From the sequence record MT764206.1: 64,000 nt of DNA; one strand, 5' to 3'. The translations under genes and the position numbers were made by a program. The notes under the pieces are model-generated. The model did not search any database, was not told where the DNA came from, and saw nothing but the letters and a program-made list of their open reading frames with translations. This stretch comes from Escherichia phage JEP6. This document shows positions 1 through 64,000 of this stretch, piece by piece; position 1 is the stretch's first letter, and the number at the start of each line of letters is the position of its first letter.

Positions 1-1
1 T

Positions 2-289
2 GGCGCAAGGTGGCAAGATATTGGTGGCGGTGGAGGAAGACCATTTGGCCCAGGAGGAGGCGGAGGTTATTCCGGTGGCGCAGCTTCTTATGATGGCCCA
101 GGAGGTGGTTATAATTATGGTAATGCTCACTCTGGCCAGGGTGGTGATGCTGGCGCAAATGGACAAAATGCCTGGCGTTATGGCGGTAAAGTTCTAAAAG
201 TTGGAGCTGGTGGCGCTGCCGGATATGCTGTTATAGGATCAGCTCCAACATGGCAAAATGTTGGAGCAATATATGGTCCAAGAGTATAA
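2..289 (+). CDS. tail-fiber adhesin gp38-like, C-terminal fragment (start lies left of window)
   Basis: Open frame from window edge to TAA 287-289; glycine-rich GGGG/PGGGG repeats and conserved C-terminal tail typical of T2/T6-type gp38 adhesins; sits just upstream of holin t as in T-even phages. Confidence 0.55.
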
Positions 290-301
290 TTTGAATAAAT
301 A
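283..301 (+). promoter_or_regulatory. possible late promoter (TATAAT..AATAAATA) for holin t
   Basis: ATAAATA at 295-301, 7/8 match to T4 late consensus TATAAATA, about 20 nt upstream of ATG 320. Confidence 0.3.
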
Positions 302-319
302 TCCTTAAAAGGAGGGTCT

Positions 320-976
320 ATGGCAGCACCTAGAATATCATTTTCGCCCTCTGATATTCTGTTGGGTGTTCTAGATCGCTTGTTCAAAGATAACGCTACC
401 GGGAAGGTTCTTGCTTCCCGAGTAGCTGTCGTAATTCTTTTATTTATGATGGCGATTGTTTGGTATAGGGGAGATAGTTTCTTTGAGTACTATAAGCAAT
501 CAAAGTATGAAACATACAGTGAAATTATTGAAAAGGAAAGAAATGCACGCTTTGAATCTGTCGCCCTGGAACAACTCCAAATAGTTCATATATCATCTGA
601 GGCAGACTTTAGTGCGGTGTATTCTTTCCGCCCTAAAAACTTAAACTATTTTGTTGATATTATAGCATACGAAGGAAAATTACCTTCAACAATAAATGAA
701 AAATCACTTGGAGGATATCCTGTTGATAAAACTATGGATGAATATACAGTTCATTTAAATGGACGTCATTATTATTCCAATTCAAAATTTGCTTTTTTAC
801 CAACTAAAAAGCCTACTCCCGAAATAAACTACATGTACAGTTGTCCATATTTCAATTTGGATAATATCTATGCTGGAACAATAACCATGTACTGGTATAG
901 AAATGATCATATAAGTAATGACCGCCTTGAATCAATATGTGCTCAGGCGGCCAGAATATTAGGAAGGGCTAAATAA
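320..976 (+). CDS. t: holin T (lysis timing)
   Basis: 218 aa, SD GGAGGG at 311-316; protein MAAPRISFSPSDIL...ARILGRAK matches T4 holin T in length and sequence. Confidence 0.9.
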   Translation: MAAPRISFSPSDILLGVLDRLFKDNATGKVLASRVAVVILLFMMAIVWYRGDSFFEYYKQSKYETYSEIIEKERNARFESVALEQLQIVHISSEADFSAVYSFRPKNLNYFVDIIAYEGKLPSTINEKSLGGYPVDKTMDEYTVHLNGRHYYSNSKFAFLPTKKPTPEINYMYSCPYFNLDNIYAGTITMYWYRNDHISNDRLESICAQAARILGRAK

Positions 977-1249
977 TTATTTGTTCGTATACATCTCTAG
1001 ATATCGATATACACCCTCAAAACCCTCGTTGAATTCGTCGATGAGGGTTTTCTTATCTTCTTGGGTTAATTCAGAAACAATTTTACGGAATGAATTCTGA
1101 TTTAACTTTCTACCTTCATGCGTTACTCCAATCTCATTCAGAAATGCAATAAAAATAGCACGATTCTCAACAATATCTTCTCTGGAAAATTTAATCAAAA
1201 TAGACGCAATAGTAATAATTTCACGAACTGTATCAATGTTTTTATTCAT
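977..1249 (-). CDS. asiA: anti-sigma70 factor AsiA
   Basis: 90 aa, MNKNIDTVREIITIASILIKF...; size, sequence and position next to t as in T4. Confidence 0.85.
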   Translation of the reverse strand: MNKNIDTVREIITIASILIKFSREDIVENRAIFIAFLNEIGVTHEGRKLNQNSFRKIVSELTQEDKKTLIDEFNEGFEGVYRYLEMYTNK

Positions 1250-1410
1250 TAACTATACCACTCAATTAGTTGACTTTGTTATAATATCATCAGACACTTG
1301 ATTTGTAAACTGGTCTGTGTTATTTTCTTCAAAAATTTTTTCTACGAATTCCTTGAACGACTCGCGTTCCTGAGCTGCATTATGCTCGATTACCATTTCA
1401 AGATTATGAC

Positions 1411-1689
1411 TCATTCGAAATAATCTTCAATTTCGTAATCATGGACATAAAACATTATAGTTTTTAATACATCATCAATACTTTTTCCTGGAGCTGGAAT
1501 TACGTAAAAATACCCCGCCTTTGAGTTATCTTTATAAGTTCCAACCAAGAAATCATTATTCTCAAGATGTAGTTCTTCAACTAATTCATTAACAATTGAA
1601 TGGTATAGGTTTGGTAGAAACTTATATAGCTTTTCTAGAATGTCAATTTTGATTGTATATTGAACCACAGATTGAGAATCAATAATCAT
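1411..1689 (-). CDS. arn: anti-restriction nuclease Arn (McrBC inhibitor)
   Basis: 92 aa acidic protein MIIDSQSVVQYTIKIDILEK...; T4 Arn size and position. Confidence 0.7.
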   Translation of the reverse strand: MIIDSQSVVQYTIKIDILEKLYKFLPNLYHSIVNELVEELHLENNDFLVGTYKDNSKAGYFYVIPAPGKSIDDVLKTIMFYVHDYEIEDYFE

Positions 1690-1772
1690 AGACCTTCCCC
1701 TTATGTTTCTGTTTGCGATTAGATTCTTTAAACGCTTTCTTTTTATCTTTATGGACAGAAGCTTTATTAAAA

Positions 1773-1991
1773 TTATGTTTTGCGACTAAATTGTTCATAG
1801 TGCTGAATTACCTCTCTTAAACATTTGCATGTGAATGAAAACTTTTTAGCTACACCACATTCAAATATATGTTCTCTTAAATCGCGTGTATCGGTATATC
1901 CCATCTCAACAATAAAATGCCGTATTAGATTTTTATCTTTATCATTGAGAGAATTAAAATAATCAGATTTTGAATTAATTTCCCTGGCCAA
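1773..1991 (-). CDS. hypothetical early protein (arn-motA interval)
   Basis: 72 aa ORF in leftward operon. Confidence 0.45.
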   Translation of the reverse strand: MAREINSKSDYFNSLNDKDKNLIRHFIVEMGYTDTRDLREHIFECGVAKKFSFTCKCLREVIQHYEQFSRKT

Positions 1992-2271
1992 ATTGAATCA
2001 CCTTCAGTTGACGTTTTAACTCTTTTATCATTTCTTCGTTCATCGCAATATAAAGATCGCGTAAAGCAGGTTTTAGCGTTCCATTTATTGGAGAACTAAA
2101 TGGACATACATAATCTTTTCCTACAAGCTTTTTGGCGAATTCCATATCGCAGAACTTAAATCCCGGCTCATTGGTATAAATTCCCCAATTAGTTGACATC
2201 ATTTTATTGGCATATTCTAGTGCCTGGATTTGATTCATAATTCCATCAATTTGAAACTTTTTAATATTCAT
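1975..2271 (-). CDS. hypothetical early protein
   Basis: 98 aa ORF, stop/start coupling with neighbours. Confidence 0.5.
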   Translation of the reverse strand: MNIKKFQIDGIMNQIQALEYANKMMSTNWGIYTNEPGFKFCDMEFAKKLVGKDYVCPFSSPINGTLKPALRDLYIAMNEEMIKELKRQLKVIQFGQGN

Positions 2272-2732
2272 TAGTAAAGGTCCTCAGAGTAAAGTTCTTT
2301 TTCACTACCACCACGTTCAATACGTACTTGTCCAGCGTAAGTTGCAATAATCATTGCTTCTTCACGTGTCCAATAATTACTATATTGGTCAATAAACCCT
2401 TGGTCATCATCACAAACTTGTTGAGTAACTAATTGAGGTTTAACTACATCTAAAACTTCTGCCATATCTTTAGAATAATGACGAGCACCTGGAATAATAA
2501 GAGTTCGTCCATCTTTTAATTTAAAACGGTTGGCTGCGCAAACAATTCGTCGTTGATACTTTTGATTTTCATCCCAATATGCAGTCTGCCAACAGATTTC
2601 AGGAACTTCTTTCAGAATATCTTCTTCTGTGCATTTATAACCATGCGCTTTAAATTTTTCAACAAGACTTTCTGGAGTTTCACGAGATAAAGGAACATTC
2701 AGCATTTTTAAACGATTAATAAATGGATTCAT
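2271..2732 (-). CDS. hypothetical early protein
   Basis: 153 aa ORF, 4-nt overlap with upstream gene. Confidence 0.5.
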
Positions 2733-3058
2733 TTAAACCATCCTTTAATACGTTGCCACAAAGTTTTCTGTTGAGCTTTGTTAACGCCAATTGAGCGAAT
2801 AACCGGTTGAGATTCCTGGAATTCTTTATAATCAGCAAGGTAAATTTCGTAAGCTGCATCTGTAAAAGAACTTATCGCTGCCATGAAATTATTGCGAATA
2901 CCTACTGGAGCATCTTTACTTTCACGAATAATCATGTATTTACCAGTCTTAATCTTTACGATAGTTCCAAGATAAGCTCCATGATACCAGATGTCCCAAC
3001 CCTCTTGAGTAGGTTCTGCACAACGACGAAGTTCATTGACAATTTCTAACTTGTTCAT
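2729..3058 (-). CDS. hypothetical early protein (motA-adjacent)
   Basis: 109 aa ORF. Confidence 0.5.
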
Positions 3059-3068
3059 TATTTATTCC

Positions 3069-3704
3069 TCACAGTTCAGATGCTACAGTGATTACGGCTT
3101 CAATGTTTTCTGCCGAGCGTTTAATGTCAAGATACACATTACCGTTTTTAGCGATTTTACATGACATTCCGATATCAGTAAATTTCTGAATATGATGTTC
3201 CATCATTTTGTATCCAAAAATTCGCATATTTCCGTTGTTGTTAATTTCAAAATTACGAATTCCGTGAGTGCGTTTTTCTAAAATAGCAAGATAGTTACTG
3301 CGGTAAGTTTCAACCTTTTTAAGAACAAATCCATTTTCATCTAACAGTTTTAACATGAAGTCTTTATCTTCTTCCATATCAGAAGTAATCTCGCGAGCTT
3401 TACGAGTTGCTCGTTTTTTCAGCAGTTCAGGAGCATTTTCCTGTGCATATAAAGTTGCTGCATTTGAAATAATATCCTGAGCTTCACCAGTAATGATTAA
3501 TCCATCACCAGATTTCTCCACCAGGCCTTTTTTAATCAATACCCCAATATTACTATTAACTACTGCGTTACCTAAATCTGGATGCACCTCACGAACTTCT
3601 GCGGCTGTAATGAAATCTTTCTTAGCAATGGTAATTAAAATCGCAGCAGTTTTTTCATTCAGAACATCGTTAGAAGCTTTGATGATGTAAGTTACTTTAG
3701 ACAT
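3069..3704 (-). CDS. motA: middle-transcription activator MotA
   Basis: 211 aa, MSKVTYIIKASNDVLNEKTAAILITIAKKDF... matches T4 MotA. Confidence 0.85.
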   Translation of the reverse strand: MSKVTYIIKASNDVLNEKTAAILITIAKKDFITAAEVREVHPDLGNAVVNSNIGVLIKKGLVEKSGDGLIITGEAQDIISNAATLYAQENAPELLKKRATRKAREITSDMEEDKDFMLKLLDENGFVLKKVETYRSNYLAILEKRTHGIRNFEINNNGNMRIFGYKMMEHHIQKFTDIGMSCKIAKNGNVYLDIKRSAENIEAVITVASEL

Positions 3705-3745
3705 TTTCTAATCTCCGTAATTCTGTATCAGTAGTTGATAGTTGT

Positions 3746-3775
3746 ATAGTACCACAGTATGCTTTGGTTGTAAAC
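3746..3775 (-). promoter_or_regulatory. early sigma70-type promoter (GTTTAC -35, TGG-TACTAT -10)
   Basis: minus strand GTTTAC, 18 nt, TGGTACTAT; about 40 nt upstream of motA ATG; member of 13-copy family. Confidence 0.55.
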
Positions 3776-3804
3776 CGTTTTGTGAAAAAATTTTAAAATA
3801 AAAA

Positions 3805-3826
3805 GGGAGAGCCGAGGCTCTCCCTA
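3805..3826 (-). terminator. GC-rich hairpin with U-run (intrinsic terminator-like)
   Basis: GGGAGAGCC-loop-GGCUCUCCC followed by U-rich run on minus-strand RNA. Confidence 0.45.
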
Positions 3827-3829
3827 AAA

Positions 3830-3979
3830 TTACTGCATGACTGTGATAACTATCATGATAACACGTTGAATTCCGAACGCAAGAAGACCTCCTGCTACAG
3901 CTGGAACAACACCTAAACCCGCCAGTAAAATGCCACCGGATACTAATGCAGCGCTTGTAATACCTATAAATGGACTCAT
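3830..3979 (-). CDS. small hydrophobic protein (49 aa), ATGA-coupled to gene 52 stop
   Basis: MSPFIGITSAALVSGGILLAGLGVV...; start overlaps gene 52 stop; below ORF-track size cutoff. Confidence 0.35.
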   Translation of the reverse strand: MSPFIGITSAALVSGGILLAGLGVVPAVAGGLLAFGIQRVIMIVITVMQ

Positions 3980-5304
3980 TTGATTTCCTCTAAATCTTTG
4001 GTGTATTCTGTAACTACATCAGTAGTTTTCCAATATTCATTTTCTTCTTTCTTAGCTTTAGCTTCTTCAGCAAGTTTCTTTGCTTCATCAGAAGTCATAT
4101 GAAAAATATTCATTCCAACTAGTTTATCAACATAAGAAGAATACATATCAATTTTAGAAAGTTCTTCGGTCAGTTCTTTGCGAGTTTTACCCTGCACAAC
4201 AATTTCACCTGAAATTACTTTCTTAATGAAATGTGCCTTGGCAAAGGCTAAACGAAATGCTGATTCAGTTTCTTTGATTTTGTTATCAATTCGTTTTTGG
4301 ACATAAGTTTTACGAACTTCAACGAAGTCTTTGATTAAATCAACTACGTTATCGTAAACTTGCAGCTTTCCTTTCTCATTAATAACGGTAATATTTTGGG
4401 AACGACGCTCAATCAACCCAAAGTCTTTCATAATTTTTGCATGGCGTTCTTCTTCATTATCGCTCAAAGAGTATTCTTTTCGGAATTTAACTTTGAATCC
4501 AAAACCATGCTCACCACAAGCATCATCCCATGTAATGAAGCCTTTATCTTCAAGTGGGTCTAAGATTTTACTCACATAAGTTTCACGATCATACTTATAC
4601 GGAATCTCAGTGATATGCATTTGAGTTCGTGAAGTAAACTTATATGTTCCACGAATTTCATATTGCCCATCAATTTCAACGACTTCACCGCGAAATTCTG
4701 GGAATTCTACCTTCGGTTTAGTTACTTTCTTTCCTTGAAGAGCTTGCAGTACAGCTTTCTTGACAGAAGAAACACTATGAGGAAGAATGTAAGTTGCATA
4801 ACCAGTTGCAATACCGGAAACACCATTAAGAAGAACAGTAGGAATAATAGGCAAATAGAAAGCAGGAGGAATGTGTTCTTTATCTTGATGTACCGGAGCA
4901 TATTCAGTATCTTTATATACGTTATAGAAATTTTTACTTACACGAGCAAAAATATAACGACTTGCTGCTGCTTTTTGAACGGTACGAGAACCAAAGTTTC
5001 CTTGACCATCTAACAGAGGAAAGTTATTATTCCAAGTGTTAGCCATCAAAGCACCTGCATCTTGTGCAGAGTTTTCACCATGATGATATCCAAGGTCCGC
5101 TACACCACCTGCAATAGAAGCGAGTTTGTGAAACTTATCTTTATTTCCTCGTGCCAAATCAAGAGCTCGAGCAATAACAAATCGTTGAACTGGCTTAAAT
5201 CCATCAATCATATTTGGAATAGCACGATTTTCAACCGTGTACATAGCATAAGCCAATGCTTCATTATCAATGATACTTTTTAAATCGCGATTATTCAGTT
5301 GCAT
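3976..5304 (-). CDS. 52: DNA topoisomerase II medium subunit (GyrA-like)
   Basis: 442 aa, MQLNNRDLKSIIDNEALAYAMYTVENRAIP... matches T4 gp52. Confidence 0.9.
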   Translation of the reverse strand: MQLNNRDLKSIIDNEALAYAMYTVENRAIPNMIDGFKPVQRFVIARALDLARGNKDKFHKLASIAGGVADLGYHHGENSAQDAGALMANTWNNNFPLLDGQGNFGSRTVQKAAASRYIFARVSKNFYNVYKDTEYAPVHQDKEHIPPAFYLPIIPTVLLNGVSGIATGYATYILPHSVSSVKKAVLQALQGKKVTKPKVEFPEFRGEVVEIDGQYEIRGTYKFTSRTQMHITEIPYKYDRETYVSKILDPLEDKGFITWDDACGEHGFGFKVKFRKEYSLSDNEEERHAKIMKDFGLIERRSQNITVINEKGKLQVYDNVVDLIKDFVEVRKTYVQKRIDNKIKETESAFRLAFAKAHFIKKVISGEIVVQGKTRKELTEELSKIDMYSSYVDKLVGMNIFHMTSDEAKKLAEEAKAKKEENEYWKTTDVVTEYTKDLEEIK

Positions 5305-5441
5305 AAATTTACCATACTAGTGAATGTAGTGCCATAATAACATCAGAAATGAAAAGCACGACTTGAATTAATCCGAACATTACTCCATAATATAGTGCTA
5401 CCAATAAAGCAGCAAGGGCTACCGAGTAGCCCAAGATTTTC

Positions 5442-5597
5442 TTAATCATTAGATAACAACGCAAATGTTAAATATGCACACATACCCTGGGCTAAAGCTT
5501 GTGAAAACACACTGCTAGCATCGATACAGATAGTTAAAACACATGCTACTATCCAACAAATAAATGAAATAACTCCTAATAATTTTGCGATATTCAT
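5442..5597 (-). CDS. ac: small membrane protein at the ac position
   Basis: 51 aa hydrophobic ORF MNIAKLLGVISFICWIVACVL... between stp and 52, as T4 ac. Confidence 0.45.
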   Translation of the reverse strand: MNIAKLLGVISFICWIVACVLTICIDASSVFSQALAQGMCAYLTFALLSND

Positions 5598-5604
5598 ATT
5601 TTCC

Positions 5605-5685
5605 TCACTGGCGTCCGAAGACGCCTTTGGTTTTAAGATTGTTACGATAGAACTGCATCACGTGTTCGTTGTGGAAATTACTCAT
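5605..5685 (-). CDS. stp: Stp peptide (26 aa), activator of host PrrC anticodon nuclease
   Basis: Manual translation [26 protein letters not shown], identical to T4 Stp as I recall it; TAATG overlap with ndd stop. Confidence 0.85.
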
Positions 5686-6143
5686 TAATATGCCTGCAAA
5701 ACAAATTTAAAGTTATCAGCCAACATACGGTTCATTTCTTCAAGTGTTTGATAATCAGAATGATGATTACGAGTAAACGCTAAAGCTAACTGACCTTTTC
5801 CAAATCCCGTCGTCAGAGGTTTCATCTTAGAAGCAGGTAGATAAAATACCGTGTATGGAACATTGTTATTTGCAATAGTACGCGCAAGCTGAGATCGACG
5901 CTGGCGAATATGACTTAAAACCGCACTGAATCCTTGCTTAGAACGCTGATTACCTACATAAAATCGTGCAGACACACATGGATTACTAAATGGACGACCA
6001 TCTAATTTACTCACTAAAAAGTAAAATCCAGGTTTAGATAAAATATCTTTATGCGGAGTTCCCAAAAACCATTCACCGTTCTTGATTGTACCAATAACGG
6101 TAGCGCCTGCATCATTCAGATCAGTAACAGTCATATATTTCAT
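5685..6143 (-). CDS. ndd: nucleoid disruption protein Ndd
   Basis: Start taken at [10 protein letters not shown] (SD GAGGAA upstream), about 152 aa; track ORF 5685-6191 over-extended. Confidence 0.75.
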
Positions 6144-6203
6144 ATTAATTTCCTCTAAATTATTTTCTACTCCAAGGCCGCATGAATACACACGGCCATT
6201 AAA

Positions 6204-6419
6204 TTAATCGTCGCAGTCGACGCTCAATTCCCAAAACTCTTCTACGGTATAAGTTTCAGTATCATTTTCAATACAGAAACGTTCATTACTATTATTTGCT
6301 AAAGTAGCATTAACTGTCGGTTTCTCGCTAGTGCTCTTAAGAGGTGAAATACGAATTAACTGATCACCGTTATCTAAACAGAAAATTTCACCAACTTTTA
6401 CATCTTTAAAGCTTTTCAT
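6204..6419 (-). CDS. hypothetical early protein
   Basis: 71 aa ORF. Confidence 0.45.
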   Translation of the reverse strand: MKSFKDVKVGEIFCLDNGDQLIRISPLKSTSEKPTVNATLANNSNERFCIENDTETYTVEEFWELSVDCDD

Positions 6420-6521
6420 AATTCACCTCAAGGAGTATAAAATCCAAATGCAGTTGTTGACCATCCCATCCAATATGGGAAATTTGCACCAATGTAAAAC
6501 ATAAGAATTTTAGTAAATTCA

Positions 6522-6740
6522 TCATTTTACACCATTCCAAATTGTTTCAACTACGGATTTTAAACCATTTTGATGAATATCAATTCCGACAACTGCCATC
6601 AAATAGATTCCAACTACAACTGAACCCAAGGCGAAAATCAGCATGAAAATGAATAAAGCCGGAAAAATATTATCGAAAAACCATTCAATAAATGTAAAAG
6701 CACTGCGTTTACGCTTCATATTTTCCTCACATAAATCCAA
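6522..6740 (-). CDS. hypothetical membrane protein
   Basis: 72 aa, long hydrophobic segment. Confidence 0.45.
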   Translation of the reverse strand: MDLCEENMKRKRSAFTFIEWFFDNIFPALFIFMLIFALGSVVVGIYLMAVVGIDIHQNGLKSVVETIWNGVK

Positions 6741-6840
6741 AGTAAACGTTTAATACATCAATCATTAAAACGATTGGGAATATACTCAAAACTATTAGTA
6801 TTATAACTACATTCCATATAGCTTTAACAATCTTTTTCAT
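6727..6840 (-). CDS. small membrane protein (37 aa)
   Basis: Start at MKKIVKAIWNVV with SD GGAGGAACAG; the 82-aa track ORF runs through the upstream promoter so is over-extended. Confidence 0.4.
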   Translation of the reverse strand: MKKIVKAIWNVVIILIVLSIFPIVLMIDVLNVYFGFM

Positions 6841-6868
6841 TTTCTGTTCCTCCGTAGTTGATAGGATA

Positions 6869-6898
6869 ATAATACCACAGAGGAACAGTCTTGTAAAC
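6869..6898 (-). promoter_or_regulatory. early promoter (GTTTAC / TGGTATTAT)
   Basis: 18-nt spacing, family member. Confidence 0.5.
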
Positions 6899-7083
6899 AA
6901 CTTTTTTAAAAATATTCGTAATAAATGTGAATACCAACTACTACCGCTGAAACCTGTGCAACCCACCACGCACAAGCAATAAGTACAGAATTCATAATTT
7001 TCATAATAACCTCATTACAAAAGTAAATGTTAAACAAATTACTGGAATACTAATTAACCAAACAAAACACCACCATAATGAAC

Positions 7084-7347
7084 TCATAGCTCAATCTCAA
7101 TGATTTCAAGATTATTTTCTTTAATAGCTTTCTTTAAATCATCGTAAATAAGAACTTCCCAAGAATTGTTTAAATCACCATTCAACAAACGCTCTTGTTG
7201 CAATTTATCAGTAAGATATGGTTGATCTGATTCATATTTAGACAATCCCAATGAAATAAATGATGTTGCATCATCAATTTCAGAATATTGTACATAAACA
7301 AATTCACCTGTGATTTTATGTTTAACATAAAAGAATTTAAATTTCAT
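7084..7347 (-). CDS. hypothetical early protein
   Basis: 87 aa, SD GGAGGAG then ATG. Confidence 0.5.
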   Translation of the reverse strand: MKFKFFYVKHKITGEFVYVQYSEIDDATSFISLGLSKYESDQPYLTDKLQQERLLNGDLNNSWEVLIYDDLKKAIKENNLEIIEIEL

Positions 7348-7374
7348 TTTTACTCCTCCGTAGCTGATAGTTGT

Positions 7375-7404
7375 ATAGTACCACAGTCCTTGTGGTATGT
7401 AAAC
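7375..7404 (-). promoter_or_regulatory. early promoter (GTTTAC / TGGTACTAT)
   Basis: Family member; leader carries SD of 7084-7347 gene. Confidence 0.55.
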
Positions 7405-7420
7405 TGTTTTGTGAAAATTT

Positions 7421-7978
7421 TTAAATGGAAAGATACCATCCGTTGTAGTTGCTTTTTCTTACAACCTTACGAAGGTCTTCTCTGTCACCGATGAACTTCG
7501 GAGTGTACTGGATGACACCTGGATGAATTTCTTTAGTGTTGAATATAATTATACAGTCAGCGACTTGATGATTTAGAATGGGCCCTAGATTTATTCCAGA
7601 ACCATATGGATACTCTCCGCTGCATCCGGTTGTTACCGAAATCCAACGTGAGTCAGTTTGATGTGTCTTAACTTCTACACGAAGCCCGCAGTATTTTGGA
7701 TGTGCTAAAACATCCCATGCATATGTGTACGGATCATCGACATCTTCTTGGCCTTTATTGACATATCCGCTTAGCCAATCTGCCACAAAAAACTCTGCGT
7801 ACACAGCGATACGGCATCTTTCGATAACTTCTGCTTTATCCTGGTTCGGGTTTTGTTTTAAAGAGTATCTTGCTGTATCAGCAATTTTGACCTTCATTTC
7901 ACTAGTCAAGTCACTGTTCGATAGGGTAAATGTCGGAATCTGAAATAGTCTCTGTAAACCTGGATTCGTTTTCTGCAT
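7421..7978 (-). CDS. denB: endonuclease IV (dC-DNA specific) DenB
   Basis: 185 aa, ATG with SD AAAGGAAAG; size and position as T4 denB. Confidence 0.75.
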   Translation of the reverse strand: MQKTNPGLQRLFQIPTFTLSNSDLTSEMKVKIADTARYSLKQNPNQDKAEVIERCRIAVYAEFFVADWLSGYVNKGQEDVDDPYTYAWDVLAHPKYCGLRVEVKTHQTDSRWISVTTGCSGEYPYGSGINLGPILNHQVADCIIIFNTKEIHPGVIQYTPKFIGDREDLRKVVRKSNYNGWYLSI

Positions 7979-8240
7979 TTAGACTTTCCTTTTTACCACT
8001 AAGATAAGCGTTATATACTTTAAGAGTACCATAATAAATTCGATCATTTTCATCTAAAGAATTATGATCAAGTTCATCGAGATTCTTTTTATCCATGACT
8101 ATAATATCATTGCAGTAAAGAAACCCAAGTTTTTCGTGACCAAACTCAAATTTATTGCAGTACACAATATTAGCGTGATGATTTCCGTGCAGTTTAATCT
8201 CTTTTATGTCGGAATCACCGATATTCATACAATAAATCAT
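7911..8240 (-). CDS. hypothetical protein overlapping denB start by 68 nt
   Basis: 109 aa, ATG with SD AAGGAAAAA. Confidence 0.4.
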   Translation of the reverse strand: MIYCMNIGDSDIKEIKLHGNHHANIVYCNKFEFGHEKLGFLYCNDIIVMDKKNLDELDHNSLDENDRIYYGTLKVYNAYLSGKKESLNAENESRFTETISDSDIYPIEQ

Positions 8241-8260
8241 AATTTTTCCTTAAAACAAAA

Positions 8261-8273
8261 GGGCCGAAGCCCT
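8261..8273 (-). terminator. GGGCUUCGGCCC tetraloop hairpin with U-run
   Basis: Perfect stem, UUCG loop on minus RNA, followed by UUUUGUUUU. Confidence 0.45.
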
Positions 8274-8278
8274 TTATT

Positions 8279-8473
8279 TTACTTGAATTGTGCAATTCTT
8301 TTCTCTAGACATTCAGCATAAGATTTCATTGAGATGAACTGTGAAAGTAGAAGTTCTTGCTCAACTGCACTAACCGTTAGAAACTTTGTGCTTTCTAAAA
8401 ATTTGCTCAGTGCATTAATTTTGAGCATTAATTGATCGTATTCTTCTTTTACTCGTGCTTGATAACCTAACAT
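8279..8473 (-). CDS. hypothetical early protein
   Basis: 64 aa ORF between rIIB and denB. Confidence 0.45.
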   Translation of the reverse strand: MLGYQARVKEEYDQLMLKINALSKFLESTKFLTVSAVEQELLLSQFISMKSYAECLEKRIAQFK

Positions 8474-8505
8474 AATTTTCCTTAATGTGATAAGGGCCGA
8501 AGCCC

Positions 8506-9444
8506 TTATTTAAATTGTTCAGTAACGTCTTCAACTACTTCGTATTGGCAGGTACGCATTTTAGCATCGTTGTAATCAATCGGAATTGATACTACATCAC
8601 GCGGATGTACTTTAACTTTTACAACTCGGCTGGTTGAACTGCCAAAGTGACGAATATAAGATTTAGAACACACATGCAGACCATGAGAACAAGTTTGTGT
8701 ATCATCGTCATTCACACGAGTACGTGGCATTTTAACTACTTTACCAGGACTATTATCAAAAGTATTTGAATGACAGTCAAAGTAATTGCTGCGAACTACT
8801 TTCCAAGCATAGAAGTAACCGTCTTCTGTAATTTCAATATCGTTTGCTACCAAGAAATCAAAGAGTCGAGATACCGCTTTTTGACTCGGGTTTTCCAACA
8901 GATTTTCCAAGAACGGAAAATAAAATTCAAAGTTTTCGCCTTTTTCCATCGAATCGAGAATACGATCAACTAAACCAGACCGCAATTCAATATTTTGATA
9001 GAACAAGCTTCCACCTTCAATTCGAACATCACCGGAAATATATTTTTCAACAGCGCGACGAACGTTAATTTTTTGTGCCGCTTCTTCCAATTTATCTGCA
9101 ACAAGCAGATTAAGAATTTCCTGGAAGTTTGAATGAGTATTAGGAGTTGCGTTATAAGTTACACCGTCAACAGTAATTGAAATGAATTTTTTAGATGCAT
9201 TCCAAATAATGTCAGATTTAGCAACTGGAGCAATAACTGCATCGCTATTAACTTTAACTGTAATATCACCGCTAATGGTAACTTTGGAACGCTCAGCTTC
9301 TTCAGCATTTTTCAAAACACGACGGATTGTGTCAACCGATACACCTTGCCAATCAGCCAATTCCTGTTGGGTATAATTACCACTTGAATACAGTTTAACA
9401 ATTTCAGCTTGTTCGTTTTTGGTCAGGCATTTAATGTTGTACAT
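8506..9444 (-). CDS. rIIB: rIIB rapid-lysis / Rex-exclusion protein
   Basis: 312 aa, same length as T4 rIIB, directly downstream of rIIA. Confidence 0.85.
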   Translation of the reverse strand: MYNIKCLTKNEQAEIVKLYSSGNYTQQELADWQGVSVDTIRRVLKNAEEAERSKVTISGDITVKVNSDAVIAPVAKSDIIWNASKKFISITVDGVTYNATPNTHSNFQEILNLLVADKLEEAAQKINVRRAVEKYISGDVRIEGGSLFYQNIELRSGLVDRILDSMEKGENFEFYFPFLENLLENPSQKAVSRLFDFLVANDIEITEDGYFYAWKVVRSNYFDCHSNTFDNSPGKVVKMPRTRVNDDDTQTCSHGLHVCSKSYIRHFGSSTSRVVKVKVHPRDVVSIPIDYNDAKMRTCQYEVVEDVTEQFK

Positions 9445-9455
9445 AATTTTCCTTA

Positions 9456-11633
9456 TTAGGCCGCAAGGGCCTTCATAGTTTTAGCGATTTGGGAAACTTC
9501 ATCATCACTTAAAGAGTTGCGATAACCGATGAAGTCGGAAACAATACGGAATTTCTTGGTAAACTCAGCAACCATTTTATCACTGTTTTTTGAAGCATTA
9601 TTTGATAATACATCAAAAAGATTAGTTACTGTCCAGATGTCATGACCGATGGTATCTTTTCCACCGTTGAAATATACACCCTGTAATGAACTAACCATAT
9701 TAGCGAGTCGTGTATATTCTTCAGAAACTTCATCTACACTGAAGTACTTCATCATAAAATCTAGCTCAGGATACTTGATAATTTTATCAATATATCGTTT
9801 AGCTGAACTTGAATAACCTACATACTTATCATAATCTACATCATCAAAAGCATCTACATATAAATCACGCAGAGTTTCAAAAATACATTGGCACTGACCG
9901 AGTTCTTTTACCTTTTTCTGTAAAAGCGGACGAATAACATAAAATTCATTAATGCCAATAAGATTAGCCATACGAATCAAAATATTCATAGATGGATGAC
10001 AAAGCGATGTAGTACCATCCATAGAGAAAATATCAGAACGATGCATATACGCTACATAACCAGTAATTTCATCTGCTTCTGACGTAAGTGTAAACAGTTC
10101 CTCTTTTTCCCAGCGCCCATCTTTAATTTCAAACTTAAATGCTGTAGCAGCTTTAGGACGAGGAGCTTTACTTTTTACTGCCTTTGGAATATAACTTTTA
10201 ACTAAAGCTTCAATTTCTGACAAATAATGAATGTTAACTTCATCATTTTCAAACATTGCCATAATATCAGGGAGTAAATCAATCTGTGATTCTACTTCCG
10301 GATTAATAAACAGAAGACGTTCGTTATGATGAATATTCAGAGTGTTATTAAATTCACTATCATCTAATGCACGTGCTAATCCACGAACAATATTAACACG
10401 ATTTTTAATATTATCAATAACGACATTAATTTTTGTTGTATTAATACCAAACAGACGATAACTTGATGCGACGGCTGAAGTTTCATGACTTTGCTTAATG
10501 CGTTTCAGTCGAGGGTCAAGATTTACTTCATACACAACCCCTGCATTGCATAACTTACTGTCAGGTTCAAACATGCTCTGCATCTTTTTATATGACAGAT
10601 TTTTAGTCGTGAATTTGACTGAATTACTAATCATATAATCTCGAGCAGAATACCCCATCTTCATCAATTCACGGTATGTGTGACGAGGAGATGTAGATTC
10701 TTTAAATCGTTTTACATCTTCATTAAATGCTTTCTCACTAAGCTCTTTAACACGCTCAATAATATTTTTACGGGTACGATCATCTAGTGAAAGAGCTTCA
10801 CGTGATGGAGCAATATCAAGTGAACCCATTGGAAACTTAATGTAATTCACTTCATTGCGAATGCTTAACCAGTTACGGTCTCTAATAACACCATCGATAG
10901 GATAAACGATACCGCCGTAGATAGCATACAATCCACCACGATCTGGCCAGTATCTTTCTGGATTTACGCCGTAATAATCATCAAAATCCGGAAAATAATC
11001 AATTTCGCGGTCAAGACCATTAATGATAGCCAAATCTTTGAATGGTCGCATGATATAAGAAACTTCATAAGCAAAGTTTCTAAAGTCTTTTTCTTCAACT
11101 GGAACTACGATTTCAATACCAGTTTTATCGTCTGGACCCATTTCTTTCACGAATGTAGGTTTAATTTGTGGACCATCGCCATCCATGTAAGCTACATAAC
11201 CACGAATTTCACCTTTATGATACGAAGTAATACTAAATGTATCAGTATAACTAAACGGAGATTTAGAACCTAAACCAAATCCGCCAATGAAATCGTTAGA
11301 TTCAGCTTTAGATGAACTGAAGTATGAATTATACAACCCAGGAGAATTATCATCACCCTGAATATCAAAATCACTCATACCCGGACCAAAATCTCGACAA
11401 ACAAATCGTGGGTCTAAACGTCCTGGAACTTGTATGATAAATTTTTCAGGATTTCCATTGAGAGCATGGGCATCAATCATGTTAGTAATCAATTCACGGA
11501 CTACTGCGCGAATCTTGTTTGTATACAAATCAGATGATAGAATTTTAAATACTTTAGGAGATGCTGTGATGCTAAATGCTTTTGATTTAGAACCATTACC
11601 AAGAATTGTTTCTTTTTCAGTGGTGATAATCAT
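9456..11633 (-). CDS. rIIA: rIIA protein
   Basis: 725 aa, same length as T4 rIIA. Confidence 0.85.
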
Positions 11634-11643
11634 AATTTCCTCA

Positions 11644-11847
11644 TTAATTCATATTGCGTTTAATAACTTCAGCAACTTCTAGTAGTTCATCTTTAGTTGC
11701 GGTGTCGGATTGAATTTTATCTCTAATATCCTTAAAGCGGTTTTTAAATTCTTCGGCTTCTCCCATATCGAAAAAGCGTTGAATGATTCTATATTCTCGA
11801 TGAACTGCTTTATCAAAAAGTTCTAAATTTACTCTATATGATTTCAT
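11644..11847 (-). CDS. hypothetical early protein
   Basis: 67 aa ORF downstream of gene 60. Confidence 0.5.
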
Positions 11848-11872
11848 TTCAATATCCTCATTTGCCCAATTA

Positions 11873-11902
11873 ATTATACCACATCCTTGTGGTAAAGTAA
11901 AC
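11873..11902 (-). promoter_or_regulatory. early promoter (GTTTAC / TGGTATAAT)
   Basis: -35 hexamer overlaps gene 60 stop codon; 18-nt spacing. Confidence 0.55.
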
Positions 11903-12434
11903 TACTGGCTCATCCATTCTTTACGAAGGTCAGCATTATCTCCCATGAGCATTTCAAAAAGCTCTTTCCAGTTCTCAGGAAGTTTAACAACATCATAAAC
12001 TGGGTTCTGAATCATTTCACGGTATTCAGATTTTTCCAAAGAGCCAAGTCCCTTAATATAACGGATGCTATGTTTAGGTAGAGCATCTTTGGCACTCTCA
12101 TATTCAGCGACTGTATAAAACCATTCTTGTTTTTTACCGACCTGAGCGATGATTACAGGAGTTTTGACAAAGCGAATTCTTCCTTGTTCAAACAGTTCTG
12201 GCCAATTACTAAAAAATCCGAGCAGAGAAGGATAAATAGAACCTAATCCAATAATCTCTTAATTATGAGGTATTTCAATGGATAGCCCGAAGGCTATCCA
12301 TCGTGATCTGCGTCTGTCATAATAGCGACATTCGCATAGTTCATTGAAGAGGATTTAATAGAACGACGAACATTGTTCTGCGATTTATATTTTTTCATAT
12401 CAATGCTAGAAGAATCAATTTTTACAAATTTCAT
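11902..12434 (-). CDS. 60: topoisomerase II subunit gp60, translated with a 50-nt programmed bypass
   Basis: Codons 1-46 (12297-12434) end ...IMTDADHDG at take-off GGA, then UAG; codons 47-160 (11902-12246) resume LGSIYPSLLGFFSNWPELFEQ... after landing GGA; joined product 160 aa. Confidence 0.85.
12247..12296 (-). other. untranslated 50-nt coding gap of gene 60
   Basis: Minus-strand RNA UAGCCUUCGGGCUAUCCAUUGAAAUACCUCAUAAUUAAGAGAUUAUUGGA between matched GGA codons; take-off hairpin GGAUAGCC-UUCG-GGCUAUCC. Confidence 0.85.
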
Positions 12435-13233
12435 TATACACCTCGTAGAACTTTTCATCAGGAATCCAGCCGCGTTTAAATTCATTAAATGCTCGGCCGA
12501 ATAATTTTGAATTCACAGTTATATTATTAACTGATTTCCATTTAGCAACTCCCGTTCGTTTATAATGATCGGGGTCATATTTCGTGACGTACCATTCATA
12601 TAAATTTGGTATTAATTTTACAGCCTCTGGATTTGTCGCTGATTTATTATACCATGGTTTCGCTTTTTCAAGTTCAGCTGCTTTTGCAGTAGCAGCAACA
12701 GTATTTCCAATACCAACTAATTTTTCAGCTTTAATGCGTGGATCATTAACATGAAGACGAAAAACTTCGCCTTTTTCATTTTTAAAGCATGTCATGCCTT
12801 TAATTCCAGGAAGCTTAACACCTTTATTAACACCGCACCATTCCTTTGGGTTAAATGATCCTTTAATTAATAAGGCGCATTTACCCGATTTAATACTTCT
12901 CATTAAAACTTTATCTTTCATAAAGTTTTTTGACCATTCAGATACTGCTCTTTGATGGTAAATTCTAGCAATTTCATATAATTTACTAGAACGTAAATAT
13001 TTTTCAGTGTTTAACATTCTATTCATCGCATATGCCATTTCACGATTACGATGAATTTTATATAGTAGAAAATGTGCTAAAAAGTGTTCACGAAAAGTCA
13101 GTTTCACCAAATTTTCTTTATCATCAGAACCTCCCATTGATCTTGGAAGGATATGGTGAATTTCACCCTTAAATTTAGAAACGCGGGTTTTACCCCGCAC
13201 TATTAAGTCATTATAGATTTTTTCGTAATTCAC
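12415..13233 (-). CDS. mobA: HNH homing endonuclease (MobA-like) between genes 39 and 60
   Basis: HNH motif HHILPRSMGGSDDKENLVKLTFREHFLAH; overlaps 39 end by 23 nt and 60 start by 20 nt; listed first codon is GTG so true start uncertain. Confidence 0.7.
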   Translation of the reverse strand: MNYEKIYNDLIVRGKTRVSKFKGEIHHILPRSMGGSDDKENLVKLTFREHFLAHFLLYKIHRNREMAYAMNRMLNTEKYLRSSKLYEIARIYHQRAVSEWSKNFMKDKVLMRSIKSGKCALLIKGSFNPKEWCGVNKGVKLPGIKGMTCFKNEKGEVFRLHVNDPRIKAEKLVGIGNTVAATAKAAELEKAKPWYNKSATNPEAVKLIPNLYEWYVTKYDPDHYKRTGVAKWKSVNNITVNSKLFGRAFNEFKRGWIPDEKFYEVYNEICKN

Positions 13234-14761
13234 CTACTGTTATCCATTTACCATTAATCTGTACTTCATCATTTTCATTTACAATAATTGTATCACCATT
13301 TAGTTCGAGAGTAAACCACTCACCGTCTTCTTTTTCTTCAAACGCCTTTTCACCAAGAACTAATCCAGTGATTGCGCAAATATCAAACAGTTCTTTGTTT
13401 TTAAGCATGTCAGCATATGACATACCCCAGCTATTAAGAACTTTACCGCGCAATGGATAACCACCATGAAGTTCTTTATCGCGAACATCAATAAGATATC
13501 CGATAGCAGAATCACCCTCAGTCAAGAAAAGAGTAGTGTCAGCATCTTTACCGCAAAGATTCGCTTTAATATGTTTATGAACCTTAGCTTTAGAAGCCTT
13601 TTTAGCTGCTTTAGTTTCTGCTGCTTTTTCTGCCGCCAATTTACGAGCCAAAGCAGCTTCAATAATTGGCATTAAAATTGCTTCATTATTTAAAATAGCA
13701 CGTGAAATCTTTTTAGCATCAAGCTGAATATGACTACGGATTTCACCAAATGGAGAAGTCAAACGCTCTTTAGTTTGAGAATCAAATCGCATGTTTTTCA
13801 TATCACGAACAAACATAACGATAGTCAAACATTCTTTGACACGTGCTTTAGTTACATCAATTTTGAACTTACGTTTGATTTGTGGAATAAGGTCTTCACA
13901 AATATCATCCATAACACAGTCAATGTGATGACCACCATTCTTAGTATGAATGTTATTGACGTACGTTAATTGACGAAAACCATCCGGTGAACGACCAACC
14001 GCAATAGAACAGTTTTCTTGTTCTTGAACGATGGCGTGTTCATCATATTGGCGTGCATATTTCTTAAAATTACCCTGAACCTTTTTACCATTAAAGGTAA
14101 ATTGAATATCAGGATAAACTACTGCAAGTGTCTGGAGACGATCTAGTGTAATGTCAAGATAAACTTGGGACAGCTCATTAGTTTCAAATGACATAAAATC
14201 AGGAATGAAAGTAACACGAGTTCCTTTCCATTTTCCAGGAATAGTTTCCCATGATTTATTTTCCATGCCATTTGAACAACGAACTACAATATTATTTTGA
14301 CCATCACCAGTTTCACCGACAAACATCACAGAAAAAATGTTTGTCAAACTAGAACCAACACCATTCATACCGCCGGTGACGCGTTCTTTATCATCACCGA
14401 AGTTACCACCTGCTTTTGGAATAGTCCACGCAGCAACAGGACCAGGAATTTCTTCACCGGTAGGTGTTTTAACCATCGCTTGTGGAATACCACGACCGTT
14501 ATCTTCAACTGTTACCTGATTATTTTTAATGGTAACATTAATTTTATTTGCGAATTTAAACTTAGTACGAATACCTTCATCTACTGAGTTATCGATAATT
14601 TCATCAATAAGCTTAACAAGACCAGGTACATACTGAACACTTTCCCATTTACCAAACAGAAAGCGCTCATGCATTTCATTAGCAGAAGAGCCAATGTACA
14701 TGCCGCTACGCTTTTTGATATGTTCAATATCGCTCAGAATTTTAATTTCATTCTTAATCAT
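13211..14761 (-). CDS. 39: DNA topoisomerase II large subunit, ATPase part (GyrB-like)
   Basis: Start taken at second Met (MIKNEIKILSD), about 516 aa; GHKL ATPase motifs VEDNGRGIP and GMNGVGSS. Confidence 0.9.
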   Translation of the reverse strand: MIKNEIKILSDIEHIKKRSGMYIGSSANEMHERFLFGKWESVQYVPGLVKLIDEIIDNSVDEGIRTKFKFANKINVTIKNNQVTVEDNGRGIPQAMVKTPTGEEIPGPVAAWTIPKAGGNFGDDKERVTGGMNGVGSSLTNIFSVMFVGETGDGQNNIVVRCSNGMENKSWETIPGKWKGTRVTFIPDFMSFETNELSQVYLDITLDRLQTLAVVYPDIQFTFNGKKVQGNFKKYARQYDEHAIVQEQENCSIAVGRSPDGFRQLTYVNNIHTKNGGHHIDCVMDDICEDLIPQIKRKFKIDVTKARVKECLTIVMFVRDMKNMRFDSQTKERLTSPFGEIRSHIQLDAKKISRAILNNEAILMPIIEAALARKLAAEKAAETKAAKKASKAKVHKHIKANLCGKDADTTLFLTEGDSAIGYLIDVRDKELHGGYPLRGKVLNSWGMSYADMLKNKELFDICAITGLVLGEKAFEEKEDGEWFTLELNGDTIIVNENDEVQINGKWITVGELRKNL

Positions 14762-14830
14762 CACTTATCCTCGTTTGGTTTCGGGAATATTATACTCCGG
14801 TAATCATAAAGCTAAAGGCCCGAAGGCCTT

Positions 14831-15091
14831 TTATTTAAAACGAATAGTCGAATCCTTGAAGAATAGTCCAGAACATACTGTTCCTTCTACTTTCTGCCCA
14901 GTAGGTCCAACAGCACGAAATCCAGTGTGTTGGAAATCATTTTCAGAGCAACCGAACCAGTTATATCCAGTGATTTCAATATTAGTAAAACCACTTGAAG
15001 ACAAAACTTTGGTTGCATTATCAGCATCAGTACATCCTACTAAAGACACTGCTAATACTAATGCTGCGATAGAACGATTAACATATTTCAT
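14831..15091 (-). CDS. putative lipoprotein
   Basis: 86 aa, signal peptide with lipobox LVGC. Confidence 0.5.
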   Translation of the reverse strand: MKYVNRSIAALVLAVSLVGCTDADNATKVLSSSGFTNIEITGYNWFGCSENDFQHTGFRAVGPTGQKVEGTVCSGLFFKDSTIRFK

Positions 15092-15093
15092 AA

Positions 15094-15270
15094 TTACCCT
15101 TTAAGTAGGTCGTAAAATCCACCGTTCACATGCTTAGGAGCGGAAACTAACCGAATAGCAATCCGATGACAATCAGGACATACATCAGTATCTCTTTCAG
15201 AAATTTTCTTGATTTTTTCGTATTCTTTTGCACAGTCTTTGGATTGACATTTATAATCATAAAGCGGCAT
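15094..15270 (-). CDS. small zinc-ribbon protein (58 aa)
   Basis: MPLYDYKCQSKDCAKEY...CPDCHRIA, two CxxC pairs; below track cutoff. Confidence 0.4.
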   Translation of the reverse strand: MPLYDYKCQSKDCAKEYEKIKKISERDTDVCPDCHRIAIRLVSAPKHVNGGFYDLLKG

Positions 15271-15272
15271 AA

Positions 15273-15686
15273 TTATTCCTTAAAGTGAGCTTTCAACATC
15301 TGATACAAGGACCATGCTTGTTCATTATTTTCAATAGTAACTTTCATTACCGGGAATTCAGATGGTTCAGTTACTGGTGCAGGGTCTTCCTGCTCTTCAG
15401 CAGCCTGATATGGATTTTCCACTTCATTAAAGAACTCGGCTTCGTTGCTAGAAAGCCAGATAAAGTTTTCGTCAATGACTGTACCTCGTGATGAATATCC
15501 AACTATGCCAGTAGATGTCACAATTTTAGTAGGACGCCCGTAATAGTCAACATCTAAAATTTTAAAAGGTTCCATACCTAAACGCCGCGCATAGATTCCG
15601 TTATCAGTATGGTCTTTAATAAAATTTTCTTGAGCTTGTTTATTTTTGAATTGATACCATTTATTAACTTCAAATTTAATAGCCAT
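15273..15686 (-). CDS. hypothetical early protein (goF/comC-alpha position)
   Basis: 137 aa acidic protein. Confidence 0.45.
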
Positions 15687-15901
15687 TAATAAATTTCCTT
15701 CCAGTAAGTTGTGCCGTCTTCAGTAATTTCACGAAATACACCGTAAATTGGCTGTTTATCACCGACTTTCTCATACACATAAACAGAAGTCAAGTGAGTA
15801 AACTTGCTAGTATGTTCCTTTTGAACTACTACCAAATTTGGATCAAATAATACATCTTCAAATTCATCATTAGTGCAATTCTGAACAATTTTACGTTTCA
15901 T
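15686..15901 (-). CDS. hypothetical early protein (cef position)
   Basis: 71 aa, size matches T4 cef. Confidence 0.4.
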
Positions 15902-16072
15902 TACAATTTCCTCATTAATTAAACATTGGAGCGATGCGTTTCAGAAGAGTATCAGCACCTTTGGCGAATTTCCATTTTATTCTTCAAGTTGTTTTCTGTA
16001 TCAGTAGTTGATATTGATATAGTACCATAATCAACTACTGATGTATATAGTTTTATGAAAAAATTTTAAACT

Positions 16073-16570
16073 TTATGCACAGCGAGCTTTGCTATAGTGT
16101 TTAATCCAACTTTCAGGAATGACTTTGTATGTTCCTAAAAATACCGTGTTGTACAGCTTAACACCATCTTCTACCCACTGATCGGTAATGTATGCGCACA
16201 TAGCACGAGTACGGCGTTTTTGAACAACCCCTTCCTCATCTTCAGTAAATTCGAATTCATAAGGAGCAATGAACTTAATAGCTTGACCGAGTTTCCACTT
16301 AAAGTCTACACCTACATGCGAAGTATCAATCGTTTCAATTCCTTTAGCGGGAACAGCTTTCAAAAACGCAGATTCAAGAAATTTCGCGCGAACATAACCA
16401 AACTGAGGTTTAGACTTTCCATCTTTAGGAATGATACGCACTTTTACTTCAGAATCTTCATCTTTAACGCCGCGTTTAAGCTGAATGCTTACAATTTCGA
16501 CCAATTTTCCTGCTGCTTTAGAGCGGGATTTATCAGATACACGAGCAATTTCACCAATATTAATAATCAT
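16073..16570 (-). CDS. early protein, MotB-region paralog A
   Basis: 165 aa; shares ITDQW(V/I)EDGV(K/E)L motif with adjacent 181-aa ORF. Confidence 0.55.
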   Translation of the reverse strand: MIINIGEIARVSDKSRSKAAGKLVEIVSIQLKRGVKDEDSEVKVRIIPKDGKSKPQFGYVRAKFLESAFLKAVPAKGIETIDTSHVGVDFKWKLGQAIKFIAPYEFEFTEDEEGVVQKRRTRAMCAYITDQWVEDGVKLYNTVFLGTYKVIPESWIKHYSKARCA

Positions 16571-16614
16571 AGTTATCTCTCACTTGTTAAAAAGATTTTA
16601 TACTCCACAGGACC

Positions 16615-16644
16615 ATTATACTCTGGTCCCAAGAGTTTGTAAAC
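16615..16644 (-). promoter_or_regulatory. early promoter (GTTTAC / TATAAT)
   Basis: 18-nt spacing; palindromic spacer CTCTTGGGACCAGAG. Confidence 0.5.
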
Positions 16645-16646
16645 TA

Positions 16647-17192
16647 TTAATTCAAAATAGCTACCACCGCACTACGAGGTACTACACTAAAATCTCCTGC
16701 ATGGACAACGTTCAGAAGCTCAACACCATCTTCAATCCACTGGTCTGTTACCCAACCACAGATAGGATTATCAAAAGGACGACGGATAGACACAGCAGCA
16801 CACAACAGGTCTGTAGGGTCTTGTTCTTCAACTTCTTGGAACAGGATGAACTCATCTTCATAAACCAGGTTTTTCTTTATTTTGTTATTATCTAACCGGC
16901 GACCGTGGATGACGTAAGATTTGTCAAACCACTCACTTTTGGCAAATTCTTCAACAATAAATTCGCCTTCGCCAAAAACATCAGTCAGAGTTTTATGACC
17001 AGAAATCAAGGCATTAGTTTTAATTTTAGGTTCAACCAGTTTGTAGGTTTTGCCGATTTCAATAGCGGTAGTCATAGTAGGTTCCTTAATTTCCAGTGGT
17101 TTAACAGGGCATACATAAGTGCTTACAACATCAAAATCAATCAGTTTAGCTACCGGATTCGGTGTATATTCAGGATTATAATTAAATTTCAT
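16647..17192 (-). CDS. early protein, MotB-region paralog B
   Basis: 181 aa; paralog motif GWVTDQWIEDGVELLNVV. Confidence 0.55.
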   Translation of the reverse strand: MKFNYNPEYTPNPVAKLIDFDVVSTYVCPVKPLEIKEPTMTTAIEIGKTYKLVEPKIKTNALISGHKTLTDVFGEGEFIVEEFAKSEWFDKSYVIHGRRLDNNKIKKNLVYEDEFILFQEVEEQDPTDLLCAAVSIRRPFDNPICGWVTDQWIEDGVELLNVVHAGDFSVVPRSAVVAILN

Positions 17193-17194
17193 AA

Positions 17195-17695
17195 TTATCT
17201 CATTTCAATAAAATCTACGAGTTCAACATGCGATTTGCGGAACATTACTTGGTGCCCACCAATGATAACTTCATCTTCAGGAACTTCGTATACAGCGAGA
17301 TAAAATCCTTTAGAAGATAATTCTTCCCGCTCTTCTCGTGTGAACCATCTCATCATATCATATTCACTAGCGAAAGCAAAATGATAAAGACCTATAAACC
17401 ACCCTGGAATATGATATTCTACTCCAACATAATCTTTCTTGAACTTAGTATTAATTACTATATTAGCGTTTTTAACTAATAGTTTATCTTCGTGTGGTAA
17501 AGGAATTCTTTTATTATTATCGCTATGATGCATAAAATTAGGTCTGTCATAACCTACGTGTAATAGCCACTCTTCGCTCCATGAATCTATTATACTCCTG
17601 TATGGCGTTATTTGAACACAAAGATTTCGACGTATTGTTATAGCATCTTCACAATTAAGAATACTAAAAGATGATTCAACACGATAAATTTTCAT
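17195..17695 (-). CDS. hypothetical early protein
   Basis: Start at MKIYRVESS with SD GAGGA (track start over-extended into promoter). Confidence 0.5.
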   Translation of the reverse strand: MKIYRVESSFSILNCEDAITIRRNLCVQITPYRSIIDSWSEEWLLHVGYDRPNFMHHSDNNKRIPLPHEDKLLVKNANIVINTKFKKDYVGVEYHIPGWFIGLYHFAFASEYDMMRWFTREEREELSSKGFYLAVYEVPEDEVIIGGHQVMFRKSHVELVDFIEMR

Positions 17696-17722
17696 TTTAT
17701 TATCCTCAGTAGCTATGATGTT

Positions 17723-17752
17723 ATAATACCACAACTAACCGAGGAAGTAAAC
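17723..17752 (-). promoter_or_regulatory. early promoter (GTTTAC / TGGTATTAT)
   Basis: Family member. Confidence 0.5.
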
Positions 17753-17758
17753 AATTTT

Positions 17759-18442
17759 TTATCGTTTTGTTGGAAGAGACAGAGGATCGCACTCTTCCTC
17801 TGATGGAGCATCTTCAAGACCCATAGCGTATCGCAAAGCATACTTCATCATCAGGATGTCTTTCGCACAGTCATGAATAGAATTATGCGCAACGAATCCA
17901 TCTAAAGTTCCCTTTGGAAGAGGACATGTGGTCATATCACGAACAAGCAGAAGTGCTTCAATTCTGGTACGAATATCACGCTGATTCCAAAATTTACACG
18001 GTTCTAACTTAAATGTATCAAGCTCATTCTCGGAAACGCCGTTAAGACGTTGAATATCACGAATGAGATCGACTAAAATTGGAAAATCAAACGACATTCC
18101 ACGGCACCAGCCTTGAGATTTCCAAGGATCGATATTATGTGCATTGATGTAATCATTAAATTTTGCAATACCATCGATAGTGCTTACATCTTCATCTGAT
18201 GGTGCAATATTTTTTCTAGCTTCAGGTGATTGATTTTTCCACCATTCGATAGTACTTTTAGTAAAAAGACGATGTCCTTTTTGGCTTTTTAAATCGAACT
18301 TGATTTTAATGCCGCGCGAAACTAATTCATCAAATGTTTCAACTACTTCTGGATTAGGGTCAAAGGCAATAACAGCCAAATCAATAACAGCTGCCTTTTC
18401 ACCGCTTCCCATTGTTTCAAAATCTATAATAAAATCAAACAT
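17759..18442 (-). CDS. dexA: exonuclease A
   Basis: 227 aa, MFDFIIDFETMGSGEKAAVIDLAVIAF..., DEDDh-type 3'-5' exonuclease N-terminus; T4 DexA size. Confidence 0.85.
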   Translation of the reverse strand: MFDFIIDFETMGSGEKAAVIDLAVIAFDPNPEVVETFDELVSRGIKIKFDLKSQKGHRLFTKSTIEWWKNQSPEARKNIAPSDEDVSTIDGIAKFNDYINAHNIDPWKSQGWCRGMSFDFPILVDLIRDIQRLNGVSENELDTFKLEPCKFWNQRDIRTRIEALLLVRDMTTCPLPKGTLDGFVAHNSIHDCAKDILMMKYALRYAMGLEDAPSEEECDPLSLPTKR

Positions 18443-18684
18443 TAAATTTTCCTCGCTAAATCGCGAATTTGACCTACAGTATAATCTTGGATATAAACTT
18501 TATTAATGGGCTCATCAATAAATTTTGCTATAGATTCAATATCTTTTTGTATCTCTTCAAGACTGTATACTATCTTTGAAGCTTTTTCGCGAATAGTAAT
18601 ATTTTCAGGACCTGGATTTTCTTCAATGACATCTTTAACATTTGTTATAAGAGATTTAAACTGCCACCAACTTAATTCAATCAT
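18442..18684 (-). CDS. hypothetical protein (paralog pair member)
   Basis: 80 aa; LEEIQKDIESIAKF motif shared with next ORF. Confidence 0.45.
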   Translation of the reverse strand: MIELSWWQFKSLITNVKDVIEENPGPENITIREKASKIVYSLEEIQKDIESIAKFIDEPINKVYIQDYTVGQIRDLARKI

Positions 18685-18937
18685 TAATAACCGCCTTATA
18701 AAGATAGCTAATTTCGCCTAAAACATAATCATTAATTGTAACAGTTTTCACTTCACCGCAAAAGAATTCTAACGCAATTAAATCTCGTTCAATTTCTTCC
18801 AATTGAAGCATCAACTTACTAGATTCAATTTTTACAGTTTTACGATTTTTGCTATAAGCTATTTCATAAATTTCGCTTACTTTATCTTGAAGAAGATAAA
18901 ACTGATCTTTAGTTATTTCCACGAATAGCTTCCTCAA
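18677..18937 (-). CDS. hypothetical protein (paralog pair member)
   Basis: 86 aa; LEEIERDLIALEFF motif. Confidence 0.45.
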   Translation of the reverse strand: MRKLFVEITKDQFYLLQDKVSEIYEIAYSKNRKTVKIESSKLMLQLEEIERDLIALEFFCGEVKTVTINDYVLGEISYLYKAVIND

Positions 18938-18943
18938 ATTTAA

Positions 18944-20263
18944 TCATACATAAAATACATCATAACGACCACGGGTAACACCAACATAAAGAAGTTGTTG
19001 GGCCAATTCAGCATCTGCATAATGAATGCAAGGCGTATAAATGAAAGCACGGTCTACAGACATACCCTGAGCTTTATGGAATGTTGATGCAGGAAGTGCT
19101 TTCACTTTACTAAACTGTGATTTAGCATCCCAAAAATCACTCCACGGGGCTTTTCCGCCTTTATTCCAATTTTTATAAGTTTCTGCCGTTTTACCTAAAA
19201 ATAGGTTAAACTTATACAGCTCTTCATCAGATGAAATTATTTTAATCTTTTCACGATAATATTCATCATCGCCGTAAGTTTCTACTGTTAAATCCCAATG
19301 ACGAATTAGATATTCTCCAGAAACACCACGAGCTTTAACAAACGTTGATGTATACTCTGCTTCTATAATACGAACTAATTGTCCGTTATTAAAAATAATT
19401 TCTGACACAGGCTTTCCATCAATTTTATATGTTTTAATTAATGGTTCCTGCATTACAATAATTTCACCGACAATAAAATCTTTATCAGTTTCAAAAATCT
19501 TTTTACGAATAATGCTATTTAACTTATCAACAGATTTATTCGTAAATGCCATTACACGATTTTCAAACAAATCATCTAGAGATTTGACGATTGAAAAATA
19601 ATTTACCATAAAATCGCGTAAAGCGGTATCACCTGTAAATCCACGTACTCCATGCCCGTCAACAACTTTATCATAAATCCACTTACCGTTACGAACGTCA
19701 GTAGCTACATCAATAATAGGAGCATTACTGCGTTTAACTTCAGTGAGTTCACACTGATAAAAATCTTTGTGTGTAAAGAATGGACTGATATAAGCAGTGT
19801 TTTCTCCTGGGTCAACAGGTCTAATTTGCTTATTATCCCCTATTCCAATTATAGTACACCAAGGTGGAATAGTTGAAAGCAGAATTTTAAATAGCTTTCT
19901 ATCATACATTGACACTTCATCGCAGATTAATACCCTGCATTTAGCTAAATCTGGTACTTCCTTCTGCTCAAAGAGGACATTTTCTTCATATGTTACTGGG
20001 TTAATTTTAAGAATACTATGAATAGTACTCGCTTCTTTCCCTGATAGTTTTGAAAGAATCTTTTTAGCTGCATGTGTAGGAGCTGCTAAAATAATACCAG
20101 TTTCACCCGTAGATATTAAGGCTTCAATGATGAACTTAGTAAGAGTAGTCTTACCAGTACCAGCAGGTCCATTAATAGTTACATGATGTTTCTTTTCTTT
20201 GATAGCCCTCATAACAATGTTAAAGGCATTTTTCTGGCCTTCGGTCAAATCATCAAATGTCAT
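18944..20263 (-). CDS. dda: Dda DNA helicase (SF1B)
   Basis: 439 aa, Walker A GPAGTGKT; same length as T4 Dda. Confidence 0.9.
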   Translation of the reverse strand: MTFDDLTEGQKNAFNIVMRAIKEKKHHVTINGPAGTGKTTLTKFIIEALISTGETGIILAAPTHAAKKILSKLSGKEASTIHSILKINPVTYEENVLFEQKEVPDLAKCRVLICDEVSMYDRKLFKILLSTIPPWCTIIGIGDNKQIRPVDPGENTAYISPFFTHKDFYQCELTEVKRSNAPIIDVATDVRNGKWIYDKVVDGHGVRGFTGDTALRDFMVNYFSIVKSLDDLFENRVMAFTNKSVDKLNSIIRKKIFETDKDFIVGEIIVMQEPLIKTYKIDGKPVSEIIFNNGQLVRIIEAEYTSTFVKARGVSGEYLIRHWDLTVETYGDDEYYREKIKIISSDEELYKFNLFLGKTAETYKNWNKGGKAPWSDFWDAKSQFSKVKALPASTFHKAQGMSVDRAFIYTPCIHYADAELAQQLLYVGVTRGRYDVFYV

Positions 20264-20571
20264 CGTAAATTCCCTGCAATTGGTATACTAACAATACGCC
20301 CAGTATCTAAAATTCGCCGATATAATCTTTGTGTGTCTACATCAGGCTTAACACGTTTAACTTCTATTTTATTAAACCAAAACTTGCGTGGAGTCTCAAC
20401 TAGTCTTGGAATTCCCATACCTAAAGCTAGTCGATACTGCTCTTTAAGAGTGGTAAATACTTTATCAGCAATATTCCATTCAAAAAATACAGCAGGACGA
20501 TGTTCATCAAGAGGAACTGGCGCCGTAAATCCGTCTTTGTCTCGGTAAACTATCGCATATACATAAACCAT
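20260..20571 (-). CDS. hypothetical early protein
   Basis: 103 aa, ATGA-coupled to dda. Confidence 0.5.
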   Translation of the reverse strand: MVYVYAIVYRDKDGFTAPVPLDEHRPAVFFEWNIADKVFTTLKEQYRLALGMGIPRLVETPRKFWFNKIEVKRVKPDVDTQRLYRRILDTGRIVSIPIAGNLR

Positions 20572-20572
20572 A

Positions 20573-21319
20573 TTATCCTCGGATAAGTTTAAAAATTGAA
20601 CAATTCAGCGGATATCCTCTTTTCAGTTTAAGTTTATCAATAAATGACAAGTTTTGATACCGCTCTACACCTTGAATAATTTTATCACACATATCATATT
20701 GCATTTCTGCTTCTGACAACTTTTTCACAGTTTTCCAATCCGAGCCTTTAAGAAGAACGTTCAGTTTAACAACTTCAGCGCCTTCTGCTATGCGAGAACC
20801 ATCAATACGAGCTTTAAGTGCTATAATCGTTAGCTTAACGTCAGAAGTTTGTTTTGATTTAGAAAGCTGAGAAATGTGTTCAATTCGGTTTTCACGTTTT
20901 TTCTGTATAGCTTTAATTTGATTATAAGTCTTTTTGATTTTAGCCCATTTCTTTTCATCTAAATTTAGTTTATGAATTTTTTTCGCAGATGAACGACCAA
21001 TTCGCAAAGCAAATAAATCACGCTTTTCAATCAACTCTTCTAAAGTATAATCAGAACGAAATGTATTGTACTTTTTCTTTACTGCAATAACATTCCCTTT
21101 AATGTATCCAACGTTATTATCAAAACGTTCTAATGATAATTTCTCTCCTTCAATACGATTATCAAAAGGTTCTCCCGAGTAAGCACAAACTTTCTGATCT
21201 AAAATGTTCTTAATGTAATTGAAGTCTAAGTTAAAATCTTTAGAACGTCTTTTAGCAGATGCCTGAGTATGCTCTAGACGACGTGTAATTTTACGAATTT
21301 GATTTTTAGACAGTTTCAT
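20573..21319 (-). CDS. basic early protein at the srd position
   Basis: 248 aa, very Lys/Arg-rich; identity not established from sequence alone. Confidence 0.45.
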   Translation of the reverse strand: MKLSKNQIRKITRRLEHTQASAKRRSKDFNLDFNYIKNILDQKVCAYSGEPFDNRIEGEKLSLERFDNNVGYIKGNVIAVKKKYNTFRSDYTLEELIEKRDLFALRIGRSSAKKIHKLNLDEKKWAKIKKTYNQIKAIQKKRENRIEHISQLSKSKQTSDVKLTIIALKARIDGSRIAEGAEVVKLNVLLKGSDWKTVKKLSEAEMQYDMCDKIIQGVERYQNLSFIDKLKLKRGYPLNCSIFKLIRG

Positions 21320-21349
21320 ATTTTTCTCACGGACGGGTTAACTACTTAT

Positions 21350-21379
21350 ACTATAACATTTTTACTTCAGTTTGTAAAC
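21350..21379 (-). promoter_or_regulatory. early promoter (GTTTAC / TATAGT)
   Basis: 18-nt spacing, 30 nt upstream of ATG 21319. Confidence 0.45.
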
Positions 21380-21436
21380 AACTTTATGTAAAAATGCTTT
21401 AAAAATTTCATGGTATAATGAATCTAAGTCCTTCCA

Positions 21437-22039
21437 TTATAGATTAAATCCTTCAAAATCAAGAGTATAGATAGTGTATGTTGAATACTTTTTATACTCG
21501 TATCTATCCGCAATTCTAAATACACTTCCAGCTGGTATCATTACTTCTTGTTCATCTGAAACTAATTCCATATTACGATAACGATGGCTATCCGGAAACT
21601 TAAAGTTTGGATTGTATTCTTTACAGCGTAGAGCTTTTATAGCATACTCCTGGAAATTGAATACCATAGGAGCTTTGAATTCAAAAATAACTTGTGTATT
21701 GTATTCTAATCCAGAAGCAAAATGTAGAGCTATATTTTTATCATATGAAGCTGATACTACTTTATCAAATGTAATAATATCAATTCCTTGATTTAACGCC
21801 TGCTTAGTCTCAACTGGAACACCTCTCCAAAGAGGTTTATCGTTTGGAACCAAACGAGATTTGACTATTTCATTTAACCAAGAATGATCGTCTGGTTTAT
21901 TAGTAATACAATGAATTAAAAGTTCAATTTCAGATAAATTAAACCCTTCAGAAAGCAATTCTTCACGAATAGAAGCACGCACCGATGCATCCATTGATTT
22001 TATTTTAAAATCTTTTAGTTGCATTACTGAGTATTTCAT
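21437..22039 (-). CDS. modA: ADP-ribosyltransferase ModA
   Basis: 200 aa; R-S-E triad candidates LWRGV, SAS, EQEVMIP. Confidence 0.7.
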   Translation of the reverse strand: MKYSVMQLKDFKIKSMDASVRASIREELLSEGFNLSEIELLIHCITNKPDDHSWLNEIVKSRLVPNDKPLWRGVPVETKQALNQGIDIITFDKVVSASYDKNIALHFASGLEYNTQVIFEFKAPMVFNFQEYAIKALRCKEYNPNFKFPDSHRYRNMELVSDEQEVMIPAGSVFRIADRYEYKKYSTYTIYTLDFEGFNL

Positions 22040-22659
22040 TCAACTACCTCAATATCATAAACTTTAAATGTTCCAAATGAATCGTGTAATTTTTCTTTTG
22101 AAATAGAAGTTATTCTATACTTTCCAATTGGAATCATCCATTCTTGTTCACGCACAATCATCATTAAGTTATCAGTACGCTCTGAATCTAGCCCATCAGT
22201 ATCTTCATACGTGTACTTGAACTCAGTATTAGGAGAAGAAAGTATAATATCGCTGATATGGTCAGAATAATTAAAAGCTTTATCAGTTTTTAAGCGAAGT
22301 ATTATTTTAGTAAAATATTCAGCGTAAGAAAAAGAACATGCTGTGAGCAAACTAGTAGTAAATGAATCTACTCTATTCGTTGAAAACACTTCTCCAACTT
22401 GTAAATCTTTAATGAGTTCTTTTGTCGATTTTGATATACCACGATATAACTGATAAGGTGATTCAGTTAAATGCTTTTTAATGATTTTATTCAACTGTTG
22501 ATGAAGAGCTTCATTCTTTTTGGCTTCCATACATTGCCAAAGAACTGACTGTTCAAAGTCAGTAAATTTTTCACAGACCTTTTTATACATATCATATTGA
22601 AAATCAACGCTTTCAGCTTTTATAGATAACTGTTCAACATCTGCAAGATTAATAATCAT
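22036..22659 (-). CDS. modB: ADP-ribosyltransferase ModB
   Basis: Start at M5 (SD GGAGG), 207 aa; LYRGIS, STN, REQEWMIP; paralog of modA. Confidence 0.7.
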   Translation of the reverse strand: MIINLADVEQLSIKAESVDFQYDMYKKVCEKFTDFEQSVLWQCMEAKKNEALHQQLNKIIKKHLTESPYQLYRGISKSTKELIKDLQVGEVFSTNRVDSFTTSLLTACSFSYAEYFTKIILRLKTDKAFNYSDHISDIILSSPNTEFKYTYEDTDGLDSERTDNLMMIVREQEWMIPIGKYRITSISKEKLHDSFGTFKVYDIEVVE

Positions 22660-22726
22660 GATAGCCTCCATATACTTCAGAAGCTATCATATCATCGTTA
22701 GAAAGGAAAGTAAACAACTTTTTGAA

Positions 22727-22909
22727 TTATTTTGCCCAGGGAGCCCAGGGCGGAGGGTCAAGATGGTATGAAGCTAGTTCTTCTAGAAGAGCATCTGGGG
22801 CTTCAATTCCATAATTCTGTAATACTATACGGTACTCTTTCTTATAATCACTAGAATCATTCTGGATATTCGTAGAATGATTATCTTCTAACATCTCAAA
22901 TAAATCCAT
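22727..22909 (-). CDS. hypothetical early protein
   Basis: 60 aa acidic. Confidence 0.4.
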   Translation of the reverse strand: MDLFEMLEDNHSTNIQNDSSDYKKEYRIVLQNYGIEAPDALLEELASYHLDPPPWAPWAK

Positions 22910-22917
22910 ATTAATTC

Positions 22918-23400
22918 CTAGCGATAAAAACCAAAATAACGATTAGCTTCAATAATCTTTCTTTCTTCTTCGGACATTCTCCAGCGTAGTCCAACATCAA
23001 AATGAGCCCAGACCATCTTAACAAATGCATTTATATCTTTAATATCTTCAATAATGAATGTTTTACTTTTAGAAAGTTGACCTGCTAAATTAAGTGCTAA
23101 TTTAACGTTATCATCTTCAAACAGGCTAAAAAGACCATATTCATGAGCTCTTTTATAGCCTTTGATAGTTAAAGCTTCAGAAGAAGAAAATGGTGAATCA
23201 GTATTCTGCAAAATATCTTCAGTATGCTTTATAATTAGAATAACATTTTCTGGATATTTTCTTTCTTTTATATCTTTAATTAAAATATCCGGATTTTCTG
23301 CTAAAGGAATAATTAATGAGCATTTTTTATCAAGTGTATTTACTGATTTACCTTCTTTAGACATAAATTCTATTGAATAATGTTTTGCTACTTCAATCAT
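22918..23400 (-). CDS. hypothetical early protein (mrh position)
   Basis: 160 aa. Confidence 0.45.
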
Positions 23401-23553
23401 GTGATTTCCTCTTGCCTACTAACGGGCCGTCAGGAATTTTGTTTTCCTGGATATATTTCTCATTTTCTTCCATCATTTTACTACCGATTTTAAGAAGCAA
23501 ATCCAATGCTTCATTTGCTTTAGCCTTGGCCTCTTCTAACGTCATATCTCTGT

Positions 23554-23757
23554 TCACGATTTATCCCCATAGATGTCTCTCATCAATTTAAGCGCTGAGC
23601 GTTCTAATTTCTTTTCTTTCTCAGCACTAATCATTGATTTCATCCATTCTTCTGATTCGTTCTGCATTTCTTTATTTGCTTGTTCAACCCAGCCATCATC
23701 AATATACATTGAGTTTGGTCTATTGAACCATTCAAACATTTTCTTCAGAACTTTCAT
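23554..23757 (-). CDS. hypothetical protein
   Basis: 67 aa. Confidence 0.45.
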
Positions 23758-24229
23758 TTGTTTTACCTAAAACAACAGTAGGAGCATCATCAAATTCATG
23801 AATTTTTAGCAAATTTGGATGTAAACTATTCCATACAGAAGAAATAAAGTATGATAACGCATCTTCACTCGCAATTATAAATTTGTTTCCTTTGTCTATT
23901 TTCCAGTTATATACTGAATCGTACGAATAAAAAGATAAAGGCTTATCATTATATTGTTCTGCGCTAACATTAATGTATTCGGATTTAGTAAATGCTTCAA
24001 TTGCTCTAAATGGAATATTTGGTACAGTTTCAATAATACCAATCTTTTTAAGTTTTATTTCAGCATCTTCTGGAACTGGCATTGAAACGAAATTTTCTAC
24101 GAGATACATTGGGTCACAATAACCCTTATCAATCATTACTGCTACGGTAATTGGAACGTCTTTAGCAAACGACATACTATTACTGCTAATATACATTTCA
24201 AACAAAATCGCTTCCATAATTTTCCTCAA
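23732..24229 (-). CDS. hypothetical protein
   Basis: 165 aa. Confidence 0.5.
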
Positions 24230-24564
24230 TCACAAGATGTAGATGAACAACTAGAATCACAAGAACTTCCGCATGAATCGCCCGTCCATACATGAACAGG
24301 AACATTAGTATCATATGAATCAGAACTAGACTGTGTATTCTGCGTATTAGATGATGTAGGTGTTGACCAACGCCAAGGATTTTTATAATATTCTTGGGCT
24401 TCTTCATAAGTCATAGTAACTGCTTCTACTGTTCCATCTCCCATATAAACATATTCAACTACAGTTAAAGGAAGGTAGTCATTTGAAATAGGAACTACAC
24501 CTTCTCCAGGAGTTGTAGAGAAAAAATCCGTAAAGAAATTTTTAAACCAATTAAAGATAAACAT
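24226..24564 (-). CDS. hypothetical protein with Cys/Ser-rich C-terminal tail
   Basis: 112 aa ending [18 protein letters not shown]. Confidence 0.5.
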
Positions 24565-24770
24565 TACAAAAAGCCTCTTTTGAATTCGACTTGCTTTTCG
24601 CCATAATCATATCGAATCTCTGCATTAAATTCGACAGAACCATCTGCGTACATCATAAATGAATGCACAACAACTTCTGTAGACCATGGCTGTAGTTCAT
24701 ATTTTTTCATTACATGCCGTGAAATGATAATATCTAAATCTTCATTTGGTTTAATCCAGCGATTTAACAT
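24564..24770 (-). CDS. hypothetical protein
   Basis: 68 aa. Confidence 0.45.
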   Translation of the reverse strand: MLNRWIKPNEDLDIIISRHVMKKYELQPWSTEVVVHSFMMYADGSVEFNAEIRYDYGEKQVEFKRGFL

Positions 24771-24796
24771 AGTGCTCTCCTCTATAAGATAATTCT

Positions 24797-24826
24797 ATTA
24801 TACCATACTCATTTTGATATGTAAAC
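24797..24826 (-). promoter_or_regulatory. early promoter (GTTTAC / TGGTATAAT)
   Basis: 18-nt spacing. Confidence 0.5.
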
Positions 24827-24840
24827 CATAAAATGAAAAA

Positions 24841-24860
24841 AGGACTCCCGAAGGAGTCCT
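24841..24860 (-). terminator. hairpin AGGACUCC-UUCG-GGAGUCCU with U-run
   Basis: Perfect 8-bp stem, UUCG loop, U-rich tail on minus RNA; downstream of soc. Confidence 0.5.
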
Positions 24861-24867
24861 TGAATTA

Positions 24868-25104
24868 TTAACCACCTATTTCTGTAGGTGTAAACATTGC
24901 AGCATTCTTAGTTTTCCAAGTTGCTGCATCGGAAACTACAGTAGAATATGCCGCCTTTTCAGAAGGAAAGGTCTGATAATGAGAATCTGCAATACGGTGT
25001 TCATTTGAATATACATCAAATGCTACAGAAACTTCCATACCTTTAACTTCTTTGCCTTCACCTGCTGGATGAGTAAAGGTCTTGATGTTAACGAAACCAC
25101 CCAT
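24868..25104 (-). CDS. soc: small outer capsid protein Soc
   Basis: 78 aa; VNIKTF...GKE(V/I)SVAF...HYQTFPSEKAAYSTV matches T4 Soc. Confidence 0.8.
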   Translation of the reverse strand: MGGFVNIKTFTHPAGEGKEVKGMEVSVAFDVYSNEHRIADSHYQTFPSEKAAYSTVVSDAATWKTKNAAMFTPTEIGG

Positions 25105-25120
25105 AATAAACTCCTTTATT

Positions 25121-25128
25121 GTTTAATT
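25121..25128 (-). promoter_or_regulatory. late promoter TATAAATA
   Basis: Exact TATAAATA on minus strand about 20 nt upstream of soc start. Confidence 0.5.
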
Positions 25129-25285
25129 ACAGGTGTATTTATAACTTACAATTTGGCGTCTTTCCAGAGTTGTTCAATAATCTCTTGGTCTATTTCTTTA
25201 GTTATTTCATTACGTAATAAGGCAGTAAGGGCTTTCGCCCTTTTCTTATTCAACTTTTTGAGTTGACGTTTATTTAATTTAGCCA

Positions 25286-25804
25286 TTAATAACCTCGGTC
25301 TTGACGAGCGAAGTTTTCAGCATTTTTCAGATAATAAAGTTTAAAGATTTCTTCAGCCGTAAGACCGAGACCTTGGAACATGTTCAGAACGAAATGAAGA
25401 ATATCAATCATTTCGAATTTAATTTCCAACTGGTCTTGTGGAGACAAATCAGTAATTAAAGTTTCACGACGTTCACCATGTTGAGCTTTCCAAGGCTTCC
25501 ATACAGCAGATGCATCTTTTTCGCCATTGCTCATACCACCAAGAGAAGTCAGAAGTTCACGGAATTCATCATCAATATAATCTTTCTGATTACGCAGCCA
25601 ATCAACAACTTCACCTGCAGTAGCCAAATCATCAGGATGACGGTTATATTCAGGTTTATCTTTAGCTAAACGAACCTGCAGAGATTTCTGCATGTCAAGC
25701 ATAACTTGCAACGGGTCTTTTTCATCACCGAGAATATCCCAGTATTCATTTTGAGCTTTATCAGCGCCTTCAATCAGTTGTGAACATTCATTAAAGTATG
25801 CCAT
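25286..25804 (-). CDS. 56: dCTPase/dCDPase/dUTPase
   Basis: Start at MAYFNEC (SD AAAGGAAAAA), about 172 aa, MazG-like. Confidence 0.8.
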   Translation of the reverse strand: MAYFNECSQLIEGADKAQNEYWDILGDEKDPLQVMLDMQKSLQVRLAKDKPEYNRHPDDLATAGEVVDWLRNQKDYIDDEFRELLTSLGGMSNGEKDASAVWKPWKAQHGERRETLITDLSPQDQLEIKFEMIDILHFVLNMFQGLGLTAEEIFKLYYLKNAENFARQDRGY

Positions 25805-25864
25805 TATTTTTCCTTTCAATTCATTAATAAGTTAAATAATTATATCATTTGAGTATGTAAGCAA

Positions 25865-26653
<789 letters not shown>

Positions 26654-26754
26654 TCATTTATTGCAGCAAAAATGAATTATACAGTTCTTCATCATATGTA
26701 TTTGATAGTAATACTAACACGTTTTGCGATAAATATTAATTTAAAGGAGGACAT

Positions 26755-26955
26755 ATGGTACAAAAATTAATGGCACTTGTTAATGCCATCAAAGGTAATA
26801 AAAAGCGTATAGCTTTTACTATTTCTGCTATGATAGGAATTTTACTTTGGAATTTTGTTTTATCGCCAGTTGCTATTGCTCATGGCGTTAGTATTCCAGT
26901 AGTTACTCTTGATACATTCGTAGATTTAGCATTTGCTTTAGTTGGGTTAATTTAA
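26755..26955 (+). CDS. small membrane protein on plus strand inside leftward block
   Basis: 66 aa, strong SD AAAGGAGG, ATAAATA late-promoter-like motif upstream; stop overlaps gene 61 stop (convergent). Confidence 0.45.
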   Translation: MVQKLMALVNAIKGNKKRIAFTISAMIGILLWNFVLSPVAIAHGVSIPVVTLDTFVDLAFALVGLI

Positions 26956-27980
26956 ATCTTAGCATATTTAGATAACCGCATTTTAGCCATCAACCCCTGT
27001 GCAATATTATTTTTCATATATTCCATAATTTGTTCAGGGGTTGCACCTTCCTTTCTAATCATATCATTAACATCTTTTGATTTCCAGGGAGATTTATCCC
27101 AAAACATAACCCTTTCTCCTGCATCAACTAATTTAGTCATTCGTTTGATAGTGTCAGGATGACGAGGTTCATTATCTAAAACCCACACACGCCTATCTTT
27201 AAATGGAACAACTTCTAGGTCTAATTGACCACCCGTAATAGCTATACCATTTTCAATAAAAAGTGAATCTATAGGTCCTTCTAGAACATATACATCACCA
27301 TCTTTAACCCGTTCGACTCCATAGATTTTTGTTGCTTCAGGATAAGCTTTGATGGTGATATATTTTTGAGGAGCATCTTTCTTTAATGCACGTCCTTGAA
27401 ACGACTCAGCTTTTCCATTAGCATTATAAATTGGAATAACAAGACGAGGCTCAGAAATTTCCTTTTTATATGTTCCCGGTGCTATGCTATTAACCAATTT
27501 AGGCCATTCAGTTGTAAACCAAAGATATTTCCATTTATCCTTTGGAATACAACGAGCTTTTACATATTTTATAATTGGATGGTCTTCCGCCAGTTTATCT
27601 AATCTAACACATGACGGAAGAGATTTAATTATTTTCTTCTCAGGTTGTTTAGGAAGTTCTTTAGGTTTTTCTACTGGACGACTTTTACCTTTTTCTTTTC
27701 TTATTTCAAAGATATACTCACGATATAAATCAGGTTCAAACTCCTTTAAATATATTCCGATTGGTGCATGATAGTTACAGTTATAACAATGAATATTTCC
27801 TTCATTATTATCACCATAATACCATCCACGAGCTTTATTCTGGTCGGTTTTTGAATCTCCACAAACAGGGCATCTAAACCGCAATTTAAAAGTTGAACTA
27901 TTATTTACTTGTGTGAATTTAGGTAAATGAGCTAATGCACGGTATGCAAACTCATTATCAATCCAAGGTATTGATGACAT
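26952..27980 (-). CDS. 61: DNA primase
   Basis: 342 aa, N-terminal zinc ribbon CPVCGDS...CYNCNYH; T4 gp61 length. Confidence 0.9.
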   Translation of the reverse strand: MSSIPWIDNEFAYRALAHLPKFTQVNNSSTFKLRFRCPVCGDSKTDQNKARGWYYGDNNEGNIHCYNCNYHAPIGIYLKEFEPDLYREYIFEIRKEKGKSRPVEKPKELPKQPEKKIIKSLPSCVRLDKLAEDHPIIKYVKARCIPKDKWKYLWFTTEWPKLVNSIAPGTYKKEISEPRLVIPIYNANGKAESFQGRALKKDAPQKYITIKAYPEATKIYGVERVKDGDVYVLEGPIDSLFIENGIAITGGQLDLEVVPFKDRRVWVLDNEPRHPDTIKRMTKLVDAGERVMFWDKSPWKSKDVNDMIRKEGATPEQIMEYMKNNIAQGLMAKMRLSKYAKI

Positions 27981-27982
27981 TT

Positions 27983-28147
27983 TTACTCTTCTTTTTCTTT
28001 AGATTCCTCTTTTTTCTTTTTAGGAATCTGTTCAGGACCTTTATTTACTACAGCACCTGATGTTGTTCCAGTAGAGATATTTTCAGGATTACCACCTGAA
28101 TCTCCAGCGACCATATCTTCTTTGATAAATTCTTTAAATGTTTTCAT
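27983..28147 (-). CDS. small acidic/Lys-rich protein (61.1 position)
   Basis: 54 aa, SD AGAGG; below track cutoff. Confidence 0.45.
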   Translation of the reverse strand: MKTFKEFIKEDMVAGDSGGNPENISTGTTSGAVVNKGPEQIPKKKKEESKEKEE

Positions 28148-28148
28148 A

Positions 28149-28775
28149 TTAACCTCTATTCATAAAAGCATTAAAAATTTGGTCATCAATAGAAACATTT
28201 ACTTTAGACTGTTTTTCGGATGGTAATTCATATCCACATATTACAATTTTGTGATCAATATCAAAATACACAGAAGCAATATGATTAATGCTGTTTTCAG
28301 TAAAGTCTAAATCAACATCAATATCTTTTTGACCAAAGCCCAAAGGATAAATAATGCGAGTAATTCGATTATCTTTAACAAAGATTCCACCGACATACTC
28401 TGTACTGCGTTTAAAGTCTACACGCCGACGAAATGAAAAATATTCAGGCTCTTTATGAGCTCGGCTTATAGGGCACAACGAATAACTAGAATAAGAGATG
28501 TCAAATCCTACGCCTTCAATATGAACTAAATTGTCATGATTAAACCAATTATAATCATATGCCAAGTCCATTAGATTGTCATATGTGAAAGGCACCGGAT
28601 TAACATCATTGGTCACAAGCATATAATTAGCAACTGCTATAATTTCATTATTTTTAACGAATACAAACCGTGATTGATGCGAATGGCCTGGACCTGCGTT
28701 TTCACGATTAATGATATAACACTGGGCACCTTTATATTTGTACGTGTCTTTACACTTGTGCATTTGATAAAGCAT
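28149..28775 (-). CDS. 61.2-position protein (possible AdfA-like anti-DarT factor)
   Basis: 208 aa; assignment by position only. Confidence 0.4.
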   Translation of the reverse strand: MLYQMHKCKDTYKYKGAQCYIINRENAGPGHSHQSRFVFVKNNEIIAVANYMLVTNDVNPVPFTYDNLMDLAYDYNWFNHDNLVHIEGVGFDISYSSYSLCPISRAHKEPEYFSFRRRVDFKRSTEYVGGIFVKDNRITRIIYPLGFGQKDIDVDLDFTENSINHIASVYFDIDHKIVICGYELPSEKQSKVNVSIDDQIFNAFMNRG

Positions 28776-29068
28776 TATTCACCTACCACTTCAGCGATGA
28801 TATTTTTATTATTAAAGTTTTTATCGCAATACAGAACATAATTATACTGCATTACACCACCAGACTTAAGCTGTTTTTGCACTTCAGCTTTCATTTCAGG
28901 ACGATCACGCTCAACGATATTCATAATATCTGCTTCAATTTGAGTTTCAACTTCAGTCTGATCCGCAGTCATAGACCATTCACACAAATCTTTATCATAA
29001 CCTGCCATAGCAGGCTGAGCAGCACAAGAAGCTAAAGCAAAAATTGCAGCAAAAACAAATTTTTTCAT
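28775..29068 (-). CDS. sp: spackle (periplasmic, signal peptide)
   Basis: Start at MKKFVFAAIFALASCAAQPAMAG; 97 aa as T4 Sp. Confidence 0.6.
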   Translation of the reverse strand: MKKFVFAAIFALASCAAQPAMAGYDKDLCEWSMTADQTEVETQIEADIMNIVERDRPEMKAEVQKQLKSGGVMQYNYVLYCDKNFNNKNIIAEVVGE

Positions 29069-29129
29069 GATTAATCTCCTCAGTAGTTTATGTTTATATA
29101 GTATCTCAATTTCCAATAAAAGTAAACAG

Positions 29130-29429
29130 TTATTTTAAAACTTTTGCGTAATCACATGTTACAAACTGTTTCTCTAGCTTAACGATCTTACGAAAATACC
29201 TTTTACACTGACGAATCTGCCGCTTCGTAGGGCGAACAGCAAACTTAATAAATTCCACTCGACCAAATGGAGGACTTTCTTCTGCTGGAATATCTAATAC
29301 TAATTCCCACGTATCTGCAATAAGTGCTTTGAATTGAGTATTTTTCCTAACGCTATACGGAGTAGGTTTAAATAAAACGATATGCATATTATCCTCGGCA
29401 ATCCACTTCACATACCTTCTTGTCATCAA
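29130..29429 (-). CDS. hypothetical protein (61.4 position)
   Basis: 99 aa basic protein. Confidence 0.5.
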   Translation of the reverse strand: MMTRRYVKWIAEDNMHIVLFKPTPYSVRKNTQFKALIADTWELVLDIPAEESPPFGRVEFIKFAVRPTKRQIRQCKRYFRKIVKLEKQFVTCDYAKVLK

Positions 29430-29571
29430 TGAAAGCTTTAACTAATGCTTTATTAACTTCAGCATACTGAGTAGTAGCCCATTGAACGTCATCTTTCATC
29501 ATTGTGGTTTCTTTAGTAAACATGCTTTCATTCTTAAACCACCCCATAAAAACTACCTTTACCAATTCCAT
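29389..29571 (-). CDS. dmd: Dmd, antitoxin against RnlA/LsoA
   Basis: 60 aa MELVKVVFMGWFKNESMFTKE...CEVDCRG matches T4 Dmd. Confidence 0.85.
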   Translation of the reverse strand: MELVKVVFMGWFKNESMFTKETTMMKDDVQWATTQYAEVNKALVKAFIDDKKVCEVDCRG

Positions 29572-29629
29572 AACAATCTCCCCATTTAACCAACAAGACT
29601 ACTATACCATAGTCTCGTCAGCTTGTAAA

Positions 29630-31057
29630 CTAAAATTTTAATTCATTTGCCAAAGCATCTAACTGAGCTCGAGTCGATTCGTTTCTTTGATAGCGATTCT
29701 GTTCAGCCTGAATCTGCTGTGAACCTGCTACCTCACTCACTCCAGTTGGAGTAGAATCTTGTTCAATTTCTACCCATTTCTGATTTCCTTTTTGAACACC
29801 CATCAAAAACTTATTCCATTTGTTTTTATCGCCATATCGTGATTTGATTTGCTTAATGAGTTGTTGTTCAGCAGCTGCTAGCTCCTCGGTTTCAATGACC
29901 GCAAGCATAAAATCAGCTGTTGCTGGAAGACCGGCAGATTCTGCAATATCGCTCATGTTAACATCAGAAGAATCCCAAGCTTGTTTACCAACCTGTGCTG
30001 CAGTCCAAAGAACAGTTTCGGTTTCAACAGCAAGAGCACGTAATTCCTCTGCAATGGCTTTAACAGTTGTGTAACTATTTTCTGAGTAAACTCTAATGCG
30101 GCAAGATTTACAAATACCCAGATAGTCGACAATAATGATTGTTGGAACAAAATTCTTCTTGAGCTTCAATTCGTTTAAAAGTGATCGAAATGTATTAGCG
30201 TCTGCTCCACCAGTAGGATACTGTTTAACGATTAAACGCCCAAGAGTAGATTTCTCACGCCATTTTTCCATTTTTCCTTTATATTCAGCGTAAGAAATAT
30301 GCCCATCATCAATGTCATCAAGAGAAACATCAAGCATATTAGCATCAATACGCTTAGCACAGACTTCTTCTGCCATTTCCATGGAAATGTAAAGAACATT
30401 ATGTCCGAGCTGCAAATAATCTGCTGCCAATGAACACAGACCTAATGACTTACCAACGTTAACGCCAGCCATTAAAACGTTCAGTGTTCCAGTCTCAGCT
30501 CCGCCTTTAGTAATTTTGTTTAGAATTCTGAGTTTAAATGGAACCTTACGAGCTTTATTCATATAAGATAGCCAACGTGCTTCGTAGTCATCCATCCAAT
30601 CATGACCAACGTAGCTATCAAATGAAATTGATAATGCTTGGCGCATGATGTCAGGAATAGCACCTACATCTGGCATTTTCTTATTGCGTTTTTCCGGAGG
30701 AAGCTCAGCATTAGTTTGAATTTCGATTATTTTAGACGTAGCATTAAACATCGCCCTTTGCTGAACATATTTTTCTGTTTCTTTTACTAACCAGCTGTGG
30801 TCTTCCGGAGAATCAGCCAGTTTTGAAATAAGTGTTTTTACACCAGAATATTCTGTTTCAGTAAATGAACTATTTTCTAATGCAACATTTAACGCATTAA
30901 TAGATGGAACACTATGATACTCATTGACATGAGATTTAATTAATTTGAATGTATTTTTAGCTGGACCACTTTCAAAATATTCTGAATCCATATATGGCCA
31001 AACTTTTGAAAAATAAGCTTGATCAAATATGAGATGGGAAAGAATAATTTCTACCAC
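29630..31057 (-). CDS. 41: replicative DNA helicase (DnaB-like)
   Basis: 475 aa; Walker A GVNVGKS; initiates at GTG with SD AAGGAG. Confidence 0.9.
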   Translation of the reverse strand: MVEIILSHLIFDQAYFSKVWPYMDSEYFESGPAKNTFKLIKSHVNEYHSVPSINALNVALENSSFTETEYSGVKTLISKLADSPEDHSWLVKETEKYVQQRAMFNATSKIIEIQTNAELPPEKRNKKMPDVGAIPDIMRQALSISFDSYVGHDWMDDYEARWLSYMNKARKVPFKLRILNKITKGGAETGTLNVLMAGVNVGKSLGLCSLAADYLQLGHNVLYISMEMAEEVCAKRIDANMLDVSLDDIDDGHISYAEYKGKMEKWREKSTLGRLIVKQYPTGGADANTFRSLLNELKLKKNFVPTIIIVDYLGICKSCRIRVYSENSYTTVKAIAEELRALAVETETVLWTAAQVGKQAWDSSDVNMSDIAESAGLPATADFMLAVIETEELAAAEQQLIKQIKSRYGDKNKWNKFLMGVQKGNQKWVEIEQDSTPTGVSEVAGSQQIQAEQNRYQRNESTRAQLDALANELKF

Positions 31058-31066
31058 ACTTACTCC

Positions 31067-31411
31067 TTAAAAGAATTTAAACTTTTTCTTTGACCTTTTA
31101 TTGAATGCATCTTGTAGTTGCATTGTAATACATTTTTCTACATGAGGAGCTAACTCAGCTTTTCTTTCTTGGTCAAGAACAGCAAAGTCCATTACAACCT
31201 TTCCATCAACCCAATCTAATTTTGTCACATACACAATGTGTGTAGAACCATCTTCTAGTTTAATGACAATCTCCTGGATAACATTTTCCATGGCAGATTT
31301 AATTATCTTAAGAGACTCATTAAAAAGACGTTCTTTTCTTTCTTCTTCCCCCTCCGAAGAGGGGGATTCATCGATAATTTCTAGATCTAAGTCTAAATCA
31401 TCTTTATTCAT
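31067..31411 (-). CDS. 40: gp40 head-assembly/vertex protein
   Basis: Start at ATG MNKDDLDL, 5 nt after uvsX stop; track start is GTG. Confidence 0.6.
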   Translation of the reverse strand: MNKDDLDLDLEIIDESPSSEGEEERKERLFNESLKIIKSAMENVIQEIVIKLEDGSTHIVYVTKLDWVDGKVVMDFAVLDQERKAELAPHVEKCITMQLQDAFNKRSKKKFKFF

Positions 31412-32585
31412 TAAATTCTTCCATATCACTTAACTGCTCGAGGTCAGTTTCTAAATCAGCAGCTGATTTACTTTTACTTTCTGGAGATTTAAATTTTTCA
31501 ACCTTTGAGTTAATCAATTCATCAACTTCAGCTTCAACAATTTCATTACTATCAATAGCACCTAATTGATAAGCACGTTTAATAGCATCTCGGAATGGTT
31601 GATGCTTAAATAAAGGACCCCAGAATGTAGTGCAGTTGGTATCTTTTGCACGCCAAGATTTTTCTTCGCGAATCATCTCGCCGGTTTCTTCATCAAGAAA
31701 TTCACGAGCATACCAGCCATTTTTTGGTTTTACTACAAATCCTAATTCTAGAGCCATATCTAACAATCCAGAATAAGGATCGATACCACCGTCAAATTTA
31801 ACATCAATAAAGAATTTACTTTTTTCTTTAACGGTACGAGATTTTTCTACATTTAGAACAAATTGATACCCCTGAAGATCAGAACCATCTTTAATCTGAC
31901 GTTTACCGATAATGAATACAGTATCAGCCGAATACATTACGCCTGTACCACCTGTCATCACGGTTTTACTAAACATTTCAATCGTTTCAATTGTGTGGTT
32001 AACCGCAACACATGGAATATTTTTAATGCTAAAATAAGGAGTAACAATACGGAATAATGACTTCAGTGATTTAGCACGAGTCATATCTGCCACAGATTTT
32101 TCATTCAAGGCATCTTCCGTTTCTTTCTTAGAAGCCATATTACCAATTGAGTCGATGAATACAATAACCTTTTCACCACGCTCAATAGCTTCAAGCTGAT
32201 TCACCATATCAATTTTCAGTTGTTCAACTGACTGGATTGGCGTATGAATTACTCGTTCTGGGTCAACTCCCATGGATCGCAAATAAGCTGGAGTAATACC
32301 AAATTCGCTATCATAGAATAGACAAACCGCGTCAGGATATTTGTTCAAATATGCCGCAACCATAGTCAAAGACATATTTGATTTAAAGTGTTTAGAAGGC
32401 CCTGCAAAAATAGTTAAACCAGACTGCATACCGCCATCAATCGCACCAGAAATAGCGATATTAAGCATTGGAATTTTTGTACGAATTACATCCTTTTCAT
32501 TAAAGAATTTAGATGTAGTCAGCTCAGCAGTCATTTTAGAAGTGGAAGCTTTAATTAAACGGGATTTTAAATCTGCAATAGACAT
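31404..32585 (-). CDS. uvsX: UvsX recombinase (RecA-like)
   Basis: 393 aa; Walker A GPSKHFKS; matches T4 UvsX. Confidence 0.9.
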   Translation of the reverse strand: MSIADLKSRLIKASTSKMTAELTTSKFFNEKDVIRTKIPMLNIAISGAIDGGMQSGLTIFAGPSKHFKSNMSLTMVAAYLNKYPDAVCLFYDSEFGITPAYLRSMGVDPERVIHTPIQSVEQLKIDMVNQLEAIERGEKVIVFIDSIGNMASKKETEDALNEKSVADMTRAKSLKSLFRIVTPYFSIKNIPCVAVNHTIETIEMFSKTVMTGGTGVMYSADTVFIIGKRQIKDGSDLQGYQFVLNVEKSRTVKEKSKFFIDVKFDGGIDPYSGLLDMALELGFVVKPKNGWYAREFLDEETGEMIREEKSWRAKDTNCTTFWGPLFKHQPFRDAIKRAYQLGAIDSNEIVEAEVDELINSKVEKFKSPESKSKSAADLETDLEQLSDMEEFNE

Positions 32586-32662
32586 TCATTTTTTCCATAG
32601 GCATCATTATATTTTCCTCACTGGTTAAAGATAGAGTAATTATAACACAATAAATTTAGGCA

Positions 32663-33505
32663 TTAATCAACTGCTATTGGATGAATAGCATTAAACTTAT
32701 GAAATGCTTCTGATTTTTCTTTACGCGAAACACACATGCGAAGAACCTTTAGTGGTTCATCTTCTTCACCCAACGATTTTCGTTTTTCAATATTTGAAGT
32801 TTTCCAACGAGCTTGCTCTGGAAACTCTCTATTGATTTGCTCAAGCGCTCTATTATGTTTAGAATTACTACGAATTGAACTACACCCACCGGGAGCGTGT
32901 GATTTTCCAGATACAACTAGATATTTGAACAAGGCCAAATGCGGATAACCTTGATTAATTAAATTGAGAAATGCATACATATCTTCGCATAAATCAATTT
33001 TTCCATACCCAATTTGTTCTGTCGTAAGTTTTCCGAGGTCATACCATGTATTCGTGAATCCATATGAGTTTTCACGATAATTACCCCAAGATGAAGTAAT
33101 TTTAAAAATTGGTAGACGAGCATGACCGTGATAATACCCGCAATCCATGGCATCTTCAACGTATTGAATTAATTCATAGAACTGTTCACGAGTTAATTGA
33201 TTAATTTTATCTACACGCCGTTTATCGTCTCTCTTTCGTATTGAACTCATACGAATAGTAGTATCATCATCAATCATCCAGATTCGTTGACCTGCATACA
33301 TATCAGTAATTGCTTTACGAGTACCGGCAATTCCATTAACATCATCAGGAATAGTTACAATTTTAGCTCTAGACCCGTAAGCATCATAATAAGCTTTTTC
33401 TTCGTGTTCACGCACTACAATATGGGGTTCATAATCAGTCGGAAACATATTAAGGGCAGAAACTGCCCCTACACGCTGATAACTTGGAATTACGAATTGA
33501 ATCAT
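32663..33505 (-). CDS. putative DNA-modifying glycosyltransferase with DxD motif, not T4 beta-gt
   Basis: About 280 aa; WMIDDDT motif; occupies beta-gt locus between uvsX and 42; ATGA-coupled to gene 42 stop. Confidence 0.55.
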   Translation of the reverse strand: MIQFVIPSYQRVGAVSALNMFPTDYEPHIVVREHEEKAYYDAYGSRAKIVTIPDDVNGIAGTRKAITDMYAGQRIWMIDDDTTIRMSSIRKRDDKRRVDKINQLTREQFYELIQYVEDAMDCGYYHGHARLPIFKITSSWGNYRENSYGFTNTWYDLGKLTTEQIGYGKIDLCEDMYAFLNLINQGYPHLALFKYLVVSGKSHAPGGCSSIRSNSKHNRALEQINREFPEQARWKTSNIEKRKSLGEEDEPLKVLRMCVSRKEKSEAFHKFNAIHPIAVD

Positions 33506-34242
33506 TTCCACTCACCGTTATAATCTTTTTTCACAATATGAGTTTCGCCAGTATTCCACCAATGATCAACCAAGTAAAAATGACGAGAATATACATGAAG
33601 ACTTCCAACATTCCATATAATAGAACCTGCTTTATACTGACGAGTTGAATCGCCTGCATTCAAATCAGATACTAATTTATCTAATACGTATTTTTGCCAT
33701 GCATAATCATTACGGAATCCGAAGACCACGTCATTTGAGCGCATGTTAACAACCGCATTGACTTTCTTATCACGAATCAGGTACTGTACTGTATTAGTAC
33801 ACATGAAATCTGACATACCATCTTTATTGTAGTCAAATTGCATGGATGGACGAGTATAAATCATGATACCACGTCGAGAATCAGGATTTTGACCAAGTTC
33901 AGCTAAACACATATCATACTGGGCATAGTTATCTTCTGACCAGATAGCCCAACCATAATTCGAGTTAATTTCACCTTTAGAAGATGCTACCTGCTGCCAA
34001 ATCTTCGGTGTTTCACCTGGAATATCTTTAACAAACAGACTTTGAGACTTATACCATTCAAGTTCACGCTGAATGTATTCATCATTAAGAGCGCCAAAAA
34101 TAAACGGTTCATCTGCTACAAATGATGCGCCAATAATTTCAATAGTTTTAACGCCAGTTTTATCAACTACGAAATCTTTTTCCTTTAATGCAAGCCCCAA
34201 ATGAAGACGGATTTCTTCAACTGTCATAGAGTCACTAATCAT
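33502..34242 (-). CDS. 42: dCMP hydroxymethylase
   Basis: 246 aa, thymidylate-synthase-like; T4 gp42 length. Confidence 0.9.
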   Translation of the reverse strand: MISDSMTVEEIRLHLGLALKEKDFVVDKTGVKTIEIIGASFVADEPFIFGALNDEYIQRELEWYKSQSLFVKDIPGETPKIWQQVASSKGEINSNYGWAIWSEDNYAQYDMCLAELGQNPDSRRGIMIYTRPSMQFDYNKDGMSDFMCTNTVQYLIRDKKVNAVVNMRSNDVVFGFRNDYAWQKYVLDKLVSDLNAGDSTRQYKAGSIIWNVGSLHVYSRHFYLVDHWWNTGETHIVKKDYNGEWK

Positions 34243-34395
34243 TTAAACCTCAATTGATACATTCATATTTAACTTGTAACAGTAATAAACCCCAACCTAA
34301 AATAATAGTTGGAATCATAAGAGGAACCGTTACACTATAGTATATACTTATTATAACCATCAAGATTAAAAGCAATGCTGTTATAATTTTGCTTT

Positions 34396-34647
34396 TCATT
34401 CCTTCTCTCTGATGATAATTACCTGATTTGGCTGCGCAGACTTTTTAGTTTCACCCGCAATTGACCAAATAAATGTAATAAACCAACCAATAATTGACCA
34501 GTTAAACAGTAAAGATGTGAAAAAGATTCCTACTGTCGATTTTGACCCACGCATCAAGGCGATAAACCATGGAAGCATGTATATAATAATAGCCAACACG
34601 CCTGAAACTAAAACCATAAAAATTGAACCTGCTACTAAAGTTTCCAT
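34396..34647 (-). CDS. imm: superinfection immunity membrane protein Imm
   Basis: 83 aa, two TM segments. Confidence 0.8.
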   Translation of the reverse strand: METLVAGSIFMVLVSGVLAIIIYMLPWFIALMRGSKSTVGIFFTSLLFNWSIIGWFITFIWSIAGETKKSAQPNQVIIIREKE

Positions 34648-34654
34648 GTTTTCC

Positions 34655-35035
34655 TCACTTAGTCAAATTTTTTACACATGAATTATAAGAATTCACTACA
34701 TACTCCATCGGAGCATTTTTACCTGTACGCCATTGGTAATTATTAGCCCAATTTGCCCAAAGTTCTGCACAGTAGTTTTCAATTTTTTCTTCGCGTGTAA
34801 TTACATCCGAATTACGATATGCTTGAGCAGATTCATCTGGACGAATAGCTTCGTCAAAATTCGCCTGCATTTGTTCTACTGTCTGTTTTGGAGCTTCTTT
34901 ATAACACTTGACATTAGGATTATAAAATTTGCTTGAACAGTTTACAATTTTTCCTACATCAGACTGATTTACTACCGGTCCTTGAGCTACACAACCAGTA
35001 AGACCTAATGCAATAACCAAAATAGCGATTTTCAT
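34655..35035 (-). CDS. putative lipoprotein
   Basis: 126 aa, lipobox LTGC. Confidence 0.5.
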   Translation of the reverse strand: MKIAILVIALGLTGCVAQGPVVNQSDVGKIVNCSSKFYNPNVKCYKEAPKQTVEQMQANFDEAIRPDESAQAYRNSDVITREEKIENYCAELWANWANNYQWRTGKNAPMEYVVNSYNSCVKNLTK

Positions 35036-35045
35036 AATAATTTCC

Positions 35046-35315
35046 TCAAATACAAGTAGTAATTACTCCAGTAGTGCTTACACAGATATTACCTAATTGA
35101 ACACCCAGCGTTCCATTAGTATTCATATGAAGATTATCATCAATTTTTGTTGATACTTTACCATTCATGTGAATAACAGTATTAGATTCAATCACATTCT
35201 GAGTGTCATTTTCAATATCAATAAATGGAACAGCTGCTAATGCAACTAGAACAACTGCTAATGCAACTAAACACGCTGCTAAACAACCATAAACAATTTT
35301 CATTTTATTCTCCAA
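35046..35315 (-). CDS. small membrane protein
   Basis: 89 aa, N-terminal TM. Confidence 0.5.
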   Translation of the reverse strand: MENKMKIVYGCLAACLVALAVVLVALAAVPFIDIENDTQNVIESNTVIHMNGKVSTKIDDNLHMNTNGTLGVQLGNICVSTTGVITTCI

Positions 35316-35337
35316 ATCCGTATCAGTTGATAGTTGT

Positions 35338-35367
35338 ATAGTACCATGGAAGAACAGGGATGTAAAC
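35338..35367 (-). promoter_or_regulatory. early promoter (GTTTAC / TGGTACTAT)
   Basis: Family member. Confidence 0.5.
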
Positions 35368-35457
35368 GGTTTTGTGAAAAAATTTTTTTAATGAATTTAC
35401 AGGACCTAGAATCATCTGTTTTTCATAAGTATAGATTTATATTACTTGTATGAAAAA

Positions 35458-35473
35458 GGGACCCGGAGGTCCC
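35458..35473 (-). terminator. hairpin GGGACC-UCCG-GGUCCC at gene 43 3' end
   Basis: Perfect 6-bp stem, followed by U-rich stretch. Confidence 0.4.
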
Positions 35474-35486
35474 TAGATTTATTCTA

Positions 35487-38183
35487 TCAGCCAAACAGGA
35501 AGTCTAACGAAGCTTTTTCTTCATAGTCCATGCCAGCCGATTCACACATACCTGCAAGCGGTTTAACAAACGATTTTTGGAACAAAGTTGAGTGGTCAAT
35601 CCAAGATAGCACATCAGAACGAATTTCTTTTGGAAGTTCTGTACCCGATGGCCAAGCAATGCACTTGTCACCAAATGGATTTCCTTCACGTAATGGAAGA
35701 ACCATTACTTTATTTCCATCCAAAATTGGAGCTACACCCAGACCACTAACAGCTCGACGATAAGTTAGCACACCGCGAATATGGAACGGGCATTTAAATC
35801 CTGGCCAACCTTTATCATCATATTTCGCTATATCGTTCGCAGTTTTTACTTCAGCAATAACTTTATAGTCAAGTTGACGATATTCTTTCTCGAAGTTCTT
35901 GTAGTATTCTTGGACAGACTCTTCACCTTCCTGAAGAATACGACGAATACTTTCTTCGAGAGCTTCTTGCACTGCTTTTGGTGTTGAACTCTGCTGAGTT
36001 TCCATACCCATGATTTTTAGATGCGGTTCAGCAAATCGTTTATCTTCCATATCATAAACGTTCAGAGCATAACGCTTTTTCGCTTTCCAAAATCCACCAA
36101 CACCCTTTGAACCAAGTGGAGGGCAAGAAATAGCTTCACGGTCCATATGCATCAGATGCTCGCGGTTATTCATATAATCACATAACTCACGATATGCAAC
36201 ATCAATCATAGGTTCCATCTTTTTCTTACCGAACTGATTCATGAATTCAACTAAATCGTTCTGCTCTTTGAATCGGTCAAGACCAACTTTTTCAATAACT
36301 TTATCTACACAAACATATACCGAATCAGTATCACCTGCTGCGATGAAATCTTCACCATTAGTTCCGCATACTTTATTCAGATATTCATTAATTTTACGAG
36401 CAATCCACTGAATACCAACTTGGCCGAAAATTGTGATAGCAGTAGCATTTCGCAAATCATAGTAACGGAAATGAATATTACCAAGAGCACCATAAAGACT
36501 GTTAATAAGAATTTTACGGTTCAGCTGATTTGTATTAGCAAGTGTAGCCGCTTTTTCACATTCTTCAATCAAACTATTGAGAACAGATTCGGTGTAATTC
36601 GACAGTTCATTTAAGAAATCATCACTGAACTTAACATATCGTTCAACTTCTGGTTTAGTTGAACAAGACCCTGCGCCTTTCATAATAATCTTTTTAATAG
36701 CTTCGGCATTCATTTCTTCAGCGAACATTTTCTTTTTCCAGTCTTTACGCTGGAAAAATACTTTAGCGATTTCCTTTGGAATGATACCTTCTTGATGCTT
36801 ATCATACATCCATCCATTCGGAGAACAAGAATATTCTTCACTTGGCTTAGGAGCTGTTCCTGCGATATATTCATGGATTGGATGAACTTTAAACTGCCCA
36901 CGAATAGTCTCAGGACTAATGTTAACCTGACGAATAATGCTAGGATACAGAGACGTCAAGTCAAAACTCATAATATATCGACGAGCAATTGGTTTAGGTT
37001 CAAACACAAATGCACCCGGAAAACTTTGTTTAACGTGCGAACCTTGTTGAGGAATAACCTTATGTTCACCTTTCAATGAGTTAAAAATAATAGCATCCCA
37101 AGTTTTAATAGGACTCATTACACCAGAAAAAGGCATTTTAGCATAATAAGACATACTTAAAACTAGATCGATAAACCCGCGAATTTTATCAATTGCTTGA
37201 ACTGATTCTACGTCAATGATGTTATAACTAATGTATCGTTGATGATTAGTCTCACGAAGTTTATTAATAGGACCATCGTACGGTAATTTACCTTTTTTGG
37301 TTTCATGTTGAGCAACTGATTCCAAAGAGAATGACGGCAAATTAGTAAATGCGAATTTCTTATACAAATCTAAATAATCAAGAATAGATACGCCATCAAT
37401 AGAATAAATTTCTTTGCTACCGTACACATTTTGAATTAGTTTAGATTTTACCCGACCAATTGGAGAGAAACGTTTCATACTGCGTTCACCGAGAACCATT
37501 TTAACGCGATTCATGATATACGGAACGTCAAATCCCTCAATATTCCAACCAGTAAAAATAGCAGGTCGTTTCTGTTCCCAGAGATTGATATATTCCATGA
37601 GCATATCACGCTCATTATCGAATGGCATATAAATTACTCGGTCAAGAATTTCTTGAGGAACTTCATCACCACCTTCACAGTCAAGCTTAGCAGCTAACTT
37701 TGCATCCCATTTTGATACTGAACCGTACATTGAATTCAAAAGGTCGAAAACATAAAAACGATCGTCAATTGAATCATAATGAGTGATAGCATCAATTTCA
37801 TATTCTGCTTTCATTGGGTCAGGAAATTTATCGCCAGTAACCTCAATGTCACAGTTAGCTACACGAACAAATTTTCGGTCATAAACAATTTCTGAACCAT
37901 ATGTATCACTGATATAAGCGAGTTTAAAATCGTTCATACCGAGAGCTTCGAGACCGATGTCTTCCATTCGCTTCATCCAATCTCGAGCATCTTTCATTGA
38001 TGGAAATTTTTGAGGAGCGCAATTTTTACCATAGATGTCTTTATATTTTGACTCTTCCTTACAATGCCTAAACATAGTTGGAAGATATTCTACTTCACGA
38101 GTACGTTCCTTTCCGTTTTCATCAATATAACGTTCAACAATGTTATTTCCGACTGTTTCAATAGAGATATAAAATTCTTTCAT
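35487..38183 (-). CDS. 43: DNA polymerase (family B)
   Basis: 898 aa; exo motifs and pol motif YGDTDS; T4 gp43 length. Confidence 0.95.
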   Translation of the reverse strand: MKEFYISIETVGNNIVERYIDENGKERTREVEYLPTMFRHCKEESKYKDIYGKNCAPQKFPSMKDARDWMKRMEDIGLEALGMNDFKLAYISDTYGSEIVYDRKFVRVANCDIEVTGDKFPDPMKAEYEIDAITHYDSIDDRFYVFDLLNSMYGSVSKWDAKLAAKLDCEGGDEVPQEILDRVIYMPFDNERDMLMEYINLWEQKRPAIFTGWNIEGFDVPYIMNRVKMVLGERSMKRFSPIGRVKSKLIQNVYGSKEIYSIDGVSILDYLDLYKKFAFTNLPSFSLESVAQHETKKGKLPYDGPINKLRETNHQRYISYNIIDVESVQAIDKIRGFIDLVLSMSYYAKMPFSGVMSPIKTWDAIIFNSLKGEHKVIPQQGSHVKQSFPGAFVFEPKPIARRYIMSFDLTSLYPSIIRQVNISPETIRGQFKVHPIHEYIAGTAPKPSEEYSCSPNGWMYDKHQEGIIPKEIAKVFFQRKDWKKKMFAEEMNAEAIKKIIMKGAGSCSTKPEVERYVKFSDDFLNELSNYTESVLNSLIEECEKAATLANTNQLNRKILINSLYGALGNIHFRYYDLRNATAITIFGQVGIQWIARKINEYLNKVCGTNGEDFIAAGDTDSVYVCVDKVIEKVGLDRFKEQNDLVEFMNQFGKKKMEPMIDVAYRELCDYMNNREHLMHMDREAISCPPLGSKGVGGFWKAKKRYALNVYDMEDKRFAEPHLKIMGMETQQSSTPKAVQEALEESIRRILQEGEESVQEYYKNFEKEYRQLDYKVIAEVKTANDIAKYDDKGWPGFKCPFHIRGVLTYRRAVSGLGVAPILDGNKVMVLPLREGNPFGDKCIAWPSGTELPKEIRSDVLSWIDHSTLFQKSFVKPLAGMCESAGMDYEEKASLDFLFG

Positions 38184-38222
38184 AGATATTCCTTAGTTTA
38201 TAGCCCGAGTTATTAGGCTCTT
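38184..38222 (-). promoter_or_regulatory. gp43 translational operator-like hairpin at gene 43 RBS
   Basis: RNA AGCCUAAUAACUCGGGCU (5-bp stem, 8-nt loop) just 5' of the SD and AUG. Confidence 0.4.
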
Positions 38223-38244
38223 GATATATTATACTCCAAATAAG

Positions 38245-38257
38245 GGGCCGAAGCCCC
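38245..38257 (-). terminator. GGGGCUUCGGCCCC tetraloop hairpin
   Basis: UUCG hairpin at regA 3' end. Confidence 0.4.
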
Positions 38258-38261
38258 TTGC

Positions 38262-38630
38262 TTAATTTCCAATCGTATATTTAGGAACGAGTTTCCATTC
38301 ATGTTTTTGCTTAAAAGAAATAACTCGGAAGTTATTAGTTAAATCTTTCATAAAAGTTCTTTGACCAGGGACGATTTCAATCAGTCCCCAATCTTCTAAT
38401 AGCCATGCAATCGAATCACGACGAACTTCATCTTCTTCTGTCATTTCAACTTGACGACCATCCATACGAAGCATTTCTTTAAAATGAACGATATAGTATA
38501 GTCCTTTTTTCTGAAGAATATGACAGGACTGATACAGAACTTTATCTTTATTATTAGCAATTCCCATACGAGTCAAAGTTTCTTTAACTTTCAGAAAATC
38601 TTCAGGTTTTTTAAGAGTAATTTCAATCAT
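38262..38630 (-). CDS. regA: translational repressor RegA
   Basis: 122 aa, matches T4 RegA. Confidence 0.85.
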   Translation of the reverse strand: MIEITLKKPEDFLKVKETLTRMGIANNKDKVLYQSCHILQKKGLYYIVHFKEMLRMDGRQVEMTEEDEVRRDSIAWLLEDWGLIEIVPGQRTFMKDLTNNFRVISFKQKHEWKLVPKYTIGN

Positions 38631-38631
38631 T

Positions 38632-39195
38632 TTACCATTCCAATGCTAGTTTTTTGAGTTGTTTCTGTTCTTTTACATTCTTAGTCACTTCTTTCAAAAA
38701 ATCATCCGTGACTAAACCTTTTAGTTCTTTTAATACTAAAGGAAGTTTTCCATTTTTAGTAAGAATTGATTTATAGTTAATTGCATCATTTGTATTAACT
38801 TGATACCGCTTAGCAAGTAACTTAATAATCAATACTTCGGTAGAATCTTCAACCAGTTTTGCCCATTTACCATATCTTTTACCCCGAGGAACAGCAGCCA
38901 TCAGATAATTAAAATGAGCTTCATCACTTAAACCTGATCCAATTAAATTCATAGCATATACAGCTGGCATGCATTCAGGAAATTGTGATAATGCATTCTC
39001 AACCATGTATTTTGAATAATCTTTTTGAGCAATAGAGCATTTAGTTTTATTATTGATCGCTCCAATTATTTCAAAAAATTCATTTTCAGCTTTTTCTTTA
39101 AAAGAATCAGCAGCGGATTGGACAGCTGTCCAATCTTTTGAATACCAAGCAACTTGATGCTCGTTTAATTGAATATCATCTTCAAATAAGCTCAT
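38632..39195 (-). CDS. 62: clamp-loader small subunit
   Basis: 187 aa. Confidence 0.85.
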
Positions 39196-39196
39196 A

Positions 39197-40156
39197 TCAC
39201 TTCCACTGCATTTCGCATGCTAACTGAATGAAAAGATAAGCTAGATGCAATTCAGTATTAGCTGCAATACCATGATACTGATTATTTTCGCCGACAATTT
39301 CGTACATACGAATAATGCTCTGTGGAGTTACACGTGTATAGATTTCTTCGGCAAGTTTACCTACGAACCACGAATAATCAGCTGCATATTTTGGTGCTAA
39401 AGCTCTGAGCTGTTTAACATCTTTATTTTTGAGAGACTCAAGAACATCATCAATAGCACCACGATCGTTAGTAACCAGTGATAAAATACCAGCATCCAAA
39501 ACACCTTTAGATGAATAACTATCGAGCTCGCCAATAGTTTTACGAAAATCAGGAAAATTCTTTTTAACCAAAGCTGCTACAACTTTCATATCAGCTATAG
39601 CAATTCCTTCACGCTTGCAGATTTCAGTCAATCGACGAATCATCTGCTTCATCATTTCAATTTTATCTTCATCGGTCGGTTGACCGAATGTAATAACTCG
39701 GCAGCGTGACTGAAGTGGTTTAATAATACCATCAATATTGTTAGCAGTAATAATAATACTACAGTTTGAACTATAAGCTTCCATAAAGGAACGAAGATGT
39801 CGCTGAGACTCTGCTAACCCTGAACGGTCAAATTCATCAATAACGATTACTTTTTGACGACCATCAAATGAAGCTGCACTAGCAAAATTAGTCAAAGGAC
39901 CACGAACGAAATCAATTTTACAGTCTGATCCATTCACAAACATCATATCAGCATTTACATCATGGCACAATGCTTTTGCTACAGTTGTTTTACCTGTTCC
40001 TGGAGAAGGAGAATGAAGAATAATATGTGGAATCTTACCTTTACTTGTAATAGATTTAAAGGTTTCTTTATCAAAGGCGGGAAGAATACATTCATCGATA
40101 GTAGATGGACGATATTTCTGTTCAAGAATGTGTTCTTTTTCATTTACTGTAATCAT
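39197..40156 (-). CDS. 44: clamp-loader ATPase subunit (AAA+)
   Basis: Start at MITVNEKEH (SD GAGGAAA), 319 aa; Walker A PGTGKT. Confidence 0.9.
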
Positions 40157-40189
40157 AATTTCCTCATTCAAGTTTTAGTGTAAATTTAA

Positions 40190-40201
40190 GGGCCGAAGCC
40201 C
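40190..40201 (-). terminator. GGGCUUCGGCCC hairpin
   Basis: UUCG tetraloop hairpin at gene 45 3' end. Confidence 0.35.
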
Positions 40202-40205
40202 TCTA

Positions 40206-40892
40206 TTAAAAATCGTGGGTAGAATCAGCTTCAAGAGCTACTACATAATTCGCATGTTCACCTTCAAATTTAGCAGCACCTTGTTTACCTTTTGCCCAGA
40301 GCAGAAGTTTATAATTTCCTGGTTGCATTTTCATATTTGCCATATTGATAATGAAATTAAATGTATTTTCACCATCATAATCACCAAGAGTCAAAGAATA
40401 TTTAACACGGGTCAGAGCAGAATCTTCTACTTTATTAAAACCGTTAATTACGATTTTACCTTCTTTTACCGTGATAGCAATTGTATCAATTTGCAGACCA
40501 CGAGATACACGCAACAGTTGTTGAAGGTCTTCAGCTTTAATTTCAGTAACAACAGATGCTACCGGGAATGGAATTGGTTTATTAGGAGCAACTACTGTAC
40601 TCGGATCGGCTGCTGGCCAAAAAATTGTTGAGCGAGCATCAGCAATTTTAATATTACCATCTTCTGACTGGGAAATTTCTGCATCATCATTAACTAAAGA
40701 CAGAATACCGAGAAAACCGTTCAAATCGTAAATTGCTACATCAAAATCAATAACGTCAGAAATATTTGCTTCCGCATAAGTTGTACCATTAACTGCGCGA
40801 GTCATAATAAATTGACCGGATTTAAGCATAATACCGGAGTTAATAGTAGCGAAATTTTTCAAAATATTCAGTGTATCTTTAGACAGTTTCAT
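40206..40892 (-). CDS. 45: sliding clamp
   Basis: 228 aa, T4 gp45 length. Confidence 0.9.
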   Translation of the reverse strand: MKLSKDTLNILKNFATINSGIMLKSGQFIMTRAVNGTTYAEANISDVIDFDVAIYDLNGFLGILSLVNDDAEISQSEDGNIKIADARSTIFWPAADPSTVVAPNKPIPFPVASVVTEIKAEDLQQLLRVSRGLQIDTIAITVKEGKIVINGFNKVEDSALTRVKYSLTLGDYDGENTFNFIINMANMKMQPGNYKLLLWAKGKQGAAKFEGEHANYVVALEADSTHDF

Positions 40893-40921
40893 GTAATTTC
40901 CTTCAATTCAAATGAGATTTA

Positions 40922-40946
40922 ATTTTATAACTAATTTAATAAAGCA
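40922..40946 (-). promoter_or_regulatory. MotA-dependent middle promoter
   Basis: Minus strand TGCTTTA, 12 nt, TAAAAT, about 30 nt upstream of gene 45 ATG. Confidence 0.45.
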
Positions 40947-40947
40947 A

Positions 40948-41337
40948 TTAACGATTAAAATCAGCCGCAATTGTTTCCGCAATAATTTGAGCAGCAACAA
41001 TTAGACGTTCATCTGCATTACCGCAATAATCATCTTCAAGGCGTTCACCACATGAAGTCATAATAAATTTAGCACCAGCGTTTAGAGATTCTGTAGTATG
41101 TTTGCGCATTAGTTCAATCCATTTATTACTTACTTCACGATCGATAGCTTCATAATACGCATGACGAGCAGGTGCAGATTTAATTTTGTTCTGAATAACT
41201 TCCATTGCGTTATCAGAAAGAGACAAAACCCATGCTCGACGAATTTTATTTTGGTTTTGTGGATTTGATTCAGAACGCACGTGTTTTGGCTGAATATCTT
41301 TTACATCAACAGTATAATTCACAGTAATTTTAGTCAT
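40948..41337 (-). CDS. rpbA: RNA polymerase-binding protein RpbA
   Basis: 129 aa. Confidence 0.75.
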
Positions 41338-41346
41338 AATACACCT

Positions 41347-41535
41347 TTAGTCATAATAATCAGTAACAGTCCAAGCTTCATTTCTATTGGACATTATTTT
41401 TGTATATTCTGATTTAAATGCATTCCTAAGCATAGATTCAGTAACTATATGCTCTTCGTTAGAAAAATTATTTCTCAGAATATATCGTTTTATTTCAGGA
41501 ATAGTTAATAGATGCTGTCCAGTTGAATATTCCAT
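41347..41535 (-). CDS. hypothetical protein
   Basis: 62 aa. Confidence 0.45.
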   Translation of the reverse strand: MEYSTGQHLLTIPEIKRYILRNNFSNEEHIVTESMLRNAFKSEYTKIMSNRNEAWTVTDYYD

Positions 41536-41590
41536 GTTTTTCCTCCATAGAGATTATACTCTAATAAATTAAAGCATAATCTCTTATAAA

Positions 41591-43273
41591 TTAAACCATT
41601 ACAGTAAATCGACCGACTTTCTTCATTTGAAGATGCTGACCATATTCTTGCGGGTCATGGTCTTTATGCGAAATTATAAAAACATTAGTGTTTTTCATTG
41701 AATTTATAATATTAGCTACACCTTTAATACCTTCGGCATCAAATGACCCATCAAACACTTCATCAAGAATTAATGTACTAATACTAACACCAGATACGAT
41801 AGAAGCAATATCACGCCAAGTAAATAAAAGAGCAATATCGATTCGTGCCTTTTCGCCTTCACTAAATGAAGCATAACTAAAATCTTCACGACCACGGGAT
41901 TTAATTGTCTCATTAAATTCTTCATCTAATGTAAACACATAATCCGCTTCCATTATTTTAAGATAATGGTTAATCTGCTTATTAAATAATGGAATGTACT
42001 TTTTAATAATAGCACCTTTAATACCAGAATCTTTGAGCATATCAGTCAAAATTCCTCGGTGGTATTTTTCCATTACTAAATTAGTTTTTGTCTTAACAAT
42101 TTTATCAAGTTCTTCTTGAAGCAGTGCTATTTCATCAGCATGGTCAATAAACTCAGAAGATGCTTTTTCTATAGCCGCTTTAACCTTTTTAGCTTTATCT
42201 ACTGCTGCGATCAGAGATTGCTTTTTATTGCGAATATCATTTGCCAACGACTGTTGGGTTTTAATATTATCTCGGTATTCATCAACAAGAACTTTTAAAT
42301 TATCACGGTGTGTTGAAAGCTGTTCAAACGAATGCGTACATTCAGAAACTTTATCTTTAATTTTAGAAACAACTTTATCACCGGAACTTAATTGTGACAA
42401 ACAGGTTGGACATAATCCACCTTCGTGATACATATTAATGACTTTATTATACGAGTCAATTTTTGATTTAATTAAAACTGCTTCTTGACCGATTTTATTA
42501 AATGCATCAGTCGGGTCTTCATCTAAAACAATATTAACTAATCTTTCGTTAGCTTCTTCTATTTCCGATTTTAGCGTTCTAGCTTCTTTTGCCAAATCAT
42601 CATACATATTTTGAAGACGAGTAAGATTGTCACCAGACAATTTTTTCTGGCGTTCAACATTATCGTTATATATTTTAATTTGTTGGATAATACTATCTTT
42701 TTTAACATCAAGCACTTGGTTTTGTGAGTTTAATTCACGTATTAGTGCTTTATTAAGCTTATCCATTTCAGCTAATGTTCCTACCTCAAGCAGGTCTTCC
42801 ACAAGCTTTCTTCGCGCAGGGGTCGACAAACCCATGAAAGGGGTATACCCTGCTGTACCAAGGACAACAATCTGCTTGAAACTGGCATATGACATTCCGA
42901 TAAGCTGTTCAAATTCTGCTTGGAAATCTTTACTGCTGGCAGATTCATTAAGACGTGTACCGTTAACGGTGATTTCGAAAACGTTTGGTTTTTGTCCTCT
43001 TTTGATATAGTACTTTTTCTCATCATATTCCATCCACAGTTCAACTAAAAGTTCTTTCTTATTTGTGCTGTTTATTAATTGACCTTTCTTTACATCACGA
43101 AATGGCTTGCCAAAAAGCCCAAATGTGATGGCTTCTAGCATAGTAGACTTACCACCGCCATTTCGTCCAGTAATAAGAGTTTTTTGAACCTTATCTAATT
43201 GAATGTCAATCCCATTTTGACCAACTGACATTATATTTTTATATTTTACTCTATTAAGTTTAAAATTCTTCAC
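41591..43273 (-). CDS. 46: recombination nuclease subunit (Rad50/SbcC-like ATPase)
   Basis: 560 aa; Walker A GRNGGGKST, coiled coil, signature/D-loop. Confidence 0.9.
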   Translation of the reverse strand: MKNFKLNRVKYKNIMSVGQNGIDIQLDKVQKTLITGRNGGGKSTMLEAITFGLFGKPFRDVKKGQLINSTNKKELLVELWMEYDEKKYYIKRGQKPNVFEITVNGTRLNESASSKDFQAEFEQLIGMSYASFKQIVVLGTAGYTPFMGLSTPARRKLVEDLLEVGTLAEMDKLNKALIRELNSQNQVLDVKKDSIIQQIKIYNDNVERQKKLSGDNLTRLQNMYDDLAKEARTLKSEIEEANERLVNIVLDEDPTDAFNKIGQEAVLIKSKIDSYNKVINMYHEGGLCPTCLSQLSSGDKVVSKIKDKVSECTHSFEQLSTHRDNLKVLVDEYRDNIKTQQSLANDIRNKKQSLIAAVDKAKKVKAAIEKASSEFIDHADEIALLQEELDKIVKTKTNLVMEKYHRGILTDMLKDSGIKGAIIKKYIPLFNKQINHYLKIMEADYVFTLDEEFNETIKSRGREDFSYASFSEGEKARIDIALLFTWRDIASIVSGVSISTLILDEVFDGSFDAEGIKGVANIINSMKNTNVFIISHKDHDPQEYGQHLQMKKVGRFTVMV

Positions 43274-43533
43274 AAAAGATTCCTTTTAATGTATCTTTTA
43301 GACCATTCTATCATATCATCATAATCTAAAAAGTATTCATCAAATTCAGTCATGCAAACAACACCTTGTGCTGTTTTTGATGTAATATAAATTATTCCAA
43401 CATATCTAGAATCTTCTTCGGTATAATCAATGTTTGCTATGAATTCATCGTTAATGTCAAATGTCGAAAACTTCACAGTATGCATCCTTAATACAAGATA
43501 CAGCCATATCTCGCAATGATTTAGGTGTGTCAT
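43270..43533 (-). CDS. hypothetical protein
   Basis: 87 aa. Confidence 0.45.
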   Translation of the reverse strand: MTHLNHCEIWLYLVLRMHTVKFSTFDINDEFIANIDYTEEDSRYVGIIYITSKTAQGVVCMTEFDEYFLDYDDMIEWSKRYIKRNLL

Positions 43534-43720
43534 TATCTAAAATGTTGAAGTTAAAAGATACAGCCCAGTCAGTGCAGACCGTGACCTTTTTAATACAATT
43601 ATCTTCAACTTCTAGTGGTTCAAACCAATATTCAATAATTTCTTTATGCCCAATATCATCTTTTACTTCGCATTCAAAATGCTGACTCATCATAACATTT
43701 TTAAATTCATCAAAAGTCAT
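43457..43720 (-). CDS. hypothetical protein
   Basis: 87 aa, overlaps neighbours. Confidence 0.45.
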   Translation of the reverse strand: MTFDEFKNVMMSQHFECEVKDDIGHKEIIEYWFEPLEVEDNCIKKVTVCTDWAVSFNFNILDNDTPKSLRDMAVSCIKDAYCEVFDI

Positions 43721-44736
43721 TGTGTTGCCTCTACATATAGCTGATTTGCATATTGAATAAGTGCTTCACGGTCAGAATCAGTGATGTCTGGAATTGCATT
43801 AATATACTCTTCCATTAATGTCTGAAGCGATTGAACTTCAACTTCTTCACTGTCATCTGACTCGACAGAGTTATCAATCTTTGACACAACTCGTAACGAA
43901 TGCACAACTTTTTCTAGTTCAGATTCGAACTTCGTCAGATTTTTGTCTACTTCAGTTACTATAACACGTACTGATAGATTTGTAAAATCTTTATAGTCAA
44001 TTTTTCCTTTAAATGGATAATGAATTCTACGATGCCAGGTAGTATTGTTTGGAATAAATTCCATTCGTTCTGTTTCTGTATCAAACATCCAGAACCCACG
44101 AGGGTCATTCTCGTCACCGGCAGTTAGTGTCCATGGTGTCCCAATATATCTGACGTTAGCAGCCTCAGAGATAGTATGGAAGTGACCAGACCACACCTCT
44201 TTATAAGTCTTAAGGAAATCGGGTTCAAGACCATGAGATTTCATTCCTTTATAAAAATAAAATCCATTCAGTTCCCAGTGACCAACACAAAAAGAAGCAG
44301 ATGAAGTTTTGATGTGCTCAAGAATTTCACCAGTATTTTCTTCGCACATCCAAGGAATTAAATCAATCAAACATCCGTCAAAATCTACTGTAGTAGGCTT
44401 ATCATATACTTTAACATTAGGATATTTAGCCAAAAGCTCAGTAGAGGCATTTGGATGCATTACATTTTTATAGTGGAGATCGTGATTTCCTACAATAGTA
44501 TGTAATGTGATTCCAGCGTCATCAAGCATTTGAACTATTTCACGGGCAAACTCCATAGTTTTGTGTGTGATTGCTTTTCGCACATCAAAAATATCACCAT
44601 ATTGAATCCAGGTAGTAATTCCATTTTTCTTAGAATATTCTATTGCTTGTTTAATTCCATCAATTTGAATACCGCGAATCCACTCATCATCAGCTTTAAC
44701 GCCTAAATGCCAATCACCTAAATTTAAAATTTTCAT
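43717..44736 (-). CDS. 47: recombination nuclease subunit (Mre11/SbcD-like)
   Basis: 339 aa; phosphoesterase motifs DWH, GDIFD, GNHD. Confidence 0.9.
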   Translation of the reverse strand: MKILNLGDWHLGVKADDEWIRGIQIDGIKQAIEYSKKNGITTWIQYGDIFDVRKAITHKTMEFAREIVQMLDDAGITLHTIVGNHDLHYKNVMHPNASTELLAKYPNVKVYDKPTTVDFDGCLIDLIPWMCEENTGEILEHIKTSSASFCVGHWELNGFYFYKGMKSHGLEPDFLKTYKEVWSGHFHTISEAANVRYIGTPWTLTAGDENDPRGFWMFDTETERMEFIPNNTTWHRRIHYPFKGKIDYKDFTNLSVRVIVTEVDKNLTKFESELEKVVHSLRVVSKIDNSVESDDSEEVEVQSLQTLMEEYINAIPDITDSDREALIQYANQLYVEATQ

Positions 44737-44873
44737 ATATCAAGAACCGTCATTGAAATGCAAAATAAAATTATTGAAATAAATCCATCTGGAGTGCTAA
44801 AGAACCCAATCCAACACGCTCTAGTGAATAGATAAAATGCAAGAAAAAGTATCACATATCCAAGAAATATCAT
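44733..44873 (-). CDS. small membrane protein (46 aa)
   Basis: MIFLGYVILFLAFYLF...; SD GGAG; ATGA-coupled to gene 47 start. Confidence 0.4.
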   Translation of the reverse strand: MIFLGYVILFLAFYLFTRACWIGFFSTPDGFISIILFCISMTVLDI

Positions 44874-44899
44874 TATATCAAACTCCGTATAAAGCTAAA

Positions 44900-44911
44900 G
44901 GGCCGAAGCCC
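44900..44911 (-). terminator. GGGCUUCGGCCC hairpin
   Basis: UUCG tetraloop at alpha-gt 3' end. Confidence 0.35.
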
Positions 44912-44912
44912 T

Positions 44913-46115
44913 TTATTTTGTAATAATGTCAAACTGTTCTTTAAAGCAGAAGCTTGAATCTTGGTGCTGATACAAAAATTCATATGCTTTTTCTCGCTCA
45001 CGGTCATAAAGAGCTCGGTCAGATGACAGTTCTTTAATACGCTCGAATGTTGATTCCATGTCATTTTCATCAAACCAAATGATACCACTATCATGCGAGG
45101 TCAAAGGAGTATTATCAACACGGAATTTTAAATTATCACCCGTTGATTTCCAAAATACCGGAATTGTACCGCAAGCACCTAATTCAAGATGAGTATATTC
45201 GAGTGAGCGTTGTAAGTATTTCTGGTTAAGTTTACTCAACTGATATCCAAAGCCAGATTTACTCATTCGTTCAAGCATTTCACTATTAATATAACAATCT
45301 AGGATTTGTGCCGGTTGATTCGGCGTGAGATTCATTTTATCAATCTCACGATTACCATAATATTCATACGGAATACCTTTTTCCTTAATTGCAATAAAAG
45401 CAGGGGAACGTTCAAGACCTTCCATTACAGTGGATTTACCAGCAGGTTTTAAGAATTTTTCGTGAAAATCAAACATCTGATAAAAACCTTTCCATGTAGT
45501 CGTACGACCAATCCAACGGTTGATGTTCATGTTAATTTCAGAAACATCTTTCCAATAAGTTGACCGAACCTTCACAATATCCATAGGAGGCTGAAAATTA
45601 TATACTGTTGGTGCTTCTTCAATATCATCAAACAGAGAAACAGTTTCTGGATACCATTCTTTCATCAGAACTTTATTAAAATCGCCATTATCAGAATGAC
45701 TAAAAATAACATCAGCTCGACGAACAGTTTCTTCTAATCCCAAATTTCGACGCAAAGAAAGCACAGAATGATCATGCTGATAAACTACAACACGAATAGA
45801 AGGTTTAATATTATCTAAAAGTTTTTTATAGTTATTAATCGTAGCTTCTTGAACGGAAGTAGCAGGAACAGAATTAATAATTAGAATATCACAATCATTT
45901 ACCAGCTTAAGTGCTTTATCGTATTCTTTAGCTAAAATAACTGGAATTGAAAATGATTTGTGGTCATGAGAACTTGTACGAGTAAATGATTTATCTTTAG
46001 CATAAACCAAAGTTACTTCATGACCATTTTTAATAAACCAATCACGCTGCTCAAGAGAAAATTTAGTTACACCGCAACCTTCAAGACCCCGAGCCAGAAA
46101 AATGCATACTTTCAT
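44913..46115 (-). CDS. a-gt: alpha-glucosyltransferase (HMC-DNA)
   Basis: 400 aa, close match to T4 alpha-gt. Confidence 0.9.
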   Translation of the reverse strand: MKVCIFLARGLEGCGVTKFSLEQRDWFIKNGHEVTLVYAKDKSFTRTSSHDHKSFSIPVILAKEYDKALKLVNDCDILIINSVPATSVQEATINNYKKLLDNIKPSIRVVVYQHDHSVLSLRRNLGLEETVRRADVIFSHSDNGDFNKVLMKEWYPETVSLFDDIEEAPTVYNFQPPMDIVKVRSTYWKDVSEINMNINRWIGRTTTWKGFYQMFDFHEKFLKPAGKSTVMEGLERSPAFIAIKEKGIPYEYYGNREIDKMNLTPNQPAQILDCYINSEMLERMSKSGFGYQLSKLNQKYLQRSLEYTHLELGACGTIPVFWKSTGDNLKFRVDNTPLTSHDSGIIWFDENDMESTFERIKELSSDRALYDREREKAYEFLYQHQDSSFCFKEQFDIITK

Positions 46116-46166
46116 TTAATATCCTCTTTGTTTTGGTTTATTTTATCAAAAAATTTATAAAGCAAT

Positions 46167-46186
46167 ATAGGAGCCGAAGCTCCTAT
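46167..46186 (-). terminator. hairpin AUAGGAGC-UUCG-GCUCCUAU with U-rich tail
   Basis: 8-bp stem, UUCG loop. Confidence 0.45.
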
Positions 46187-46359
46187 CCGCATAATACGCC
46201 ATACAAAGGCTCGTTAGAGCTTCTAAATTTTTATGCGCTTATATGTTATAGTTCCTTCTGCTTTAGCTTTATCGTAAGACTCTTTAAAGCGTCTCATCAT
46301 TTCTACTTTAGAGGAACGAATTTTATTATAATCTATTTCAGAAGTCTGGTGTTCATCTT

Positions 46360-46566
46360 TCATAACTGCCACCATTTTTTGACTTGATAAGAATCAACCC
46401 ACACTTTCATATTAGGGTCTGCTCTTACAATAGGAGGATTAACTTCTTTAATTGAACTATCATGGTATTCTTTTTCAGAAATTTTCACGCAAAGATGACC
46501 GTTCAAAGATTCAGTAAATCCTGCATTAATTTTAAGACGCTTGAATTTTACGTGTGTAAGCATCAA
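46360..46566 (-). CDS. hypothetical protein
   Basis: 68 aa. Confidence 0.45.
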   Translation of the reverse strand: MMLTHVKFKRLKINAGFTESLNGHLCVKISEKEYHDSSIKEVNPPIVRADPNMKVWVDSYQVKKWWQL

Positions 46567-46849
46567 TCATATCCTCAATCTGCGATCTAGTAGTCTTCCA
46601 AAGAATACTGATGAGTTCATCGTTATATGGCTGTTTTAGAATATCCCGACTTTTCTTGATAGCATATTCGTATTGAGCAAAATTATTATTTTCAGCTGCG
46701 ATCTGAGCGTGCTTATAAAGACGATTCAGTTCGCGTTTGTTTTTAGACAATAACTTATTTGCTTTTCTTTCTGCTTCAAGACGGTTCTTTTCTTCAATAG
46801 AAGAAATAAGCTTTTCCACTTCATCATTAATTTCGGGTTTATCAGTCAT
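46532..46849 (-). CDS. hypothetical protein
   Basis: 105 aa. Confidence 0.5.
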   Translation of the reverse strand: MTDKPEINDEVEKLISSIEEKNRLEAERKANKLLSKNKRELNRLYKHAQIAAENNNFAQYEYAIKKSRDILKQPYNDELISILWKTTRSQIEDMIDAYTRKIQAS

Positions 46850-46850
46850 A

Positions 46851-47069
46851 TTATTTCTCTAATATAAAATAAAAATCATCATCTGTTAAATGATACCGAT
46901 AGTTTAATTCTACACCATTAGATTTAAAAGCGGTATCATACGGATTTTCTGGATCAATATCAATGTCAAGAGCTAAAACTTCCCTGAGATACATTTTAAG
47001 TAAATAGGGAATAGCTTCAACTTCAGGTATTTCTTCCAAGAATCCGGAGAGGTTAATCGTTAGCCTCAT
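46851..47069 (-). CDS. hypothetical protein
   Basis: 72 aa. Confidence 0.5.
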
Positions 47070-47610
47070 ATAAAAAATCCAAACTAGGAGAATCGTCTAC
47101 AACACTTTTCTTTTCAGCCCCTGGTGTTCTATAGGTTGATTCTTCGTAATGCGTCATTTTATCGTAGATGTCTTGAATAAAAGTTTCATCTACTAACGCA
47201 ACCATATCGTCGTCACGACTGTCATAGACATTGTGAACGAAGTAACTATATTTCTTTGCAACTTCCTTACGTTCTTTTTTAATACGTTGGACGAATGCAT
47301 TAAAACAAGCTTGAGTTATATACGCATGTGGGTTTTTATATTTCGTTTCATCAAAATTATGAAGCCCCTTAATAGAAGCTTCTATACCATCTGCAATCAT
47401 TTCTTGTTTCCAAGACTGGGTGTATCCTGAAAAGTTGAAACGTTTAGATAAGCCTTCTGCAATAAGCATAATGGCTAATCCGATAGTATCATTCTGACGA
47501 ACTACTTTATTTGGGTCTTTATTATTTGCTAATTCTGTTTTCCAATCAATAATAGCTTGTAAAAGCTCTTTATTGTTTACGTAATTATATTTAGGCTTAG
47601 TTTCTGACAT
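47053..47610 (-). CDS. 55: late-transcription sigma factor gp55
   Basis: Start at [11 protein letters not shown] (SD AGAGGTG), 185 aa. Confidence 0.9.
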
Positions 47611-47688
47611 TTTCACCTCTTAGCTCAATTCATAGATCTATTATATCATAATATTTGAAGATCTATCTTAAAGCATAGAGGATATCAG

Positions 47689-47958
47689 TTATCTAAGTAA
47701 ACAGTATGCTTGGAATACTTTCTCCATCATCTTTTTAAATTCATGAATATCTATATAATGACTAGTTAAATCAGCATGATATAAAAAGTCTAAAAACTTT
47801 TCATGTGTGCTAACATATTCGCTTTCATTTAATTCAGAAACATGGCTTTCCCAATATCCAACACCAGTCTTATTTGGGAAAAATGAAATTTTCATGTATT
47901 GGTCAACATAGAAAATGCCATAATTTTCAATAGTAATAGAAATATTAATAAATTTCAT
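47689..47958 (-). CDS. hypothetical protein
   Basis: 89 aa. Confidence 0.45.
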   Translation of the reverse strand: MKFINISITIENYGIFYVDQYMKISFFPNKTGVGYWESHVSELNESEYVSTHEKFLDFLYHADLTSHYIDIHEFKKMMEKVFQAYCLLR

Positions 47959-48170
47959 ACATTCATCAACTTAGCCGCTTCAAGAGCTGCATCTAGTGAA
48001 TCAAATTGGTCAACGTATTCAATCAATTCGCCGTAATTAGCGTATAACCACCATTGGCTAAATTCATACTCAAGGATGAATCCGTTTCCTTCAATTTGAG
48101 TTAAACCAATGCCATTTGTATTTACTTCATACCCAGCAAGACGTAAATCGTTAATAAGAGCTTCGTTCAT
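47955..48170 (-). CDS. hypothetical protein
   Basis: 71 aa. Confidence 0.45.
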   Translation of the reverse strand: MNEALINDLRLAGYEVNTNGIGLTQIEGNGFILEYEFSQWWLYANYGELIEYVDQFDSLDAALEAAKLMNV

Positions 48171-48172
48171 AA

Positions 48173-48499
48173 TTATACCTTAGTAATTTTCAGGTCTGCA
48201 AATTTTTTCTTGCGTTGATTTTTCATGCGACGAATAGCTTTATCGGAAATTTCATGCTTTTGATAAGCTTTAGATTCTACACCAAAAGCTTTAACATCAA
48301 ATTCTGACAAGATATATTGAACCAACAATTCACGGACAGTATTGCGTCCAATCTTCTGATCATTCTGTTTCATCATCTGATGAAGCTCTTTTTCCCATTT
48401 ATCCAAAATTTGAGGAGTTACAATATCGCCTTTTTCTAGCAAAGAAACTACTTTATCATATGCGTAAGAATTAATGACGTTTTTAATTTGAATAGTCAT
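48173..48499 (-). CDS. hypothetical protein
   Basis: 108 aa. Confidence 0.5.
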   Translation of the reverse strand: MTIQIKNVINSYAYDKVVSLLEKGDIVTPQILDKWEKELHQMMKQNDQKIGRNTVRELLVQYILSEFDVKAFGVESKAYQKHEISDKAIRRMKNQRKKKFADLKITKV

Positions 48500-48551
48500 A
48501 CATTATCCTCAATTACGTTAAAATTTTATTATCCAAAAAGGGCCGAAGCCC

Positions 48552-48752
48552 TTAGCTAAACTTTTTGGCACCCTTCCAGCCTTCGTACATCATTGCGACT
48601 GACAATGACAAAGCTCCTTCACATGCTGCATACTTATTATTCCAGAACCAATTTAGAAAAACTTCATCCTCAATACCATTGTGTTTCATGTTCTGGAAAA
48701 ATTTGGCGCGTTCTTCACGAAGCTTTTGCGATAATTTAGATTCAGGATTCAT
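48552..48752 (-). CDS. hypothetical protein
   Basis: 66 aa. Confidence 0.45.
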   Translation of the reverse strand: MNPESKLSQKLREERAKFFQNMKHNGIEDEVFLNWFWNNKYAACEGALSLSVAMMYEGWKGAKKFS

Positions 48753-48884
48753 TTAAATTTCCCAATTACCATTTTCATCAATAAATTTAATCCAGTCATT
48801 TACTGACCACTTGGTCGTATCGCCTTTTGGAGTAACATTTAAAGTATATAACCCCTGCTTAAAAAGCATTCGTTTGATATTCAT
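48753..48884 (-). CDS. small protein (43 aa)
   Basis: ATG MNIKRMLFKQ with SD GAGGAAAA; track ORF 48753-48968 starts at TTG and is over-extended. Confidence 0.4.
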   Translation of the reverse strand: MNIKRMLFKQGLYTLNVTPKGDTTKWSVNDWIKFIDENGNWEI

Positions 48885-48891
48885 ATTTTCC

Positions 48892-49185
48892 TCAGCTGTA
48901 ACGATAGCACTCGTTTGATTTACGTTTAGCAACTCGTTGAGAAATATTATAATCAAAATCATCGTCAATGTAAACTGATTTTTTCAACTTTCTTACTTCA
49001 CCACGTAATTGACGATTCAATTCATTCTTAACCTCTGAATCAACACCTCGCATACGTCGCCATTTATCTGAGCGAAAAATGTTTTCAACCATATCTTTAT
49101 GACTTACCCCATCAGGAGCTTTACGCTTTCCGAAATAGTCATAATCACGCACTTTTAAGTCTTTACGACGATACGTTTTACCCAT
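48892..49185 (-). CDS. basic hypothetical protein
   Basis: ATG MGKTYRRKD with SD AGGAAA; track start is GTG. Confidence 0.45.
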   Translation of the reverse strand: MGKTYRRKDLKVRDYDYFGKRKAPDGVSHKDMVENIFRSDKWRRMRGVDSEVKNELNRQLRGEVRKLKKSVYIDDDFDYNISQRVAKRKSNECYRYS

Positions 49186-49360
49186 AGAGTTTAATTTCCT
49201 TAGCAACTGAACTAAATACAGCACGGTCACAAATCATGTGTTTATGTAACTTAAGTATAAGATAATAAACATCATAACCATTTACGTAAGTAACGCGAAC
49301 AGCATTACCATTAATAAGATAATACTGTCCCTTTTTAATTTCTTTATCAATCATAACCAT
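49178..49360 (-). CDS. hypothetical protein
   Basis: 60 aa. Confidence 0.45.
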   Translation of the reverse strand: MVMIDKEIKKGQYYLINGNAVRVTYVNGYDVYYLILKLHKHMICDRAVFSSVAKEIKLYG

Positions 49361-49390
49361 ATCAATTCCTCAAAGGCAATTCATGTGTTA

Positions 49391-49420
49391 ATAATACCAC
49401 GGTTTGAACTTGTTGTAAAC
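49391..49420 (-). promoter_or_regulatory. early promoter (GTTTAC / TGGTATTAT)
   Basis: Family member. Confidence 0.5.
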
Positions 49421-49499
49421 AACTTTGTGAAAATATTTTAGGGAATGATAAGAAAGGAACGATAGCTTAGAATGGTAATATACAGAATGTAAGAAAGAA

Positions 49500-49514
49500 A
49501 GGCCCAGAAGGCCT
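49500..49514 (-). terminator. hairpin GGCCUUCUGGGCC with U-rich tail
   Basis: GC stem at nrdH 3' end. Confidence 0.4.
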
Positions 49515-49517
49515 ATC

Positions 49518-49841
49518 TTAGTCTTCTATGATATCTCTATCATATCCAAGTGAAATGAGGGTTTCTTTGAAGTGTTTAATGTTCTTTTGTCTGGAATCAT
49601 TAATGAAAATGACTGGATAACGAATGTTAAGAGATGTGAATCCGGCGCGTTTAGCAAGAGATACAATCAGTGGACGATCATACTCAATCTTACCATTATT
49701 TGTAAGAACTTTATAGAAAGTAAAAGGAGCACTGAGCTCCTTTAGAAGTTTTGTAACTGATTGACATCCAGGACAACGACCTACTTCATCTGGAATTCCA
49801 TAGACTTCAATCTTATTCTTTAAGTTCGAGTTTTGTTCCAC
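49518..49841 (-). CDS. nrdH: glutaredoxin-like NrdH
   Basis: CPGC redox motif; probable GTG start with SD AAGGA (track ORF over-extended to 49970). Confidence 0.55.
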   Translation of the reverse strand: MEQNSNLKNKIEVYGIPDEVGRCPGCQSVTKLLKELSAPFTFYKVLTNNGKIEYDRPLIVSLAKRAGFTSLNIRYPVIFINDSRQKNIKHFKETLISLGYDRDIIED

Positions 49842-50124
49842 GAGAAATAATTCCTTGGTAAGCCCAATAAGGAGGATTAACAGAATCCTCGCCAGAGTTT
49901 TCTTCAGGAAAATAAACCTGGATAACGAAGCCGGATTCATCAAAGGTAAAATAAACCGTAGGCAGTTCACCTAACAAATCGGCACGAGCGTTGATTTCTT
50001 CGAGGTCTTGTTCACGTCCAGCCCAGAAGCTTGGGTTCAGACTACATTCATAGAAATAATAGTCATTACCGAACATATCAAAACCATTCCAACTCTCTAC
50101 TACATACCGCTCAAAACTAATCAT
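49813..50124 (-). CDS. hypothetical acidic protein
   Basis: 103 aa, ATG start. Confidence 0.45.
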   Translation of the reverse strand: MISFERYVVESWNGFDMFGNDYYFYECSLNPSFWAGREQDLEEINARADLLGELPTVYFTFDESGFVIQVYFPEENSGEDSVNPPYWAYQGIISRGTKLELKE

Positions 50125-50126
50125 AA

Positions 50127-50342
50127 TTAAGCCTTTTTATCAAGAACAGCATTCAGCTTGTTAGTAATTTTATCCAGACGCTCATTGAACTCACTAGAAG
50201 ATAAACCTTTTTCTGGAGAAATTAAGCTAATCACGAAAAATATAGCAATAAAAGGAATAAGGAAAATAGCTCCAACTGCCATAAACAGAAAGAATGTTAC
50301 AGTTGTAAGAAAATCAGCTAAACCTTTACGAAATTTATACAT
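50127..50342 (-). CDS. small membrane protein
   Basis: 71 aa, two hydrophobic helices. Confidence 0.5.
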   Translation of the reverse strand: MYKFRKGLADFLTTVTFFLFMAVGAIFLIPFIAIFFVISLISPEKGLSSSEFNERLDKITNKLNAVLDKKA

Positions 50343-50457
50343 ATTTTATCCTTAATTAATTAACCAAGCATTGATAAGTACTAAACTATACTGCGAATAA
50401 AATTCTGGACCAAAATGAAAAATCATATCATTTATAGTATCCATAATGTAATTCAAT

Positions 50458-50928
50458 TTAATCATGTTTCCACACCCCATCGGTATTTGACCAAAGTCGC
50501 TGATTATCTGATCCTCGCCACAACTTTTTAGTCGGAAGATTTTTCTCATACTTCCCATCAATAATAACATCAACATATTTAAGCATTTCTAGTTGTTTAA
50601 TATCTTCAAACTTATATCCTGTCCACAACCAAATGCTTTTATTGGGATAAAGATTTTTAATAGTTTGAACCACAGAGTGAATCACGTCTCTGTTATCAGG
50701 ATAAAGAGGGTCACCTCCAGTTATAGTCAATCCTTCTATATAATCATTATTCAAACATTCAATTAATTGCTCTAGTGTTTCACCAGTGAATGGAATACCA
50801 TTTCTAGCATTCCATGTTGATTTATTATAACACCCTTCGCATTTATGCAAACATCCAGTAACAAAAAGAACGGTCCTGCACCCAGGACCATTAACAAAAT
50901 CGCAAGGATAAAATCTATCATAATTCAT
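50458..50928 (-). CDS. nrdG: anaerobic RNR activase (radical SAM)
   Basis: 156 aa; CxxxCxxC-type cluster CLHKCEGCYN. Confidence 0.85.
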   Translation of the reverse strand: MNYDRFYPCDFVNGPGCRTVLFVTGCLHKCEGCYNKSTWNARNGIPFTGETLEQLIECLNNDYIEGLTITGGDPLYPDNRDVIHSVVQTIKNLYPNKSIWLWTGYKFEDIKQLEMLKYVDVIIDGKYEKNLPTKKLWRGSDNQRLWSNTDGVWKHD

Positions 50929-52206
50929 TGGTGTTTAACCCTATGCATGATTTCTTTATTTTTACCGAGATTAAATCCGCGTTCGTTCGGATTTCCCAAA
51001 TAACCACATGTTCTTCTTATTGTGTTCATCTTTTTAGGATCAGTTTCTCCACAAATAGAACAAACAAATCCGTTTTCAGTAGGAGTCATTTCATGGGTGC
51101 TTCCGCATGTAAAACATTTATCTACTGGCATATTAACACCAAAATAATCTAAATGTTGTGCAGCATAATCCCATACGGCCTCAAGACCTTTTAAGTTATT
51201 TTTCATATCAGGAAGTTCAACATAAGAAATGTGACCACCTGTCGCAATGAAATGATATGGCGCTTCACGAGAAATCTTTTCAAACGGAGTAATATTTTCT
51301 TCTACTGAAACATGGAAACTATTAGTGTACCAACCTTTATCGGTAACATCTTTTACGCTTCCATATTTTTCTGTATCAAGTTTACAGAAGCGATAACAAA
51401 GGTTTTCAGCAGGAGTCGAATATAAACTAAAAGCAAATCCGGTTCTTTCAGTCCACTGTTTAAGATGGGCATTCATTTTAGTTAAAATTTCCTGTCCAAT
51501 ATCACGACCGACAAGAATATTCAATTCATGAATACCAATGTATCCTAAAGACACTGAACTTCTACCGTTTTTAAATAACTCAATTATGTCGTCATCAGGT
51601 TTAAGACGAACCCCAAATGCACCTTCTTGGTAAAGAATAGGAGCAACAGTCGCTTTAACTCCTTTTAAGGAACTAATTCTACACATCAAAGCTTCAAAAC
51701 ACAAATCCATTCGTTCATTGAATAATTCAACAAATTTCTGTTCATTGAACTGTGTTCCAATATAAGAATCTAACGCGATGCGAGGAAGATTCAATGTTAC
51801 AACACCAAGATTATTACGTCCATCAAGAATTTCATTGCCAGTCGAATCTTTCCATACGCTCAAGAAACTACGGCAACCCATTGGAGAAACAGGAACAGAT
51901 GAACCAGTGATAGCTTTATTATTCTTAGCTGAAATAATATCAGGATACATCCTTTTGCTTGCGCACTCTAGAGCAAGCTGCTTAATATCATAGTTCGGAT
52001 CGTCTTTGTAAAGATTAACACCTTCTTCAACAAACATAACAAGCTTAGGGAAAATAGGAGTTATCCCATCACGACCAAGACCTTTAATACGATTTTTCAG
52101 AATTGCTTTCTGAATCATTCGTTCAGTCCAGTCAGTTCCCGTACCAAATGTAATTGTTACAAAAGGCGTTTGTCCGTTTGAACTAAAGAGAGTATTTACT
52201 TCATCA
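50925..52206 (-). CDS. nrdD: anaerobic ribonucleotide reductase, exon 2
   Basis: Continues ...EVNTLFSSNGQTPFV... to C-terminal zinc ribbon and glycyl-radical region; joined with exon 1 gives 605 aa. Confidence 0.8.
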
Positions 52207-53249
52207 TTATATTCAGCATGAGTCGCAAATTCATGCCCGTTTATATGAAACAACAAAATTTGGATAGTCCATAGATATGCAACGTTCTTTTATAGTGCTA
52301 GGATGAAAATTTAGCGCTTTAGCTGCTTCTATATAAGACGTATACTTAATACCGTCAACAACCACATATTCAGGAACTTTATGAATAGTAGTCTTAATAC
52401 TCAAAACAAGAGGATGAGTTTCGACTTCACTTTCAGTGCAATTTAAATATTCCGCTGCTTTTTTAAAACTTCTAAAAGTTTTATTTTTAAGCTTTATCGA
52501 TACTTGTTTTTTACTTTTTCGACTATTGATATTATTTTGCACATGTTCCTTAGATCTTCCGTTTTTAGCATAATATTCAGCTACAGAAGATTTTATATTG
52601 TTTTTATGAGATTCGGATAACACTTTACCCTTATGAGCATCTCTTAATTTTTGAATATGTTCTTCAGTATCCGGATGCTTATAAAACTTTTTACCGCCTA
52701 TGGATTTATTTAAACATTTTTTGCTATAAAAATATTTACGTATGACCTCTTCTTCATGTTTTAATGCATCTTTATAACTATCAAATGTTTTTAAAATTAT
52801 CCATTTAGTAGGTGTATCAGTTTTTAAGCGTTCATTTATATACTTAGATGACGTTGTGTAAGTTTTCCAGTTTGTGGGCTTGTTTTTAATTGTTCTAAAT
52901 TTTTTATAACCGATATAAATGTCGCCATTAGAAAACTTAACTAAGTATGTAAATGCGTCTTTATCTTTTATTTTAGTACAACGTCTTTTTATCCATTTCA
53001 TTGTTTCACCTCGTATTCATAAGATAATCTTATTTATACAAGATGACTGCTGCATGTCGCCATGCAGATTAGACTATATCTTCATCTTTCGATGCCGGCC
53101 GTTTCGAATAGCATTAGCTTCTATTCTACACCGCTACATTCATCACGGTTAGTCGTTAGGCATTTAGTTCAAAAGAACATTTAGCACGGGATTGTCTACT
53201 AGAGAGGTTCCCCGTTTAGACCGGTTTTACATGAGCCTGAATTAAATTA
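52207..53249 (-). mobile_element. group I intron in nrdD (approx. 1043 nt), boundaries inferred
   Basis: Exon 1 frame stops at 53242; exon 2 frame open from about 52206; intervening 5' core (GACAAUCCCGUGCUAAAU...) plus GIY-YIG ORF; junction after exon U 53250 / intron G 52207 restores QAYE-Y-EVN. Confidence 0.7.
52231..53001 (-). CDS. intron-encoded GIY-YIG homing endonuclease (I-TevII-like)
   Basis: 256 aa; N-terminal YLVKFSNGDIYIGY; SD GAGGTG; entirely inside nrdD intron. Confidence 0.75.
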   Translation of the reverse strand: MKWIKRRCTKIKDKDAFTYLVKFSNGDIYIGYKKFRTIKNKPTNWKTYTTSSKYINERLKTDTPTKWIILKTFDSYKDALKHEEEVIRKYFYSKKCLNKSIGGKKFYKHPDTEEHIQKLRDAHKGKVLSESHKNNIKSSVAEYYAKNGRSKEHVQNNINSRKSKKQVSIKLKNKTFRSFKKAAEYLNCTESEVETHPLVLSIKTTIHKVPEYVVVDGIKYTSYIEAAKALNFHPSTIKERCISMDYPNFVVSYKRA

Positions 53250-53787
53250 ACTCATACGCCTGAAACGCGTCGTATACGTCTTTTTCTGTTTTAGATTGGG
53301 CATAATTCAACGCATCAGCGATTTGCCATTTTTCTGCATCCTCAATATGTTTTGCATAGGTGCGTTTAACATATGGAGAAAGTACTTTATCTACATTCGC
53401 AAAAGTCGTTCCGCCATATTGATGAGAAGCAACCTGTGCAGTAATTTGTGCCATAATTGCAGTAGCAACGCCGATTGATTTAGGAGTTTCAATCTGCGCA
53501 TTACCGAGCTTAAATCCGTTTTCAAGCATTCCTTTTAAATCTACTAAACAGCAATTAGTAAATGGAAGAGCAGGGGAATAATCAATATCATGGAAATGGA
53601 TAATTCCGCTTTCATGCGCTTTCATAATAAAAGACGGGACCATATTTTTGGCAATGTGTTTAGACACAATACCAGCCATAAGGTCCCGTTGAGTTGGAAA
53701 AACACGAGAATCTTTATTAGCATTCTCGTTTAAAAGGTCTTTATTAGTTTTATGAATCAATCCTTCAATTTCTTTTTCAATTGTCAT
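53250..53787 (-). CDS. nrdD: anaerobic ribonucleotide reductase, exon 1
   Basis: MTIEKEIEGLIHKTNKDLL... through ...DAFQAYE. Confidence 0.8.
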
Positions 53788-54257
53788 TTTAAACTCTTTC
53801 TAAGCTGCTTCTTAAATGAAGCTATTAATTGTGTTTTGGTGTCAGATTCATTATATTCAAATCCTCTTTGAAGCATCTCAGCCATCATTTCCTCTTTTCC
53901 TAAACGAGAAAATTCCTTTGATTTATCTCCAACAAAGTTAGGGTGAATATTATTTTGGGTGTAATCGGATTTTAAATAAGTAAGTAAATTTTCTAGCCAT
54001 TCAAGATAATCAACGCCTTGTCCTTTTAAACCAGAACGATTAAATTTATGTTTCATTTGACCTTCTGCAGCATTGCAGAGATTACAAAGCAATCCACGTA
54101 CCTTTCCTGCTTTTGGTCCATTTAATTCATGGTCATGGTCGAGGTGATTAGCTTGAACATCAGGATTTAGTTCTCGTTGGCAAATTAAGCATTTACCGTT
54201 TTGTGCATTATAAAATTTTTGTTTTTCTTCTTTGTATAATTTGCCAGTCAATAACAT
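53784..54257 (-). CDS. 49: endonuclease VII (Holliday junction resolvase)
   Basis: 157 aa; zinc-binding CLICQRE...CNLCN. Confidence 0.9.
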   Translation of the reverse strand: MLLTGKLYKEEKQKFYNAQNGKCLICQRELNPDVQANHLDHDHELNGPKAGKVRGLLCNLCNAAEGQMKHKFNRSGLKGQGVDYLEWLENLLTYLKSDYTQNNIHPNFVGDKSKEFSRLGKEEMMAEMLQRGFEYNESDTKTQLIASFKKQLRKSLK

Positions 54258-54299
54258 AATAAAACCCTTACCTTGAATAGATAAGGGTATTTATTATTT

Positions 54300-54476
54300 T
54301 CAAGTATTGTAAAACATTCGATGCAATCGCTTATATTGTCGAATCATCTTTTTAGTAGGACGAGAATAAGTTCCTACACAAGTGGTCATATTAGGGTCTG
54401 TAGAATTTCCTTTAATAAAAAGTTTCCAAACCTTACCGCCATTTAACTTTTCAGTATAAATCAATTCAGTTTTCAT
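54300..54476 (-). CDS. small hypothetical protein (58 aa)
   Basis: MKTELIYTEKLNGGKVWKLF...; TAATG-coupled. Confidence 0.35.
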   Translation of the reverse strand: MKTELIYTEKLNGGKVWKLFIKGNSTDPNMTTCVGTYSRPTKKMIRQYKRLHRMFYNT

Positions 54477-54940
54477 TAAAATGCTCGGTCAGAAAAAGAA
54501 ATTTGAGTTTCAAGCCATTCAATATATTCTGCCGCAGCTTGCATCAAATTTCCTTCATAACCATCGTTGTTTTCTTGCGCAGCTAATTTAGCTAATGCAT
54601 ATGAAATGCGTTCACCTTGAAAAGCGGCTTTAGGTTTATGAATAGCTTGATCAACTCGTTCTACAACTTCTTCAATTTCGCCATTTTCTACTGATTCAGT
54701 ATTCCACAAGCACCAATACGTAATTGGCTTATCGTAGATGTTAATAACCTTTCCATCAGAAAGTTCAATTTCAATAATTCCAGTATCAGGTTCTATATCA
54801 TCTTCACATTCTTTTGCGAGTTCACGAACTTTAAAGACAGTACCTGCACTAAGTTCTGGCCAATAATTACATAGCCCTTTATCAGCACGATTAATTCTAA
54901 ACCACTTATCTACTGTAATCATGTCCCATCTCCATATCAA
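54476..54940 (-). CDS. hypothetical protein
   Basis: 154 aa. Confidence 0.5.
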   Translation of the reverse strand: MIWRWDMITVDKWFRINRADKGLCNYWPELSAGTVFKVRELAKECEDDIEPDTGIIEIELSDGKVINIYDKPITYWCLWNTESVENGEIEEVVERVDQAIHKPKAAFQGERISYALAKLAAQENNDGYEGNLMQAAAEYIEWLETQISFSDRAF

Positions 54941-55045
54941 TTAAGTCATTTATCGTAGGTTCATTATATACTATTTCTTCATCAGTGTAAACCGGTTCTT
55001 CCGGCTCTGGCTCTACAGTTTCCCATCTAGCCGCCCACCAGGGTT

Positions 55046-55366
55046 TTATAGCGTAATCCATTCTCGTATTGTCTGAGTTACTACACGTTCACGGGGCTCG
55101 ACCAGTTCAACAGTCGGAACTGCATAATACCAGTCAGAATGGTAAGAACCTGAACGGCATTCATTTACGGAAACATGTACATTATGTTTTGGACTAAAAT
55201 AAACACACTGACGATATTGACATTTACCGTCTTGCACCCAGTCTTCTATTTCGATAGGTTTAAGATAATCCGAAAAATCGAAATCATAATTTTCTGAAAA
55301 TGCATCATGGTCTTCGATGATTTCACTCAGAACTGCATCAACATCTAATTTATTTTCAATATTCAT
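55046..55366 (-). CDS. hypothetical protein
   Basis: 106 aa. Confidence 0.5.
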   Translation of the reverse strand: MNIENKLDVDAVLSEIIEDHDAFSENYDFDFSDYLKPIEIEDWVQDGKCQYRQCVYFSPKHNVHVSVNECRSGSYHSDWYYAVPTVELVEPRERVVTQTIREWITL

Positions 55367-55376
55367 TTTTCACCAA

Positions 55377-55586
55377 TTAATTTCGCAATTTATTAAGTTC
55401 TTCATAATCAATCCAGGATTCTAGTCCTGATGGCAAATCAGATTCAATTTCCCAAAGAAGCTCTTCAATTTTCTGAAGACGTTCTAATTCTTCAGCTGGA
55501 ATAGTAACCATTGATGGAGCTCTTGATACGCTAATATCGTAAATCATATTTACCCCAGTTTGACCATACAATCGCCATATTTCCAT
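55377..55586 (-). CDS. hypothetical protein
   Basis: 69 aa. Confidence 0.45.
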   Translation of the reverse strand: MEIWRLYGQTGVNMIYDISVSRAPSMVTIPAEELERLQKIEELLWEIESDLPSGLESWIDYEELNKLRN

Positions 55587-55765
55587 TTAGAAATAGACTT
55601 TTCACCATTAGAATAATAAACTTCGAGTTTAGCACGGCCATTTTTAATTTGAATAACCTTTGCTGTCATCAAAGTTCCATACCCATAATAAACTGCAACC
55701 TCATCACCTACATATACCGCGCTTCCGCGGTAGTCATGGATATAATCAGTTCCTTCGAGCATCAT
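55550..55765 (-). CDS. hypothetical protein
   Basis: 71 aa. Confidence 0.45.
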   Translation of the reverse strand: MMLEGTDYIHDYRGSAVYVGDEVAVYYGYGTLMTAKVIQIKNGRAKLEVYYSNGEKSISKWKYGDCMVKLG

Positions 55766-56025
55766 TTAAAGTATTCCCGCAATTGGTCAAATCCACCAAT
55801 ATGACTTCCATCAGGAGCAAATACTTGTGGCATCGTCAGTCCAATTTGAGTATCACGACCCAGTTTAGTTAGAAGCTCAGCGATTTTCTCATCATCAAAA
55901 ACACCTTTTTCCGGCATAATGTTGATAAATTCAAACGGCTGTTTCTTCACAGTCAAGAGACGTTTTGCATTATCGCAATACACACATTTGTGGATGTTGC
56001 TATCATAACCATATACTTTAAACAT
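55762..56025 (-). CDS. nrdC: glutaredoxin/thioredoxin NrdC
   Basis: 87 aa; CVYC active site; matches T4 NrdC. Confidence 0.85.
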   Translation of the reverse strand: MFKVYGYDSNIHKCVYCDNAKRLLTVKKQPFEFINIMPEKGVFDDEKIAELLTKLGRDTQIGLTMPQVFAPDGSHIGGFDQLREYFK

Positions 56026-56026
56026 A

Positions 56027-56317
56027 TTATTCCTTAATTCCTAGTACTTGTTTAAAAGTCTCGTCGTAATCAAGACTTTGACCTGTTTGTTCTTTATGTT
56101 TGTATATAATATCACTTACTTCTGATAGCATATTTTTATATGAACGAGTTAAAGCAGATTTAAGCACGCTGTATCTATCAGGAAATTTACCATGTTCATT
56201 ATAATAAGCTATTGCTAATTCACGGACTGCCTTTTCAGCAGTCTCCATATATTCTTTACGCTTGGTCATTTTCTTCTCGGTTAAATCGGTGTTTGCAATG
56301 ACGACATTTATATTCAA
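56027..56317 (-). CDS. hypothetical protein
   Basis: 96 aa; start may be internal Met. Confidence 0.45.
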
Positions 56318-56573
56318 GCTCTGGTTTACGCCAGTTAATCAATTGGACCTGTTCAGTACCACATTTTGGGCAATTCGGAACATTCTTAGAAGCCCTTTCG
56401 CGGCGTTCAACCATAACCATAATGGCATCCCAAGCAGGAGGTTTAAAGTCTAGATCGTCACAGCCATGAATCTTTCCACGCATTTCCAAATCGTCTTCTT
56501 CACCAGCCATAATAATTTTAATTAGACTAGAATTACTTGAAGCTGCAATGTCTTCTAATAGACGCTTTTTCAT
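56256..56573 (-). CDS. zinc-ribbon protein
   Basis: 105 aa; CPKCGTEQ...CRHCKH. Confidence 0.5.
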
Positions 56574-57499
56574 TTCAATACCTCAATAGCATTGCGTAAA
56601 CCATTTGCTTTGGCGGTTAAAGCCTTAAGAACTTTAGTATGCTCTTCAATTTGTTTTTCAACTTCAATCAAACGAGCATTGAGATATTCGCGTTCTTCAC
56701 TCAGATTATCAGCCTTTTCTGCTTTAGGTTCTTTTACAACTTGCTTATATGTATTAGGGTTCTTCAGTTTAATTAGAATGCGTGAACTGTACAGCATTGA
56801 ACCATTATCTTCGGTTTCGTCATACATTTCCACTACGTCCATCATCTCCACCATCGTGCAGAGTTTATAAGACAACGAACGAATAATTTTGTTGTGCTTA
56901 TTAATTTCTCTAGCTGTCATGGTGCCGAGATTACGTGAGTAATAATAAGGAACCTGGATATTAATTAATACTGATGAACCACCTGGCTTGTGTGTTACTT
57001 CATCAGCAATAACCCAATCCTTAACATGAACTGTATTTGTACGGTCATCGCCCGCGGTAAATAGTTTACGAGCATGCTTAAAAAGCATATTCACTTGGTC
57101 ATTGAATTGACAAGCGAATTTATCAGCAAATTTAGTTTCGGGAATGGTAGATAACCAATCAGCCAAATGGGTCTTTTTAACATCGTTAACAATAGTAAAT
57201 TCAACCAAATCGGTTATAGATGTCTCAGATTTAATGAAGCTCGGCTTCATAAAGTTTTTAATGTTATCACTAGCTACAGTAGAAGATAACAGACGAGAAC
57301 GTTTAAACCATTGAAGCAAATTGCCTAACGAATGTGAATACGCATTTTGTGTATCTTTACAAATATGGTTTTCCCATCCAATATAGTCTAAAAAATCACG
57401 AAGAATATTATTGATTACTGCTCTGTGTCCTATCTGATAATTACGATGTTTAGTAATAAGACTGTCAAAATAATCAATATAATGTTTACGAGTTTTCAT
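56570..57499 (-). CDS. paralog-array protein 1 (C-terminal coiled coil)
   Basis: 309 aa; shares KQxLxxAS(R/K)LxxGD-type core and heptad C-terminus with next three ORFs. Confidence 0.6.
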   Translation of the reverse strand: MKTRKHYIDYFDSLITKHRNYQIGHRAVINNILRDFLDYIGWENHICKDTQNAYSHSLGNLLQWFKRSRLLSSTVASDNIKNFMKPSFIKSETSITDLVEFTIVNDVKKTHLADWLSTIPETKFADKFACQFNDQVNMLFKHARKLFTAGDDRTNTVHVKDWVIADEVTHKPGGSSVLINIQVPYYYSRNLGTMTAREINKHNKIIRSLSYKLCTMVEMMDVVEMYDETEDNGSMLYSSRILIKLKNPNTYKQVVKEPKAEKADNLSEEREYLNARLIEVEKQIEEHTKVLKALTAKANGLRNAIEVLK

Positions 57500-57551
57500 G
57501 TTCTTCTCACTTGGTTAATGATTTATACTCCGAGCCATCCTTGGCTTTAAA

Positions 57552-58554
57552 TTACTTAATTAACTGTAAAGCTTGTTCCAGACGATCAAGACGATTAACA
57601 GATTCTTCCCAAATCCTTTTAGCCTGCTCATATTCTTTCTGCGCTTTATTAGAAATTTCTAGAACTTCTTTATAAGCTTTTTCTAGTGCAATAACTTCTG
57701 GACGAATTTCTATCGGTTCAGGTGAATCATCAAGACATTCCATTAGTTCCTCAAGGGTAGTTTCTTCTTTAGGAGTATTCACAATTTCATCACATTTTTG
57801 TTGGTAAATTTCTTTATCAGTTAGTGAATAAGCACATTTCACTTCACGAAGGCTAATTACGAGTTTATATCCTTCCCAGCCGCATATATTCTTAAAAGGA
57901 TATGTATGAATACTTTTTACAGTTTCCATACAGCCCAAAGCCGCCTCTAATTGATGAGTTATAGTGCTAGCAATTGAGAAAAATTTATTAATGTTCTTTT
58001 GGTTAGCTTCTGGTGTAAAAAATCTGTAATTAATAAAAATAGCTACTTTGTTTTTATCAAGCTCATATTCTTCTGCTATAATCATATCATCAGCTAAGGG
58101 ATGAATTTGACGATAATCGCCATAACATAATTTAGAAGCTGATTTTAGAATTTGCTTCGTAAAACTCCTAAATTCACTAACCCAACGACGAGTAAAAATA
58201 TTCTCAGGGTCTTCTTTAGTATTAAGATGATAAGTATTAACATCACCGAACCAATTATATCCTACTACATCTTTGGTTCGTTTAATTTCTTTCCCAAAAT
58301 TACCAAGAATATCCCGATTAACCAAATATGAAAGAAGACGAGACTCTTTAAAGGTTTTCTTGATAAGATCTTTATCTACACGGCTAGAAATTTTACGAAT
58401 TTCATGAATAAATTTAGTAGAAGAAACAATACTTGCATCAACACTATTGAGCCATTGATTGATAATAGAAAGAACGCTATTTTGGCCAAACATCGGTATA
58501 GCTTTATCATCAATAACGCTATTGAATGATTTGATATATTCGTTACGAGTCATA
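57552..58554 (-). CDS. paralog-array protein 2
   Basis: Start at MTRNEYIK (SD GAGGAG), about 334 aa; motif FTKQILKSASKLCYGDY. Confidence 0.6.
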
Positions 58555-58580
58555 ATAATCTCCTCAGTAGAAAGTAAAAA

Positions 58581-58610
58581 CATTATACCACATCCTTGTG
58601 GCAAAGTAAA
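58581..58610 (-). promoter_or_regulatory. early promoter (GTTTAC / TGGTATAAT)
   Basis: Palindromic spacer CCACAAGGATGTGG. Confidence 0.55.
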
Positions 58611-59633
58611 CTAGTTCAGTGCATTTAGTGCATTGTTCAGTTTAGAACGTTGCTTTGTCAGATTTTGAACCCTTGACTGAGCTTGTTTTAACACCTTTTC
58701 AGCTTCTAACACTTCATTGGTCGCTTTAACGAGTTCATCATCTACTGCCTTAAGAGACTTCTCAATCGCGTCAGCGTGCCATTTTTCTACAGGTTTAAAA
58801 TTTGAATTTTCAGTAGGAAGAAAACTCACTTTATTAAGTTTACATGCATCTATATTGCTTGAGCTATACATCCAAAATTTAGGATCGTTTGATGAGTAAT
58901 TAGATGAATTTAAGGTATTTTGCACTTCCTGCTTTTTCTCTTGAACAATTTCATCCTTTCTCAAAAATTCATATTTAAATGAAACGATCATATCAAGTTC
59001 ATATGTTGTTGTATGTTCCCAATTTCGCTCAAAATGAGGTAAAATCTTAGATTGAACAGCAGCAACAACATCCATATACTTAAATGCTTCTGTCAGCTGT
59101 GATTTAAGACATTCACAAATTGAAAGAGAATTTTTTGTATTAGGTTTAAAGCTAATTCGTGCAGTTCTATTATTTTCTTTTAATGGTCTTACTTCCATCT
59201 GAAGAGTATAACCATCAAATTTCAGGTTCTTTAAGTTAATGTCAGAACCTTTTAATCGACTCGCAATTGATAAAATTTGTTTTAATTGTTTACGGAATAG
59301 AGCAATAAATCTCCATTCAAGACGATAATGATTTGGATTAAAAAATCCAGTTGATAGATCAGTCTTACTTTGACCAACGCCTCGAACAAATAGAGGATTT
59401 TTATAATCAATAGTTTTACAGAAATCGGTGAGCTGCTCGCGAGCAGTCATTTGTGTAATATACCCTGCTTTACTAAAATTACGCACCCATTCACTGCTAT
59501 TCGTATACTTAAAGTGATGAATAACACGATTAACTTTATCAGGGTCTAAATTATTTTCACACAAAAATGTCATAACATCACGAGTATAACTGGCATTACG
59601 AACCATATCTTCAATTTGAGAACGAGTTTTCAT
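58611..59633 (-). CDS. paralog-array protein 3
   Basis: 340 aa; motif FRKQLKQILSIASRLKGSD. Confidence 0.6.
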   Translation of the reverse strand: MKTRSQIEDMVRNASYTRDVMTFLCENNLDPDKVNRVIHHFKYTNSSEWVRNFSKAGYITQMTAREQLTDFCKTIDYKNPLFVRGVGQSKTDLSTGFFNPNHYRLEWRFIALFRKQLKQILSIASRLKGSDINLKNLKFDGYTLQMEVRPLKENNRTARISFKPNTKNSLSICECLKSQLTEAFKYMDVVAAVQSKILPHFERNWEHTTTYELDMIVSFKYEFLRKDEIVQEKKQEVQNTLNSSNYSSNDPKFWMYSSSNIDACKLNKVSFLPTENSNFKPVEKWHADAIEKSLKAVDDELVKATNEVLEAEKVLKQAQSRVQNLTKQRSKLNNALNALN

Positions 59634-59641
59634 GGTGTTCC

Positions 59642-60565
59642 TTAAGATTTAAGTAAATCAACAATTTTAATTAATTTTTCACGTTCAGATTTAGCTTTAC
59701 TACTCAATCCAGATAGTCTGAAAATTTCATCGTCATATTGTTGAATAGAAATATTCAGCTCTTCAATTTGCTTATTAAAATAATCAATTTGTTCAGAATG
59801 CTTTTCATTACTGCGAACTGGTACAGGTTTTGTAGGCAATTTAGATGAACTGGATTCATCTGGGCGATAAATTAAAATGCAATTTGAACCAATCGGACAT
59901 TTAGCACCAGACACATATTCTAATGTTCCGGCTTCTTTTAAAACTTCAAAGGCTAAACAGAGATGATGCCCCATATTAACATAATCTGTAGAGCGAGCTC
60001 TGACGTAATAATCATCTCCACGAGTGCTAAATTTAAAGCATTTAAGGTCTTCTGTATTATTGGTCTTAAAAATCATTTGTTTATCTAGACCTTTAGCTAA
60101 TCGAGCACCTAATGCTAATAATCGTCGTTGATTTTCCCACAAATCCGCAATCATTTGGTCGAATGATAATTTTGGCATTAGTCGACCATAAAGGTCATAT
60201 CCTTTATTATAATTGCGAAGAATTTCACTCGCATTAATACGAGACAATGCTCCAATTTTATTAAGGGCTTTCATGATGCGATTAGATAAAAGCATTCCAG
60301 ACCCGTTTGTTCGTTGTAAATGTTTTTCTAATCCAAATCCAATATCAACTTTAAACTTATCTAAAATTTCGGCGTGAACATCTTTATCGATAACATTTAA
60401 ATTTAGTACTGGGTTAAATTTATGAAAAAATTTATCTGACTCGTCGCGTTGAAGTACAGTCCATTCATTTGATTTTTTATTAACTAAAGATTTAATTACT
60501 GCATTGACATTATTAATTGCTACTGACATATTTTCCTCACTCAATTTCAATTTTACTAAATACAC
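59642..60565 (-). CDS. paralog-array protein 4
   Basis: 307 aa; motif RRLLALGARLAKGLD. Confidence 0.6.
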   Translation of the reverse strand: MYLVKLKLSEENMSVAINNVNAVIKSLVNKKSNEWTVLQRDESDKFFHKFNPVLNLNVIDKDVHAEILDKFKVDIGFGLEKHLQRTNGSGMLLSNRIMKALNKIGALSRINASEILRNYNKGYDLYGRLMPKLSFDQMIADLWENQRRLLALGARLAKGLDKQMIFKTNNTEDLKCFKFSTRGDDYYVRARSTDYVNMGHHLCLAFEVLKEAGTLEYVSGAKCPIGSNCILIYRPDESSSSKLPTKPVPVRSNEKHSEQIDYFNKQIEELNISIQQYDDEIFRLSGLSSKAKSEREKLIKIVDLLKS

Positions 60566-60944
60566 AGAATATGATGGAAAAGACTATATAAGCACCGCAT
60601 ACAGATTGAACTAATACCATTCCAAAGAACCAAACAATATTATCAAACAATGTCTGTTTTACGTCGAAAGGACGTAAACTTACAGTAATATTATCACCTT
60701 TTTCTATTGAAGAATACATCTCTGGGGAAATATATTCACTAAATCTATAACCGTCTTTGAGTTCATATATAGCAATAAACGATAAACTAGACCCCTTTCC
60801 TTGTGTTCCTGTAATAGTATTAACTACAGTAACATCATAATCTTTATAATGCATATAATCATTAATTGCGTAATAACCATATGCAATTACTATACATAAA
60901 CAACATATCAATAAATTCAATCTTTTAATTATCAACTGTTTCAT
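60537..60944 (-). CDS. membrane protein
   Basis: 135 aa, N- and C-terminal TM helices. Confidence 0.5.
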   Translation of the reverse strand: MKQLIIKRLNLLICCLCIVIAYGYYAINDYMHYKDYDVTVVNTITGTQGKGSSLSFIAIYELKDGYRFSEYISPEMYSSIEKGDNITVSLRPFDVKQTLFDNIVWFFGMVLVQSVCGAYIVFSIIFCVFSKIEIE

Positions 60945-60999
60945 AATAATCTCAATTAAAAGGGCTTAGAACCATTATACCATCCTTGGTATAAAGCGG

Positions 61000-61527
61000 T
61001 TATGCGAGTACCGTCTTTAACCGTTCTTCAAACTTCCGAAGAGTATTCTGGCGTTCAGCTCTTTGCTTTTTGTAAGTTTCAATACGCTCTGAAATGAGAG
61101 TGTATCGTTCATTTACTGATTCTTTCATAAAATCAGGAATTTCACGAGAAGCTTTAATCTCGTCAAATTTATCAATAACAGCTTGCTCTTCAGCAATTAA
61201 GTTATCATACATCAAAATATCTTTCTTGATGAACTCAATATCTTCTTGAGTTACACGAGATAATTTAGATGCTTTATCCTTTTTGTACTGTTCGTTAGTA
61301 TCACGAGACCAGTGTAATGTACGATTTTTATTCGTATTCTTGTAAATTTCTACAATACCGATCTCATCGATAATAACGATCCAATTCCAACGGGATTTGT
61401 AAATTTGTCCTCCATCAACAGTGATTTCACCTCCGATTGAGATGTCATTAAAGAACTTGCTTTGTGCTTCTGATTTAAATTTACCATCGTTGTAATTTAC
61501 CAGGTTGAAAATATCTTTAGCGTTCAT
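61000..61527 (-). CDS. hypothetical protein
   Basis: 175 aa, SD GGAGGAA. Confidence 0.5.
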   Translation of the reverse strand: MNAKDIFNLVNYNDGKFKSEAQSKFFNDISIGGEITVDGGQIYKSRWNWIVIIDEIGIVEIYKNTNKNRTLHWSRDTNEQYKKDKASKLSRVTQEDIEFIKKDILMYDNLIAEEQAVIDKFDEIKASREIPDFMKESVNERYTLISERIETYKKQRAERQNTLRKFEERLKTVLA

Positions 61528-61555
61528 TTTGTGTTCCTCCGTAGTTGATAGTTGT

Positions 61556-61585
61556 ATAGTACCACAGAGGAACGGTCTTGTAAAC
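61556..61585 (-). promoter_or_regulatory. early promoter (GTTTAC / TGGTACTAT)
   Basis: Family member. Confidence 0.55.
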
Positions 61586-61587
61586 CA

Positions 61588-61902
61588 CTAAAAGAAACTT
61601 CTTTCACAATTTTTTCCACTGAACCATGCGCTCACTGCTTTCTTAGTCTCAGGAGCAGTGTTATCCATAAACCATTCAAAGGCAGCCTTTTTATGATTCT
61701 GGAGGGCTTCTCGGGCTTTAATCTGCTCACGGTCTATTAACACTAACATATGAGCCTTTCTTGTCACCATGGGCTTCTTATGATTTTTTGAATACTCCCA
61801 ATCATTTGTCCATCGCATCGTTGTTGCGAATTGAAGTACAGCTTCTTTAATCTTAGTTTCGTAAATTTCACGAGCCTTTGAGTATAACATCATTACCTCC
61901 AT
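61588..61902 (-). CDS. hypothetical protein
   Basis: 104 aa. Confidence 0.45.
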   Translation of the reverse strand: MEVMMLYSKAREIYETKIKEAVLQFATTMRWTNDWEYSKNHKKPMVTRKAHMLVLIDREQIKAREALQNHKKAAFEWFMDNTAPETKKAVSAWFSGKNCERSFF

Positions 61903-61992
61903 TTACCAGTTTAATTCTAGTCATCTTTTTAATGGCAGTCCATATAATCTATTTCTGAACTGCCTTTTTGTCTTAGAAGTCCTCTTATGAAT

Positions 61993-62979
61993 TTATTTCA
62001 GAAGAGTAACCTCAGCGATTTCTTCCCAACCGTTTTTGTCGGTCATAATGAAGTCAGCAAGATAAAGAGCAGTACGCAGTGAAACATTACGTAAACGGTT
62101 AACATTGACTTTCATCCATGATAATGCTTTATAAGTTTCTTCATCAGAAAGACCGCGCTTTTGCATCATGTCAGTTGAAAGAATAACATCTTCAACCCTG
62201 ACCATAATTTCTTCATTAGTGTGAACACCCAAATCCAAATAAACCGAGCGGGACACTAATGCTTGTAAATGTGGAGCAAGTTTAGTACCACGGTCTAATT
62301 CGCGGTCAATGTCAACGTTTGTGATAAAAACAATCGTTCCTTTAAATTCAAACTCACGCTCAATGCCTTTTTCTTCTAAGTAAGAAGACGCAGTGCTCCA
62401 GCAGACTTTACGGGTCTCTCCAGTGTCCAGAGCGGCTTTTAGAAGATTAAGAATGTCCATATCAGAGAAAACATCCACATCATCAATCAAAAGGACAGAA
62501 TTCTCTTCACGATTATTCCAAAGCTGCTCATAAAGACCAATACCAGAGATTTTACCATTAATGCTTTTATATTCAATGTATCCAATATCATTTGCTTTAT
62601 TTAAAGCTTTATCTAAAGAATACGTTTTACCAATACCTGCTGCGCCAGAGATAATTAATGAACGAATATTTCCGTTAATAATACCATTCGTCATCATTCC
62701 CATAACATTAAATCTTTTATTAATGCGGGTTTTCATATCTTCATATGATTCTTTAACTTCTTCAACTTTTACACCATCATATGAAATATCTGATTTGTAA
62801 ACCCAAACACCGCGACGTTTACCGTCAATTTCAACAAAAACTTTACCATCTCCTTGTGCATCTACCGGAGCATTATCTGGGAACCATTCTCCTAAGAGCT
62901 CAAAAGTTCCAGAGATTTCTTTACCGAAGTAGATACCCTTATTGATAGTTACAGTTTTCATTTTATTCTCCAATTTCAC
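61993..62979 (-). CDS. P-loop NTPase of unknown function
   Basis: 328 aa; Walker A GAAGIGKT, Walker B VLLIDDVD. Confidence 0.6.
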   Translation of the reverse strand: MKLENKMKTVTINKGIYFGKEISGTFELLGEWFPDNAPVDAQGDGKVFVEIDGKRRGVWVYKSDISYDGVKVEEVKESYEDMKTRINKRFNVMGMMTNGIINGNIRSLIISGAAGIGKTYSLDKALNKANDIGYIEYKSINGKISGIGLYEQLWNNREENSVLLIDDVDVFSDMDILNLLKAALDTGETRKVCWSTASSYLEEKGIEREFEFKGTIVFITNVDIDRELDRGTKLAPHLQALVSRSVYLDLGVHTNEEIMVRVEDVILSTDMMQKRGLSDEETYKALSWMKVNVNRLRNVSLRTALYLADFIMTDKNGWEEIAEVTLLK

Positions 62980-62997
62980 ATTTGTTTTGATAGGGTA

Positions 62998-63027
62998 ATA
63001 GTATCACACTACTACCCTACTGTAAAC
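62998..63027 (-). promoter_or_regulatory. early promoter (GTTTAC / TGATACTAT)
   Basis: 18-nt spacing. Confidence 0.45.
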
Positions 63028-63030
63028 AAT

Positions 63031-63294
63031 TTATTTTAATGTTTGCCAAATTTTTACTGCTTCGCGACGAGATACTTCTACAGCTCCAAGTTCTACGGCT
63101 TTTTGGCGTCGGCGAGCATGTAAGTCATAATGTTTAATGCGTTTATCTTGAAACCAAGAACGTTTCATTCCTATTGCTTCTGCCATTTTATGAAGCTCTT
63201 CAATATCTCCATCAGTGAACATATGACAATTTTTAGTTGGATGACCGCGAAGTTTCCATCCATGATTCATTAAAACATCTACGTAAACTGTCAT
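63031..63294 (-). CDS. small conserved protein of unknown function
   Basis: 87 aa; motifs GWKLRGHPTKNCHMFTD and KRSWFQ...HYDL. Confidence 0.5.
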   Translation of the reverse strand: MTVYVDVLMNHGWKLRGHPTKNCHMFTDGDIEELHKMAEAIGMKRSWFQDKRIKHYDLHARRRQKAVELGAVEVSRREAVKIWQTLK

Positions 63295-63440
63295 TGATTC
63301 TTCTCCAAATAAGTTTCGATAATTTTCTGAGCGAGATAAACTGCATTATCTTCAGTTGCATCTTCTAAGAAACTTTCAAAACACTCTGAAATTTCTTCTG
63401 TGTCAATCAACTTTTTTACTTCAATTGGTGTAATTTTCAT
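63291..63440 (-). CDS. small acidic protein (49 aa)
   Basis: MKITPIEVKKLIDTEEISE...; ATGA-coupled. Confidence 0.35.
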   Translation of the reverse strand: MKITPIEVKKLIDTEEISECFESFLEDATEDNAVYLAQKIIETYLEKNQ

Positions 63441-63476
63441 TTTGTTTTCCGTTTAAGTGTTTGTTTTGATAGTTGT

Positions 63477-63506
63477 ATAGTACCATAAAGCTTTATGCTT
63501 GTAAAC
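63477..63506 (-). promoter_or_regulatory. early promoter (GTTTAC / TGGTACTAT)
   Basis: Family member. Confidence 0.55.
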
Positions 63507-63538
63507 CACTTTGTGAAAAAATTTTTGAAATAAAAAAA

Positions 63539-63557
63539 GGGAGCCCGAAGGCTCCCT
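63539..63557 (-). terminator. hairpin GGGAGCC-UUCG-GGCUCCC with U-run
   Basis: 7-bp stem, UUCG loop, then UUUUUUUAUUU. Confidence 0.5.
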
Positions 63558-63558
63558 A

Positions 63559-64000
63559 TCATTTATAATAACTTCGGTGGTTTTCAAGATAGACCTTCTC
63601 AAGGAAGTCATCCCAGAAACTCATGTCTACTGTTTTAGGCATACCGTTCTTAGAAGCTTCAGTAGATGCTGCTTCTACTTGATCGACCACATCTTCCAAA
63701 AACTCTTGAACCGTTTTAAATGGATGTTTACCCAACTTCACGTCGAGAATAAATGGAGCATCTTGGAGTGGATAAACCAAGTCACCAGTTTTGTAAATTT
63801 CCAATAGTTGGAGTCCACCACGACAAGCATGACTCAGAGCTTTCCAGTCAATGCCTTCATTGGCTTCGGCCTTACGAGCGCGTTCACCGTATTCAGCATC
63901 TAATTTGTTCAGTGACTGCTTAAGCTCAATAAGAGAAAGCGTTGTCTGATATTTACGACCCAACACTGTGTAAAACGTTTGTGGGCCTGTTTTCTCATGA
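63559..64000 (-). CDS. hypothetical protein, 5' end beyond window
   Basis: Frame open to window edge, at least 146 codons. Confidence 0.45.
   Translation of the reverse strand, partial: HEKTGPQTFYTVLGRKYQTTLSLIELKQSLNKLDAEYGERARKAEANEGIDWKALSHACRGGLQLLEIYKTGDLVYPLQDAPFILDVKLGKHPFKTVQEFLEDVVDQVEAASTEASKNGMPKTVDMSFWDDFLEKVYLENHRSYYK

Follow-up and report, generated by a model that had tools for sequence, protein, structure and literature searches.

The tandem genes nrdC.3 to nrdC.6 of a T4-like phage are diverged paralogs of one family that includes the Dsr1-countering gene nrdC.5

Four adjacent genes corresponding to T4 nrdC.3, nrdC.4, nrdC.5 and nrdC.6 all belong to one protein family, confined to T4-like (Straboviridae) phages, and are tandem paralogs that have diverged deeply. 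In our most likely reading, these coiled-coil, non-enzymatic early proteins probably act by binding and blocking host defence proteins. The ability of nrdC.5 to counter Dsr1 is known from prior literature and is not new; what is shown here is the paralogy, the architecture, the narrow taxonomic range, the variable copy number and the fast evolution of the family. The gain is incremental and extends known biology modestly, since all four genes, and what one of them does, were already known. Even in the heavily studied phage T4, nrdC.3, nrdC.4 and nrdC.6 are 'hypothetical' or mislabelled 'thioredoxin' in the records examined. Their remote paralogy to the one gene known to defeat Dsr1 turns three orphan genes into specific, cheaply testable counter-defence candidates.

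Identity of the four genes

The window (the whole stretch of 64 000 nucleotides that was analysed) comes from a Tequatrovirus, i.e. a T4-like phage, and Salmonella phage SG1 matches the region at 97.4% identity. The preliminary description had reported a leftward run of four consecutive genes, which we confirmed as adjacent ORFs on the minus strand: gene D (nrdC.6), gene C (nrdC.5), gene B (nrdC.4) and gene A (nrdC.3), in the gene order of T4. Two of the four coordinate pairs given for them were correct. The interval 57552-58554 proposed for nrdC.4 spans 1003 nt and is out of frame (57552-58553 is correct), and the nrdC.6 start placed at 60565 is a GTG that merely gives the longest ORF, the most likely start being the ATG at 60529. 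Around the array are early genes and genes of nucleotide metabolism, nrdC, nrdD and tk among them.

Gene A (56570..57499, minus strand; 309 aa), whose stop overlaps the nrdC.2 start, is a divergent allele of nrdC.3: it matches the whole 334-position profile of phrog_1435 (E = 1.2e-115), and its product is 62% identical to T4 NrdC.3 and 74-77% identical to the Mosigvirus copies. Gene B (57552..58553, minus strand; 333 aa) is the nrdC.4 ortholog, with 93% identity to T4 NrdC.4 and a match to the same whole profile (E = 5.6e-165); it starts at an ATG with GAGGAG upstream, and its boundaries are those annotated for nrdC.4 in T4, RB9 and KRT47. Gene C (58611..59633, minus strand; 340 aa) is the nrdC.5 ortholog by its DUF7235 match and by orthology with T4, since it is 91% identical to T4 NrdC.5 over 340/340 residues and, as in T4, has nrdC.6 and nrdC.4 as its neighbours. 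Its match to Pfam DUF7235 (PF23882) scores 403 bits for a cut-off of 30 and covers model positions 1-307 of 307. A Pfam search gave no match of this model at E ≤ 1 in A, B or D, which therefore fall outside DUF7235 as currently defined. Gene D (59642..60529, minus strand; 295 aa), the most divergent member of the array, is the nrdC.6 ortholog and matches phrog_2257. The ATG at 60529, preceded by a GAGG ribosome-binding site, yields the 295 aa of the annotated nrdC.6; identity to T4 NrdC.6 is 94% over 259 aa, and the C-terminal end differs.

The location of the family is conserved: in the window, and likewise in the other loci with this gene order (L001-L008 and L011-L018), its members are flanked by nrdC.2 and nrdC.7/nrdC.8. 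No member was found in the Aeromonas and Cronobacter loci, where the gene order is different.

Evidence for a single family

Pairwise BLASTP connected A with B (E = 1.7e-8, SW z = 11.9) and, weakly, B with C (E = 0.003, z = 5.9); no other pair was linked. Profile comparison with hhalign gave a probability of 97% for A-B and, in its enriched form, 94.1% for A/B-C. The bridge to the remaining member is a single-copy family, hereafter HUB, present in Kanagawavirus, Jiaodavirus, Moonvirus, Tegunavirus and Klebsiella phages, to which A/B, C and D aligned with probabilities of 98.6, 99.1 and 98.7%, respectively. After removal of the last 75 residues these values were 98.5, 97.4 and 97.0% (A/B-C, 87.9%), and unrelated control proteins stayed below 2%. 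Whether seeded with B, C or D, iterative hmmsearch converged on the same 19 out of 306 ORFs, every one of them at the syntenic position; no off-target ORF was recruited among the 306, which include the coiled-coil nrdC.8 and tail fibres. When the coiled coil was trimmed, the B seed regained C (7e-7) and D (1.6e-5) and reached 18 of the 19 members with no off-target, and the searches from trimmed C and D seeds stalled just above threshold.

Direct comparison of NrdC.6 with the other three proteins gave no significant sequence match (hhalign P = 0.007-0.04), and its link to them runs by transitivity, through the HUB family and through predicted structure. Existing databases hold these proteins in separate families: phrog_1435 (NrdC.3 and NrdC.4), phrog_2351 (NrdC.5, gene C) and phrog_2257 (NrdC.6), all with full-length matches (E = 1e-115 to 1e-165), as well as PF26897 (NrdC.4-like; the label of gene B homologs in precomputed Pfam annotation) and PF26899 (NrdC.6-like; carried by gene D homologs). 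All five are annotated as of unknown function, and C and D are kept apart from A/B. On the strength of the profile matches, we join these families into one superfamily through HUB.

A central motif common to the four proteins had been pointed out in the preliminary description. Its four strings occupy the same columns in both HMM-guided and naive MAFFT alignments and are homologous, forming the conserved core of the family. The aligned blocks, all on the minus strand, comprise residues 128-153 of A (FACQFNDQVNMLFKHARKLFTAGDDR; 57041..57118), 124-148 of B (58110..58184), 109-131 of C (59241..59309) and 126-150 of D (60080..60154). Within the genus, no region of B varies less than this block, and in the C family it is the segment of lowest entropy. 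All four proteins also have two other colinear blocks in common, one upstream and one C-terminal, the latter ending in A(L/I)xxLLK. Outside these blocks identity among the four is 12-27%, in line with the description of the remainder as highly diverged, and the superfamily alignment contains no invariant residue. The shared motifs are not chance matches: profile-profile comparison, one of the checks that had been proposed, and iterative searches unite all four proteins.

It could be argued that only nrdC.3 and nrdC.4 are true paralogs, and that nrdC.5 and especially nrdC.6 are convergent helical-plus-coiled-coil proteins tied to them by bias artefacts of the profiles. The non-significant direct comparisons of D, the partial dependence of iterative convergence on the tail (the stalled C and D seeds) and the separate PHROGs and Pfam families agree with such a scenario. 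We nevertheless regard it as improbable: tail-less profiles still match HUB far above the controls, the trimmed B seed recovers C and D cleanly, other coiled-coil ORFs are never recruited, three colinear blocks are held in common, the genomic slot is identical in every genus, and the predicted structures described below agree in element order and in Foldseek neighbours.

Architecture and predicted structure

The AF2 models of B (pLDDT 82.5) and D (pLDDT 77.3) present an identical order of elements: an N-terminal helical bundle, the motif helix pair, a hairpin-helix-hairpin alpha/beta domain, a flexible linker and a long C-terminal helix. The conserved helix pair bears the motif (A/G)(S/R)(R/K)L..GD.R; the motif block lies inside modelled helices 119-130, 132-142 and 145-148 in B and corresponds to the helix pair 123-146 in D. 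With the B model as query, Foldseek retrieved JS10 NrdC.6 from BFVD (E = 2.4e-5, prob 1.0); its matches included nothing that could be recognised as NrdC.5-like. Neighbours common to both models were Acj9 E5EPQ6, fHe-Yen9-01, Acj61 E5E4A2 and Mineola. Structure prediction, another of the checks proposed beforehand, is thus consistent for NrdC.4 and NrdC.6, with which A and C have the colinear blocks and the heptad tail in common.

The heptad-repeat C-terminus noted earlier was recovered as well: the best heptad window falls within the last ~60 residues in all four array proteins and in 14 of the 15 family members tested. The C-terminal segments (minus strand) span residues 268-309 of A (56573..56698) and 286-340 of C (58614..58778), as delimited by the heptad pattern, and 285-333 of B (57555..57701) and 244-295 of D (59645..59800), where the AF2 models were also used. 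The best window of C has 100% hydrophobic residues at a/d positions, exceeding all 100 shuffles. The modelled tail of NrdC.4 is one 48-residue helix (residues 285-332) and that of NrdC.6 consists of two long helices (242-271 and 276-294). Judged solely from heptad pattern and helix length, the amphipathic C-terminal helix probably mediates oligomerisation.

The array proteins matched no enzyme or DNA-binding family. The sole match to PADLOC defence-system models was between BrxC and the coiled coil of B (12.5 bits, E = 0.0065), which we dismissed as low-complexity helix similarity. The thioredoxin identity implied by many GenBank labels was rejected for want of a thioredoxin-fold domain or family match. 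Membership in a DSAD1-like anti-sirtuin group was rejected too, neither sequence nor fold being similar to DSAD1.

Evolution and copy number

Gene-wide dN/dS of the array genes is 0.11-0.32, i.e. 3-40 times the values of the core flanking genes gp49, nrdC, nrdC.1 and nrdC.8-.10 (0.007-0.054), yet below 1, and the array is under relaxed or mixed constraint. The preliminary description had proposed rapid diversification under arms-race selection. Fast evolution is borne out; diversifying (positive) selection, however, is not demonstrated by ratios below 1. NrdC.10 is at least 99% identical in 452 records, whereas A-D are mostly at 80-95%, and variation is concentrated outside the motif helices and the tail, both strongly conserved within each family. 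Nor is the array invariant across relatives, where a comparison of copy number had been suggested: members of the genus carry 1-4 copies and phages of other genera 1-3, and some natural isolates do without two or three of the four genes. The variants include in-frame hybrids (e.g. NrdC.6::NrdC.4 in Manna), remnants, frameshifted fusions and one internal duplication.

Remnants, frameshifted fusions, dispensability in some isolates and a dN/dS above that of the neighbours might suggest functionless leftovers of old duplications, decaying by neutral drift in a dispensable region. This we find barely credible. The dN/dS values are far below neutrality, matches covering at least 80% of each array protein occur in 547-723 phage records, promoter and ribosome-binding regions are nearly invariant, and the motif helices and tail are strongly conserved. 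Purifying selection, together with the demonstrated phenotype of nrdC.5, largely refutes decay.

Possible function in counter-defence

The preliminary description had offered host takeover or anti-defence as roles and considered no function assignable. For one member the literature already provides a function, in support of anti-defence: T4 nrdC.5 supplied on a plasmid allows a deletion mutant to plate again on cells carrying Dsr1, a protein from E. coli ECOR17 (Srikant, Guegler and Laub, eLife 2022; PMC9391042). In a laboratory strain with only cloned dsr1, nrdC.5 alone suffices for this rescue; the published evidence consists of plating rescue with the T4 allele only (PMC9391042). No mechanism of NrdC.5 was found in the literature searched. 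T4 NrdC.5 resembles gene C of the window in length, position and full-length DUF7235 match, whereas A, B and D are its remote homologs, with a common architecture and 12-27% identity to gene C.

Since NrdC.5 disarms Dsr1, its three paralogs are good counter-defence candidates, with the caution that paralogy to an anti-defence protein does not guarantee a related role and that a phenotype is known for just one of the four. The array proteins would be made early in infection and would bind a host defence protein, blocking its sensing or activation. As no residue is invariant and no enzyme family matches, we infer stoichiometric action. NrdC.5 would thus block the NAD+-depleting sirtuin Dsr1 by binding it, on the model of the phage protein DSAD1, which binds the sirtuin defence protein DSR2 directly and thereby inhibits it (PMC11087589, PMC10973363, PMC10981675). 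The likeness is a functional analogy only: both are small, non-enzymatic and neutralise a SIR2-domain NAD+-depleting defence protein. NrdC.3, NrdC.4 and NrdC.6 would most likely act likewise on other defence proteins or variants, possibly as dimers. Variation affects the N-terminal bundle, the alpha/beta domain and the linker, with scaffold and tail conserved, and gene loss, allele replacement and deletion fusions would reshuffle the set according to the hosts met.

Other T-even counter-defence loci, such as the dmd-tifA-adfA 'anti-TA island' and the internal proteins IPI-IPIII (PMC9391042), resemble the array: they are dispensable, early or injected, differ from relative to relative and are deleted when genome space is needed. 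By their descriptions in PMC9391042 they consist of functionally distinct genes, whereas the array is made of tandem homologs that recombine with each other.

Alternatively, these could be host-takeover or regulatory early proteins outside immunity, acting for example on host or phage transcription, nucleotide metabolism or the cell envelope, with an indirect effect of nrdC.5 on Dsr1 through the timing or level of its trigger or through NAD+ pools. Their location among nrdC, nrdD and tk would fit, as would a gene-wide dN/dS below 1 and a published result limited to plating. This alternative is unlikely, however, given that natural isolates manage without two or three of the genes, that no enzyme or DNA-binding family is matched, and that nrdC.5 alone restores plating on a strain with only cloned dsr1. 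It also sits poorly with fast evolution, allele replacement and copy-number flux beside highly conserved neighbours. This combination is typical of host-range and counter-defence accessory genes.

A more elaborate form of the blocking model, which we consider quite doubtful, sees the family as a toolkit of sensor blockers that is modular and recombines. These proteins may dimerise or hetero-oligomerise by way of the scaffold and coiled-coil tail, and their variable parts, the N-terminal bundle and the alpha/beta domain, may each be tuned to a different TPR-sensor defence protein; the Dsr1 sensor domain, of the TPR-sensor family, is common to Avs7 and to proteins with nuclease, kinase and NADase effectors (PMC12803255). 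In that case, in-frame hybrids such as that of Manna would be one natural way for new specificities to arise. The central domain might even be an exapted virion-protein fold, tail-terminator-like, acting as a decoy ligand; the tail terminator and tail completion proteins compared were lambda gpU (3fz2), SPP1 gp17-like proteins, DUF3168, T5 p142 and those of Mu and phage 812.

The architecture offers a structural frame for dissecting NrdC.5, with variable surfaces in the N-terminal and alpha/beta parts set against a scaffold and tail that are conserved. Collections such as BASEL already contain natural variants with one, two or three copies, as well as hybrids, whose host ranges are directly comparable.

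Promoter-like and intergenic elements

An early promoter belonging to one of the genes had been placed at 58581-58610, and a promoter-like site is found exactly there by consensus match. This putative sigma-70-type element (58582..58610, minus strand) reads TTTACT-17-TATAAT with a TG extended -10 and agrees with 10 of the 12 consensus positions. It lies in the 57-bp gap upstream of nrdC.4, overlaps a small hairpin and is nearly invariant in 7 Tequatrovirus genomes. The B-A intergenic region (57500..57551, minus strand) has a similar layout, with a hairpin and a weaker candidate, TTTAAA-18-TATAAA, as read from the letters. Its sequence is the same in T4 and in the window, although the NrdC.3 proteins downstream are just 62% identical.

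The array genes and their borders

The window phage is T4-like and belongs to the genus Tequatrovirus. Its 5-kb array region is 97.4% identical to that of Salmonella phage SG1 and 92–95% identical to hundreds of T-even genomes, with Endonuclease VII and NrdC encoded just downstream. Comparison with the annotated T4 record identified the four array genes, all on the minus strand, as orthologs of long-known T4 ORFs: (i) A, nrdC.3 (56570–57499; 309 aa, 62% identity to T4), (ii) B, nrdC.4 (57552–58553; 333 aa, 93%), (iii) C, nrdC.5 (58611–59633; 340 aa, 91%) and (iv) D, nrdC.6 (59642–60529; 295 aa, 94% to T4 over 259 aa, with a different C-terminus). What is new is that A–D are shown to be members of a single superfamily, specific to T4-like phages, which has a defined architecture and is carried in a dynamic, recombining array.

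The gene borders of the preliminary description were kept for A and C and amended for B and D. The interval 57552–58554 is one base out of frame, and the GTG at 60565 is merely the start of the longest ORF; the ATG at 60529, which has a GAGG ribosome-binding site and agrees with annotated orthologs, was preferred for D. A TTG start at 58604 was likewise dropped for an ATG start with a ribosome-binding site, again in agreement with annotated orthologs. The genes nrdC.6 and nrdC.5 are packed tightly behind nrdC.7, with gaps of 7–8 bp. In many deposited T4-like genomes the name 'thioredoxin' is given to nrdC.1 through nrdC.11, A–D included. For A–D this GenBank label is rejected, none of them having a thioredoxin family match or fold (it appears to have been propagated from the gene names).

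Evidence for a single superfamily

The four genes had been described as divergent tandem paralogs, a claim that pairwise sequence comparison backs in part only. A and B are matched by BLASTP (E = 1.7e-8, 26.5% over 226 aa) with a Smith–Waterman z of 11.9 against shuffles, and B and C at E = 0.003 (z = 5.9); by the same two methods no match was found between D and A, B or C, nor between A and C. In PHROGs, A and B share phrog_1435, whereas C falls in phrog_2351 and D in phrog_2257; C also corresponds to Pfam DUF7235, the only informative return for A–D from Pfam, PADLOC and NCBIfam. A first hhalign comparison with shallow alignments confirmed A–B alone, and family HMMs run against the 144 window ORFs gave B→A as the sole link, C→B being the best non-self match (E = 0.06).

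A comparative set was built from eight T4-like genera, T4 and the window, using the conserved neighbour nrdC.10 as anchor, and jackhmmer-style iteration was run over its 306 ORFs, each of at least 100 aa. Iterations seeded by B, C and D independently reached the same 19 ORFs, with 0 off-target ORFs; all 19 code for 275–356 aa and occupy the slot between nrdC.2 and nrdC.7/.8/.10. Through the anchor, loci of Aeromonas and Cronobacter phages were reached as well; there, gene order differs and no family member is present. The nrdC.8 product (61000–61527, 175 aa) has a charged helical C-terminus, yet the family profiles never picked it up.

Since profile drift can arise from coiled coils, the search was repeated without the tail. 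The trimmed B seed regained 18 of the 19 members (C at 7e-7, D at 1.6e-5); iterations from trimmed C and D came to a halt slightly above threshold (E 0.001–0.003), their best sub-threshold matches being family members. This stall was overcome by enriched profiles alone, that is, by hhalign with alignments to which distant members had been added. A/B against C then gave a probability of 94.1% (87.9% after deletion of the last 75 residues). Comparison with a hub family of single-copy homologs, drawn from Kanagawavirus, Jiaodavirus, Moonvirus, Tegunavirus and Klebsiella phages, gave 98.6% for A/B, 99.1% for C and 98.7% for D (98.5, 97.4 and 97.0%, respectively, without the last 75 residues), and four unrelated window proteins used as controls all stayed below 2%. 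Direct comparisons of D with A/B and with C were still non-significant with enriched alignments; D is therefore joined to A–C by transitivity and by structure.

A common predicted architecture

B and D were modelled with AlphaFold2 (pLDDT 82.5 and 77.3, respectively), and their elements come in identical order: a six-helix N-terminal bundle, the motif helix pair, two beta-hairpins with a helix between them, a linker of low confidence and, at the C-terminus, a long helix. When the B model was compared with BFVD using Foldseek, 18 matches were obtained at E < 1e-3; all are uncharacterised proteins of ~280–375 aa, bar two fragments (~155 residues) from close homologs of NrdC.4, and every named one comes from a T4-like phage. 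JS10 NrdC.6 is among them (E 2.4e-5, prob 1.0). With the D model, its own family came first, followed by four proteins also matched by B.

The four motif strings singled out in the preliminary description fall in the same columns in HMM-guided and in naive MAFFT alignments, and the block that contains them, F..(F/L)........(I/L)(L/V)...(A/G)(S/R)(R/K)L..GD.R, shows the lowest variation in each family across the genus Tequatrovirus. Two further colinear blocks are common to A–D, one upstream of the motif, F.K..(R/G).(L/I)(S/T)...(E/D).(I/L)..(F/Y).K, and a C-terminal ending, A(L/I)..LLK. The heptad C-terminus was also recovered: in each of A–D, and in 14 of the 15 family members tested, the best window lies within the last ~60 residues, and this C-terminal helix would probably mediate oligomerisation. 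Weak matches to the XerD N-terminus, VatE, PgrA and BrxC were rejected, being far under cut-offs and within helical or coiled-coil segments. Designed helical repeats, the sole return of the PDB sequence search (N-terminal bundle, E~1e-3), were set aside as compositional matches.

Phylogenetic distribution and rearrangements

When 1.84 billion representative proteins were searched exhaustively with profiles, 28 clusters only were obtained. Those that were assigned to the family set, or whose names were looked up, are all T4-like phage proteins or fragments thereof, and no cellular homolog was found among the proteins searched. Most Tequatrovirus genomes carry D-C-B-A, Mosigvirus carries D-C-A-like members and Dhakavirus D-C-B-like ones; a single member is present in Moonvirus, Kanagawavirus, Jiaodavirus, Tegunavirus and an Acinetobacter phage. 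Array content is not uniform within Tequatrovirus either: nrdC.3 is the sole member left in Bas43 (TadeuszReichstein), and ACG-C40 has nrdC.6 alone plus an out-of-frame remnant. Salmonella phage Manna encodes, beside NrdC.3, an in-frame NrdC.6(1–~262)::NrdC.4(251–333) hybrid (Manna_094, 2389–3426 of locus L018) of normal size (345 aa), with DEI microhomology at the join, and an NrdC.5–NrdC.3 fusion occurs in a metagenomic protein. In Shigella phage Sf25, NrdC.6 (P0120, 378 aa) contains an internal tandem duplication of ~residues 176–258, which covers a portion of the alpha/beta domain and the linker.

Evolutionary rates and a possible allele replacement

Among seven Tequatrovirus genomes, dN/dS was 0.32 for A, 0.21 for B, 0.20 for C and 0.11 for D, against 0.007–0.054 for the core flanking genes gp49, nrdC, nrdC.1, nrdC.8, nrdC.9 and nrdC.10, and 0.09 for gp49.2; the dN of the array is 10–60 times that of the core flanking genes. 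Database-wide, NrdC.10 is at least 99% identical in 452 records, A–D are mainly 80–95% identical, and NrdC.3 has two deep alleles. The array block is fast-evolving and accessory. Gene-wide omega is below 1, and positive selection is not demonstrated by these rates.

The window NrdC.3 is nearer to Mosigvirus copies (74–77%) than to that of T4 (62%). The gap before nrdC.3 (57500–57551) is identical in T4 and the window though the two proteins differ by 38%, which suggests that alleles were exchanged in the manner of a cassette, the breakpoints lying at the borders of the gene. In layout this gap resembles the 57-bp gap before nrdC.4, with weaker hexamers; the latter holds a promoter-like site on the minus strand (58610–58582; TTTACT-17-TATAAT with an extended −10 TG) that is almost unchanged in seven genomes.

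Published and proposed counter-defence roles

The preliminary description, whose observation is real, had suspected a family under arms-race selection, serving host takeover or anti-defence. That interpretation is essentially right; a counter-defence role is already published for one of the four genes, NrdC.5 being the T4 factor that overcomes the bacterial defence protein Dsr1 (Srikant et al., eLife 2022, PMC9391042). No follow-up to this paper was found in the literature on nrdC.3–.6 or on the anti-Dsr1 mechanism. From the analogy with DSAD1/DSR2 (PMC11087589 and others) and the absence of catalytic signatures, we infer that NrdC.5 would bind Dsr1 directly. The paralogs NrdC.3, NrdC.4 and NrdC.6 would then present the same scaffold to other defence proteins. 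According to a 2026 preprint, the TPR sensor of Dsr1 is common to Avs7 and other effector fusions (PMC12803255); speculatively, TPR-sensor proteins related to Dsr1 are a plausible target set for the paralogs.

Neighbouring genes

Immediately downstream of the array, nrdC.2 (56256–56573, 105 aa) has a C-terminal zinc-ribbon signature, several Zn-ribbon Pfam families matching it weakly. With a dN/dS of 0.22 and a minimum identity of 65%, it keeps pace with the array in its evolution; in T2 it is broken into two fragments. Almost all genera examined have it behind the final array member, so that a functional link between nrdC.2 and the array is possible. Upstream of nrdC.6, nrdC.7 (60537–60944) encodes a predicted membrane protein (dN/dS 0.26); it is deleted along with nrdC.4–.6 in Bas43, and no gene of its size adjoins the array in the Mosigvirus locus. 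Given the raised rates of nrdC.2 and nrdC.7, the fast-evolving block spans nrdC.2 to nrdC.7. Unlike its neighbours, nrdC.8 is highly conserved (dN/dS 0.03).

Insertions around nrdC.10 in relatives show further local mosaicism. In RB9, nrdC.9 is separated from nrdC.10 by a putative intron-like homing endonuclease (L011 9471–10190), and in T2 a 161-aa ORF lies beyond nrdC.10 (L012 10568–11053). At the position of T4 gene 49.3, the window carries two small ORFs (55377–55765; 69 and 71 aa), one of which has orthologs in MLF4 and ACG-C40 annotated as 'antitoxin from a toxin-antitoxin system'; a further slot for accessory or counter-defence genes may thus lie here.
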